Source of the DNA: Camelus ferus
Taxonomy: Eukaryota
Length of the DNA: 64,000 nucleotides
Reading direction: 5' to 3'
NCBI RefSeq assembly: GCF_009834535.1
Contig: NC_045696.1
Span: 80,230,001 to 80,294,000, forward strand
Shown here: positions 1 through 64,000 of the stretch, piece after piece
Position numbering within the stretch: position 1 is the stretch's first letter
How the letters are laid out: each line of letters opens with the position of its first letter
The notes under the pieces: model-generated
What the model saw: only the letters and a program-made list of their open reading frames with translations
Database searches by the model: none
What the model was told of the DNA's origin: nothing
Position numbers and translations under genes: made by a program

Positions 1-3000
1 GTTTTCAAATTAGATTTTTCACCTTTTCCGGATATATGCCCAGGAGTGGGATTGCTGGATTATACTGGTAACTCTCTTTTTGGTTTTTTAAAGGAAGCTC
101 CATGCTGTTTTCCATAGTGGCTGCACCAGTTTACATTGTCATCAACAGTGTAGGAAGATTCCCTTTTCTCCACACTCTTTCCAGCATTTATTATTCGTAG
201 ACTTTTAATGATGGCCATTTTGAATGGTATGAGGTGATACCTCATTATAGTTTTGATTTGCATTTCTCTAATAATTAACAATGGTGAGTATCTTTTCATG
301 TGCTTGTTGGCCATCTGTACGTCTTCTTTGGGGAAATGTCTGTTTAGGTTTTCTGCCAATTCTTTTGTTGGGTTATTTGGTTTTTGTTTTTTTTTAAGTT
401 GTATGAGCTGTTTGTATATTTTGCAAATAAGGCCCCTGTCAGTCATTTGGTTTGCAAATATTTTCTTCCAGTCCATAGGTTTTTTTCTCATTTTGTCAAT
501 GGTTTCCTTTGCTTTTCAAAAGCTTTTAAGTTTGACTAGGCCTCATTTGTTTATTTTGTGTATGATATGAGGGAGTATTCTAACTTCATTGATTTACATG
601 CTGGCGGTCCAGCTTTCCACAACCACTTGCTGAAGAGACTTTCTTTTATCCATTGTATATTCTTGCCTCCTTTGTCGAAGATTAATTGACCATAGATGTG
701 TGGGTTTATCTCTGGGCTGTCTGTTCTGTTCCATTGATCTAAACGTCTGTTTTTGTGCCAATATCATGCTGTTTTGATGACTGTAGCTTTGTAGTAATCT
801 GGGAAATCTGGGAGGGTTATGCCACCAACATTGCTCTTTTCCCTCAAGATTACTTTGGCAATTCTGGGCCTTTTGTGGTTCCATATAAATTTTATGATTA
901 TTTATTCTAGTCTGTGAAAAATGTCTCAGGTAATTTGATAGGGCTCACATTAAATCTATAGATTGCTTTGGGTAGTATGACCATTTTAACAATATTAATT
1001 CTTCCAGTCCAAAAGCATGGGACATCTTTTCATTTCTTTGAATCATTATCAATGTTTTATAGTTTTCAGCAATAGAAACTTCATCTCTTTGGTTAGGTTT
1101 GTTCCTAGGTTTTGGATTTTTTTTTTTTTTTTGATGTGTTTTAAACAGGATTTTTTTTTTAACTTTCTTTTTCTGATATTTCATTGTTAATATAAAGAAA
1201 TGCAACAGGTTTCTGTATATTAATCTTGTATCCTGTTACCTTACTGAATTCATTTATTAGTTCTAATAGTTTTTGTGTGAAGTATTTAGAATTTTCTGTA
1301 TAGAATATCACATCATCTGTGTATAATGACAATTTTACGTTTTCCCTTCCAATCTGACTACCTTTTATTTCTTTTTCTTCCTCTGATTACTGTGGCTAGG
1401 ACTTCCATTACTATGTTGAATAGAAGTGGTGAGTCTTGTCTTGTTCCAGAATTTAGTGGGAGGGCTTTCAGTTTTTCACCATTGAGTATTATATTGGCTG
1501 TGGGTTTGTCATAAATGACTTATATTATGTTGAGATATATTCCCTCTATACCCACTTTGGGGAGAGTTTTTATCATGAATGGATGTTGATTTTTATCAAA
1601 CTGTTTTTTCTGCATCTATTAAGATAATCATGTAGTTTTTGTCTTTTCTTTTGTTGATGTGGTAAATCACATTGATTTGCATGTATTGAACCATCTTTGC
1701 AACCCTGGAATGAATCCAACTTGATCATGATGTATGATCCTTTTTATGTGTTGTTGCATTCAGTTTGCTAATACTTTGTTGAGGATTTCTGCATCTGTGT
1801 TCATCAAAGTTATTGGCATGTAGTTTTTTCTTTTTGGTTTTTTCTTTGCCTAGTTTTGGTATCAGGATGATTGTGGCTTCATAGAATAAACTTGAGAGTA
1901 TTTCTTTCTCTTCAATCTTTGGAAGAGTTTGAGAAGGAGAGGTATAAGTTCTTCTTTGTATTATTGGTAGAATTCCCCAGTGAAGCTATCCAGTCTTAGA
2001 CTTTTGTTTGCAGGGATCTTTTTTTATTCAATTACAGATTCTATTTCACTTCTAGTGATTGGTCTGTTCAATTTTCTGTTTCTTCTTACCTCAGTTTTGG
2101 CAGGCTGTATATTTCTAGAAACTTGTCCATTTCTTCCAGATTGTCCAGTTTGTTGGCATATATTTGTTAATAGTATTCTCTTACGGTTTTTTGTATTTCA
2201 GTGGTATTGGTTGTTCTCCTCTCTCATTTCTTTTTTTTTTTTTTTAACATTTTTTGTTGATTTATAATCATTTTACAATGTTGTGTCAAATTCCAGTGTA
2301 GAGCACAATTTTTCAGTTATACATGAACATATATATATTCATTGTCACAATTTTTTCTCTGTGAGCTACCATAAGCTCTTGTGTATATTTCCCTGTGCTA
2401 TACAGTATAATCTTGTTTATCTATTCTACAATTTTGAAATCCCGTCTTTCCCTTCCCACCCTCCCCTCTCTCATTTCTTATTTTGTTTATTTGGGTCCTT
2501 TCTCTTTTCTTGGTGATCCTGGCCAAAGGTTTGTTGATTTTGTTTATCCTTTTCAAAGACCCAGCTCTTGTTTTATTGATCTTTTCTATTGTTTTTTAAA
2601 TCTTTTTTATTTGTTTCCTCTCTGATCTCTAGTATTTCCTTCCTTCTGCTGACTTTATGTTTTTGCTTGTTCTTCTTTTTCTAATTCATTAGGTGGTAGT
2701 TAGGTTGTTTAGTTGAGATTTTTCTTGTTTTCTGAGGAAGGCCTGTATTGCTATGAACTTCTCTCTTAGGGCTGCTTTTGTTGTATCTCATTGATTTTGT
2801 ATGGTTGTGCTTTCATTATCATTTGTCTCAAGGTAACTTTGATTTCCTCTTTGATTTTATCATTGACCCACTGATTTTTATCAGTAGCTTGTTGTCTAGA
2901 CTTCATATAATCTTTTTCCCCCCTTATCTTTCTGTGGTTGATTACTAGTTTCATACTGTCATGGTCAGAAAAGATGCTTGAAATAATTTCTATCCTCTTA

Positions 3001-4606
3001 CATTTGTTGAGGCTTGTTTTATGTCCTATTGTGTGTTCTGTCCTAGAGAGTGTTCCATGTGTGCTTGAAAAGAGTGTGTATTCTGTTTTTTTCAATATAA
3101 TGTCCTACAGATATCAATTAGGGCTAACTGTTCTGTTGTGTCATATAGAATCTCTATTGCATTACTGATTTTCTGTCTGGAAGATCTGTCCACTGATGTC
3201 AGTGGGGTGTTAAAGTCTCCTACTGTTAGTGCATTCCTGTCAGTTTCTCCCTTTATGCCTGTTAGTATTTGTTTTATGTATCTAAGTGTTCTTATGTTGG
3301 ATGCAGATATGTTAACAAGTGTAATATCCTCCTCTTGTATCGTTCCTTTATCATCGTATAGTGTCCTTCTTATTCTTTTTTTTTAATGATCTTTGTTTCA
3401 AAGTCTATTTTGTCTGATGTGAATATTGCTACACCCGCTTTCTTTCATTTCCATTTGCATGAGACATCATTTTCCATACCCTCACTTTCAATCTATGTGT
3501 GTCCTTCACCCTAGAGTGGGTCTCTTGTAGGCAGCATATTATAAACTCTTGTTTTAGTATCCAATCTGTGTCTTTTGATAGGAGAGTTTAGTCCATTGAC
3601 ATTTAAAGTAACTATACATAAGTGTGTATTTATTACCATTTTAAATCTTGTTTTCCAGTTGATTTTGTAGTTGTTTTTTCCTTTCTTCCTCTTTATGTTT
3701 TTCCTTTTTTGGTTTGAGGATTTTGTTTTGTATTATACTTGAGTTTCTTTCTTTTTGATTTTTATGAATCTATCGTATGTTTTTGATTTGTGGTTACTCT
3801 AGTTTTTAAGTATGTTACCTCCTAACTATATCTACTTGTATTGGACTGATAGTCAGATAAGTTCAAACACATCCTAAGAGATCTACATTTTCTTACTTCC
3901 CTCCTCCACATTTTGTGATTTTGATGCCCTATTTTACATCTTTATGTTTATCCTTTTGCTGTTCATTGTAATTATAATTACTTTCAGGAAAATTTTTTGA
4001 TTCTTTTTAATCTATATACTGTCTTACATAAGTCATCTTCAATTCTTCTATATATTTGCCTCTTCCTGTTGTGATTTTCCCTTTCCTATAGATTCTTGCT
4101 TCTTTTCTATTTAGAGAAGACTTTTCAGTATTTCTTTTAGGTTTATTATTGCTGTATTCTTTTAGTTTTTGCTTCTCTGAGAAATTCTTTACCTCTTGTT
4201 CTATTCTAAATGAAAATCCTGCTGGGCAGAGTATCCCTAGGTTGCAGATTTTTCCCTTTCAGGACTTTGAATGTATCATGCCACTTCCTTCTGACCTTTA
4301 AAAGTTTCTGTGCAGAAATCAGCTGGTAGCCTTACAGGGGGCCCCTTGTAACTGACGCTTTGTTTTCCTCTTGCTGCCTTTAGAATCCTTTCTTTATATT
4401 TAATTTTGGCCATTTTAATTTTGTATGTCTTAGTGTGGGTCTGTTTGGGTTCATCTTGTTTGGGACCCTCTGTGCTTCCTATACCTCGATATCTGTTCCC
4501 TTCTTTAGATTTGGGAAATTTCCAGCCATAATTTCTTCAAATACATTTTTGATCCCCTTTTCTCTTTCTTCTCCTTCTGGAATCCCCCTTATGCATAGGT
4601 TGGCGT
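1..4606 (-). mobile_element. Degenerate LINE-1, ORF2 region extending toward ORF1; runs off the window start
   Basis: Minus-strand ORF fragments with L1 ORF2 motifs ([20 protein letters not shown]-like YTLFSSTHGTLSR and FSDHDSMKL); many stops and frameshifts. Confidence 0.93.
2233..2464 (-). mobile_element. Young L1 3' end nested in the older L1
   Basis: PolyT head, 15-bp TSD CCTCTCTCATTTCTT at 2218-2232 and 2465-2479; reverse complement matches 48380-48630. Confidence 0.9.
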
Positions 4607-5249
4607 AGTTTTTTTCTTTTTTAAATGAGGCATAGTTGATGTACAATATTATATAAGTTTTAGGAAGTTATCTGTGTTTTCACAGCCTTCATGTGGGCAG
4701 GATATAGAGGGAGCTGTTGTATGGCAATTCATCAAATGTTAGAGCCTGAAAAGGGGACTTCTTTTTTTAATAAGAAAAAAACACACACAAACCTGAGGTC
4801 TTGAAAATTTGCTGACCAAATCCAGATGTAGTCAAAGATAGCAGTGGGTCATTGCCATGTCTCTCCAGCTAAAGTACATGTTCTTCCCCATCAGAGACAG
4901 TGCTGCACGCTTCTTTAAATTTCCTTTAAACCCCAAGCAACTGCTAGGCACATGCAAACTCTATAAATACTTGTATATCAGTAATGCCATTATTCTAAAG
5001 TGGTAATAGAAGCTAAGAGCAGTAAAATCCTCAAAAAAGAATAGGCATTAATTTAATAACCTCAGAAGCATGTAAAGTTATTTTGGAAGATTAATATAGT
5101 TTGGCAAAATAATTGCTAAATCTAATGGTATCATGAAGAAAAGCAACAATGTTATTATTTATATAGAATAGAATAAATCTTTTAGCTCTAGAGGGAACCA
5201 TAGAGATGATCTAGTAACTCCTAATTTTGAATTTAATAAAACCAAAGAA

Positions 5250-6420
5250 AAGATAAGAATATTCAAGACTCTTTTCAAGAAGAAAGCGAGAGCTTTTTAT
5301 AGACAACAGTGCAGTATTCACATGGCAATAGGCAAATAGATCAGTGAATAACACTGGGGACTTAGAAAAGACCTGTGTATAGACAGATACTCAACATGTG
5401 ACAGAGTTAGTATTGAGATCAAAAGGAAAAAAGTAGAGTTATCAATAAAAGATTCTGGTAGAGTTGGTTATCCATGTGGAATGGACTGGGACATCCTACC
5501 TCACTCCATACCAGAAAAAAAAAAATCAATTGCCAGGTAGATTGAAACCATAAATTTTAAGACCTAAATATTGGAGTTTTATACTATATTCATGACTTGG
5601 AGTAGGAAAGGACTTCTTAAACAAGACATAAAGTGTAAACCATAATGGAATAGATTAATGAATTAGACCATGTAAAATTAAGAATATGTGCTTATCAAAA
5701 TATATCACTTAGAAAGTACAAAGAAATTCCACAGAAATTCTAGTTCCACCAGAACCAGAGATTTTGGTTGTCTGCCAGAATCTATGACATATCAAAGGAC
5801 AAGAATCCCAAATACATGAAGATTTTTCATGAACTGACCAGAGTAAAACAATCCAGTAGAAAAAGAATATGAAAAAGTTTTAACAGTTACTGCACAGATG
5901 AAACCACAAATGAACAATAACATATCAAGAGATACTCAGTCTCATTATAAGGAAATGCAGATTATGCCACAATAACTTCCCATTATACACCAACCAGATT
6001 GGTAAAAAGAACCTCCTAAAATACTAAGTGTTGGTGAGCATGCAGTTCAGCAGGAACTCTTTTACTGCAGGTAGAATTGCTAATTGGTGCTGGCATTTGG
6101 GAACTTTCCTAGTAAAATTACATGAACATAACCTATCTATAATCCAGGTAAATGGGCATGTGCCTCAGTACACAAGCTCATGGCAGGACTAACTATCCAA
6201 AAAATGAGAAACCATCCAAAAGTCTTTTAACATTTGAGTGGATAAATTGTGGAATGTTTATACAATGGAATATGTATAAGCAATGAGAATGTTAACAAAC
6301 TGCAGCTTCACATATCACCATGAATGAATCTTAAAAATAATAAGAATGAGTGAAAGAAGTGAGTCACAAAAGAACATTCACTGTATGACTCCATGTACAT
6401 AGAATTCAAGTTAAAAAATA
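5250..6420 (+). mobile_element. Ancient L1 (L1ME-like) 3' portion
   Basis: Diverged L1 motifs (ggaaatgcagatt, ggataaattgtgg...tacaatggaata, tgtatgactcc); boundaries approximate. Confidence 0.7.
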
Positions 6421-6462
6421 TATATATATTTTTGAAAACAAGAAACTAAGGATCACAAAGCC

Positions 6463-7170
6463 AAGACAGCTCTTTTCTCTAGGAGCAATGAGAGCACACA
6501 GGGAGTGTCCCAGTCACTGGGCAATAGATCTTTACAGACAAATGCTTAATACCCAGAAGACTTAATTATAAAATTATTATATTATATAATAATAATAATT
6601 TCCCACATGTTTCTACAAGCTATCTGTGCAGTGGAAAAAGAGATGAACTTTTCCGGGAAAACGACTAAGGCTGGGAATCCATCCAATTGTTTAAAACTGC
6701 TGATCAAACCTAAACTGACAGACACTTTTTAAATAGAAACTATTTTGATGTGAAAATGTTATATTAAATGGGATCATAAACTAAAGTTATTTTGGGGAGA
6801 AATGCAAATGAGAAAAGTTATTAATACCAAGTGCCTCTTTTTCTTAACACTCTGCCACAATGTTGCTGTCTCTCTCTGATCACTGAGGCCAAAGCTATGA
6901 CATGGTCTTTGTTTATTCCTTTCCTTTATCCTCCTCCTTTTTAAATTTAGTCAACCTGTAAGATTACATTCAGTAAGACAGCTCTTTTCTCTGGGGGCAG
7001 TGAGAGCACACAGGGAGTGTCCCAGTCACTGGACAATAGACCTTTATAGATAAATGCTTAATACTCAGAAGACTTACTTATAGAATTATTATATTATATA
7101 ATATATAATGATCTCCCACATGTTTCTACAAGTTATCTGTGCAATGGAAGAAGAGGTGAACTTTTCTGGG
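6463..7170 (+). repeat. Local direct duplication of ~195 bp (6463-6657 and 6975-7170)
   Basis: Both copies run from aagacagctcttttctct to tgaacttttc(c/t)ggg with scattered substitutions. Confidence 0.95.
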
Positions 7171-7181
7171 TTAGGGTTAGG

Positions 7182-7470
7182 TTTTTTTTTTTAATTTTTA
7201 AAAAAATTTATGTATTTATTTTACAATATCATGTTTTTTAAAAATTGAACTATAGTTGACGTACAGTATTATGTTACAGGTATACAATATAGTGATTCAC
7301 AATTTTTAAAGGTTATACTCCATTTACAGTTATTACAAAATATTGGCTCTATTCCCCATGTTGTACAATACATCCTTGTAGCTTATTTTATACCTGATAC
7401 TTTGTACCTCTCAATCCTCTACCTCCATCTTGCCCCTCCCCCTCCCTCTCTCCCCACTGGTAACCACTAT
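7182..7470 (-). mobile_element. L1 3' UTR fragment
   Basis: T-rich head, then tatagttgacgtacagtattatg...ctggtaaccact, typical of a laurasiatherian L1 3' end. Confidence 0.8.
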
Positions 7471-7619
7471 CCAATAACCCTTGTCTTTGATCCATGGAGA
7501 AACAAGCTGATTAGCTCAGTTATAAATACACTTTCCAACAAAGACAAGTATGTGTCCCATTGCTCGTTTAGCAGGAATTGTTTTTGTTTCATTAAACATA
7601 CAGTTTTATGATATCAAAT

Positions 7620-8035
7620 TTTTTCCAGCTTTATTGAAAACAATTGACATACATCAATCTGTAAATTTAAGGCATACAGCATGATGGTTTGATTTACATA
7701 TACCATAAAATCATTACTGTAATAGGTTCTGCTAACATATATCTTGTCATGTAAATACAATGAACAAAAAGGAAAAAAGAAAAAAGGAAAAAAATTTTCT
7801 CCTTGTGATAAGAACTCTTAGGATTTTCTCTCTTAGAAACTTGCCTATTTATCATACAGCAGTGTTAGCTATAGTAATCATGTAGCTCACTTCCTCCCTA
7901 GTACTTACTTATCTTATAACTAGAAATTTATGCTTTTTAACCACCTTCTTCCAGTTCCTCCTCCCCACACCATCCTCCTCTGGTAACCACAAACCTTATC
8001 TCATTTTCTGTGAGGTTTTTTTGTTTTCTTTTTCT

Positions 8036-8067
<32 letters not shown>

Positions 8068-8092
8068 TTAAGATTCCACAGGTAAGTGAGAT
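7620..8092 (-). mobile_element. L1 3' UTR fragment with (CTT)n tract
   Basis: ctttattgaaaacaattgacatac...tctggtaaccac...agattccacaggtaagtgagatc. Confidence 0.75.
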
Positions 8093-8124
8093 CTGTGACA
8101 TCCAATTTTAATTAAAACTGAAAT

Positions 8125-9390
8125 TTGTTTTTTTTTAATTAAAGTACAGTCAATTACAATGTGTCAATTTCTGATGTACAGCACAATGTCCCAGTCTTGC
8201 ATATACATACATATATTTGTTTTTATATTTTCTTCTATTAAAGGTTATTAAGAGATACTAAGTGTGGTTCCCTATGCTATACTATAGAAATTTTTTTTTA
8301 ATTTGTTTTTATATATAGTGGCTAACATTTGTAAATCTCAAACTCCCAAATTTATCCCTCCCTACCCCCTTTCCCCAGTAACAATAAGATTGCTTACTGA
8401 GAGTCTGTTTCTGTTTTGTAGATGAGTTCATAGTGTGCTTTGTTTTTCTTTTAGATTCCACATATGAGTGATATCATATGGTATTTTTCTTTCTCTTCCT
8501 GGCTTACTTCACTTAGAATGATGTTCTCTAGGTCCATCCATGTTGCTGCAAATGGCATTATTTTACTCTTTTTATGGCTGAGTAGTATTCCATTGTATAA
8601 ATATACCATCACTTCTTTATCCAGTCATCTGTGGATGGACATTTAGGTTGCTTCCATGTCTTCACTATTGTAAATAGTGCTGCTATGAACATTGGGGTGC
8701 ATGTATTTTTTCAAATTAGAGTTCCCTCAGGATATATACACAGAAGTGGGATTGCTGGATCATATGGTAAGTCTGTTTTTAGTTTTTTAAGTACTCTGCA
8801 TACTGTTTTTCATAATGGTTGCACCAAACTACATTCCCACCAGCAGTGTAGGAGGGTTCCCTTTTCTGCACACCCTCTCCAGCATTTATCGTTTGTGGAC
8901 TTTTGAATGATGGCCATTCTGACTGTTGTGAGGTGATACCTCATTATAGTTTTGATTTACATTTCTCTGATAATTAGTGATATTGAGCATTTTTTCATGT
9001 CTATTAGCCATTCATATGTCTTTATTGGAAAAATGCATGTTTAGGTCCTCTGCCCGTTTTTGGATTGGGTTGTTTGCTTTTTTGTTATTAAGTTGTATGA
9101 ACTGTTTATATATTCTGGAAATTAAGCCTTTGTCAGTTGCATCACTTGCAAATATTTTCTCCTGTTCTGTAGGTTGTCATTTTGTTTTGCTTATGGTTTC
9201 CTTTGCTGTGAAAATCTTATGAGTTTAATTAGGTCTCATTTGTTTATTTTGCTCTTATTACCATTGCCTGGGTAGATTGCTCTAGGAGAACGTTGCTAAG
9301 ATTTATGTCAGAGAATGTTTTGCCTATGTGTTCTTCTAGGAGATTTATTGTGTTTTATATTTAAATCTTTAAGCCATTTTGAGTTTATAA
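8125..9390 (-). mobile_element. 5'-truncated L1 (3'UTR plus ORF2 C-terminus)
   Basis: Antisense L1 translations ([30 protein letters not shown]); polyT start. Confidence 0.9.
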
Positions 9391-9719
9391 AATAGACCTT
9401 TGTTAAAGTAGACAGATCGATTCTAAAAATAATGTAGGTAAAATATAGATCTTTTATGTTGTTTTTAAAGGAAACTAGCATTTATATATTCATAAGTGAA
9501 ACAAAATATGTTAATAACTTGGCACGTCTTCTTAATACAGTTCACATAGAACAAGGTTTTCTTCAACTGAGCATGTAGGGTAAATTGACCATTTCTGTCT
9601 GTTTGAAGGCGAGAATATAGAATAACATCCTCTGAACTGAGAAGGGCCTTTGAGACTGAAAAGATGCAGCAGGCAACTCCATAAAGTGCAACTATGAAGT
9701 TTATTGTGTGTAACTTACG

Positions 9720-10628
9720 TGTAGGCAGGATCAGGGGAAGAGAATCCAGAGGCATTTGCAGCTGCACCCCATGCCCCTGAAAAGATACAGGGGACTTCAA
9801 GGGGCCAAAGATAAAGATAGAATCTGACTACCAAGTGAGAAGCACCAGCAGGAACAGGGCTTTTCCTCCCCTGGGCAGGGAGGGGGTCTCATGACCATTA
9901 ATCATCTGCGTCACCTAAAGGCATTTCCCCAGTTTTCATACCAGAGGAAAGCAAGATAAAAGTTGATAGGGAACCTACCTGGCATGGGCACATTCCTTGT
10001 GAGTACGTTAAAGCTCAGCCATGCACAGAGGGAGGGGTAGGCCTGCAAGCCTAGGGTGGCGCTGACAAAAGGGAGTTGTCGGTGAGCTGAAAGATCTCTA
10101 CTGTAACCTATTTCTGCTCTTGTTCCAAAACATCTGATCTTTGTCAAAGATGTTTATCAGTTACACCTCAAAGAAAATCTGACAGTCAACTGCCCTGAAA
10201 CAGATCCACCCTAACTGTCAGAGCAGTTCCTATGCAGAGGAAACTGAGAAGTATCCTCTAGTTGCCTTTGCTACATTACTGTGGGAAGATCTCCCACCAA
10301 AGGGGAGACTTGTACCTTGCTAGACATAGTCAGTGCCATGTGCGAGGAAGCCTGAGGGGCTGTGCATGCCCGAGCTGTTCATGGAAATCTCTGCCCTTTT
10401 CCTCAGTTTCTGATGATGCACCTGCCTCTTACCATTTAGAAGTCCTGTCCTCTCCTCCCTTCGTGGAGAAGGTGTCTTTACAGCACGAGCTCTCCCTTCT
10501 CCACTCCTTGATCAAGTAATAAGATTTCTGCTCTGTTTGGCCAACCTGGTCTCATTCTAGTAGCCCAAGCTGCACTGGGCAAGGGGAGGACCCCCTGGGG
10601 TCCACCCAATCCAAGAGGGTCGGCAACA
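9720..10628 (+). mobile_element. Solo LTR-like element (ERV1-like)
   Basis: TG...CA termini (tgtagg...ggcaaca), U5-like 3' part; TSD not found, 5' boundary uncertain. Confidence 0.6.
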
Positions 10629-11453
10629 GAGTCCGTGTGGGTCAGCCACACACTGTCTTTCTGGCAAATGCATTCCTTAGTAATGGCATAGTTTTGATAT
10701 TGCCAAGAGAAATGGGTTTTTCCTATCCTTAGAGCTATTCAACTACTCTACCTAAAAACTGTTTGATTTTACAGCCACTCTATTATGCTCATGGATGATA
10801 TGTTCATCATATCCCAGCTGTACTGAAAATCACCATAATTCTTTTTAAGGTAATTCATTCACCTGTTATTAAGAGGGGTGGCTGAAAAGTAATAAAAAGC
10901 ATACTTAGCTATTACAGAAACCTACTCTAGCTGCTTTCACTGAGAAGTTAACTACAACTCAGTCAGTTACAACCTTGACATTTTGTTTTCACCTCTCCTT
11001 TACTGTGGAGGCTCCTGCTACTGTCACACCCAGGACTGCTAACGGCCTGAGTCGCAGTATGACTTTCGTGGGCTCCAGGTGTTTTTGCTTTCCCAGGTGT
11101 TTTAATTCATTAAAAAAATTGTTACCTTTTATGAATATATTGGGTAAAAAGACAATCATAATCTGGGTTGGATTCGTTATATTCATTTTTTCCTTCTTAT
11201 TCTAAAAGATGAAAATTATTGGTACAACATTATGACCGATTTTAATTTAAAAATTAAAATTAAAAAATAAAATAAATGAAAATTAAAACCTTTTCATGGC
11301 CCCCCTAAAAGTTTGGTGACCCTCAGGCCCTGTGCCTGGGGTGCCTAGTGACTAAGTTAGCCTTGTTAAATGTAGCTGAATCCTTGTAAACACCAGGCAT
11401 TGTGTTAACTCAGTTACATGCTTTGTCTTATTTCACCTCCATACAACTCACAT

Positions 11454-12113
11454 TGTTGCTGGTAGATATAACCAATGTTCCTTCCAGGTTCTTGTCCCAT
11501 CCCAGAAAGAATTCAGACACAAGACATGGAGGTTAAGAAAGTAAAGTGACGATTTATTAAGGAGTGGATAGTACACTCTCAGGGGAGAGTGGGCAGACTC
11601 AGGTGAGCGGCTGCCCTGAGTTTCTTTGGCAAGTTGGTTACACAGGGTGTAAAAATGAATGGATGGAATATTGACTGGGGAGGGAAGGGCTTGGGGTCAT
11701 ATTCCCTGATTTTCGTCTCAACCCCACCTTGTGGTGGGGAGGAGGTATTTTTGTCCTTTTTCAGTCTGGATCGGAAGTGTCGTGGCATCGGTGCATGATG
11801 GGTACTTCTAGTCTGCAAGGCTAATTTTATTGAAATGAGGACATAATGAGCAAAAAGTTACATTCAGACACTGGAGATTCCTGCCTTTTCCCACCTTTCT
11901 TTGTTGGCCTCTAGGCCACTTGTCACCCCCAAACTATGACCACTTATCAGCCCAGAGGTTCCTGCTTTTCTTTCTCTGCCCAGGGACCCCTGGTGCTCAC
12001 ATGATGTAGGGTTTCCTGCATTTGGCCTGTGTCTCTCCTTTCTGCCCAATGTCTGCCATTTGGTCTGTGTTTCCCTTTCTCTGCTTATATCTAGCTATCT
12101 GCCTGCTCTAACA
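11454..12113 (-). mobile_element. Solo ERV1-class LTR, 660 bp, inserted into a MIR
   Basis: TGTTG...TAACA termini, 4-bp TSD ACAT (11450-11453 and 12114-12117), AATAAA on minus strand near 11555. Confidence 0.9.
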
Positions 12114-15100
12114 ACATGACATAATTATTAGTGTTATTCCCACTTTACATATGAGAAAACTAAAGAAGTCCAGAGGATATGACCATGGGGCCCTAAATCA
12201 AACCCAGGCCCTCCTGTTTACAAAGCCCGTGGCCTTCTTCACTACACCAGATCACTTTCCGGGAATTGAAAGTGCAATAGTTTACTGACCCAGAGAGTGA
12301 CCAGGCTCAACTAACAGTGAGGCATCAAACAGGCTGTTTGTTCACTTCTGAGAGATGAACCTGTGCTAACTTCTCCACCAGCTGTAAAACCCTGCCATGA
12401 CAAAACACTGACAGATGCCAGTAATGCAGAGACTGAAGAGGATTCAGGTGCAATCAGCCTGACCTTTCACACACCAGAAGTCTTCCTTGAGAGATAAAAT
12501 CTACACTTGCTGAATTTTTAAATGATCTTAGAATTGTTAGTATTTTATGAAGAAATAGTCCTCAGTTTGTTTTTTTTTTAGCTCACTGCACTTTGGAAAA
12601 CAAAGACACTTTCAATATGTAGTCATCAGATTCCAGATATCCCCCTTCCTTTGGGTCAGGGTGGAGTCCAGGAAAAAGGGAAGGAAAAGGTGGGGGAGGA
12701 GAGGGGAAAAGGGGAGAGACAGGTTGAGGAGAGGAGAGGAGAGGGGAGGGGAAGGCGGGAAACCTACTGGACTATAATAAATCCGCCACCATAACCCAGA
12801 GTAAATGAGACAGCGGTCCACTTCAGTCTGGATTCAGAGGCAAGCAAAACAACTCATCCCGTGTCTCCACAGGCACGTCTGACAGAGTGATTAACCTTAG
12901 TTCCAGTTGGACATAGTGACCTCCATTAGATAATGGCGGTGCAAACAGATCGTGTGCCTTCATTTCCTGGCCAATTACACAGCCCTATTTTCTTCCGTGT
13001 TCGGTACAAGTGACCTAAAAGCCTTTGAGGCACCAGTCAACAAGGTGTCGAGATACAACCACCCTTCAAAATGTATTCTGTCCTCACTTTTCTCTGTGGA
13101 GAAAATATCCTGCAGCCAGAGGCTGCCGTTTTATAGACAGGCAAAGATTGTTTAGCCAGACTCTTGAGTGCAAAGGAGAAGCCTATTTTCTCTCTGGCAG
13201 TTAACAGTGGAATTTCCTCTTTCAGAGAACAATGGATGTGGTCCATTAACTGAAAATGAGGCAGAACACATTGTACGTGGGGCTCTGTCTACAGTGGACT
13301 TGGTATTTTTGTTTCTGTAGCTTTGTGAGTTTGAAAGTCAAACAAGACTTGTAATTTGGTTACTTTTTAAGTTCAAATACCAATTTTTAAGTTAAAATTC
13401 TATTTGTAAATGTTTGTGAAGACAAGAAAAATTGGGACAGGGTAATTCTCCCCAGAAGACCAACAGTTCTTTCCTGGAGAAAGAGAAATGTTTGAAAAAC
13501 CCACAGAAACATAGGAAGAGCATTGGTGAATTTGGCCAACTTTATAAACATTTACTAAGTGTCAGCTTCATGCTGAAATTGACACAAATGCTCTCTGCCC
13601 TCAAGCATCTCACAGCTGGTCCAGCAGGCGATCGAGGCGTAGTTCTGCCTTCCCACACAGAAAAGGGCCAGGGACTAACTTATTGAGAAGCTGGGCCAGC
13701 CCCAGACCTCCTTTCCCACACCTATATGCTTATCACAGCTTAAAAACAGACTTCCTGGTCTTAGGTTCTCTGCAAGCTTTGCCCGAGACGCTGCCCACTT
13801 GTGGTACCTGGGACCTGGTTTAGGCTGGACTATCACATGGGATGTATTATGGAAACTCCTCACCCTCTCCAGCACATTCCCTTTCCCTGGTTGAACTGTC
13901 AGGCCTGCTATCCAGTGCCAGGGTCTGCCAACAAGGCACCCCCTCCTCCGGGAAGCCCTCTCAGCACCCATACCCGCCCACTCCCTTCCTGCACCAACAC
14001 CTCTGCATGGGGCTCCTGCCAGTCCCTTTATCTCTCTCTTTCCATCCCTTTGTACTGCTTACTTTCTAAGAGCTAGGAACTCAGCTTTGGGAATCAAAGA
14101 CAATAGGATGCCCTCTGACTATTCAGGAGACACTCCTATGACGGAGTCCAACTTATAATAAATTTTACATGCTATAAAGTGTCACAGGTTCCTTGAAAAC
14201 AAAGGGGCAAGGCACAAAACAGGGAGGTGCATATTCTACTGGAATAGGGAGAGTGCTAGAAAAGTGTTCTCCTGTGAGTTTACACTTGAATTGCCTTCTC
14301 CCTCCTCCCATCAAGTAAACCTCCTGGTCCTTTTTTATCATCCACTCAGGGTTCAACTCACTGAACCCATCAGTCTTCCAGGCGGTAGTGCTAATGGCAG
14401 ACAGTCTGGAGGAAGGGGAGGAAACTTCATTCCTATCTCACCTGCACCCTCGGGTTACCCTGAATGCCACACGTCTGTTAGAATCCCACCTTTACAGAAG
14501 AGAAATGTGTATCAGAGAAGTTAACCTGCCTGGCATGGGCACACAGCTCATGAGATCTCCTGAGATGCGTGGCTAAATACGCCTGAACAGTCTTGCAGGG
14601 AGCGCCACCTGATCTTTTCCTCCTCTCCAAGACTGTGGCCCTTCTGCTCTCAAATGGGGAGAGGAGACCGCTGCAGTCAGGGGCCATGGGCATGGCCAGG
14701 TTCAGCCTTATTATGGAAGGCACAGCATGGCGTCCAGGGCTAGGGGCTGGGGGAGGCGAGCACAGAGCTACTTCCTCTTGTCCCGATACTTTCTCTTTTA
14801 CACTCTTCCTGCTTGTACCTCTTTAAACACCCGTTTCTGATTAACAAGCATCATGTTTCTTTACAGTTAGTGTGAAGGGGCCCCTTCTGGAGGCTGTGCT
14901 TCCTGTTCCCTCATTCCCTCTCCTTTCTGAGTTCATCTCAACTTCTGCCCTCTGCGGAGGAGATGGAAGGCCTCACCCCACCCAGCACAGCTCACGAGGG
15001 CTGCCTGGAGGACTGAGCCATGCCCCACCCCTCTATCTGCAATAGCCCTGGGAGCTGGCCCTTGGACTGTGTTAGCCCCTGCCCTCATCTCCATCACATC

Positions 15101-16314
15101 CCACTCTTAACCATCACAAAAAGGCAAGTCTTACTGAGAGCACAGCATCTGATAAGCAACTGCAGCTACAGGCCGAGGGCTCTACTCATCCCCCGCTGTG
15201 CTGTGCTCATCAAAGACCGCAGAAGCCACTTTACAGAAAAGACTTCAGGCACTTCTAGCCTCAACACCCCTGCTTTGTCACCTGCAAGAAGGCCTTTTTT
15301 TCCTGTTTGATAGAGCAGTTGATGGTGTTATTATTTATTCTTCCCACTCAAAAAGAACTCCCCTCATTCATTCACCCACCTACTTACCCAAGATTCATTG
15401 GTAGGGAAACTGTACTTCCCAGCTTTCCCAGAATGGGTCTTAGATTATGCTTTCGGTTTCAGCATAGTTATAAATGGTACCCCCTTTTCTGACCAAGGGC
15501 AACCCAGTTTGGGAGATAAATTACTTGGTCACTCTATGTATTGAGTACATAATCGGTCACTGTGATAGATCCTAATGACGTGATGGTACATAAAACAAGG
15601 TTTCTCCCTCTTGGGATCTCACAAACTCAAGAACCTTATCTGTAGGTTGCATTTTTCTCTTCCTGGTGCCTCAGCCCTGGTTAATCAGTGTCTCTGTGGC
15701 ATTCTCTCACCCCCTTTCTCCCTCAGTGTCCCACAAGAACACAGGGGACCCTTCAGAGCCCCTTGTGGATACATACTACATTTCAGTGTCTCGTGGAGAC
15801 ATTCCTGTGTGGTCCTTCCATGTCCTGCATGGGCCTGTTTGCCCCTCCATTACCCACATAGATGTTCTGATGTGCTTCATAAATGTCTCCTGTGAACAGT
15901 TCTGTGTGCCTCTTCAGTGTCCAGTTGGACCAGTGTTTTCCTTGTGTCTCATGTGGCTGCCACTTTGTACCCATCCACTGTCCCAAGTGCATATTCCTGG
16001 GGGCCCTTCTAGTGTTGCATGTGGACCTATGAATACTCCTTCAGTAATGCATCCTTCACCAGTGGTGTCCAACTTGAAGGTCCTGAAGAGCGCCCGAGTA
16101 GCAAGGGGTCCTGGGGTGCATATGTGTGTAGAGGAAATTTTGTCAATGGTTGATAAGGGCTCCTCTTATTTAAGAATATTCTGCCTCAGAGCCAGCTGGC
16201 AAATTTGTTTAAAAAAAAAAAGTAGATTCCTAGACTTCATTCTAGACCTACTAAATCTGAATTACTAGAATTTGAATTTGAACCTACGGATTTTCATTTT
16301 AAATATATTCCATG

Positions 16315-16660
16315 ATGCTGTGGTCTCAATGTGTGTCTCCCACATTCATATGTTGAAGCCTAATACATAATGGCGTGGTATTAGGAGGTGGGCCTGTGGG
16401 AGCTGCTTAGGTCATGAAGGCAGCATCCTCATGAACGGAATTAGTGCTTTTATTAAACGAGGTTCAAGAGAGCTCTCTCCCCAAGTAGGGGGCCACCACA
16501 AAAGACCCCTGTTAGGGCAATACTCAGCAGAGTCATGAAGGTGGGGTCCCCCCCTCTGCTGCCCCAAACAGGTAGCACCGCCAACATTGCGATGGAAGCT
16601 TCAGGCAGAGAGCCCCAACAGGGACAAGGCCACCCAGAGCCTTGACAGCCCAACCTCTGT
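16315..16660. mobile_element. MaLR (MLT1/MST-like) LTR and internal fragments inside a MER5-like element
   Basis: tgctgtggtctcaatgtgtgtctccc..attcatatgttgaagcctaa is a MaLR LTR start; MER5-like flanks at 16190-16315 and 16690-16745. Confidence 0.6.
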
Positions 16661-17029
16661 CCCAGTGGATCCAGAAGATACTGGATTTTAATTGGTGTTT
16701 TAAAAGAATGATTTTGAGGTGCATCTTGGCTTGAGAACCACCAGTTTGGCCCTACTCTTTTCTATCATCTCTCCTCTCTATGAAATATCTTCTCTTTTTC
16801 TTCATAATGAAATTCTGACTTTTTTTCTTTTATCCATCCATATTCTCCATGTTCCATGAAGTTCTCTTCCTCAGAGGAAGCTAATCCCATTCTTGACTGC
16901 AGGAGTTATTTCTCATTGTTAATTAATGCTTATTGTTATAAGGACAATCGCAGAATCTTTAGGAAAGAATATGTAATCAAGATAATGAATAGCATATCAC
17001 ACACACATATATATGCATACACGCACATA

Positions 17030-17960
17030 CAAAAGTCAACTAATCAATATGATTAGTCATTAGGGAAATGCAAGATAAAATCGTAATGAGACATTTCACA
17101 TCAACTTGAGCAGCTATGATTGTAAAAACTGGCAATATCAAATGTAGGTGAGGATATGGGTGGGGCAACTGAAACTCTCATACACTACTTACGAGACTGA
17201 GAAATGCTGTAACCACTTTGCAAGACTGCTGGCAGTTTCTTAAAAAGTTAAACACATAGGCTGCGACCAGAAGTTATATTATCAGGCATTAACCCAGGGA
17301 AAAGCTTTCGTGCAAAAAGACTTGTACAAAATCATTCAAAGCAGCTTTATTCATGGTTACCCAAAGCTGAAAACAATTGTAAGGGCTGTCAACAAGAGAA
17401 TGGATAAACAAATTATGGAATACTACTCATCAATAAAAGGGAACTACTAACACATGAGAAATAGGATAAATCTTAGAAACATCATATTAAGAATAAAAGG
17501 GCAGAAAGTGGTAGCTTTGGGTGGGGCGGAGTTTTAACTGGAAAGATGCATAAAGGAGCTTTCTAAAGTAGTGAAAATATTCCATGTTTTGTTTTGAGTA
17601 GCATTACATAGATGTATACAAGTCATTCAACACTTACCTAACAGAACATCTAAATCTGTGTGTTTGTTTTAATGCCAATTATATCACACACAAATGCACA
17701 CACCCACACCTAACACAAACACACACACACACATTTTGTTCCTTTTGTTGGCTAAAACAAGCCAAACACAAAAAAGAATACATACTGTATGATTCAATTT
17801 AAATAAAGTCCTAAGCTGGAAATTAATGCACAATGATAGAATTCAGAAATAGTTTCCATGGAGATGGAGTAAAGAGTGACTGGAAAAGGATGCAGGATAA
17901 TTTTCTGAGGCCGTCACATTGGTTTATATCTTGACTGGCATGATAGTCACACAATTTCAT
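17030..17960 (+). mobile_element. Ancient L1M fragments
   Basis: tagtcattagggaaatgcaa, gaatggataaacaaattatgg, catactgtatgattc motifs. Confidence 0.7.
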
Positions 17961-17971
17961 ATCCAAACTCA

Positions 17972-18377
17972 CTGTCCTTTGTGTGTCAACTTGGCTATAT
18001 TGGCCAGATATTCAGTTAAACATTGTTCTAGATATTTCTGTCAAAGTGTTTTTTGGATGAAATTAACATTTAAATTGGTGGACTTTGAGTAAAGCAGATT
18101 GCCCTCCATTATGTGGGCAGGCCTCATCCAATAAGTTGAAGGCCTTCATAGAGCAAAGACCGTCCTCTCCGCACAAGAAGGCGTTCTACCCACCAGTGGC
18201 CTTCAGACTCAAACTGCAACAATAGCTCTTCCCTGGGTCTCCAGCCTGCCAGCCTACCCTGCAGATTTTGGACTTGCCAGCCTCCTTCCATAATTACATG
18301 AGTAAATTCTTTAAAATAAATCTCTATTTATGCACATCCTATAGGTTCTGTTTTTCCAGAAAACCCTGACTAATACA
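17972..18377 (+). mobile_element. MLT2 (ERVL) LTR
   Basis: gtgtcaacttggct...gagtaaagcagattgccctcc...accctgactaataca. Confidence 0.85.
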
Positions 18378-18515
18378 ACTCTAATACTGAAAATCTGCAC
18401 ATTTTATTATATGTTAACCTTATTAGAGTTGAAAAAAGAGATGCAGAAGGATTGAGAATGTGCAGGAGAAGCATGTCTTTCTCACTTTGAGAGATGAACA
18501 AGAAAGCATATAGTC

Positions 18516-18610
18516 TGGGGGAGGGTATAGCTCAATCGTAGAACCTAATGGTGAATTATTAGAAGGCATGAGGTCCTGGGTTCAATTCCCAGTATCTCCA
18601 TTAAAAAAAA
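18516..18610 (+). mobile_element. tRNA-derived SINE (Vic-1-like)
   Basis: ggggagggtatagctca A-box, gggttcaattccc B-box, A tail, imperfect TSD atatag(t/c)ct. Confidence 0.8.
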
Positions 18611-18759
18611 TGATATAGCCTGATGACAAATTGAAATTATAATGCAGTCATCATAGTCATCACCTGAATTGTATACAAAAATGAAGTCAGGTGGCCACTG
18701 GGGACCTAGTCTCAGACACAGCTCTGTGCCACTGGAACTTGAACTTTCTTTGAGCTGTG

Positions 18760-19096
18760 CAGACCAAGGATGCCAACAGGCATATTCAGAACAACACCTG
18801 CCAGCTGCAGCCTTCTAGTCTCAAGGTCTCCCCTTGTAACTATGCAACCGTAAGGATCCTAACCAATCCTTACTTTAAAAGCACACCTTACTTCTTCCTA
18901 ATTATAATTCTTGATAAACAGCTCATAACTGCAGCCTTACAGTTTTTGCCTTAATAAGCCTCCTCCATTTTGTAGTCTGGTGGAATGCAATTCAAGTGCT
19001 TCTTGAATCTAAGTCTCCTGGGCTGCAGTCCTAACAAACCCCAAATACACACCTTTACATTTCAATGAGGTCTCTGTTTCTAAAATTTTGGTTAAT
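18760..19096 (+). mobile_element. ERV1 LTR 3' portion (MER34-like)
   Basis: gcagtcctaacaaaccccaaata...aaattttggttaa; shares a motif with 21050-21376. Confidence 0.55.
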
Positions 19097-19129
19097 GAGC
19101 CTCAGTTTCTGTGGCATTTGTTACATAGC

Positions 19130-19466
19130 TGTCTTAGTCCATTTGGGGTACTATAACAGAATACCACACACTGGGCACAGTTCTGGTGGCTGGGAAGTCC
19201 AAGATCAAAGCACCAGCATGGTCACATTTTGGTGCAGACCCTTGTCATGTTCAGATTCCACAACTTCTCTCTGTGTCCTCACATAGAGAAAGAGGCTAGG
19301 GAGCTCCGTGAGATCTCTTTTAAAAGAGCACTAATCTCACTCATGAGGGCCCCACCATCATGACCCAATCACCTCCCAAAGGCTGTATCTTCAAATAGCG
19401 TCACATTTAGGGGCTAGGATTTCAACATTTAAATTTGCAGGGGACACAAATATTCAGACCACAGAA
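19130..19466 (-). mobile_element. MLT1 (MaLR) LTR
   Basis: tgtcttagtccatttgg...ggctgggaagtccaagatcaa...ggggacacaaatattcagacc. Confidence 0.85.
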
Positions 19467-20289
19467 ATAACTCTGAGGGGAGCAGCCTTACCATAAAGCC
19501 AGACTGTGGAAGAGTGTGAGGATAAAAGAACCTGTCTGCACAACACTGTGGGTTTCCAGGGTTAAGCACTGAGGAAGCCACCCTACATCTAGATACAATG
19601 CTAGGTGAGCTGATAACTTCTGGTGTTTGAAGTAGATATTTATCTTGTGCTTTAGCTCCCTAACCTCCTTCCTGTGTTAGGAGTCCCCCACTTTGTGGAT
19701 AACCCACTTCTCACTAGAGAAGCTGAGAATTTCAGAACCTTCTCATTCACCTTTGAAATTAGGGTACAACATACTCTAGACTCCACCAAAGAGATGCATA
19801 AACACACACATTAATCAGAACCTAATGGTGAATCATTAAGTTTCACAGAGCTAAGGCAGAGGCTGAGCATTTTTGTTCTGTGGGTTTTGATCAGTAGCCA
19901 GTGTTCAGTTCCCAGAAATAGCAGTATCACTGACTCAAGTAGCAGCATCTGATGTCTAGTGTAGCATGTGCATATCCTGTGGTGTGCATATCCTGTCGTG
20001 GTAGTAGCCATATTGCTACCAGAATGACTGCGGGGATAGATTTTGGCGATCTTGGATTTGACAGCTTCAAACCTAAGTTTCCAGCAAACCCCACCCCTAC
20101 CAAGATACTAGCTATCCAATAGCCTTTTACTAAGTTGCTTTTTATGTTTCAATTTGTCTGAATTGGCTTTGGTTGCTTGACACTGAAACCCCAACTGAAA
20201 TTTTTTGGAAGCTCTTTTAAGCAGCATTCTCTGTTCACTGCAGCTGAAAGTATTCTCAGTGATGCCCAGTCCTATGATCTGTTAATCAT

Positions 20290-20720
20290 CCAGTGCTACA
20301 ATAATGCTCTGTGGTCCCAAACTCAGTGGATTAAAACAACAATTATTTATTCTTGTTCACTTGTCTGTGGGTTGCCTGAGAATCAGCTGATCTAGGCTGT
20401 GTTCAGCTGACCTTGACCCCAAAATGTAAACTGAGTCTAGCTCAGCTCCATATATCTCTCATCCGCCTTGGACTACCCAGGGCTTGTCTTCTTATGGAAA
20501 TGACAGTAGTCAAGATAGCAAGACCAGCTGTGCAGTTATAATTCAAGCCACCTTGTGTTAGGTCTACTAACATTCCAATGGCCAAGTTCCACAACCAAGC
20601 CCAACATCTGTAAAGCAGGGAAACATTCTATGCTGAGAAGAACTGCAAATCACGTGGCACAGGGCATGAATAGAGGATGAAATAAAGAATTGGGAACAAT
20701 AATGAAATCTACATCAACCT
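20290..20720 (-). mobile_element. Older MLT1-type LTR
   Basis: ccccaaactcagtgg-like start, aacattccaatggccaa...gcagggaa motifs. Confidence 0.6.
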
Positions 20721-21049
20721 ACACCCCATCCCTAAAGCCCCCAAAACCCAAGTGTTAGCTAATGGCTGGTGCTAGTTTAACAGTTTCTGTTTTATACCTA
20801 TTGAAGTCTTGTCAGAAGAGGTCTTGGATACACTGCCTTCAGGTAAAGAAATGAATGTCCATTACATCTGCATGATCAGGCAATGAGAGAACAAAAAGTA
20901 AAAGTGATCACACTGTTAAGGATCTAACGACACATCATGTAAAAATTAAAATGGAGTAACTATGGTTCTCCATCGTGGATGAGGTTTCAGACACCTTCTT
21001 GCATCACTCAGAATTTGAATTTTCTTGACTGTATCAAACTCAAGGACAC

Positions 21050-21376
21050 CACCAGCCATTTTCAAAACAGTATCTGCTAGCAGCTGCATCCCACGCCCTT
21101 CCCTCGCCACCCCAACTATGTAATCATTTGGAATACCAACTACTCCTTGCTTAACAAGCACCATTACTTCTTGCCAGCTCTAATCCTAATTCTAGACAAA
21201 TAAATTATGTAACCTTGTGGGTTTCTGCCTCCCCCATTTTGTGGTCCAACTGAACACAATTAATGTGTTTCTTGGATTTGTGTTTCCAGGGCAGCAGTCC
21301 TAACAAACCCCAAATAAACACTTTATTTTTTTTTTTCAGTCTCAGCCAGGTCTCCATTTTGAAATTCTTAGTTAAC
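21050..21376 (+). mobile_element. ERV1 LTR 3' portion (MER34-like)
   Basis: gcagtcctaacaaaccccaaataaacac...cttagttaaca terminus with AATAAA. Confidence 0.6.
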
Positions 21377-21738
21377 ACCCCTTAGTAAATCCTATTGCTT
21401 GATTGATAAGGAAATGAATGCTTGGTCAAAATGTAACTTAGTCAAGGTTATACAGCTTGAAAATGTCAGAAGAATGAATATACATCAGTATATTTTAGAT
21501 AGACATCAATATAACAACAGAATGCACATTGATTTACTCCCAGGTAAATGCCTCTGACCCTTAGCTAGTTTACTTACATTATATTGAGGCAGAAAGTTTT
21601 CTGTATTTCTCAAATCATTTATTCCTCCCTCCATCCTATACCAGATATAAGATTGGATAGAGGTTTTGGACACCTCTGCCCACCCACCCACACTCCACCA
21701 CTCAAAATGCTGCTGACTCAGGCTAGAAATCTCATAGG

Positions 21739-22215
21739 TGTTAGTGAGAGACTGGCTGGGATCTGGGGCCCTTTACTGCAGTGTTTGCACCTTGACAAAT
21801 GTCATCCTGAGCAACAGAATACAAAGAAATGATAAGGGACTAAAAATAACTGCATGCAAGCACAGTTGGGGCAAATTATGAGCAACAAGATACAAAAAGA
21901 TCAAAGCCCAACTGCCACTTCTGAGGAGCAAAAACAGGGTACTGGGCAGGATCCCTGCACACAGCACCACCAAGGGGATGGGCAGACCATCTAAGCCACC
22001 CCTCAGGTTCAACCACAGATCCACCCCTACCCTCACTTCATTTAAGGGACCAGCTCACATTGCCCCCAACTTGGAGAGCAAGCAGGGGTATCTGTTATTT
22101 GTTTTTGTTCCCTCATGCTGCGGCACGAGTCCCAGTAAAGCCTTGCCTGAATTCCTCACCTGGCCTCTTAATAATTTCTATTAATTAAAGAGTCCAAGGA
22201 CCTGGGTTGGTAACA
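21739..22215 (+). mobile_element. Solo ERV1 LTR, resembling artiodactyl MER41-like LTRs
   Basis: Ends ggtaaca; agtaaa/attaaa polyA-type hexamers; family from memory; 5' end approximate. Confidence 0.7.
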
Positions 22216-24045
22216 TCAAGGCAACTCAGGGCCCAAACTGATGCAGCAAACTGCTGCCAGATGAATCTTCTTGAGCAATACAAGGTGTCTGTGTCTTAAT
22301 TACAAATACACTGGAAATTATAGCTTTTATAATAAAATCCTTATATGAGAGAGAAAATTTTTTAAATCTTTACAAATCTTTATAGGACACTCAGTAGCAA
22401 CAGCTTCTGTTTTTGCTTTCTAATTAAAGGCAAACAGAGCTAAATCTCTGTAAAATTAGGTGTGGGAAATAATGAACCTTTTAAAGAAATTCCCTAGATG
22501 GGCAGGTAAGGCAATATGGACTGAGTGATGAAGGTCTGAGACTTTGTTTGAAGACAAAAGGAAGATTTTGATGAGTGTTAAGTAGTGGAGGACCATGATC
22601 TTATTCACAACCTCCTTCGCAGGCCTATGAGAGGGCTCTGAGGGCCCTGAGAGCTGTTTCCCTTGGACTTCACATTCACAAAGAACCTCCAAAGGAAAGT
22701 TTGATGTTATCTCCATATAAACTTAGACATACAAGCCAGCATTTTCTTCTATGTTAAAAGCATTGATTTACTAAAATTATTATTTAAAATATACCATAAT
22801 TTGTGAAACCCTATTTAACCTTTTCTTCATATTTGGGGGAACGTTTGGAGCCTCAAAAGATACAGGGGGCTGGACCTCCCCTGCCTCCTGCAACCCCTCT
22901 AACCTCCTCGACCCCTTCCCTTCTCCCCTGACCTGGCCACAATGGGCCTCTTCTTCATATTTCAGGATCTTATTTTTCTCGTTGACCCCACGATAAGGAT
23001 GCTGACTTCCAGAACAGTTAACATCGCTTTGTTGGTCTTTCCTGCCTTTAACACGTATCATAACCATAATTCTATTTCCAGTCTATAAGAAAGTTGTTAA
23101 CACAACTTTTCTTTGAAAGTCTTACCTTTCTTTGCTGTCTCCCATTTCTTCTCTCTTCCCTGCCTGGCTATGACTTACGCCTTCTAGTTATGTCACTCAT
23201 CTTTCTCATTCACTCCAGGATGTAGAGTTTGTAAGTATGGTTAAAAAGTGTCAGATTCACATAACATCTAAAACTTTTAAGACGGAAAAAAATGCTTCCT
23301 TGGCACTTCACCTGTGTCCCAAAGGAGCTTACGTTTTAAAATCTGACATTTTGACAGAGGCAAAACTAGGATTTGAAAAATACTTTTCTTAAAGGTGGAT
23401 AGTTGGTTCACATACATCTAGAAGTCCAGGGTAGGAAATGATGGTTTAGTGGTGATGAGTGGGGCCTGACTGAACCCAGCAGGGGCTGGGGCTCACCCTA
23501 GACCAGGCATCCCAAACTTTAGGTTCCAAGGGATCAGTGCTTGCTAAAATGCAGATTCCTAAGCCCGCGGCCAGAAACTCTAATTCAGTGGATCTAGAAT
23601 AGTCAGGAAATGCTGAACAAGATATAGGGACCCTATATATAGCTGCATATACTATATAGTATATGTATGGCTCCTAATGGCTGGGAGATCTTGGGCGGGT
23701 CCTGATTCTGAGGGTAATTAACTGTGTGACCTCGGCAGGCAAATTAACTTCCCTGAGCCCCTGTTTCCTAGTTGGTAAAAAAGGGTTAGTAAGCATGAGA
23801 CATAGAACATGATGGAATTAATATTTTGGAAAACATCGATGTTTTACTCCTCTGCCTTCGAGTGTGTTAATTACTCCCTACCTCTCCGGACTGACCCAAG
23901 GGTGTATATCTATGTCTGTATCTGTATCTATAGCTCCAATTTCCTTGGTAGAGGTGGAATAGGGGTAGGAATAGGATGGGAGCAGATGGGGAGATTATAA
24001 TTTGTTCCAGAGAACAAAGGAATTTATATTCAGAATCTGACATTC

Positions 24046-24172
24046 GGTGGGGAGGGTATAGCTCAGTGGTAGAGCACGTACTTAGCATGTAGGACACCCT
24101 GGGTTCAATCCCCAGTACCTCCATCAAAGTAAATAAATAATTAAACCTAATTATCTCCCACCCCCACAAAAA
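24046..24172 (+). mobile_element. tRNA-derived SINE (Vic-1-like)
   Basis: A-box tagctcagtgg, B-box gggttcaatccc, 14-bp TSD agaatct(g/c)acattc at 24032-24045 and 24173-24186. Confidence 0.92.
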
Positions 24173-24199
24173 AGAATCTCACATTCAAAAGAAGATTAT

Positions 24200-24515
24200 G
24201 CAGCAAAACAATAGCTATGAGAGAGTATTTCTCCTTTCCTTTACCCACTCCCCACCTTCTCCCCTCCCCTCACAGTAGCATAAGAAAACTCAAGTATGGA
24301 AGTTTCAAGTCTCCAAAATTCTCTTATGGTTTAGAAAACAGCCCTTCTGCCTGTGGCAGCTGGGCCATGAGGCTTGGAGCTCTATGGCAGACGGAGGCTA
24401 TGTTAGGGAAAATTAAAGTCCCAGCCCCCTGTGGCTGAGGGGATGATAGAAAGGAGAGAGAGCAAGTAGGACTTTGGTGAGTGAAGAGAAGGGGGTGCAT
24501 AAATGCTGGGGGCAG
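24200..24515 (+). promoter_or_regulatory. Remnant of the ancestral TNFSF10 upstream promoter, including kB-like TGGAAGTTTC (24297-24306)
   Basis: Colinear blocks (tggaagtttca, tttagaaaacag, ggccatgaggctt, tatgttagggaaaa, tggctgagg, ggtgagtg, ggggtgcat) match my recollection of the human TRAIL proximal promoter; not aligned. Confidence 0.7.
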
Positions 24516-25069
24516 TGGGGGGGGGTGTCCTGTAACGGGTCCCCTTCAATATCCAACATCCCCAACACAATTTCCCAAAACTGGGGCAACAGATGAAGAC
24601 CAGATTAATTAATTAATGCTGCTCAGGCAGCAACACTTTTCAACAGATTTCTTGGTGACTTTAATGTGCATTAGGCTGAGAACCACTGGATCAAGAATTA
24701 AACAGAATGAACATTTAAGTACCCCCACTCTACTTCTTAACATGAAGCCCTTGGGAGAATAAACGGGTTAATTATAGAAGCTAGTATTTCTCGGCTTACC
24801 TGAGCATTGTGTGGATTCATTTGTCACACCAACATACAAAGGAAAATTCTATAAACTCTAAAGAGCTCTCCTCTGGAAATGTTTGTTGTAGTCCAGAGTA
24901 GAAAAGTTATCTAGGAACCTGGGAAATGAAAATAGATGAAGGTTTTAGCTGAAGTGACGACAGCAGAAGTGAATGTTTGCTCTCTCATAAAGTAGATTTT
25001 TTTCCCTTAAATCAAAGGAGATGAGCCAGTCCAACAAAACCACTTTCTTAAGTAGCTGATTACCCTGGT

Positions 25070-25265
25070 GTTAGAATGAGTGAGGTTAGAATCCTGGACC
25101 TGCCCTTACTAGCTATGTGACTTTGGACATTTTACATAGTTTCTCTAAGCCTCAGTGTTTTAGTGAGCAAAGTGGGCGTTATTACATAGTCTCCCTCCAC
25201 AGGGTTGCTGTGAGGGAAGAAAACCTGCATTACATGCTTGGTGCTTGGGTAGGGCTGTTATGAGC
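25070..25265 (+). mobile_element. MIR
   Basis: aatcctggacctgcccttactagctatgtgactttgg...ctaagcctcagt core. Confidence 0.75.
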
Positions 25266-25549
25266 CCCTTTATTTAAGAATTTTGTTGGAATTCTTAAAA
25301 GCAGAGAGACCTAGGCTCTGCGGTGGACCTACAGCATAAGAACGCCCAGGGGTGTACTTTTAAAAGCCATGCAGGCGGTTTCCCTGCGCAGAAGGATGGT
25401 TCTGGAGCAGTGGCTCTTGGATTTCAGCACGCGTCAGCCTCACTTGGAGGACTTGCTGGGCCTGTCCCCCGAGTTTCTGATGCAGGAGGGCTGGGGTGGG
25501 GGCCCAAGCTCCCAGGGGCCACACTTGGAGAGCTGTTGCTCTAGATAAG

Positions 25550-25915
25550 AGGTCAGCTGTCTAGGCCCTGGGCACAAGTCTGGCCCACTTTGTGTTCTGG
25601 GAAATGCAGGGGGGTTTTGATCTTTAAAAAATTTTTTTTGATTGAAGTATAGTTGATTTACCATGTTGTGTTAATTTCTGGTGTATAGCATAGTGATTCA
25701 TTTATACATACGTATATTTCTTTTCATATTCTTTTTTATGGGAAACACAGTTTTATTGGTACACAGCCACATTCGTTTTCATTTTGCTATAGCTGTCTTT
25801 GTGTTACAAGGGCAGAGCTGAGTCATTGCAACAGAGATCACAGATGAACAGAAGTTTAAATATTTACTATCTAGTCCTTTCCAAAAAAAAACATTTACCA
25901 GCCCCTGTTCCAGAG
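25550..25915. mobile_element. MER58-like hAT element interrupted by a minus-strand L1 3' tail (~25620-25740)
   Basis: agttttattggtacacagccac...gcagagctgagtcattgcaacagaga...tatttactatct; L1 tail ttgaagtatagttgattta. Confidence 0.7.
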
Positions 25916-26237
25916 TAGAAGAGTTCAGGTAATTTGGGGGAAAAATTCACCTTGGAAAAGCCCCAGAGTGAGATTAAATTCATCAACGCTCAATAAAGAG
26001 TAAGGTTCAGTCAGAAGTGAAGTGTTGTGTTTCTTCAAATCTTGCTCTAGTTCTGTTTGTAAATTTACACATTCTTGGAGTGAGTAGAGAGCAGCTGGCT
26101 GAGAAATGTTAATAAAGTTATGTAAAAGATTAATATTGATTATACCATCTATTTCCTTTTCCTTTATGTTCTTGTCTAATATTAGCTTGACTACCTGTTA
26201 GAATGTCAGTAATTTATTTCAGAGGCTTCATCACAGA

Positions 26238-26403
26238 ATAGTGGTTCTCAACCCTCGCACGTAAGTCACCTGAGGGATCTTTTTAACAAAAACCTGATCC
26301 TACCCGTGGAACTTCTAATTTAAAGGATGCGGGGTGGGACCTAGGCACTGATGTTTTTAAAACCGTCCAGATGATTTCAATATGCAGCCAAGATTGAGAA
26401 TCA
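26238..26403. mobile_element. MER5-like hAT element
   Basis: agtggttctcaacc...atgcagccaagattgagaatca terminal inverted repeats. Confidence 0.75.
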
Positions 26404-27373
26404 TAGGCAGAGTGTGATTTTTTTTTTAAATGTATTAGTTAGTTGAAATTATTCCCTAGGTCCTGTTACTCTAACTACAAATCGACACGCACTGGTGGTC
26501 TCTGGCATTCTTATTAGCGGGCTTGACCTCTTCACCTGGAGCTACCACTTTTTATTACCCATGTCACGCCCACAGCATGGGCTCTGCTAACCCACAGACT
26601 GAGGTCAGAGATTGGTCTTCCATCAGGAAAAGTAGTGACATATTAATAGTGAAAGAAATGATGTCTCTTTGTTGGAATGAGTGATATTTAAGGCGTATAA
26701 ATTGGCTAACATATTTCAGAAGCATTCACCTTGCTTCCACAAAGGAAACATAGGAATCTAATGAAGCATCTAAGGCAGGGCGTAGCACTCTTTCTGGAAA
26801 GTTCCAGATGATGAATCTCCTAGGCTTTGTGGGGCAAAAAGCAAATCAAGTTACAGCTGCACCACGGAGGTGTGCAGTGCGCCCAGCAGGAGGAGGGACG
26901 AAGTCGTGAGAGCACTGGGCACAGTCTCTGTCCCAACCACTCAGTCCCACAGTTTCTGCGTGATGCTCGTTCCTTTCATGCAGGAAGAGCCCGAAGCAAT
27001 ACGTAAACAAATGAGCAGAGCTACTTGGGTTTTCATCACTGCCGTGTGTCACAAAAGGATATTCTCCTTTTGATTGCTTTTCAGCCATTAGAAAATACAA
27101 AAGTTAAAAAACAAAAGTAAAAATCACTCTTTTGTGGGTCATACAGAGGGAAGAGCTGGGTCAGATCTGACCTGCAGCCAGCCGTTTGCTATCACTTGTT
27201 CTAGACTCAGTCCTTAGGCACAGCATCCTAGGCCTAAGGATGGTTCTATATTTAGCTCTGAATTAACATTCTGATTGCCCACTGCCAGCTAAAAGGATGA
27301 TAGGATCCAGCCAATGAAATATAGTCACTTCTGTCTTCAACGAACCTTTCACGCGAGGTGACAGTCCATTCGG

Positions 27374-27537
27374 TCAGCTGTTCTCAGCTTCGGCTGTACA
27401 TTGGCACCATCTGGGGAGACTGAAACCTCCCACACCCAGATCAATTATGTCAGAAACTCTGGGGCGGGACCCGGAGATCAGTAGTTTTTAAATCTCCTCG
27501 ATGATTTCAGTGGGTAGACAAGGCTGAGAACCACTGA
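27374..27537. mobile_element. MER5-like hAT element
   Basis: cagctgttctcagc...ggctgagaaccactg terminal inverted repeats. Confidence 0.75.
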
Positions 27538-27744
27538 TCTTGGGAGGAGCAAAGAACTGGGACTTCCTCAAGCTGCAGAACAGGTGATATGGTTGTTTCT
27601 GTCTGCTAATAAATATTTGTTTAGTAACATCTTCATGTGTGGGAGAAACTGGTGTGAGCCTTGCTTTTATTGTAATAGGATGGTGAGATTTCTGGGAGAG
27701 TAGCTAACATGCGTGCACACCTCATGCACAGCAAAATAAGCCAC

Positions 27745-28852
27745 CAAAAAATGAAAAGGCACGCTATGGAATGGAAGAAAATATTTGCAAATCGTATATT
27801 GAATAAGGAATTAATATGCAAAATATATAAAGAACTCATACAACTCAACAGAAAAAAAAATCCGATTAAAAAATGGGCAGAGCAAATAATTAGATATTTT
27901 TCCAGCGAAGACATACAGATGTCAAACAGGTACTTGAAATGATGCTCAACATCAGTAATCATCAGGGAAATGCAAATAAAAAACCACAGTGAGATATCAC
28001 CCCACAGCTGCTAGAATGGCTCTTATCAAAAAGACAAGAGATAACATTTGTTGGTGAGGGTGTGGAGAAAAGGGAACCTTGTGCACTGTTGGTTGGACCT
28101 GTAAAATGGTGCAGCTACTACAGAAAACACCACGGAGTTTCCTCAAAAAGTTAAAAAAAAGAACTACCATATGCTCAGCAATTCTACTTCTGGGTACTTA
28201 CCCAAAGGAAACAAAATCACTATCTCAAAAAGATATCTGTAGCCCATGGTTATTGTAGCATTATTCACAATAGCCAAGACATGGAAATGACAAGTATCCA
28301 CCAGTAGGTAAATGGGATAAAGAAAATGTGGTGTGTATGTATACAATGGAATATTATGCAACCACAAAAAGAAGGAAATCCTGCCATTTGCAGCAGCGTA
28401 GATGGACCTTAAAGGCATTATGCTAAGTGAATGCCTTAAAGGCATGATGCTAAAGTCAGCCAGAGAAAGACAAATACTGTATGATCTCATATGTAGACCT
28501 AAAAAAATTTTTTTAGAAAACCCAAACTCAGATTGGTGGTGGCCAGAGGCCAGGAGTGGGGGAGGAGGGTAGGAAATGGCTGAAAGTGGTCAAAGGAAAC
28601 AAACTTCTAGTTTTAAGGTACATTAGTCCTGGGGGTGTCACGTACAGCTTAGTGATTATAGTTAACAATGCTGTATTGTATATTTGAAAGTTGCTAAGAG
28701 TGTAGATCTTAAAAGTTCTATAACTATGTGTGGTATGGATATTAACTAGACTTATTGTGGGCATCACTTTGCAATGTGTACAAATACTGAATCCTGATGT
28801 TGTACACTTAAAACAAACACCATGTTATGGGTCAATTATATCTCAACTAACA
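27745..28852 (+). mobile_element. 5'-truncated L1 (ORF2 end plus 3'UTR)
   Basis: [26 protein letters not shown]; 3' end gtcaattatatctcaa. Confidence 0.9.
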
Positions 28853-30974
28853 AAGGTAAGCTTGACACTGAGGATGAGGAAACTGGTTTACAGAAAAGGC
28901 TGCACACTTCCAAGGGAGGACCTGGAAACCCAAGTCTGTCTGCTGTGACCACAGGTTTTACCCACCAGGGTCTGCCACGTGCACGTGCTACACCAAGAGC
29001 AGGGACTCAGGGCTGCCCACGCCCTACCTGCTCATCCTCTGAAGCATTGCAAGAGCCCCTGGAAACAAACCTGTGCCAATATTCTTCATTTTACAAGAGC
29101 AGAAACACATCCAGAGACTTAAAGTGACTTTCCTAAAATCACCCAGAGAGTTGATGTTAGAAAGGCCATAAAACTCTATCAGCTGTCTCAAAGCAGAACT
29201 CAGGAAAAGAGGATGGGGCAACTTTTTAAGGCAAAGTAACCTTCTATATCATGATGGTGGTGATGGTGACACATTGTATATGATTACCAAAATTAATCAA
29301 ACTGCTCACTTAGAATTGATGGGTTTTAATGTATGTAAATAATAACCTAAATAAAGAAAATAATGCTAATGTACATATATAATTAAAATTAATGTCACCC
29401 ACTTTCTGTTACGTTTTCCTGACTTTAGCAATTATTGCCATGTACTGGGGGTTTCACATGTCAGGGACGTGCTGAATACTTCACATTTCTTATCTCATTA
29501 ATCCTTGAGTGTTAATGCAGCTTGTCTAGACCACTCAAGTGTATTTCCTTAGTCTTTCTGGGTGACGTTTTCTGGAATTCCACATCTATCACTGCCAATA
29601 CAATCGTACTTAGGGCTAACTAGGATTTAATTCTCGAGTGGATGAGCAGGCTATGGCGTCCACCCTAACTCTTTCTATAGCTAGAAAGGTTACAGCCGTG
29701 TTTACCAATTGCACCCAGGAAGCCAGTCATGAATAATTTATTTCATCCTCCCAACAACCTTTGGGGTAGGTACCATTAACATTCTGACTTCACGGGTGCT
29801 GAAGCTGGAACGGAGCCCTTAGCAAACCAGCCAGACAGACACACTAGGAAGCAGCAGGCAAAGATCTGATCCCAGGCGGCCTGAGCCCCTGCGGTTGTTG
29901 GCTTAATCCTCACACCACCTGGCCTCCCAACCAGGGACACCAGGCAGGCTGCTGAGCTGGTGTGTGGGGGCCAGGGTGTGGCTCTTGCAGAGATGACAAA
30001 AGATGACTTTCCCAATGCAGCAGGCATCTCCAGACTAGTGTGGCCTCAGACACTGGTCAGATCTGTTGTCTGTTCCCAGTGCCAGGCTGCTGGGGTGAGA
30101 TGCGATGTGGGAGCCTAGGAACTGGCAGTCACTGGGCAGACGCCCCCATCCACAGGGCACAAGAGGCCCTGAGCATTGAGGTGGGGGCTATTTGACAGGA
30201 GCCTCATGTAGCCCTTTCGATTTTGAAGAATTTTTCAAGATGTGTTTACCTCTTGGTCCCTGACTTGGCTATAGAATGGAGAGAACCTCCAGGAATCTCA
30301 CTAGTGCTCTTCTGGGCAACTGGGGCAACCTAGCATGTTGTTTCCATCTATTTTTATTTTTCTATAGAGCATCTGCGTCTTCCCTTCCAGTGAACAATTT
30401 GCCGATGACACTTTACCTTTAAACGCAGTGCCAGAGCCTGACTGAAATGCAGACTGATCCCTCTGCAAGAGGACACAAGTTACCACGTCTTAACTCCGTA
30501 TGAAGCTAATTGGGACAAATTAAACGTGTACTGACTACCTCAAGATAACTGGAGATTTCTGCACCCTCTCTAATTACCAGAAACAATACCACAGTGACGT
30601 GCTCTTCTGGAGATTGAGAATGCACAACTGTGGAAGAACCTGCATGTTAATAGTACCATCAGTATAGGAGAGCCACCACATACAAGGATGCCGAGACTTA
30701 GTTAAGTCCCCACTATCTGGCTTAATTCAGAAAGATCAGGAAACATTATCCCTGGTCAAAGAGGCTGAATTAAATTGAGACATTCCTGGATTCACAGAAG
30801 ATATCAACTCTGGATCAAATTAAAATATACTCATCTCATTTGGCATAATGTAAAAAATTAATACAAGACAAACAGAACAAATGACTGATGAGTCTGGGAA
30901 CCATGACTTGTTTTGCCTTGAAGGGAAGTTATGTTGTACCTTTTATTTATCATGTATGTTTATCTTTTGTGGGA

Positions 30975-31280
30975 TTTAATTAAAACATTCAGTTATTCAA
31001 TAAATACTTACTCGAGGACTAGCTGTGCTCCAGGCACTCAGGTACAAGGGGTTCCGCTGCAAACAAAAGAGACAAAAATATGTCTTTATAGAGCCTACAC
31101 TCTAGATGGTGAAGACAAGTAATGAAGGAGTAAATTATATAGAATGCCAGAAAGCTTGAAGTGCTTGGAGGAAAAACAAAGTGTGGGAGCAAGATAGGGA
31201 CGGACAGGGTGGGAAGCAGGAGACTGCGGTTATAAATAGGGGTGCAAAGAGAGAGCCTCATGAAGAGATAAGGAAGAGGT
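30975..31280 (+). mobile_element. L2 fragment
   Basis: attcaataaatacttactcgag...tgtgctccaggcact; orientation convention uncertain. Confidence 0.65.
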
Positions 31281-31657
31281 GGTCCTTAGAGCATCATTTG
31301 TGATAAAGATAAACATTGGCAGCAACCTGATACATGTCTATGGGGGACTGGTTAACTACGTCATGATGTATCTGTACAATAGGACACTGTACAGCAAGGG
31401 AAATGTACTATGGCTACAGAATGAGCCCCCAAGACACAGGCATGGATAAAAACAAGGTGCAGAATGATGTACAGAGTATGTGACCATTTTTGTCTGTCAT
31501 GTACATGAGATAAATATTTTACATATAATACTTAAATGCATGGAATCTCAGCGGAAAGATACATTAAAAACTGTTAATAATGGAGTTGGAGAAAAGGGTA
31601 ATTCATGGACAGGTAAGGGTGAAATACTTCGTATTCCATTTTACTCTGAGTATCTAC

Positions 31658-31913
31658 TGCTGAACGGCCAGGCCCCTCAAGGTGGCTGTCCTCTTGCTCT
31701 CTCCCCCCCCTGCTCGGTCAGTCCCTGCTTCACTCACATGAGAACCCAATCCTCTTAATTATGTGGCTTAATTAGTCCCTGCTAATTGCTGAGCCCCCCT
31801 GACATCAATGCCCCTATAAAAGGTAGGCGCCTCCTCCCCCAGTAGCAGTGAAGATTGCTACCATGTCCAGCCCGTTGTCTGCCATACACAGTGGGGCGCT
31901 GCTCCCCAGGAAC
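31658..31913 (+). mobile_element. 3'-truncated LTR (U3 plus start of R) directly upstream of TNFSF10
   Basis: TG start, CCAAT 31746-31750, TATAAAA 31815-31821, R-like gcagtgaagattgct...cagtggggcgctgctccccagga; no AATAAA/ATTAAA or U5 follows. Confidence 0.7.
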
Positions 31914-32037
31914 CTGTAGTGGAATCCTCCCTTCTCTCTTGCTTGCTGGCTGCTAGTGGTGAGGGGTTCCCAGGCTTGCATAATTCCAATCTCTGTCTCG
32001 CCCGTATGGATTTTTCTCTCCCTGTTTGTCTGCTATA

Positions 32038-32109
32038 GCTTTCAGTTTCACTTTGTTCTTTTCTAGTAGACTGAACTTCGGCTCCCCGCCCCACCCACTT
32101 CTTCCGTCA
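32038..32109 (+). promoter_or_regulatory. Putative proximal promoter module: tandem IRF-E/ISRE, GC box, CACCC box, ETS/half-CRE
   Basis: GCTTTCAGTTTCACTTT 32038-32054 (reverse complement AAAGTGAAACTGAAAGC), CCCCGCCCC 32084-32092, CTTCCGTCA 32101-32109, all within 130 bp of the ATG. Confidence 0.7.
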
Positions 32110-32167
32110 CCTCCAGACATAACCTGCTGCCTGGCTGACTCTGCAGCAGTCAGGCCCTGACGGGACC

Positions 32168-32299
32168 ATGGCCTCGGTGCAGGCTCCGGGGGGCGCCAGT
32201 CCCGGGCAGACCTGCGTGCTGATGCTGATCTTCACCGTGCTCCTGCAGTCCCTCTGTGTGGCCATAACCTACGTGTACTTCACCAACGAGCTGAAGCAG
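32168..32299 (+). CDS. TNFSF10: TRAIL exon 1 CDS (44 aa: cytoplasmic tail and type II TM helix)
   Basis: MASVQAPGGASPGQTCVLMLIFTVLLQSLCVAITYVYFTNELKQ; Kozak accATGg; donor CAG|GTCAGT. Confidence 0.98.
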
Positions 32300-35200
32300 G
32301 TCAGTACCAGGCACGGGGTCCCTGACAGAGGCTTTCAGCAGCCCTCCACTTACTTGCCTCTCTGTCGTCTTCTCTGTGAAGATTTTGCAGAGGAGGAGAC
32401 AGCTCGGTTTCTCTGCCTGGGGACCCTAAATGCATGTCATTACTGAGAACTTTACAGAGGGGCGAGTTGAAGGGACTGTGTGGACCAAGTGCAGTGACAA
32501 AACTGGCCCCACAGTTACCAGCAGATGCAGGCACCAAACTCCTGAGCTAGTTTTTCTTGTTTCCAGCAGTCCATGTCTGTTTTAATATTAGCAACTGCTG
32601 CCGTTCGTTGAGTGTTTTCTGCTTAATGCTTTTTATAGCTCTCAACTCAAATTCTCTGGGGTGAGAGGAGCTGCATCAGGGCAGGACTGTGTCTGCTTTT
32701 GCTTACTGTGAAACCTCTAGGTGCTAGCATGTGGCTCCCACCTAGGAGGTGTTCATTAAACGTTTCTTGAATGAATAACCAACCTTCACAAATGTGGTGG
32801 TACTGCTAGTACACAGGGGTAGGGTAGAGTTGAGGCTTAATCCAAAGCCAGGCTCTAAACCACTTGTAACAATGCTGCTTTGTGTTCCAGATGTGGCTAA
32901 TCTCAGTGGATTTTGAATGCAAAATATTGAAAATAAGCCAACTCAGTTTTTGGCTTTTTGTTTTTATTTTAACTAGTTGTATATTATATAGTAGGGAACT
33001 CTGAGCTGCAAGGAACTCTGACACCCTCATTTTGTAGATGAGGAGACTAGAGACACCTCCAGAGAATGACTTGTCAAGCTCAGGGAGAACTTGGAGGCAG
33101 AGCTGGACCCAGGTCTTCAGCACCTAGGTAATGCTGTTCCCATCACAGCCGGGTGTCCATAGGGTTAACCTGTTTCCACTTTGTGATGAACACAGCTCCC
33201 TGCTGCATTGTGACAAGGCAGCATCCAATCTGTCAGCTGGCCAGAAAGGCTGAGGGTCTTGGACAAATACAAATTGTGCACAAATAGAGTGTTTCTGTAA
33301 AGGAAATGCAGTTTGTATATCCTGTGGAGTATAAACTTGGCTCTCAGTTGGGGATTTTCTTTGGAAATGAATGATGTAGACTTTTGTTCACAAGTAATTA
33401 TGAAAATGATCACTACCATTCGATGACCAGTAGAGTCAGCTTTGTTATAGAGCAATTTTGAAGAGCCCATATATTTGTAAGAAAAAAAAAATCCATGTCA
33501 CTATAATCATGTCTTTAGTTCTGAGTCTGCAGGAGAGACTGGAATGCTGCTGTGTTTACCAATTTGGAGCCATCATGTCCTAAGCTTTGTTAACTTTGCA
33601 GTATAAAGAGACTAAGTCTGTGTCTCCATATACAAGAGGTTCCCCTAATTTGCTCACATTAAAGTTGGCCTCATTTTAAGACTGAATCAACTGGTTTTCT
33701 ACTGATCTGAGTCATGCAATTGTCCATGTATATGATTAAGTTTTTTTAAGTATACTATAGAAATGGAGATTTCAAATAAAGCTTAACATCTCCCTATTTG
33801 CACACATTTTTCCTGATTGCGTGTTTATATGTGTGTACACTACTGTATAGACATGCAGAAGAATTCATTGAAAGTATTAGAGAATTAACAGATATTGAGC
33901 AAATACTATGTTTCAGAAACTTTCAAAGTATTGCCCTATTTCTTCCTCATGACAATTCTATAAATATAGTTATCCCATTTTATAGATGAACAAACTAAGG
34001 CTCGGGGAAGTTAGGGGACTTGTCCAAGATTACAAAGCTGGTAAAATGTAAAGCCCAATTTTGAACGTGCATTAAATAGGTGCTTAATAAGTTGTCACCA
34101 TTGTAACTAGCATTGAGAAGTCTCTTGAAGTTTTGACCCTCTTCATCAGGGACTTTTGCAAAGGAAAATGAATCTGAATCTCTTTGGGTAACTGTGTAGA
34201 GTTTGGAAAAGCATATTCAACACAAACATTAATTTCTTGAGACAGATCACAAGTTCCACTTTGGCTAGTGAAAACTTGCAGAAGAAGAAGAAGAGGTCAA
34301 AGATTGTAGGGAGTGTGGGTTGAGCAGGGCTGAGGGATGTTGGACTGGATCCTCACAATTAAGCCTGTAAACCAGCAAGCATGAACAATAAATATGCATT
34401 CAGTCTCTGAAGTCTGTCTCTCTGAGAAAGTTTATGACAAGGGGACTGCCTATCACTGTGGCATCATAGACAGGGAAGAAAAAGAAAGAAACCCTTATCC
34501 ACCGGTCTCCATAAATGATCCTTTATGCTATTTGTGGTTTGCAGAAAATAATTTGTTAGAGACTAATAATGTCTGGGCAGCAGAGCGTGTCTCTGAGCCA
34601 GCCACATCCACCCTGCCGACCTCAAGCGCTGCCAAGGCCTGGCTGGCCCTGGCCTAGACAACCACCGTATTTGCCATGGCAGCAAAAACACTGAAAATCC
34701 ACTTCTCAGAACCAAGGGCTTCTGGAACAGAAGAGCAGGCACCCAGTGCAATAGCTCGGGGCTGTCCCTCCTTCTAGATGTGTGCAAATAAAAATAGCAC
34801 ACACATCCCCCTGCTCCCACCTCTCAGATGTGGTTAGCAAGAGAAGAGACCCAGCCTGAGCTGTGCTGTAGGACATTCACACTTTGAGGTGGAAAGAAAA
34901 GGGTGAGAGAGACACATCATAGGAATCATCATTAATTATTCTCAGAATAACCACAGCACCCCTCACACATGCGTCAGTCACCTGCATTCGCCAGGGTCTG
35001 CAGAGGAAACTACCAAATGTGAAACCTGTCGGGCAGCTGGGGCCTTCTGTGGTTCAGAAATCAATACAGAAGCATAAAAATGTCTAGGAGGAGACACACC
35101 AGATGTCGACAGTTGTGATCTCTACCTAGGGGCCTTTTCTTCCTTTTTTATTTTTCTATGTTTCATAAATTTTCTACTGTGAACAGTGTAACAGTACCTA

Positions 35201-37320
35201 TGCTATCCATGTGATTTTTCATACGGACCTAAAGCACATGACATTTTAATATAGCCTTAAGAGAAAATAACTCTCCAGAATTTCCCACACAGTCTGACCT
35301 CAACCCTGTGAACAAGAGAGATCATCCCAAGGGTGATTCCAAGGAGGTGGAATAAGGGGGAATCACGGGTTTTGTCTGTACTTTTAGGAAAGTATTCTCT
35401 AACTTTCTGTATTTTCCAGGCTGCCTGTGTATCCTCAGTGCTTCTAGGCTTCATTAAATCTGGGGTAACAGTGGAGTCATACTGGCTCGTCAGACTCCCT
35501 GCCACGTATACCTAGGACCTTACTGAGTTTTCAAGGTTCTCCCTCCCACCTCCTGAAAGTGTTTCTGGAAAACTCCCAGAGAATATCCAGGGGTCAGCAG
35601 TTGACCTGCGTTGGCCCCTGCTCACTTCCACCCTCTCAAACTCCCACTTCACAGGGGGCTGCTGGCTACCATGACCTCCTCATCCCAGCTCCTCTCAGCC
35701 CTGCCTTGTCCTGCCCCTGGCCTGGCCTCTCAGGCACTTACCCGGTTCATGTTGAGACAGCGTTCAACTGCTGGGAAGTAAGAAGGCAAGTTGTTCCCTC
35801 CCTTCTGTCTCACGCACTTTGTCTTGTCCCAACGGGTTACCAAAACACTAAAGTCTGTTTATTCAGTTTCATCAGATCAGTGCCTGGCCAAGGCACACCC
35901 TATCCTGGCTAGGACCATGTCTAACTAGGACCATGACTAGTTCTTCCTGGAACTACCCTCAGGCCTTTTAGCTAAATCCAGCTCTTCCCCTCTGGTCCTT
36001 CCCCAAGTTTGCTAGACATGTTCTTCTACTTCTAAATTGAGTTCCTTCCTTGGAAAGGATTTTAAGCTCCCATATAATTTGCAGATGAAAACTGACGTCT
36101 ACAGTAGAAGAGCATGGGGGTGGGTAGGGACAAAGGAGTGGTGTTTAAAGTCTTCGCAGGTCCTCTCACCTCAGGTGGCCCCAGCTGTCACCCCCACTAC
36201 CTCTACTAGGCAAATGTTTTACTCTTGTAATTTATTAAGGGAAGAAAACAAACATTTATTTAAATGTAAATGAATGTTCTATGCCAGAGTGTGGGGAAGG
36301 AATGAATTAACTCAGGTTTGTCACTTTGACACTTGAGAGACCTGATCAAATGTCCAAAGGGTACGTGGCCTGGCCGACTTCAAACCCGCATCAGTCCAGC
36401 TGAAACCTCTCATAAGCAGTTGAGTTGTTTTGACTTGGAATGAGATTGTCCTTCTATAGGAAGGAGCAGATCATTGTTAAGTTTGATCCTTCTTCCAAGC
36501 TTTCGGGTCCCCTAAATTCACGTAACAGATAAAAATGGCTCTTTTCCCATTTATTTCCCCAAAGAAATGCATTTCAGTAGATTTGTACAGGGAAATAACA
36601 TCTCCTGAATCCTAGTTTTAAAAATGAAAACAGGAAAGAAAAAAAAAAAAAAAAGCCTGTCTGACCTTGCATAGACATCCTGTTTTTCTTTGTAAGATGA
36701 ATGGGTTGTCATCCTGAAGTATTCTGGATGGTCTTAGGTGGGGGTGGGGTGTGTGTAACACTAAGCACAGAGTTTGTTGACAAGGATCTGGCCATTGTAA
36801 ATGTTCACTTGATCAGAAGGAGGGAGAAAACCTCAAGTGGTGTTTCAAGTCTCTGCAAGTAAATCCCTAGCTGGTGTGGACATTTAATTGGGCAACATTC
36901 AAATTCCTAGCGTCAGTGTGGTCTGGATTCTGCCATCCAGAGGAGAAGAAATTACAATAACTAGAATCTACTCAGACAGCCAAAGCTCAGATCAAGAAAC
37001 AGAACATAATCTGTACCCTCAAAGGGTTTGGCTAATTTTTTTTATTGGGATCCTGGAATTTAAACAGACTCTGCTGCCTCCTTTGTACTTAGGTGGGTTT
37101 CCAGCTGTAGAATGGGATTCACACTATGTCAGAAATGGAAGGGACCTCAAAGATGACCACAGTGAACCAGCTCAAAACGCAAATGAAGAAGAGATGTGGA
37201 GGAGAAGAAGAAATGTGTTGAGGATACACAGATATTCACGGGCAGAGGCAGTGAAGGGCATTGTGACCCATTGTGGCCCACATCTGTTTCCTCTCCACCA
37301 TATCCAACTGCTTGCTTTTT

Positions 37321-37468
37321 CTTAATTTGTTTTTGCTTTTTGGGGAGGGGGGAAGGTAATTAGGCTTATTTATTCATTAACTTTTGGAGGAGGCGGTAGT
37401 GGGGATCGAGCCCAGGACCTCGTGCATGCTAGGCATGCCCTCTACCACTTGAGCCATACCCTCCCCTC
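37321..37468 (-). mobile_element. tRNA-derived SINE (Vic-1-like) in intron 1
   Basis: ggggatcgagcccagg...ctctaccacttgagccataccctcccc; TSD tccaactgctt on both sides. Confidence 0.88.
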
Positions 37469-37654
37469 TTCCAACTGCTTTTTTTTATTCAAAGGGCAAA
37501 GGACAGCATGCTTGTTTTTCCTTCAAGCCATGAGCTTATCCAAGGTGCTAAGGCTCCTCTGAATCTGTCATCAGTTTCTGTTATTTAAACTTCTACATAA
37601 AGAAAAATAAAAAGCACTTGTGTGTAATACTGTGTTATATTCACCTCAACACAG

Positions 37655-37792
37655 ATACAGGACAAGTACTCCAAAAGTGGCATAGGTTGCTTCTTAAAAG
37701 AAGATGACAGTTCTTGGGACCCCAGTGATGAAGAGAGTATGATCAACCCCTGCTGGCAAGTCAAATGGCAGCTCCGTCAGTTTATTAGAAAG
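37655..37792 (+). CDS. TNFSF10: TRAIL exon 2 (138 nt)
   Basis: IQDKYSKSGIGCFLKEDDSSWDPSDEESMINPCWQVKWQLRQFIRK; cag| acceptor, |gtaggt donor. Confidence 0.97.
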
Positions 37793-40056
37793 GTAGGTGA
37801 ACCACCGGCTCGCTTCACGAGCAGACACATATAGAAGGCTGGAGGAGAAGCAATATTTAAGATCTTCAAATCTAGACTTCACAGGAGGAAACTGGAGCCC
37901 TGAGCTTTTAAGTGATTTTTCCCCAAATTCACAGAAGTAGGGACAGATGGAACAGCACCCAACAGTGGGTCCTGGTCTAGAGTTTATTCCTCTTCTCCAG
38001 AAGGCTTCTTCTCTAGTCTAAACTTTTCATCATACATTGTGGAAACTGAGGCACAGACAGAGTAATGTGTTCAAGGTCACGTGACAATAAAGGGTGTCTA
38101 ATTTTTTTCTAAGTCAGAAAACAAAAGAAACCAAATAATGATGTTTTCTATTCTTCCCACATTGTTGATCTCTGGAATTAAGTCTGTATTTTTGTATGCA
38201 TATAGAGATGAAGAAAGAGGAAAGGAAGAGGGAAGAAAGAGATACTTTGAGAAATCGAAGGCGATGACATCTCAATTGACAGTTAGTAAATGACAAATTA
38301 CACAATATTATTATCTGCTTGTGAAAGTTGCTAAAATAGGATCTCTAGCAGAAGCTTTATGTTAGCTAGCCGTTTATTTCACTAAATGTGATGACCTAGT
38401 TTTACTTCCAGCAATGTGGCATGTCTAATAGAGTTTCTTCTCTCAGGCTGCTTCTACCTATCTGGAAAGGTCAGTTGAGAACACAGATGCGGAAAAAGCC
38501 TGTAAACTATGATGCACCATCATTGTTTAAAAATTACTGGGGACATTCCCAGGGTAGGGGGAGGATGTGTTTTAAAGAGGTGATTGTAAGTCTATTGTCT
38601 GGTGCTCTGTGTGCCTTTGCATAGAAACAGTGTTTGGGATTAGGCTAAAAAGTCCTCATAGCAAAAGCCCAGAGTCACCCGTGGTACTGCCTCTATGAGA
38701 AATGAACTCAGACTCCCACCTGGGTGTCCTCGAAGCACAGCTGCTCTGCAGCTGCCCTGGAAGTGTGGGTGGGGCGCCGGCTGTCCAGGAGACATGCTGG
38801 AGCAGCTGGGGCTCCTTCGGCCCAAGAGCCGAGGACCAGGAAAGACCCGGGCCGAGGGGAAGGGTCCTGAGGAACGGGACCCCAGAGACCCTAGGGTCAG
38901 AGGGGTGGCAGTCCCACGGGCGGCAGAGGAGAGAAAGTCAGGGCTATGGCAGAAATCCGGAGGCTGGGCGGGGAGTGGGGAGGTAGAAGCAGGGGGTTGG
39001 GGTGGGTGTCACGCGTCTCGTCCTGCCTCCCTCCCATTCCCCCTCCCTCTCACCCTCACATCAGCCACTAACTAGAGAAGAGAGCACTGGGGACACCCAG
39101 GGGTGCGTGAGAGTGTGGAGGGGAGAAGAGTTCCCCACTTTTGTAGGCACCCCGAATTGAACAATTTCCAGCAAACCTCCTGTGCCCATTACGTGTATTC
39201 TCTCCTTTAATCCTCAAACAGCTTTGTGAGGAAGGAATCATTCCTCACTTCTTTTAAAAAATAATAATAATAAATGGAGAAATTAAAGTTCACATCAGTA
39301 AAGTCACTTGAGGGAAGTTTCCCAGGGCTAACAATGAGCAGATTTGAATCCAGGCTATCTGATTTTTCTGTGATCAGCCTTTTATTCTGCCTCCACCCTG
39401 CAGGGGTTTTCCTCTTCCCTTTCCTGCTCCTCCTTCTTCCTGCCTTCTTCCTGTCCAAGACGAGGGGGAGAGAGAGCGCGTGTGCAGAGGCTGCCTCTTG
39501 CTTCCCCTCCCCCTCCCCGCACACCGGTGCCCACTGCACTGCAGGCAGCCGCCCAGCACCCCTGGCCCTGCTATCTGGCGTCAGAGCCAGAGACGGGGAA
39601 GAGCAAAGGCCTCTGGTTTGGGGCAAGAGCAGAGAGGAAGGGAATTTCTGGCAGTTGTGCTGTTACCAAAAGTGCCGGGAAGGTGTGGGCAGGGATGGGC
39701 CAAGCCCCACGGCTGACAGAACTGAGAGGAGGGGGAGTCTAAAGCCACGGTGAGCCACATCAGGGTCTTCTCACATAACAGAAAGCCTCGATTTCACTCT
39801 TTCTTACTGGTTTCCCCCACTGGTTATCACAAAAGAGTGATATGATGTGTTTAGTAAGATATGGGAATTTGAAAATATACTTCTGTGTTAAGAAGGTCTC
39901 AGCCACATTCTCAGAAATGAGAGAGTGACATGGTGCTACCAGGAAACTGCTGGAAGGGCTGTGAGTGTCTGTGGGCGTCCTGGTGGGGGGGTGCTTTACC
40001 CCTTGAGTCTTGGGTCTGTCCAATAATTTAAAGCCCCTGGACTCTATTACACAGCT

Positions 40057-40960
40057 CACTTATACACACACGTGAACGCAGACACACACAGCACACTTAT
40101 ACACACACATGCACACACACACACGCAGTGCACTTACACACACATGCACACACACACACAGTGCACTTACACACACATGCACACACACACTGCACTTACA
40201 CATGCACACACACACTGCACTTACACATGCACACACACATGCGCACACACACACACACTGCACTTACATACACATGCACACACACACAGTGCACTTACAC
40301 ACACATGCACACACACATGCGCACACACACACACTGCACTTACATACACATGCACACACACAGTGCACTTACACACACATGCACACACACATGCGCACAC
40401 ACACACACTGCACTTACATACACATGCACACACACACAGTGCACTTACATACACATGCACACACACACTGCACTTACATACACATGCACACACACACAGT
40501 GCACTTACATACACATGCACACACACACTGCACTTACACACACATGCACACACACACAGTGCACTTACACACACATGCACACACACAGTGCACTTACACA
40601 CACATGCACACACACATGCACACACACTGCACTTACACACACATGTGCACACACACACAGTGCACTTACACATGCACACACACATGCGCGCACACACACA
40701 CAGTGCACTTACATACACATGCACACACACACTGCACTTACACATGCACACACACACTGCACTTACACACACATGCACACACACACAGTGTACTTACATA
40801 CACATGCACACACACACAGTGCACTTACACACACATGCACACACACACTGCACTTACACACACATGTGCACACACACAGTGCACTTACACATGCACACAC
40901 ACATGCGCACACACACACACAGTGCACTTACATACACATGCATGCAGACACATACACAGA
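40057..40960. repeat. CA-rich minisatellite, ~27 units of TGCACTTACA(Y)ACACATGCA(CA)n
   Basis: Direct inspection; unit count by eye. Confidence 0.97.
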
Positions 40961-41334
40961 AAGTGAGGTCACATGGCCGCCACATCCTTCAGCCCCAGGA
41001 GGCCTGGGAAACATTAGGGTGACCTAACTTGGAGAAGGATGACTCCTTCCTCCTGTGCTGCTTCAGGTGTGGCCTTTTGTAGACGTCATCCGGAGACAGA
41101 ACTCTCTCAGACAGAGGACCACCCTTTGATCACCACTTAGGGACAGCTGCCTTGTGTTCAGCCCAGCTCGCATCCTACCCCACACCAACCTATGCTTGAA
41201 CAACTTAAAGCTGCCTAGATTGATGTCTTACGTAGAGATTTCCTGTCAGGTGTCAGCAAGAAGAGTCATAGACAATCTGTAGTCAGCTTAAATTTTTAGG
41301 GAAATTAACAAGCTTTATTCAATACTATTTGCAG

Positions 41335-41377
41335 ATGATTTTGAGAACCTATGAGGAAACCATTCCTACAATTCCAG
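41335..41377 (+). CDS. TNFSF10: TRAIL exon 3 (43 nt)
   Basis: MILRTYEETIPTIP(E); tttgcag| acceptor, |gtagta donor. Confidence 0.95.
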
Positions 41378-44300
41378 GTAGTATTTTTTGTTTGTTATTT
41401 TAATTTTCTACTGTCAACCTCCCATCCACTCATCCCACCTCCAGCCGCTGCTCAGTGTCACAAGCTACTTGATTCTATTTTCCTCTTCCCTTTGGCAGCT
41501 AGAAAGCTGAGAACCGAATCTGTGACCCACCTATGGTCTGAACTTGATTTCACCTGAATTTTACTTTTCCAATGTGGATTTTCCCCTTCACCTCAATTCC
41601 TTAATTATTTATTTTTTGCCTTTGAACATGTAGTAAATAATCCATCTAAATCCTTTCTGGAATGTGGCTGGAAAAAATTAAGGGCACCAAAGTTGCCCAT
41701 CATCTCTGCTTCTGACCACACCTAGGGTCCAAGCATTTCTTTATGCAAAAGTATCTTACTCCATCATCTCTTTCCAAACAGTCCTCTACCCACTCGAAAT
41801 TCTCATGCTGTGATCCCCCCACCTCAGCCACCTGCCTGTGTGTGGTCGGCAGCCGCCTTCAGTGTTTTTGCCCAGGCTGGCTTCGCGGCCCTCCACCTGG
41901 CTTCTTCCATAACCAGCTCCTTCTCATCCTCCATCCTCATCACCTACTTGTCACCTCTTCAGAGAGCACTTCCCTGGCCAACATTCTAAGTAAGATCCCC
42001 TGCCCCTTGTTGCTGTCACACTCGTCTTGTTCATTTCTTTTCTTTTCTTTTTTTTTTTTTCTGTCTGTTTGCTGATTCTCTACTGAAGATTCACAAAGAC
42101 AGAAAACATGGCTATTTCTCTCACCTCTCTGTACCTAGACTTAACTCTATGCCTCCAGCCTAGTAGATTCTCTTTTACCCCCGGGCCCTTACCTGCACCA
42201 TCTTTGGTGAACACATATCTGTGTGTATTTTATTGAGAAGAATTCACACTATATACCATTAACCATTTTGAAGCACACAAATTCAGTGGAAGTGCATTAA
42301 TAATGTGCCACCACAATCTCTGTCTACGCAGAAATTGCTTAATGCATATATTTTGAATCGATATGTAAGTAAATACAATTGATGAATTCAATCTGCTGTT
42401 TCTTTGCATTTGGCTCATCATAGCCCCATTTTCCCATACTCATGGTCGTTCGGGCCCAAATGCATGTACCAGAGACATACAGTCCTGGGGCACACCAGCC
42501 TGGCAAAAGAGAAACAGTTTTTTTTAACATATATTTCGTTAATGATGTCATCCTACTTTTCAGCTATCCTTTTCCAATACAAAAAACTCCCTTGTACTTG
42601 ATACCCCCACCATCCTTTATTAAATAGGCTTTATTCAATATGAAGCCAAGACCTTCTCCCAGGTCCAGGCATCCTTCCTGGTCATTTACTTGTAGGCAGA
42701 AGCAGTAGCAGGAGTGTCAAACACTCCATCTCATCTAATGAGGAACTCCAGATCCATGCTCTACAGTAGAAATATGTACAATTTTCAGTGTTGGAAGAAA
42801 AATATTCTTTTGTATTCATCCAAGTGGGGTGTAGAAATCATGTACTCCTCAGTATACCAAGAAGTATCCGTGACACCCAAATATACACATTCAAAGGCTT
42901 CTTTTCCAGGAAGTGTTTGCCATACTCCGTAGGAAATTTCCTCTCTTTAGAATTTGCTTTTAAATCTAGGCTCTCCCCTATCCTTTCAATGACCTCAAAT
43001 GCGAGATTTTTATAATTGAATTCTGTTGTTGAATATTTTAAAACAAAGTGTTAAGATCTAGGAGCAGTCAAGGCATTATGAATTATTTAACAATGGAGGT
43101 TAAAAGTAAATGGACACATCAACCTTGAAAGCTGGGCATCATGAGAGTAACATGTAATTGTACATCCCCGTGGTGTGTTTGGTCTTCAGTATTGTACAAA
43201 TGCCCACTTATCCAAAATAAGTGAACAATTCCAGACAGATGGAGAAATTCTCATTCCCATTCATTTCTGTCCCTGTGAAATTTTATCACCCCCTTTCAGT
43301 TTCTTCTTCGACTAGCCTAGAGTAAAGTTTCCTGTTCTCAGTCCTGATCAATTATAATCGTCTGATAACTTGCCAATCTCCAGCCATCTCACTTTCTATC
43401 CATCAAACCTTACTACGAGTCAATTTAGCATATCTTTTTGCTTCCCTGTTTAAAACCTTCCAGAATCTTCCATGTCTGTAAAATCCAAATCTCTTAGCCT
43501 AACACGCAAATCCTCTGTAGTTTAACTCCTTATTCAAGCCTGAAACTGAACTCCTCTGATGCCTTGCCCCAGAGATGCTCTGTGCATCCTGCCTTGGGGA
43601 CATTGTTCTAGATTTCTGGGAATGCCCTTCTCTGTCTGGCCCCAAGCCTTCCTATCCTCCCCCTATTCAGATAATTATTCTGCACCTCAGATGCTTCCTT
43701 GCATTTGTTTGTTTATAATTCTTTCTCCATGGTCCTAGAAGAGTACTGGCACAGATGTGATGGGCACTTTGATTTGCTGGAGTAAGTGGATGAAAGGGCC
43801 TTAGTACAAACCCTCCCCTGACCTCAGCTCTTCAACCAATAGGAACCTTTCCCTCCCTGAACACTCATCACCCTTTGTTTCTATTTCTCATAGGTAAAAT
43901 TTCATTTTCTAATTTATATCGTCCCTAAAAACTGTAAGTCTGTTGAGGACTCATTCATAGTAATCAGTGATTAATCTCTGAAGCCCCTGTAGGGCAGTAC
44001 CTTGTCCCTGGCCATATTTGCTTGATGAAAGCATATAATTAATCTTAACAGCCAACGGAAGCATCCTAGGAAGTGTGAGCTGATTTTTTAAAGACTAGTT
44101 TGTTGAATTTGTATTCTTGGATGGTGGTTGAAAAATGTTAGTTTATTATGATCTAATGAATCAGTGACTTATATGCTCATCTATGCTCATCATGACAATT
44201 ATGTCATTTCATGTTCCTTTTGGGATACAGGGGTGATGACTCTTGGATCCCAGTTTGGGTAGCATCTGTGGACAGTTGTTAGCAGCAGTGCTCCTTGAGA

Positions 44301-44803
44301 ATAGGTAGCAGCCAGCAAAGAGGAAAAAATAATTGAGATAACGCCAGCTGGTATCACTCTGATTGTTTCTATATATAACTCAGAATGGAAATCTGCCAGT
44401 ACCTGTTATTGTGCACTTGGATGACTCAGGAGGAGTATTACAAGTCCATATTTGTTATTTTTATTTTAATTTTTGGAAAAGGGCCAGAATCTTCACTTTG
44501 TTATATTCCAGTTGAACCATTTGTAGTATATGTTATATTCTAGTTGAAACTACTTCTGAGGTGCCGATAAATTATAGCCTAAGTGGCTGCTTAATCTTCC
44601 CATCTAAATTACTTTCAAATTAAACATACGCTGAAGTAGTCTGATCATCATACTTAAATGTAGGTTGGTTTTATGAAAACCCATCTAATCGACTTTGGAA
44701 GTCCAATGTGATCACGATGCTTGATTGACAAAAGCAGTGAACAGCAGTGTATTTGAGAAGCAGTTTGACAAGTGCTGATAATTCTTTGTCATTTCTTTTT
44801 TAG

Positions 44804-44908
44804 AAAAGCAACAGAACATTCCTCACTTAGAAAGAGAAAAAGGTCCTCAGAGGGTAGCTGCTCACATAACCGGGACAAATCGGAGAAGAAGCACATTCTC
44901 AGCAATAA
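44804..44908 (+). CDS. TNFSF10: TRAIL exon 4 (105 nt)
   Basis: KQQNIPHLEREKGPQRVAAHITGTNRRRSTFSAI; tttttag| acceptor, |gtaaga donor; phases fit exons 3 and 5. Confidence 0.97.
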
Positions 44909-46529
44909 GTAAGAGAAAACAATACATATATGGCTTAAAGAAGGGCTTGTTCCAAATAATTTATTCTTTTAACTTGTATCTGAAGTGTTTGTATGACTGT
45001 CTACAAAATGCTCAGAGGTAACTAGGTCTCAGATTGACTCTTTTCAAAAGCAAGATTATAAGATGAATAGCTCAGTTACTACCCGGGCATAACCGGCCTC
45101 AAGAAAATCCTGAACTGGGAGAACTTTGTCTTAGAGTTTCCCATACACACATTTTGTGCTTCTTTAATTTCTCTCTCTTTCACTTTCACCAAAATTTTCT
45201 CCTCTTCAAGGTTCGAAATGAGTTATCTATTTTCCCCACGAGTCACTAAGCCTGCCTAGTGGCACAAGGCTGAACCATAAAAAGTTGCCAAGATTTGATC
45301 ATTTCGCACTTACAAGAAATGTCAGTTTCAAATAATTCAACCAAACATATTAAGGCTAACTTTTAGCTGTAGAACAGGTGTGCGTATAGTGCAGTAGTTA
45401 GTGCATGGGTCTTTCTAACTACCCACATTGGCATCCCGGTTCCTCCTGACTTAGTTATATGTTCTGAGCAAATTACTCAATCAAATCAAGCTTAGTTTCT
45501 TCATATACAAAGTAGAGATAATCTTTAACTTGTAAAACAGTGAAGATTAATGTGAAATGCTGGTGAATAGTAAGTGCACATTAAGTAGTGCTTTTACTAT
45601 CATGAAATGTTTTGTCCAGGTTTAAAGAAATGTCAGGCATCAGTTAACGGATGAAAAGATTGTTGGGCTTTTCTGTTGGTTGGTTGGTTTCTGTTTGTTT
45701 TTTCCCCTGGGCAGTTGCCTTCATGGTATTCCTGAACTCGTGTTTTATAAATGATTGACATGTTCTGCCTACAAGTGAGATCATTATTCCACTATTACTG
45801 TTTACTGTTAATCGACTAATATGATAGTTGTTTTAAACTCTTGGAAATTAAATTTTGCACCAGTCATGGAGATGAGCCCAAAGTTTAAAGGAATATACTA
45901 TTTTAGTAGGGCCCCTTTTCATTCAAAGTCTTTGGGATTTAAAGATACAGAGATCTGAAAGTCTTGAAATCTGGGCTCTCTTTGCCAAACCTTGTATCCA
46001 GTCTTATTGTGGACTAGAGATGCCTTCTGCTTGGATGTTGCTTTGGCTCTGGGTTGCTGAGAAAGACCAAGGAAAGATCCAAAGAGACTCAAAAGAATAG
46101 CAGGAATTTCTGAGCTCTAGTCTTGAGGAAATAGATATGTCTCTTTTGGTTTCCTTCGACATTGGTGACTTGAGCTCACCAGTACAGGAAAGGAGGCAGG
46201 GCTTCAGGACATAAATTCTGCCCAGGAGTAAAGATTGCCAACTGAGTGAAGCATCCCTGTGATGCCATTCAGAACTGAGTGTGACAAGTGTGGCCAAGTG
46301 GCAGATGAGGTACACAAAGTAAGGGGCTCCCAACGGCTCACAATGACACAGGAGCCTCCAGATTTCTATACAACCAGGATGTAGAATCCTTGTAAGACTG
46401 AAGGAGCAAGAAGTTCTATATTAGATGGAATTCCTTTACAATCCTAACCAAAAAACTGGCTAGACACAGCTGTAGGGAAACTCCTTGCTTTGCTATAAAC
46501 TAACTACTTCTTTCTAAAACTTCATTCAG

Positions 46530-46981
46530 GCTCCAAGAATGAAAAAGCTTTGGGCCAAAAAATAAACTCATGGGAGTCATCAAGAAAAGGACATTCATTC
46601 TTGAATAATCTGCACCTGAGGAATGGAGAGCTGGTTATCCATCAAACAGGGTTTTATTACATCTATTCCCAAACATACTTTCGATTTCAAGAACCTGAAG
46701 AAATTTTGGGAACCGCTGCAACAGAGGAGAACAGAAAGAAAAACAAACAAATGGTACAATATATTTACAAATGCACAAGCTATCCTGACCCTATACTGCT
46801 GATGAAGAGTGCTAGAAATAGCTGTTGGTCTAAAGATTCGGAATATGGGCTCTATTCTATCTATCAAGGTGGAATATTTGAGCTCAAGGAAAATGACCGA
46901 ATTTTTGTGTCTGTAACTAATGAGCAATTGATTGACATGGACCAAGAAGCCAGTTTTTTTGGGGCCTTTTTAATTGGCTAA
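46530..46981 (+). CDS. TNFSF10: TRAIL exon 5 CDS (TNF homology domain; Zn-binding Cys codon 46823-46825)
   Basis: SKNEKALGQKINSWESSRKGHSFL...SARNSCWSKD...EASFFGAFLIG*; ttcag| acceptor. Confidence 0.99.
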
Positions 46982-47007
46982 ATGATCCACAAAGAAAACA
47001 AAGTGCC

Positions 47008-48670
47008 AACAAATCATAATAGAATTTATATGGACCCATCAAAGAACCTGAATTACCAAAGAATTACTGAAGAGAAAGAAAGAGGCTGGAGGAATAACTC
47101 TCCCAGACTTCAGACAATACTATAGAGCTACAGTCATCAAGACAGCATGGTATTGGTACAAAAACAGACGTGTAGACCAATGGAACAGAATAGAGAGCCC
47201 AGAAGTGAACCCACAAACTTTTGGTCAACTCATCTTTGACAAAGGAGGCAAGAATATACAATAGAATAAAGACAGTCTCTTCAGCAAATGGTGTTGGGAA
47301 AACTGGACAGCAGCATGTAAATTAATGAAACTAGAACACTCCCTTACACCATACACAAAAATAAACTCAAAATGGATTAAAGACTTAAACACAAGACAAG
47401 ATACAATAAACCTCCTTGAAGAAAATATAGGCAAAACATTATCTGACATACATCTCAAAAATATTCTCCTAGGGCAGTCTACCCAAGCAATAGAAATAAA
47501 AGGAAGAATAAACAAATGGGACCTAATTAAACTTATAAGCTTCTGCACAGCAAAGGAAACCAGAAGTAAAACAAAAAGACAACCTAAGGAATGGGAGAAA
47601 ATCTTTGCAAATGAAACTGACAAAGGCTTGATCTTCAGAATATATAAGCAGCTCATATGACTTAATAAGAAACAACCAAACAACCCAATCCAAAAATGGG
47701 CAAAAGACCTAAACAAACAATTCTCCAAGGAAGACATACAAATGATCAATAGGCACATGAAAAAATGCTCAATATCACTAATTATCAGATAAATGTAAAT
47801 CAAAACTACAATGAGGTATCACCTCACACCAGTCAGAATGGCCATAATTCAAAAATCCTCAAATGACAAATGCTGGAGAGCCTGTGGAGAAAGGGGAACC
47901 CTCCTACACTGCTGGTGGGAATGCAGTTTGGTGCAGCCACTGTGGAAAACAGTATGGAGATTCCTCAAAAGACTAGGAATAGACTTACCGTATGACCCAG
48001 GAATCCCACTCCTGGGCTTATATCCAGAAGGAACCCTACTTCAGGATGACACCTGCACCCCAATGTTCATAGCAGCACTATTTGCAATAGCCAAGACATG
48101 GAGACAGCCTAAATGTCCATCAACGGATGACTGGATAAAGAAGTGGTGGTATATTTATACAATGGAATACTATTCAGCCATAAAAACTGACAACATAACG
48201 CCATTTGCAGCAATATGGATGCTCCTGGAGTATGTCATTCTAAGTGAAGTAAGCCAGAAAGAGAAAGAAAAATGCCATATAAGATCACTCATATGTGGAA
48301 TCTAAAAAAAAAAACATAAATACAAAACAGAAACAGACTCATAGACATAGAATACAAACTTGTGGTTGCCCAGGGGGTGGAGGGTGGGAAGGGATAGATG
48401 GGATTTCAAAATTGTAGAATAGATAAACAAGATTATACTGCATAGCACAGGGAAATATACACAAGATCTTATGGTAGCTCACAGAAAAAAAAAGGTGACA
48501 ATGAATATGTATATGCTCATGTATAACTGAAAAATTGTGCTCTACAATGAAATTTGACGTTGTAAATGTAAATATTGTAAATGTTGTAACATTGTAAAAT
48601 GATTTATAAATCCATAAAAAATGTTAAAAAAAAAAAAAAAAGAAAGAAAGAAAGAGAGAAAGAAAGAAAG
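47008..48670 (+). mobile_element. Young 5'-truncated L1 inserted in the TNFSF10 3'UTR
   Basis: Perfect 17-bp TSD AAAGAAAACAAAGTGCC at 46991-47007 and 48671-48687; ORF2 C-terminus with CCHC motif [19 protein letters not shown]/(GAAA)n tail. Confidence 0.97.
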
Positions 48671-48687
48671 AAAGAAAACAAAGTGCC

Positions 48688-49400
48688 TCTGGAAGCCTGA
48701 CCCTTGGCATTTCAGAGGAATATACGGCAGAAATACTCCCGCAGGGCTGGCAAAATAAGCCTGAGTACAGGTGCGCCAGCAAAAAGACTCTACAACACAA
48801 GCTGTTTTCATCTCTCTGAAAAGTGACCAATGTATTTCAAGAAAGTAAAATTGCCAAAAGATCTTTGATTCTAGCAGTTTTCTAGCAGAATTTAGAAGAT
48901 TCTCGGTTTCTAGACATTTGTGTGGTGACGAACATTTTCTGCCTTTATCACCTTTTCTTGTGAAGCCTGCAGAAGGAAAAAGAGCATTGATCCCTCTGTC
49001 GTGTAGTGTGTCACACTGCAGGTTGCTGTGAGGGACCTCATTGCCAAAACTGAAAGGGAAAAGGACAGTACTGAGAGGTCATTGTCAACGTATGCAGGGT
49101 ACAAATGCAGTGTGCACAGTGCAGGGCCTTGGAGGACATGTCCTGTACACTCACATTTGCTGGGAATAAGAAAATTCCATTCGAAATGTATCATTTCACT
49201 AAGCAAATTCTGTTTAGTGAACAAGGAACCATTTCTGAATGACTTGTGCTTTTCACCACCAAAAACTAGGCTGGCCCAAAGCACTGAAGATACTCTGAAT
49301 GAAAGATTCAAAGGACTGACAAATAACTCTTTATACAGGATACTTAAGATTTCATTATATATTTGTAGTAAATTTTAAAATAAAAATTTATATAACTTTT
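48688..49400 (+). other. TNFSF10: Displaced native TNFSF10 3'UTR with candidate polyA signals AATAAA at 49379-49384 (also 49455-49460)
   Basis: Non-repetitive; blocks such as tctacaacac, gaaaagtgac, aaagatcttt, tagcagaatttagaaga resemble the human 3'UTR from memory. Confidence 0.65.
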
Positions 49401-49699
49401 TTAAATTAAGCCCTCTTAAAACATGTAGTTTTTGTCTCAATTAATTGTATTTGGAATAAAATTTGAGGCTTTTCCCAGAGTATTTGTTTAAACTGCCAAA
49501 CTGAGTTTTGTACATGCAAATGTGACTTTTTCCCTTCTAAACTTTGCCTGAAAATATCATAATGAGAGATACTTATGTTGCACAAAGTTTGTGAATTAAA
49601 AACAAAAATGTCCGTGTTATTTTGAAACAGAGCACTAAAGAGGGACATATGTACCAGACATTAAGATTTATAGTAAAGCAAATAGTGACCATTAAAGCC

Positions 49700-51795
49700 A
49701 AATGATATGATCAACAGATAAGTGAATATACAAAATGTGGTCTGTACCTAAAAGGGAATATTATTCAGCCTTAAAAAGAAATTCTGACCCATGCTTCGAC
49801 ATGCATGGAACCTTGAAGACATTATGCTAAATCAAACCAGACATGAAAGAACAAAAATTGCATAACTCTCTTTACATGAAGTATCTAAAATAGTCAAATT
49901 CATGAAAAAAGAAAGTAGTATGGTGATTACCAGGGGCTGGGGGAAGGGAAAAATGAGGAGTTATTATTTAGTGGTTACAAAGTTTTAGTTTGGGATAGTG
50001 AAATGTTCTGGAGATGGCTAGCAGTGATGGTTGCACAACTGTGTGAATGTACTTAATGCCACTGACTTGTACACTCAAAAATGGTTAAATGGTAAATTTT
50101 ATGTTATGGATATTTTATCCCAATACAGTAATCAAAACAGTGTGGTACTGGTGCAAAAACAGGCATGTAGATCAATAGAACAAAAATAGAAAGCCCACAA
50201 ATGAACCCACACACCCATGGGCAATTAATCTATGACGAAGGAAGCAAGAATGTACAACGGAGAAAAGACAGTCTCAAAAAAAAATGTGACAATGAATATA
50301 TGTATGTTCATGTATAACTGAAAAAATATGCTCTACACTGGAATTTGACACAACATTGTAAAATGACTAGAACTCAACAAAAAAAGTTTCAAAAAAAAAA
50401 AGACAGTCTCTTCAATAAGTGGTGCTGGGAAAATTAAACAGCTACATGTAAAAGAATGAAATTAGAGCATTTCCTCACACCATATACAAAAACAAACTCA
50501 AAACGGATTAAAGTCTTAAATGTAAGTTCTGAAACTGTAAAACTCTTAGAAGAGAACATAGGCAGAACACTCTTTGGCATAAATTGTAGCAATACTTTTT
50601 TTTTTTGGATTTGTCTTCTAAGGCAAAAGAAACAAAAGCAGAAATAAACACATAGAACCTAATTAAATTTAAAAGCTTCAGTGTAACCTCTATCAAAATC
50701 CTAATGTCATTTTTTACAGAAATAGAAAAAGATTTCTCTTATTTCATAAGGAACCATAAAATACCCTGAATAGCCAAAGCAATCTTGAGCAAGAACAAAG
50801 CTGTAGGCATCACATTTCCTGATTTCAAAATATATTACAGTAATCAAAACAGTGTTATATTAGCATAAGGATAGACAGATGGACAAATGGAATAAAACTG
50901 AGAGTCCAGTAACAAACCCATACATCTTTGACCAGCTGATTTTTGACAAGAGTGCCAATGCCCTTCTGTGGAGGAAAGAATAGTCTCTTTAATAAACATT
51001 GCTAGAACAATTGAATATCCATATGCCAAAGAATGAACTTGGATTTCTATCTTACTCCGTATAAAAAATTAACTCAAAAAGGATCATAGACCTAAATAGA
51101 AGAGCAAAAACTAAATTCTTAGAAAACATAGAAGTAAACCCTCTCTTGTATTTGTATTTGACGTTGGATTTTAGATATGATATCAAAAGTATGAGCAACA
51201 GAAGAAAAAATAGACAAACTGGACTTCATCAAGTTAAAAACTTTTGTACATAAAAACATTATCAAGAAAGTGAAAAGCCAGCCTTCAGAATGTGAGAAAA
51301 TATTTGCAAATCATATTTGGGACATACAAAGGACTTATAGCCAGACTACATAAAGAACTCTTACAACTTAACAACAGAAAGACAAATAACACAATTAAAA
51401 ACTAGACAAAGATCAAAACTACAATGAGACATCAATTTATACCAATTAGGATGACTACTATTAAAAAAAGACAACAACAATTGTTGGTGAGGATGTGGAG
51501 AAATTGGCACCATCATACATTGTTGTTGAGAGTTTAAAATGGTGTAGCTTCTGTGAGAAACAATTTGATGGTTTCTCAGAAAGTTAAACATAGAATTACC
51601 ATATGACCTAGCAGTTCTACCCATAAGTGGATCTCCAAGAGCAATAAAAACATATTTAAATACTTGAACACGAATCTTCATAGCAGCACTATTTACAATA
51701 GACCAAAGGAAGAAACAATCCAAATATCCATTTTTATCTTGATGAATGGATAAAGAAAATGTGATATATACATACAATGAAATATTACTCAGCCA
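49700..51795 (+). mobile_element. Nested cluster of L1 fragments
   Basis: Several L1 3' and ORF2 pieces ([12 protein letters not shown] etc.) with abrupt junctions. Confidence 0.85.
50276..50397 (+). mobile_element. Very short young L1 3' tail, same family as 47008-48670
   Basis: TSD aaaagacagtctc at 50263-50275 and 50398-50410; matches 48485-48630. Confidence 0.88.
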
Positions 51796-54700
51796 GATAT
51801 GTATTGTTTAGGATACAAATGTATGAATCTATGAAGAAAATCACTAGTATGAAAAAGACCTAATTCCAAAGTGAAGGGACAGGGTGTGAATGTTGAAGAT
51901 CTCAAGGGAGCATCAAAGGTAATGGTGATGCTCTTAATCCGGATATGTGTCCAAAGTGTTGATTCTCATTAGCACAGTTTTTTATACCTTACAACATAAT
52001 CTCATATATTCCTAATAGTTTATCATTTAAATTTCATCTGAATGGTATTGGTAATCATGCCAAGCCAGAGATTTGGGCAGAGGGAGAATGCACTACTCTG
52101 TGATCTACCAAAGTGTTTTTTTTAAAAAAACATGCCTTATTGGGTCTTTTGAATTGCAAAAGAAATTCATGTTGGTTGTGATGAGTGAAATGTAGAAACA
52201 TATGAAGAAAAAGTTAAGAATCAATAATCCTTTCACTCTCCTCCCACCATGAAGAATTCAATGATAAATTGAAGTGCCCTTTTATAGCTTTCTGCTTACA
52301 CAAGCATATGTAGCCATATTCCAGCTTTATTAATGTTTTAATTTTATAAATGGGAATATATATATATAATTATATATATATGCACACACACACAAGTGTG
52401 TGTGTATAAAACTCAGAAACTCATTGATTTAACAGTACATAGACCCCTTTCCAGATAAAAAGATGTAGATCTAATTGATTCTTCTGAAATACTGCATAAT
52501 ACCTCACCATCTGACAAGACCCTAGTTTATCCCGCCATTCGTTTGTTCCCAGTTATTTGTCACTACAAGTCATGCTACAATGAACATCTTTGTCCTTGAT
52601 CCTTATATTCTGGGTCTTACATTAGGATTACTAGGCTGATTTAACATTTTCGATGTTAAAAATAACTGATTACTTTCCTGAACGTTTGCCCCCAGTTCTC
52701 ATTCTGGGCAGCAGGAAGGAGAACTCCCTGTTCCTGATGTGATCATTGGGGATGGTTACTACTTCTGTTCTTGTTTACTGACCTGGTGAGTGAAAACAGT
52801 ACCCAATTTGTATGTTAAGCATCAATGCTCTTTATTATGGTCAGCAAAGGTGGGCTCACTGCTCATCAGTGCTTCCTGGGGAGCATTTAGAAACGCTGAC
52901 GCCTGGGCTTCACCACAGACCTGCTGAAGCAGCATCTTTGGAGAGGGACCCAGGAATCCTTTTGTGTTTCCCCAAATGTTTTCCCCAAATTTCACCAAAT
53001 GATTCTGATACAGCTCGCTGAGCACACATCCATCCACAGGCAACTGGAAACCTTGAATAGAACCTCTATCCAGAGTTGAGAAAGCTAAATTTCAAAAACT
53101 GCGATTTATGAATTAAGTATTTAAGAAAACAATGTACCCAGATAATCATTATGGTTAGAAATTCAAACATTCAATTTACATGCAACATTTGAAGTCCATG
53201 AATTGTTTGAAACAAGGGATACCTGCATGTCCCTTTCTCTGCTTTAGAGGTAAAGCCCAAGACAGGACACAGCTTCGAAGTGGATAGTTTAGAATGACAA
53301 TTTTCTGGTCCTTCTGGTCTTAAAGGGCATGACTACTGCATATCTGATCTTTTTGAAAATGAAATAAAATCAGGGGAGTTCTAGCCCATCATTGATGGAT
53401 TTTTGTCCCGTGAAACTTCATCACTTGAAGAATAGAGTTCTTCTATTCTGCTACTTCAGGTTTTATCAGGATGTATCTGGGCAGAGCAAGGAAAGAGATT
53501 TTTAAAGACAGTGACCCTTCAGGAGAGGCCAGCTCAGCTGTTTGACAGGTGCCTGGACAGGCTTGAGTAGCAAGGGGAGACACTCTCTCCTCTGCCCTCC
53601 TTGAGACCAGAAAGGGGCCACCTTATTGTCTCATACCAGGAGGAGCCAGCAGGTGGCGAGGTTCTCTTATTTTCTTCAAAGCCCCAAGTGTTTAAAGATG
53701 GGAGAGAAAAAATGGCTTCAAATTCTCTGTTTGGATAAAACAAAAGTGAAGAGGGCAAGATGCATGTTGCAGCCTCTCGGTGTCTCAGACATTAGCACCC
53801 ACCTGGCAGGGGGCTTGTGAGGAAATTATTGATATATGTGAAGTGCTGAGACACTGCCTAGCGAGTTCTACAGACTCAATAAGCTTCTTTTAAAAAATGA
53901 AAAGTTAAAATTAAGAAAGCCTCTGGTGTTTTTATGCTGAGTTCCATACCAGATTCCTGTTTATTCTTAAAATCCCCTACAAAGTCATATCTATGTCAAA
54001 ACTGAAAACGACCTAGTTAAAATAGAAATGTAAGTAGAAAACAGGATTCAAGGACTTCCTGTTTTTAGTGAAAATCAATGAATGTACCGAACTCCCAAGC
54101 CTACGAAACGGATAAATTTAAGAGATTGCAAAGGAGTCTTTATTTTAAAAAGAGATTTATCACAGACTTCCTTAAAAAGTAAATTTCCTTTCTACCTCAA
54201 GAATTTGATTCAACGTATTAAATTCAATTTGTTTCTGACTGTGAAGTGAACTGAAGGTATAAGGGTAATTTGTGAAGCTGATCATTTGGCTTCTACATCC
54301 TTTGCTTCCCAGTTTTGTAGATTTTCCCCTTTCCTATAACCGCCGCACATTACCTGTCTCCACAACCCCTCCAGGAGGGGCACAGGCAGTGGGTGAAGAT
54401 TGGGAAGAAATACAAGAGGAAGGCCCTTTACCACCACCACCACCCCACCCCCCCACACACATGGGAAGCTCATCACAGGACTGGGAAGTGAAGGGTGACT
54501 TGGATGTGGGGCCGTTTGCACTTGGGCATTCTTCTCGTGGGGGGCAGGTGTCACTCTAGGGAAGTAATAATGTGGAAGGGGAGGAGGGTGCTCAATTCCG
54601 GGTGCTCTGATTTGCATGTTCACTTAATCCCCACAAAAACCTTGGGACGAAAGGATAGGGATAATCATCCGTTTACATATGAAGAGACTGCGGTCACAGG

Positions 54701-55689
54701 GCTAGCAGGTGGAAGAGCCAGTCTTGCCCTTAGGTTTGTCTGATTCTACAGCGCAAGTGTCAGACGCCACTGGGGTGGGCTATGCTAGAACAGGAGCAAG
54801 GGGTCACGTGAAGATGAGATTTCCAATGTAGTTCTAGGAAAACAAACAAACAAAACCCAGTGTTAGCATAAGCTCCACCAACTCAGCTATGAACATAACT
54901 TACTTCTGTGACACTTGACCCCCTAATCAAAACCAAAATCCTTTAATGTTATCTCTTAGAAAACAGGCCGTTTAGTGCAGTGTGCTAGTATATACACTGG
55001 TATCAGATAGATCTGATTTTCCACATTCTTTATACTAGTGAGATAATAATTATTTTCATTATTCCTTGTGACAATGTATAAAGTAATAATCACCACATCT
55101 GGGGGACTCTAAAATGTGTCCAAGCAAAAAAGAACAAACACAAGAATGTGACAGATACAGAATTAGAGAAGAGGTTTTTTTGTTTGTTTGTTTGTTTTTT
55201 AGCAAACTTAGAGTATTTCCTGCTGGTGAAGATGGGACAATAAGAACAAAACTGCTTTATCTAAAACTGATTCTCATATTTTTTTGATAATTAAGGAATG
55301 CTGAATTAAGTAGCAACAAATCACCTGAAAATGTGAGTGAAACAATGACCAAAAAAATTGTCTCATAATACATTTTCTAAATGTATTAAGAGACTTGAGT
55401 ATTTTAATATAATCTCTGATGCAAATTTTAAAGTGATTGTTTTAACAGCCTGTGCTCTAAAATATATACAAATTTGTCTTGGAAGTATAGAATACTCTGG
55501 ATTATTCATTAGGCTGGCCTCATGTTTTAAAATAAGTCTGCAGCCATACAGCCATCATAGATTCCATCAAATCACTTACCAGTGGGTAGTATGTATACTC
55601 TTTCAGAGATTCAGTCCAGAAGAAGCATCGTGCTCTTTTTCCTTAACCTGTTTAGACAAGTGGAGGGAACCAGATGCAGTCTGCCCAAA

Positions 55690-56225
55690 GCAATTTATTA
55701 GTGAGGATTCCAGTTGGCGTGGTTTCAGCAGCTTTTAACAGAAGATCAACTCCATTGGCACCAATAACAAAAAGCCCAAGGTAGGGTGATTCCAGGCTTG
55801 GTTAAGTCAGGGGCTCCTTGCCATCTCTGAGGAGGCAGGTCCCTCATTTTTCTGCTATGCTTTGCTTGTAACGTTGGCTTTTGACCCCGGGCTCGCAGGA
55901 TGGCTGCAGCAGATTCAAGTACTTCACCACATTAAAGGCTCCCTTGTGTCCTTTTTTAAGACTGAGAAAAACTCTTCCACACTCAGTGTTCAGAATTATA
56001 GACATGCTCATTCCTGAATCATTCACTGGCAAGGAAAACGGAATTTCCATGATTGTTTTAGATTAATTGTGATTATCCTCCCTAGGACTGGGGAAAGCTC
56101 TAGCCTTTTCTAAAGCATGCAGTCTCCTGACAGCTGAACAATGTCAAGGTTCTGATCACAGAGAGGATGAGTGGATGGAACGGCTGCAAGGTGGGTGCTC
56201 TGCAGTGTCTGCCATGTTGTCAGGA
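55690..56225 (-). mobile_element. Old MLT1-type LTR
   Basis: ttccaggcttggttaagtcagg...cattcctgaatcattcactggcaagg; related piece at ~56545-56880. Confidence 0.6.
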
Positions 56226-56971
56226 AGAGCCTAGGAGGAATGGCTCCAGAAGCAGGGCTGGTGCCTTCAGGGTGTTTGCCTTGTTGAGGGGAGAGTAAAT
56301 GTTGAAGAATAACTAACTGGGCAATATCATTCCTTTTTTCTGATTTGATATGGCAGTCTCAACCCCTGATGACTTGTCGGGGAAAGGTAAAGTATTGTGA
56401 TTATGTCTTGTTAAAAGATGCATGAAATTCCCCACATGGAGGAGTCAGTGGTTCAGTATTATATTTGTTACTAAAAGAAATTTGAGGTGGGGGAGAACAT
56501 AATTGAATTAATTAGGATACTTTCGCTTCAATTCACAGAAACCCCATCTGTGATAGGCAGACACAGTAGGAAAATTCGTCTTTCATCACAGGAAGTCCAG
56601 GGGTGGGGCAGGCTCCAGGGTTGGTTGATCTGATTCTTTCCGTCTCTTGGCCTTGTGGTCCTCAGTGTTGGCTTCATCCTCAGGTTAGTGGCTGTAGTGA
56701 TTCTGGGTGTCACAGCTAGTCAAGACAAAGTCCAAAAGGGGGAGAATGGCAGCTGTCCATTAGGGATGGGAAGACTGTCCCCAGATGCCCCTCAGCATAC
56801 TTCTTCTCCTGTTTCACTGGCCAGAGTTAGTCACATGTCCATTCCTGAGTCCATCACTGCTTGGAGAGCTGACTTCATAGACATCTAGGCTGTAAGAATT
56901 CCAACTGCAAGTTGGTCTTTATTGTAATTGGGATAACAATACCCCTCATTCTGTAACCCAGCTGATCTAGA

Positions 56972-57185
56972 TCAGAGGTCAGCAAACTAATCCGGCCCAT
57001 CACATATTTTTGTAAGTGAAGTTTTATTGGAACACAGCCCCATCTATTTTTTTTTAATGTATTGTTGATGGCTGCTTTTATGCTACAATGACAGTTTAGT
57101 TGTGACAGAGGACCAAATGGCCTCCAAAGCCTAAAATATTTTCTCTCTGATTCTTTACAGAAAAAGTTTGTCCACTCTGATCTAA
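56972..57185. mobile_element. MER58A-like hAT element
   Basis: cagaggtcagcaaact...gttttattggaacacagcc...aaagtttgtccactctg. Confidence 0.8.
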
Positions 57186-57269
57186 AGTTAACTGCAGTAC
57201 TTCCTTTCATTTGTTTTAAACTACCTTCTAAAATGGCAACTTTCAGTTTTATTATGCGAGGAAGGAGTG

Positions 57270-57769
57270 TGTGGTGGTTAATTTTGTGTCAACTTGCCTG
57301 GCCGTGGAGAGCCCAGGTTAAATTATTTCTAGGGTGTCTGTGAAGGTGTTTCTAGGTGAGATTAGCATTTGGGTTGGTGGACTCAGTAAAGATTTCTCTG
57401 CGATACTTGTGGGCATCATCCAAACCCTTGAGGGTCTGAATAGAACAAAAGGCAGAGGAAGGAGGAATCTACCCCTTTTTCCCACCTCACTATTGAGCTG
57501 GGACATCTCATCTTGTCTTTTCCTTCCCTCAGGTTGGGATTTATGCCATTGGCTCCCCTGGTTCCCAGGTCTTCAGGTTCAGAGTGAATTATACCACTGA
57601 CTTTCCTGGGCCTCCAGCTTGCAGATGGCAGGTAATGGGACATCTCATTCTCTATAATTACATGAGCCAATAGTAAATCATTAACACTCTCTTATTTATA
57701 TGTATTCTGTGTGTGTGTGTGTGTGTGTTCCTACTGGCTCTGTTTCTCTGGAGAATCCTGACTATTACA
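57270..57769 (+). mobile_element. MLT2 (ERVL) LTR
   Basis: tgtggtggttaattttgtgtcaacttg...ggagaatcctgactattaca. Confidence 0.88.
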
Positions 57770-57936
57770 GGGTGAAACCTGTGTTCGTCTTATCCATAGT
57801 TTTATGATAAGATGTATTTTACCCATTACCTTTGTGAGTTTTCCAAATTGAAGTCACCTGATCTACATAAGATACCTACATAAAGTCAAGCCTCTGAGTT
57901 TCCCAACAGATTTACACTGCTTATACAGGGTCCAGC

Positions 57937-58178
57937 CAGTGGAGTGCAGGGCCCACTTTGTACTGACTTGTAAGAGCCAATTGCTAGCATGGTTTTCAAA
58001 CTCTGCCTTCAGGGTCTTGGTAGCATGAAATTGACCCATGGTGGGGGGAGTAGATACACCACAGAAATTGGCAAACATTTCAAATAGAGGTTGCTGGTTG
58101 GTTTTTTTTTGTTTGTTTGTTTTTGTTTTTTTTCTTTTTTTATCCTTGAGATCTGGTTGTTAAACATTTACCACTGCC
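57937..58178 (-). mobile_element. MER63-like hAT element
   Basis: ggttgttaaacatttaccactg terminus with inverted cagtgg start. Confidence 0.55.
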
Positions 58179-58644
58179 CCATGGCTCTGGTGACTGTTAC
58201 TATAATCTACACACCTATCTCTGTTACATAACTGCATTACAGAGGATAAATACCAATGGTGATCAGGGCATTGCCAATACATTATCAGTTTGAAATGAAT
58301 CTGTAATCTGAACTAGTTAAATCCTTCTTGCCATGAAGCAATGTAGCCTGTGTTTTAAATTTTACATAGTTTTTGATTTGTACAGGTTTTTTTCTAAGTA
58401 ATATTCCTCTTAAATAGAACTGGCAGATGAAAAATGAAAGCAAAATATCCCTTAAACTATCTGAACTACATGCATATTTATATTTTATAATTTATGTAAA
58501 CCACTTATATGTGAGTAAATCCAAACATAGCTATCAGTGTACGGAGATTCAGTGTTCTGAATTCTCACTTTGTCCTGGAGTGAGAGTAACGCTCACTGGG
58601 ATCCAAAAGGAAGCCCTAGATTTGGAGAGACCTGCCTTAATAAA

Positions 58645-59250
58645 AAGACCACTCATTCATTTAAACAAGCATTTACTGAGCATCTACTAAGTCCCAGGCA
58701 ACAGTGGCTTACAAAAGACCTGGGCCCTGCTCACATAAGCTTCACAATCTAATGGGAGAGGTAGATGTTAAACAAATAACCGCATAAATGAGTACAAAAT
58801 TAACAGTGGAACCATAGGAGAGAAATACTGATCTTTGTAAGCCTGGGAACCTCCCACCCTACGGGGAATTGTAAGACGATCACAGACCTGGGTGCAGAGA
58901 GTAAGAGGGAGAGAGTTCCAAGTTGAAATCTACATTCCAGGGAAATCTGTTTTCCAAGAGATCCTGGAAAAGCATGCCAGCCATTGGGGGCTTAAGAACA
59001 ATTGGGGATCATTTGAAGGGTTTTAAGCAGGGGCACATCAGGATTAGATCCGTATTTTCAAAAGATTGCAGGGCTGCAGATGGCAAAATGATCATGGAAT
59101 GGGAAGAACAAACAGAGGGAGAGCAGTCCTTTGGCTACTGCAGTAGTTCTGGCAGGGGATTATGGAGGCTCAAACTAGGGCAATAGCAGAAGATATGGTG
59201 AGAAGTGGCTGGGAACACATCTGAACTGACTGGCCTTCCCATGAAACACT
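58645..59250 (+). mobile_element. L2 fragments
   Basis: cattcatttaaacaagcatttactgagcatctact; gaagggttttaagcagggg. Confidence 0.7.
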
Positions 59251-59744
59251 TCAACTGGCTTCCAGGAGTTTATAATATAATTGAAGAGACAACTCACAAG
59301 TGTGAAATCACAGAAACACTGCATAAATAGGAAGTAAGCTGAGACGGTCAAATTCTGAGGGACATAGGAACTGAGAACAAGAAATGGGTCAGAACTCCGC
59401 TGGTTAAGATTTTGAGAGAGCAGCCAGGGGCAGGAGGAGGCAGGACGGTGAGGGGAGGAGAGGATGACACATGATGGGATGAAGAACACACCTTGCCGGG
59501 GAGGCAGCGTCAGGGCAAGTTACAAGAACTTGAGAAGGTCAGAGTTTGAAAGACTTGATGTGAGATTAAAGAATGAGCCACTAAAAATGTTTTACATAGG
59601 AAGGATACAAGATGAAAGTCAGCTTTGAAGAAGTTTAGTTTTATCAAATTCTTATGGATAATTAGACTGAGGAGAACTTGCTGCTTTTGTGGTTGTTGAG
59701 TGGGGGACTGGACTTAGATGGTGCAATTAAGAATGAAGATGAGA

Positions 59745-60886
59745 CCTGGAGGAAAACATAGGCAGAATACTCTTTGACATAATTGCAGCAATATTTTTGG
59801 AGGTCCATCTCCTATAGTAAAGGAAATAAAAGCAAAAATAAACAAATGGGACCCAATTAAACTTAAAAGCTTTTGCGCAGCAAAGGGAACCATAGACAAA
59901 ACGAAAAGACAACCTCCTGAATGGGAGAACATATTTGCAAATGACATGACAAATAAGGGATCAATATCCAACAGATATAAACAGCTCATGCAACTCAACA
60001 TCAAAAAAACACACAACCCGATTTTGGGGGCAGAAGAACTGAACAGATATTTCTCCAAAGAGGAAATGCAAATGACCAGCAAGCACATGAAAAGATGCTC
60101 AGCAACGCTAATCATCCGGGTAACGTAAATCAAAACCACAGTGAGGTATCACTTCTCACTGTCTGAATAGCTATCATCAAAAGGAATACAAATAACAAAT
60201 GTTGGCAAGGATGTGGAGAAAAGGGAACCTTCCTGCACTGCTGGTAGAAATGTAAATTGGTGCAGCCACTGTGGAAAACAGTACGGAGGTTTCTCAAAGA
60301 AACTAAAATTAGAACTACCATATGACTCAGAAATTCTACTCCTGGGTATATATCCGAAAAAAAACAACAACAACACTAATTTGAAAAGATACATGCACTC
60401 CAACATTTATAGCAGCATTATTTACAATTGCCAAGATATGGAAGCAACCTAACTGCCCATCAACAGATGAATGGATAAACAAGGTGTGACATGTATCCAA
60501 TGGAATACTGCTCAGCTATAAAAAAAGAATGAAATTTTGCCATTTGCAGCAACACAGATGGCCTTGGAGGGCATTATGCTAAGTGAAATAAGTCAAACAG
60601 AGAAAGACAAATACTGTATATCACTTATATGTGGAATCTAAAAAATACAACAAACTAGTGAACACAAAAAAAAGAAGCAGACTCAAAGATACAGAGAATA
60701 AACTAGGGACTACTAGCGGGGAGGGGGAAGGAGGGTCATTATAGGGCTGCGGGAGTTGGAGGCACAAACTATTATGTGTCAGGCTCAAAGATGTATTGTA
60801 CAACATGGAGAACAGAGGGAGCCAATATTTTGTAAGAACTGTAAATGAAAAGTAATCTTAAAAATTATATAAAAATTTTTAATTTT
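59745..60886 (+). mobile_element. 5'-truncated L1
   Basis: ORF2 C-terminal and 3'UTR motifs; imperfect TSD aagaatg(a/g)agat at ~59729 and ~60888. Confidence 0.9.
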
Positions 60887-61959
60887 AAAGAATGGAGATA
60901 AGGGATGGATATTAAGAACATCCAGTGGGTTGTAAATGATGCATTTGCTTTAGACATCATGATGAGCTTGATATGATAATGAGCTTTGTAGTAATAAGTA
61001 TCAGGTAGGCAAATAAAACGGTGGTTTTATTTGTATTCTCCTGAACTGTTTACAGTCCATATTGTCTTTCTTCACTGGTGTTCTCAAAAAGAACATTCCA
61101 TGATTTTTACAAAGGAAAAATTCTGCTTTCTAAAGCACTTGGCAAGTCTTTACAGAATGAAATATTTTGATACGTTGTCTTAAACTCGCATAAAATAGAA
61201 TCTTGACCTAATAAAATTAAAATGCCCAGTCATAGATTTTTTTTGTATTCTGTACCAGTTTTAATAATTATGGATTTTTAGAAAATTTGAATGAGAGGTA
61301 GAATCCTATTTTAGTGACCTTGATGAGATAAATAATTCATAGTACTTATCTCCCATTAGAATTAATATATATTGCAATCTATAGCAAAACAGATTTGGGA
61401 TATGTTGTTCATTTTTATAAAGAAACTCATACATTCATGTCTTGTTTACAGATCTTCTCTAGTTTATTAATAACCCACCTTTTTGTCAGAGATTGAAGTC
61501 CTTTTTATCCCTCCACCCTCCTACCTCTCAACCCTCCTGAAGTAAACTACCACCCAAATACCAATAGAATATTTCGTAGAAAAAATCTCAAATTTCAAAA
61601 ATCCAAACACATGACAAACAACAAATACCCCAAAAAAAAAAAAAAAAAAAAGCCACAGTGTCTTTGCTTCAGAGATTAGCCTAAGAGAGGACAACAACTG
61701 TTGAAGGCATCTGCTAAGTGGGATTTTTAATTTAATGGAATTTGTTGTAACTCTATCAGTAAAACACAATTGCTTTGCGCCATCTGTTGAAGCTTGGAAA
61801 CTGCCTTGCACATAAAGAACCGGATGTTACAATCATATCCATTTAAATGGAATACCATTTTTTACTAACTTTTCTTCTTTCCATTTATTTTCCAAGACTT
61901 TCAGGATCATTAGAAGATGAATTCATAAGAAAAAACATAATCTCAAGAGTCAATGGGAC

Positions 61960-62675
61960 AGCTCAACAAAAAATAAACAAACAACTTGATTAAAAAATGG
62001 GCAAAGGACTTGAATAGACGTTTCTCCAAAGAATATATTCAAACAGCCAATAAGTACATGAAAAAATGCTCAGCATCACTAACCATTAGGGAAATGCAAA
62101 TCAAAACCACAATGAAACACCACCTCACACACATTAGGATAACTATTACAAAACAGAAAAACAAACTGCAACAGAAAAAAAGGAGAATAAGTGTTGGCAA
62201 GGATGTAGCGAAACTGGAACCCCTGTGCACTGCTGGTAGGAATGTAAAATGGTGCAGCTCCTGTGGAAAACCATACAGCAGTTCCTTAAAAAATTAAAAA
62301 TAGAACTATTATATGATCCAGCAATTCCAATTTTGGGTAAATACCTAAAAGAATTGAAAGCGGGGCTCAAACAAATGTTTATACACCAATGTTTGTAGCA
62401 GCATGATTCCCAATAGCCAGAAGGTGGAAGTAAACATGTCCATTGATGAATGAACTGATAAGCAAAATGTGGTCAATTATACATACAATGGAATATTATT
62501 CAGCTTAAAAAGGAAGGAGATTCTGGCACGTGCTACAACATAGGTGAACCTTGAGGATATTAAACTAAATGAAATAACTCAATCATAAAAGAACAAACAC
62601 TGACAAGGGTACCTAAAGTAGTCAAATTCATAGAGAGAGAAAGTAGATGATCATTGCCAGGGCTGGGAAGAGGGC
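61960..62675 (+). mobile_element. Older L1 3' portion
   Basis: [18 protein letters not shown]...[13 protein letters not shown]. Confidence 0.88.
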
Positions 62676-62991
62676 ATTCTTCTTTTATTAAACCATAATT
62701 TTATTTTAATGTTATTCTGTGATGTACCTGTAGACTTATAAAATGCAGCATCATTTATAACAGTAAAAGATTATTAAAGCATACAAGCAAATAAAAAAGA
62801 TAAAACATTGGTTGAATGAAACTTAGGTGTATCTCTATGATGCAAACTATGTAACTTTCTCAAGATGGAGTACTACAAAACCATTTAATAAAGGAATATT
62901 GATGTTAAGAGAATTCTAGGACACAATGTTATGTTAATAGACCAAGATAGTGGACAGAATATATAGTATCTTATCTTTGTGTAGGCTGCAT

Positions 62992-62993
<2 letters not shown>

Positions 62994-63023
<30 letters not shown>
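62994..63023. repeat. (CA)n microsatellite
   Basis: Uninterrupted CA run. Confidence 0.95.
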
Positions 63024-63025
<2 letters not shown>

Positions 63026-64000
63026 ACAGAAACACACAGGACAGATAAACCAGAGCTAATTTTTTAATGATGTCAATTGGGAAGTATGAAAAGTGTGTAT
63101 GTAGCATTTTCCTGAATATTCTTTGGTTTATCACTTAAAATTTGACCATACATTGTTTCAAAGTTTTAACTGTCGGATCACATGAATGTTTTGTATATTC
63201 AAAACTAGAATTTAAATTTTTAAATTTAAATTAAATTAAAAATAAAATTTTTATTTTAAATAATTCCTAAAATTAAAAGTGACTGAAACAAATCTAACTG
63301 TTTATCAAATTAGTAACATAATCACACATAAAAAACATTACTTCAATTAATTTTAGAACATGTAATTATATGCACTTAGTAGGGTTTATTCTAAGGACAA
63401 AGAGAACTGCAAGACAGTCTCAAACTTTATTTGTCAAATTTACTATTAGTGGTAATGCTGTTATTAGTTTGAAATTATTTAATGCATACTATAACATAAC
63501 TATGTTTATGTTGTTAGAAACCAGGATGTTCAGTATAAATACAAAATCTAATACAGTAAGTAAATAATTGGAAATTGAACCAAAGTATTTCTATAAACTT
63601 AGGACTACTTAATCTTTTTGTATGGAAATAATTTCAAACAAAGAAAAATTGCAAGAATAGCACAAAGTAAATCATTTTAACCCTTTCCTAGATTCATTTA
63701 TTATTATCACTTTGCTCCATTTTCTTTATCATTGGCTCTATTTATCTGTACACACACAATCATTTTTCTGAAACAGATGCATAAATGATGTTAAGTCTGT
63801 ATTTTAAGAATAAGAATATTTTCTTTAACACAGTTATCAACTCCAGTAAACTTAACTTTGATTCAATACAGCTATCTAATCTATCATCCATATTCTAAGT
63901 TTGTCACTTAAGCCAATACTGTCCTTCATGGAAGTTATTTCCTTCCAGTCTGGGATGAAGAATTACAGTTAGTTGTTATATCTCTTTTGTTTTCTTTAGT

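What the first reader, a model, noticed from the sequence alone, without database searches (positions are those of the whole stretch)
24200..32167. TRAIL promoter appears split: ancestral upstream promoter stranded ~7.6 kb from exon 1, ancestral TATA core not found
Seen: 24200-24515 is a unique block ending at a G-run, and only ~45 bp before the ATG (acctgctgcctggctgac...gaccATG) resemble the usual TRAIL 5'UTR. Recalled from human, unverified: these two blocks are only a few hundred bp apart there, joined by an ISRE and a TATA core (cactgactataaaagaatag) that I did not find in this window. The ~7.6 kb between them holds ancient repeats (MIR, MER5, MER58, L2, L1ME) too old to have inserted individually in a recent lineage. 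Inference: a pre-existing genomic segment was moved or copied in, replaced the core promoter and pushed the kB-containing region to enhancer distance, rewiring a death-ligand gene.
Basis: partly seen in the sequence, partly recalled or inferred. Interest (0 to 1): 0.85.

Follow-up and report, generated by a model that had tools for sequence, protein, structure and literature searches.

The report
TRAIL promoter parts 7.6 kb apart
In this camelid-type genome the DNA that best matches the human TRAIL proximal promoter probably lies about 7.6 kb upstream of the gene's first exon, while an interferon-response element still sits next to that exon; whether the camelid gained this spacing or the human lineage lost it could not be tested here.

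Summary
The window holds TNFSF10 (TRAIL) on the + strand, with its ATG at 32168. The block at 24200-24530 is single copy, and the quoted TATA string is absent.

No outgroup DNA was reachable, so I used published human TRAIL-promoter oligos. Five of them, at their published spacing, fit 24413-24565 (only 6 of 1000 shuffled sets scored as well). They do not fit the 130 bp upstream of the ISRE (917 of 1000). A more distal human oligo has its best window-wide match at 22787-22820.

A real separation of about 7.4-7.6 kb relative to human is therefore likely (about 0.6). The intervening DNA is single copy with old repeats (MIR, MER5-like, L1). It has no donor copy in this genome and no flanking repeats, so "copied in" is unsupported.

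Polarity is untested. I lean towards old DNA retained here and lost on the human side. Junction continuity and the transcription start site are also untested, because the read-laying run was lost. The TATA loss lies downstream of the ISRE and is a separate change. Interest is moderate.

The parts
22478..22545 (+). Possible counterpart of the human promoter EMSA probe at -1573. This is an eye alignment only.
   Evidence: The probe is printed in PMC5083748 and the window text is. Two exact 7-mers lie at spacing 15 versus 16, with roughly 55-65% identity allowing gaps.
22787..22820 (+). Best window-wide match of the published human oligo designed on the TRAIL promoter site at -728.
   Evidence: score 15.0, the window maximum on both strands (99.9th percentile 12.0). 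The oligo comes from the supplement of PMC4402533.
23095..23137 (+). Near-best match of the published human oligo for the -165 site. Its placement conflicts with the block below.
   Evidence: score 13.5, against a window maximum of 14.0 (reached at two other places). It lies 1.3 kb from the promoter-like block, whereas in human the site should lie within about 200 nt of it. This is unexplained.
24052..24123 (+). tRNA-Ala-like head of a SINE, just upstream of the single-copy block.
   Evidence: ARAGORN; sequence.
24200..24530 (+).
   Evidence: the only match in the own genome is the query itself.
24413..24565 (+). Stretch that best fits five published human TRAIL proximal-promoter oligos (-169 to -33) at their published spacing.
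   Evidence: joint score 35; 281 of 127600 positions on both strands score as high; 6 of 1000 shuffled-oligo sets reach 35. With four oligos the score is 27, reached by 875 of 127600 positions.
24566..32037 (.). Intervening stretch of about 7.4-7.5 kb. It is single-copy DNA interspersed with old and some younger repeats.
   Evidence: repeat map, no donor copy; no flanking direct repeats of 18 nt or more; no N in the window. The left limit is uncertain by about 30 nt.
27724..28854 (+). L1 3' portion inside the interval.
   Evidence: all 44 non-self matches fall here, at 70-81% identity.
31656..31915 (.). Dispersed element of about 260 bp with consistent ends. It is not an LTR of the interval.
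   Evidence: 38 non-self matches at 71-83%, and none extends past 31915. The region 31900-32310 is single copy.
32038..32055 (-). ISRE-like element (three GAAA-type units) directly upstream of exon 1.
   Evidence: core at 32039-32049, - strand; 10 matches in the window against 2.34 expected.
32084..32098 (-). GC box (Sp1/KLF type) where, by recall, the human gene has its TATA box. On the - strand it holds an 11-mer identical to part of the human -33 primer.
   Evidence: It gives the best - strand match of that primer and the best three-oligo joint score of the window (27, at 32146 on the - strand).
32146..32165 (+). End of the 5' UTR, counterpart of the last 20 nt before the human ATG.
   Evidence: By eye, 17 of 20 ungapped against the reverse cloning primer printed in PMC5083748.
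32168..32299 (+). TNFSF10 exon 1 coding part (44 residues), with a GT donor at 32300.
46520..46981 (+). TNFSF10 last exon (TNF homology domain and stop codon).
   Evidence: TRAIL chains at E 1.3e-79; the next family, RANKL, at 1.6e-22.

Best explanation
This is the TNFSF10 (TRAIL) locus of a camelid-type genome. Exon 1 keeps a short TATA-less core directly upstream: an ISRE-like element 113-130 bp before the ATG and a GC box 70-84 bp before it.

The DNA homologous to the human proximal promoter lies about 7.6 kb upstream, at roughly 24.41-24.57 kb. This is the Sp1/NFAT-responsive stretch at -169 to -33. More distal human promoter sequence continues upstream of it in the same order and strand.

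Relative to human there is therefore a real length difference of about 7.4-7.5 kb between the promoter block and the ISRE. The intervening DNA is ordinary old single-copy intergenic DNA with MIR, MER5-like and L1 pieces, plus later repeat insertions.

I think it is most likely DNA that was already there and that the lineage leading to human lost by deletion. I think a block moved into the camelid promoter is less likely.

Inferred, not shown: TRAIL is transcribed here from the ISRE/GC-box core near 32.1 kb under interferon control. The upstream block acts at a distance or as an alternative start.
For: SHOWN
- Gene identity and exon 1.
- ISRE core at 32039-32049, GC box, no TATA string.
- In human, the oligo-covered stretch lies -169 to -33 from a start site 97 bp before the ATG. 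I read passages of PMC3469471 and of PMC3095616.
- Five published human oligos at published spacing score 35 at 24491. Only 281 of 127600 positions score as high, and 6 of 1000 shuffled sets reach it.
- The same oligos score 23 at 31930-31955, below the window median of 24; 917 of 1000 shuffled sets reach that.
- The -728 oligo has its window-wide best match at 22787-22820 on the + strand.
- The best order-only chain of seven oligos in the window spans 22778-24915 on the + strand.
- No second copy exists of the unique parts of the interval. There are no flanking direct repeats and no N in the window.
- 15 runs on record as or guessed to be DNA, RNA or unknown, from six studies (P1-P6) and two organisms, hold at least half of the sampled words of 23600-33500; 14 of them hold 93-95%.

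INFERRED
- Deletion on the human side is favoured only by base rates. Large deletions are far commoner than insertions of non-repeat DNA.
Against: - The oligo evidence is weak for each item:
  - Roughly 35 other loci in the window score as high as the block, many of them G-rich like it.
  - Higher joint scores occur on the - strand at 31851 (37) and 32133 (30).
  - The order-only chain wins by one point (70 against 69 and 68.5).
  - The placement window of one oligo was chosen after seeing the data.
- The -165 oligo matches best 1.3 kb away from the block, which does not fit the human layout.
- A control with intragenic primers showed that true counterparts rank only among the top few hits.
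- No outgroup sequence was compared, so homology, polarity and age are all unproven.
- Junction continuity was not checked with reads, because the read-laying run was lost.
Confidence: 0.4

Rival explanations
1. No split. The likeness of 24.4-24.57 kb to the human proximal promoter is chance, helped by shared G-richness. The 7.5 kb is ordinary upstream DNA colinear with human upstream DNA. The stretch just upstream of the ISRE has simply diverged beyond what 20-mers can detect, and the TATA was replaced locally by a GC box.
For: - About 35 loci in the window score as high as the block, and two - strand sites near exon 1 score higher.
- The order-only chain is not distinct from the next best.
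- Single-oligo local scores at the block are unremarkable. For example, 1175 and 1025 positions score as high for two of the oligos.
- Short oligos have low power, as the intragenic control shows.
Against: - The shuffled-oligo control gives 6 of 1000 at the block and 917 of 1000 at the proximal site.
- The -728 oligo's window-wide best hit lies in the predicted upstream region, on the predicted strand.
- Eye alignment of the -1573 probe also falls upstream, at 22478-22545.
- The 122 bp between the 260-bp element and the ISRE show no likeness to the human oligos.
Confidence: 0.3
2. In the camelid (or a wider laurasiatherian) lineage, a pre-existing genomic segment of about 7.4 kb was inserted or transposed between the promoter block and the ISRE, pushing the old promoter to enhancer distance.
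For: - The same evidence for a real separation as in the best explanation.
- The interval contains repeats too old to have inserted after the human-camelid split (MIR and MER5-like pieces) and more than 3 kb of unique DNA. It is therefore not a pile of recent insertions.
- A MER5-like copy is truncated near the left junction (by eye).
Against: - No donor or second copy exists in this genome.
- There is no target-site duplication, no flanking repeat, no poly-A and no LTR pair.
- Insertion of non-repeat DNA is much rarer than deletion, and old repeats in the interval are just what retained ancestral DNA would show.
- The TATA loss is not at the junction.
Confidence: 0.2
3. Assembly artefact. The 7.4-kb stretch is real DNA of this species but is wrongly placed between the promoter block and exon 1.
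For: Junction continuity was never checked. The left junction lies next to a G9 homopolymer run.
Against: - There is no N in the 64-kb window.
- The stretch occurs only once in the assembly.
- 14 runs hold 93-95% of the sampled words of the whole 9.9-kb stretch, including one from a second organism. This does not test the junctions themselves.
Confidence: 0.05

Closest known systems
Human TNFSF10/TRAIL promoter as mapped by Wang et al. 2000 and Gong & Almasan 2000. I saw it only through passages of the review PMC3469471 and of PMC3095616.
   Same: - Same gene.
- Interferon-response element close to the start site.
- GC-rich Sp1-type sites.
- The 5' UTR end matches 17 of 20 by eye with the human cloning primer.
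   Different: - In human, the Sp1/NFAT-responsive stretch at -165 to -35 lies within 270 bp of the ATG. Here its best match lies 7.6 kb upstream.
- The TATA-like string recalled for human is absent, and a GC box lies in its place.
TATA-less, ISRE-plus-GC-box promoters of interferon-stimulated genes. This is a general class named from my own knowledge; no call tested it.
   Same: An ISRE within about 130 bp of the ATG, followed by a GC box, with no TATA.
   Different: The start site and interferon inducibility were not measured here. Membership is by motif only.
Insertional translocation or segmental insertion of non-repeat DNA.
   Same: A multi-kb block of mixed unique and old-repeat DNA lies between two parts that are adjacent in another species.
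   Different: There is no donor copy, no junction signature and no polarity information. A deletion in the other lineage gives the same picture.

Membership tests
TNFSF10 (TRAIL) gene | The C-terminal TNF homology domain is closest to TRAIL among TNF ligands. | tested here: met
   TRAIL chains at E 1.3e-79 to 1.7e-72; the next family (RANKL) at 1.6e-22.
TNFSF10 (TRAIL) gene | Exon 1 encodes a short cytoplasmic tail and a hydrophobic anchor, and ends at a GT donor. | tested here: met
   (44 residues; GT at 32300). The hydrophobic stretch was read by eye.
Human-type contiguous TRAIL proximal promoter | An interferon-response element within about 130 bp upstream of the ATG. | tested here: met
   core at 32039-32049. 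That the human element sits at a like distance is recalled, not tested.
Human-type contiguous TRAIL proximal promoter | A TATA-like core between the ISRE and the 5' UTR. | tested here: not met
   0 matches at up to 3 mismatches. No TATA-like string is visible in 32056-32167 (by eye).
Human-type contiguous TRAIL proximal promoter | The Sp1/NFAT-responsive stretch (-169 to -33) lies within about 270 bp of the ATG. | tested here: not met
   the joint oligo score at 31930-31955 is at or below the window median, and 917 of 1000 shuffles reach it. Power is low.
Human-type contiguous TRAIL proximal promoter | The same stretch is present somewhere in the locus in the gene's orientation. | tested here: inconclusive
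   best prior-specified fit at 24413-24565 (281 of 127600 positions; 6 of 1000 shuffles). About 35 other loci score as high.
Duplicative segmental insertion | A donor or second copy of the inserted unique DNA elsewhere in the genome. | tested here: not met
   only repeat-family matches at 69-94%. The unique parts match themselves only.
Retrotransposed or LTR-bounded insertion | Flanking target-site duplication, a poly-A tail or paired LTRs at the ends of the interval. | tested here: not met
   none of the 5 direct families and 5 inverted pairs joins the two junctions. No poly-A is visible at either end (by eye).
Lineage-specific (camelid) event | The interval is absent between the promoter block and exon 1 in outgroups. 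| not testable with these tools
   No mammalian outgroup DNA was reachable.

The most novel reading that the evidence does not exclude
In camelids the old TRAIL promoter was cut off from the gene. TRAIL may now run from a bare ISRE/GC-box core, responding to interferon only and uncoupled from Sp1/NFAT-type activation control. Alternatively, it may still start at the displaced promoter near 24.57 kb and splice out the 7.4 kb as a new 5'-UTR intron. Polypyrimidine-AG acceptors (AG at 32037-32038 and 32065-32066) overlap the ISRE. Either form would be a lineage-specific rewiring of a death ligand in animals that tolerate MERS coronavirus with mild disease.
Probability: 0.12. Interest if true: 0.7.

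Novelty: new variant of a known kind. Interest (0 to 1): 0.42.

Why it matters
TRAIL is an interferon-induced death ligand whose dose shapes tissue damage in viral lung disease and tumour surveillance. In human, the 130 bp just upstream of the start site are needed for basal activity and for NFAT- and interferon-gamma-dependent induction (passages of PMC3469471 and PMC3095616).

If that stretch really lies 7.6 kb away in camelids, there are two readings:
- Camelid TRAIL may be regulated differently, which is testable with reporters and CAGE.
- The compact human promoter may itself be a product of a deletion that fused an upstream element to the ISRE core.

Either would be a clear natural experiment on promoter architecture. 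If the likeness is chance, the locus is ordinary apart from a TATA-to-GC-box change.

Tried and rejected
OUTGROUP DNA (none obtained)
- A scan of metagenome contigs with a degenerate exon-1 pattern gave 11 loci. None was related to the window by blastn.
- A 5'-UTR pattern gave 0 hits in genome contigs and 0 in viral contigs.
- A protein search with the antisense ORF across the promoter (31956-32231) gave 7 word candidates and none at E up to 10. I had hoped other mammals' spurious ORFs would be in the collection.
- Earlier findings of the scan: nothing near the place, in relatives or by sequence, and a word search returned unrelated prokaryote notes.

READS
- The look-up of sequencing runs listed 24 runs.
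- No junction, start-site or splice evidence exists, and the run shares are unlocalised.

SINGLE OLIGOS AND ORDER-ONLY CHAINS
- These were not significant.
- The -3000 primer pair gave tied candidates at 18730-18971 and 30544-30745, which settles nothing.
- The -608 oligo's best hit (51021) is plainly chance.

IDEAS DROPPED
- The stretch 31656-32037 as an LTR that donated a TATA. The repeat family ends at 31915, 31900-32310 is single copy, and there is no partner LTR.
- The interval as a provirus: there are no paired ends.
- A kB site in the block: there is none.

LITERATURE
- PMC1168760 (the IRF3/TRAIL paper) is not held.
- Two wide literature searches were uninformative, and one returned nothing.
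- The sgRNA tables of PMC5094855 are not among its held supplements; only the start-site table is.

FORMAL TEST OF FURTHER OLIGOS
Only eye comparisons remain.
Full report
WHAT THE WINDOW IS

The window lies at 80.23-80.29 Mb of contig C1 of a 2.09-Gb assembly. I did not name the organism with a tool.

TNFSF10 (TRAIL) runs on the + strand. The ATG is at 32168, and exon 1 coding runs to 32299 with a GT at 32300. An exon-2-like frame lies near 37.65-37.79 kb. The last exon ends at 46981, and its translation hits TRAIL chains at E 1.3e-79 against 1.6e-22 for the next family. The window has no N.

CHECKING THE OBSERVATION

The block at 24200-24530 is single copy in the whole genome. It follows a tRNA-Ala-like SINE head and ends in G5 and G9 runs. 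The TATA-core string that the finding quotes is absent at up to 3 mismatches.

Two statements are wrong:
- An ISRE-like element is present at 32038-32055. Its core matches the ISRE pattern at 32039-32049, 119-129 bp before the ATG, among 10 window matches against 2.34 expected. A GC box follows at 32084-32098.
- The NF-kB consensus has no match between 19690 and 38539 (8 matches in the window, 6.74 expected). The 'kB-containing' label is therefore unsupported.

WHAT THE INTERVAL IS MADE OF

Searches of the window's own genome give this map:
- MIR core at 25084-25175 and MER5-like at 25454-25508.
- A young L1 3' fragment at 25615-25742, with 43 copies at 80-94%.
- A dispersed element at 25745-25918, and MER5-like at 27430-27533.
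- An L1 3' part at 27724-28854, where all 44 non-self hits fall.
- Low-copy matches at 28904-29355 (75%), and at 30428-31192 plus 31289-31648 (71% and 69% to one place on C3).
- An element of about 260 bp with consistent ends at 31656-31915, with 38 hits.
- Single copy: 29356-30430, 31900-32310, and most of 24516-25083.

These searches score only the best 40 candidates, so the counts are lower bounds.

No direct or inverted repeat pairs the two junctions.

IS THE BLOCK THE HUMAN PROXIMAL PROMOTER?

No mammalian outgroup DNA could be reached. I therefore used published human oligos.

Their place in human is documented. The promoter starts 97 bp before the ATG (passages of PMC3469471). EMSA probes cover -169 to -33 within a 136-bp ChIP amplicon (passages of PMC3095616). 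A 61-bp amplicon surrounds a site at -47 (passages of PMC3613827). Further qPCR primers and site-matched oligos are in supplement file 3 of PMC4402533. Twelve CRISPRa guides in supplement file 1 of PMC6303322 tile the same stretch (read, not typed).

Singly, and in order-only chains, the oligos are not significant. Scored jointly at their published spacing:
- Five oligos give 35 at 24491. Only 281 of 127600 positions on both strands score as high.
- 6 of 1000 composition-matched shuffled sets reach 35 there.
- Four oligos give 27, reached by 875 of 127600 positions.
- At the place expected for an ordinary contiguous promoter (31930-31955), the score is 23. This is below the median of 24, and 917 of 1000 shuffles reach it.

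The oligo for the human -728 site has its best match of the whole window at 22787-22820 on the + strand. This is upstream of the block, as colinearity predicts.

By eye only, the 49-nt probe at -1573 printed in PMC5083748 resembles 22478-22545. Also by eye, the reverse cloning primer that ends just before the human ATG is 17 of 20 with 32146-32165.

Weaknesses:
- About 35 loci score as high as the block, many of them G-rich.
- Two - strand sites near exon 1 score higher (37 at 31851, inside the 260-bp element; 30 at 32133, over the GC box).
- One oligo's placement window was set after looking at the data.
- The -165 oligo matches best at 23095-23137, 1.3 kb from the block.
- An intragenic control showed that true counterparts rank only among the top few hits.

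I put the chance that 22.5-24.57 kb is the counterpart of the human promoter at about 0.6-0.65.

WHAT FOLLOWS IF IT IS

Human and this genome then differ by one stretch of about 7.4-7.5 kb between the promoter block and the ISRE. From recall of the human mRNA 5' end, which no tool tested, the likeness on the left may run on to about 24595, and on the right it resumes at the ISRE.

The missing TATA lies downstream of the ISRE (32056-32117). It is therefore a separate local change, with a GC box in its place. On the - strand that box carries an 11-mer identical to part of the human -33 primer. I treat this as a curiosity.

However, it argues only that the stretch is old DNA. Old DNA kept here and deleted on the human side gives the same picture. 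It needs no donor, and it is the commoner kind of event. Copying-in is unsupported, moving-in is untestable here, and polarity needs outgroups.

HOW IT LIKELY WORKS (INFERRED)

A TATA-less ISRE/GC-box core within 130 bp of the ATG drives interferon-induced transcription. The upstream block acts at a distance or as an alternative start.

There is one unlocalised hint of transcription upstream of exon 1. Three RNA runs from two studies hold 33-37% of the sampled words of 23600-33500, while exon 1 plus the intron part is about 15% of that stretch.

PRIOR DESCRIPTION

One search for TNFSF10 with camelid terms and 'promoter' found 2105 papers holding at least 3 of the 5 terms. None of the 15 listed holds TNFSF10. 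I found no description of this arrangement. The search is narrow, and subscription journals are not covered.

VERDICT

My odds:
- Real separation with retained old DNA: 0.4.
- Camelid-side insertion: 0.2.
- Chance likeness, no split: 0.3.
- Misassembly: 0.05.

Noticed in passing
window 40049-40958: An imperfect array of about 0.9 kb made of CA-rich units of 29-31 nt (60 nt as a double unit), with about 28 copies at 77-81% matches, in a TNFSF10 intron. It gives a spurious 331-residue His/Thr-rich frame and a GC skew of -0.55.
   Followed up: partly
window 34478, 43293, 43877, 45177 (and 12069, 15450 upstream): The ISRE core pattern occurs 10 times in the window against 2.34 expected, and none of 100 shuffles reached 10. 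Four copies lie in TNFSF10 introns and two lie 17-20 kb upstream of the ATG. They could be further interferon-responsive sites or repeat-borne motifs.
   Followed up: no
window 23600-33500: Three RNA-seq runs from two studies hold 33-37% of the sampled words of this stretch. That is more than exon 1 plus the intron part (about 15%) can explain.
   Followed up: no
window 32088-32098, - strand: The GC box next to exon 1 carries an 11-mer identical to part of the published human primer that ends at -33, but on the opposite strand and downstream of the ISRE. It gives the best three-oligo joint score of the whole window (27 at 32146 on the - strand).
   Followed up: partly
window 24052-24123: A tRNA-Ala-like SINE head followed by an A-rich tail lies directly upstream of the single-copy block. 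It is a lineage-specific insertion into the region that may correspond to the human promoter.
   Followed up: partly
window 23095-23137: The published oligo for the human -165 promoter site has a near-best match here (score 13.5 against a window maximum of 14.0). This is 1.3 kb upstream of the block that fits the neighbouring human oligos. Either one match is chance, or this genome has a further stretch of about 1.2 kb (with MIR and MER5-like pieces, by eye) that human lacks.
   Followed up: partly
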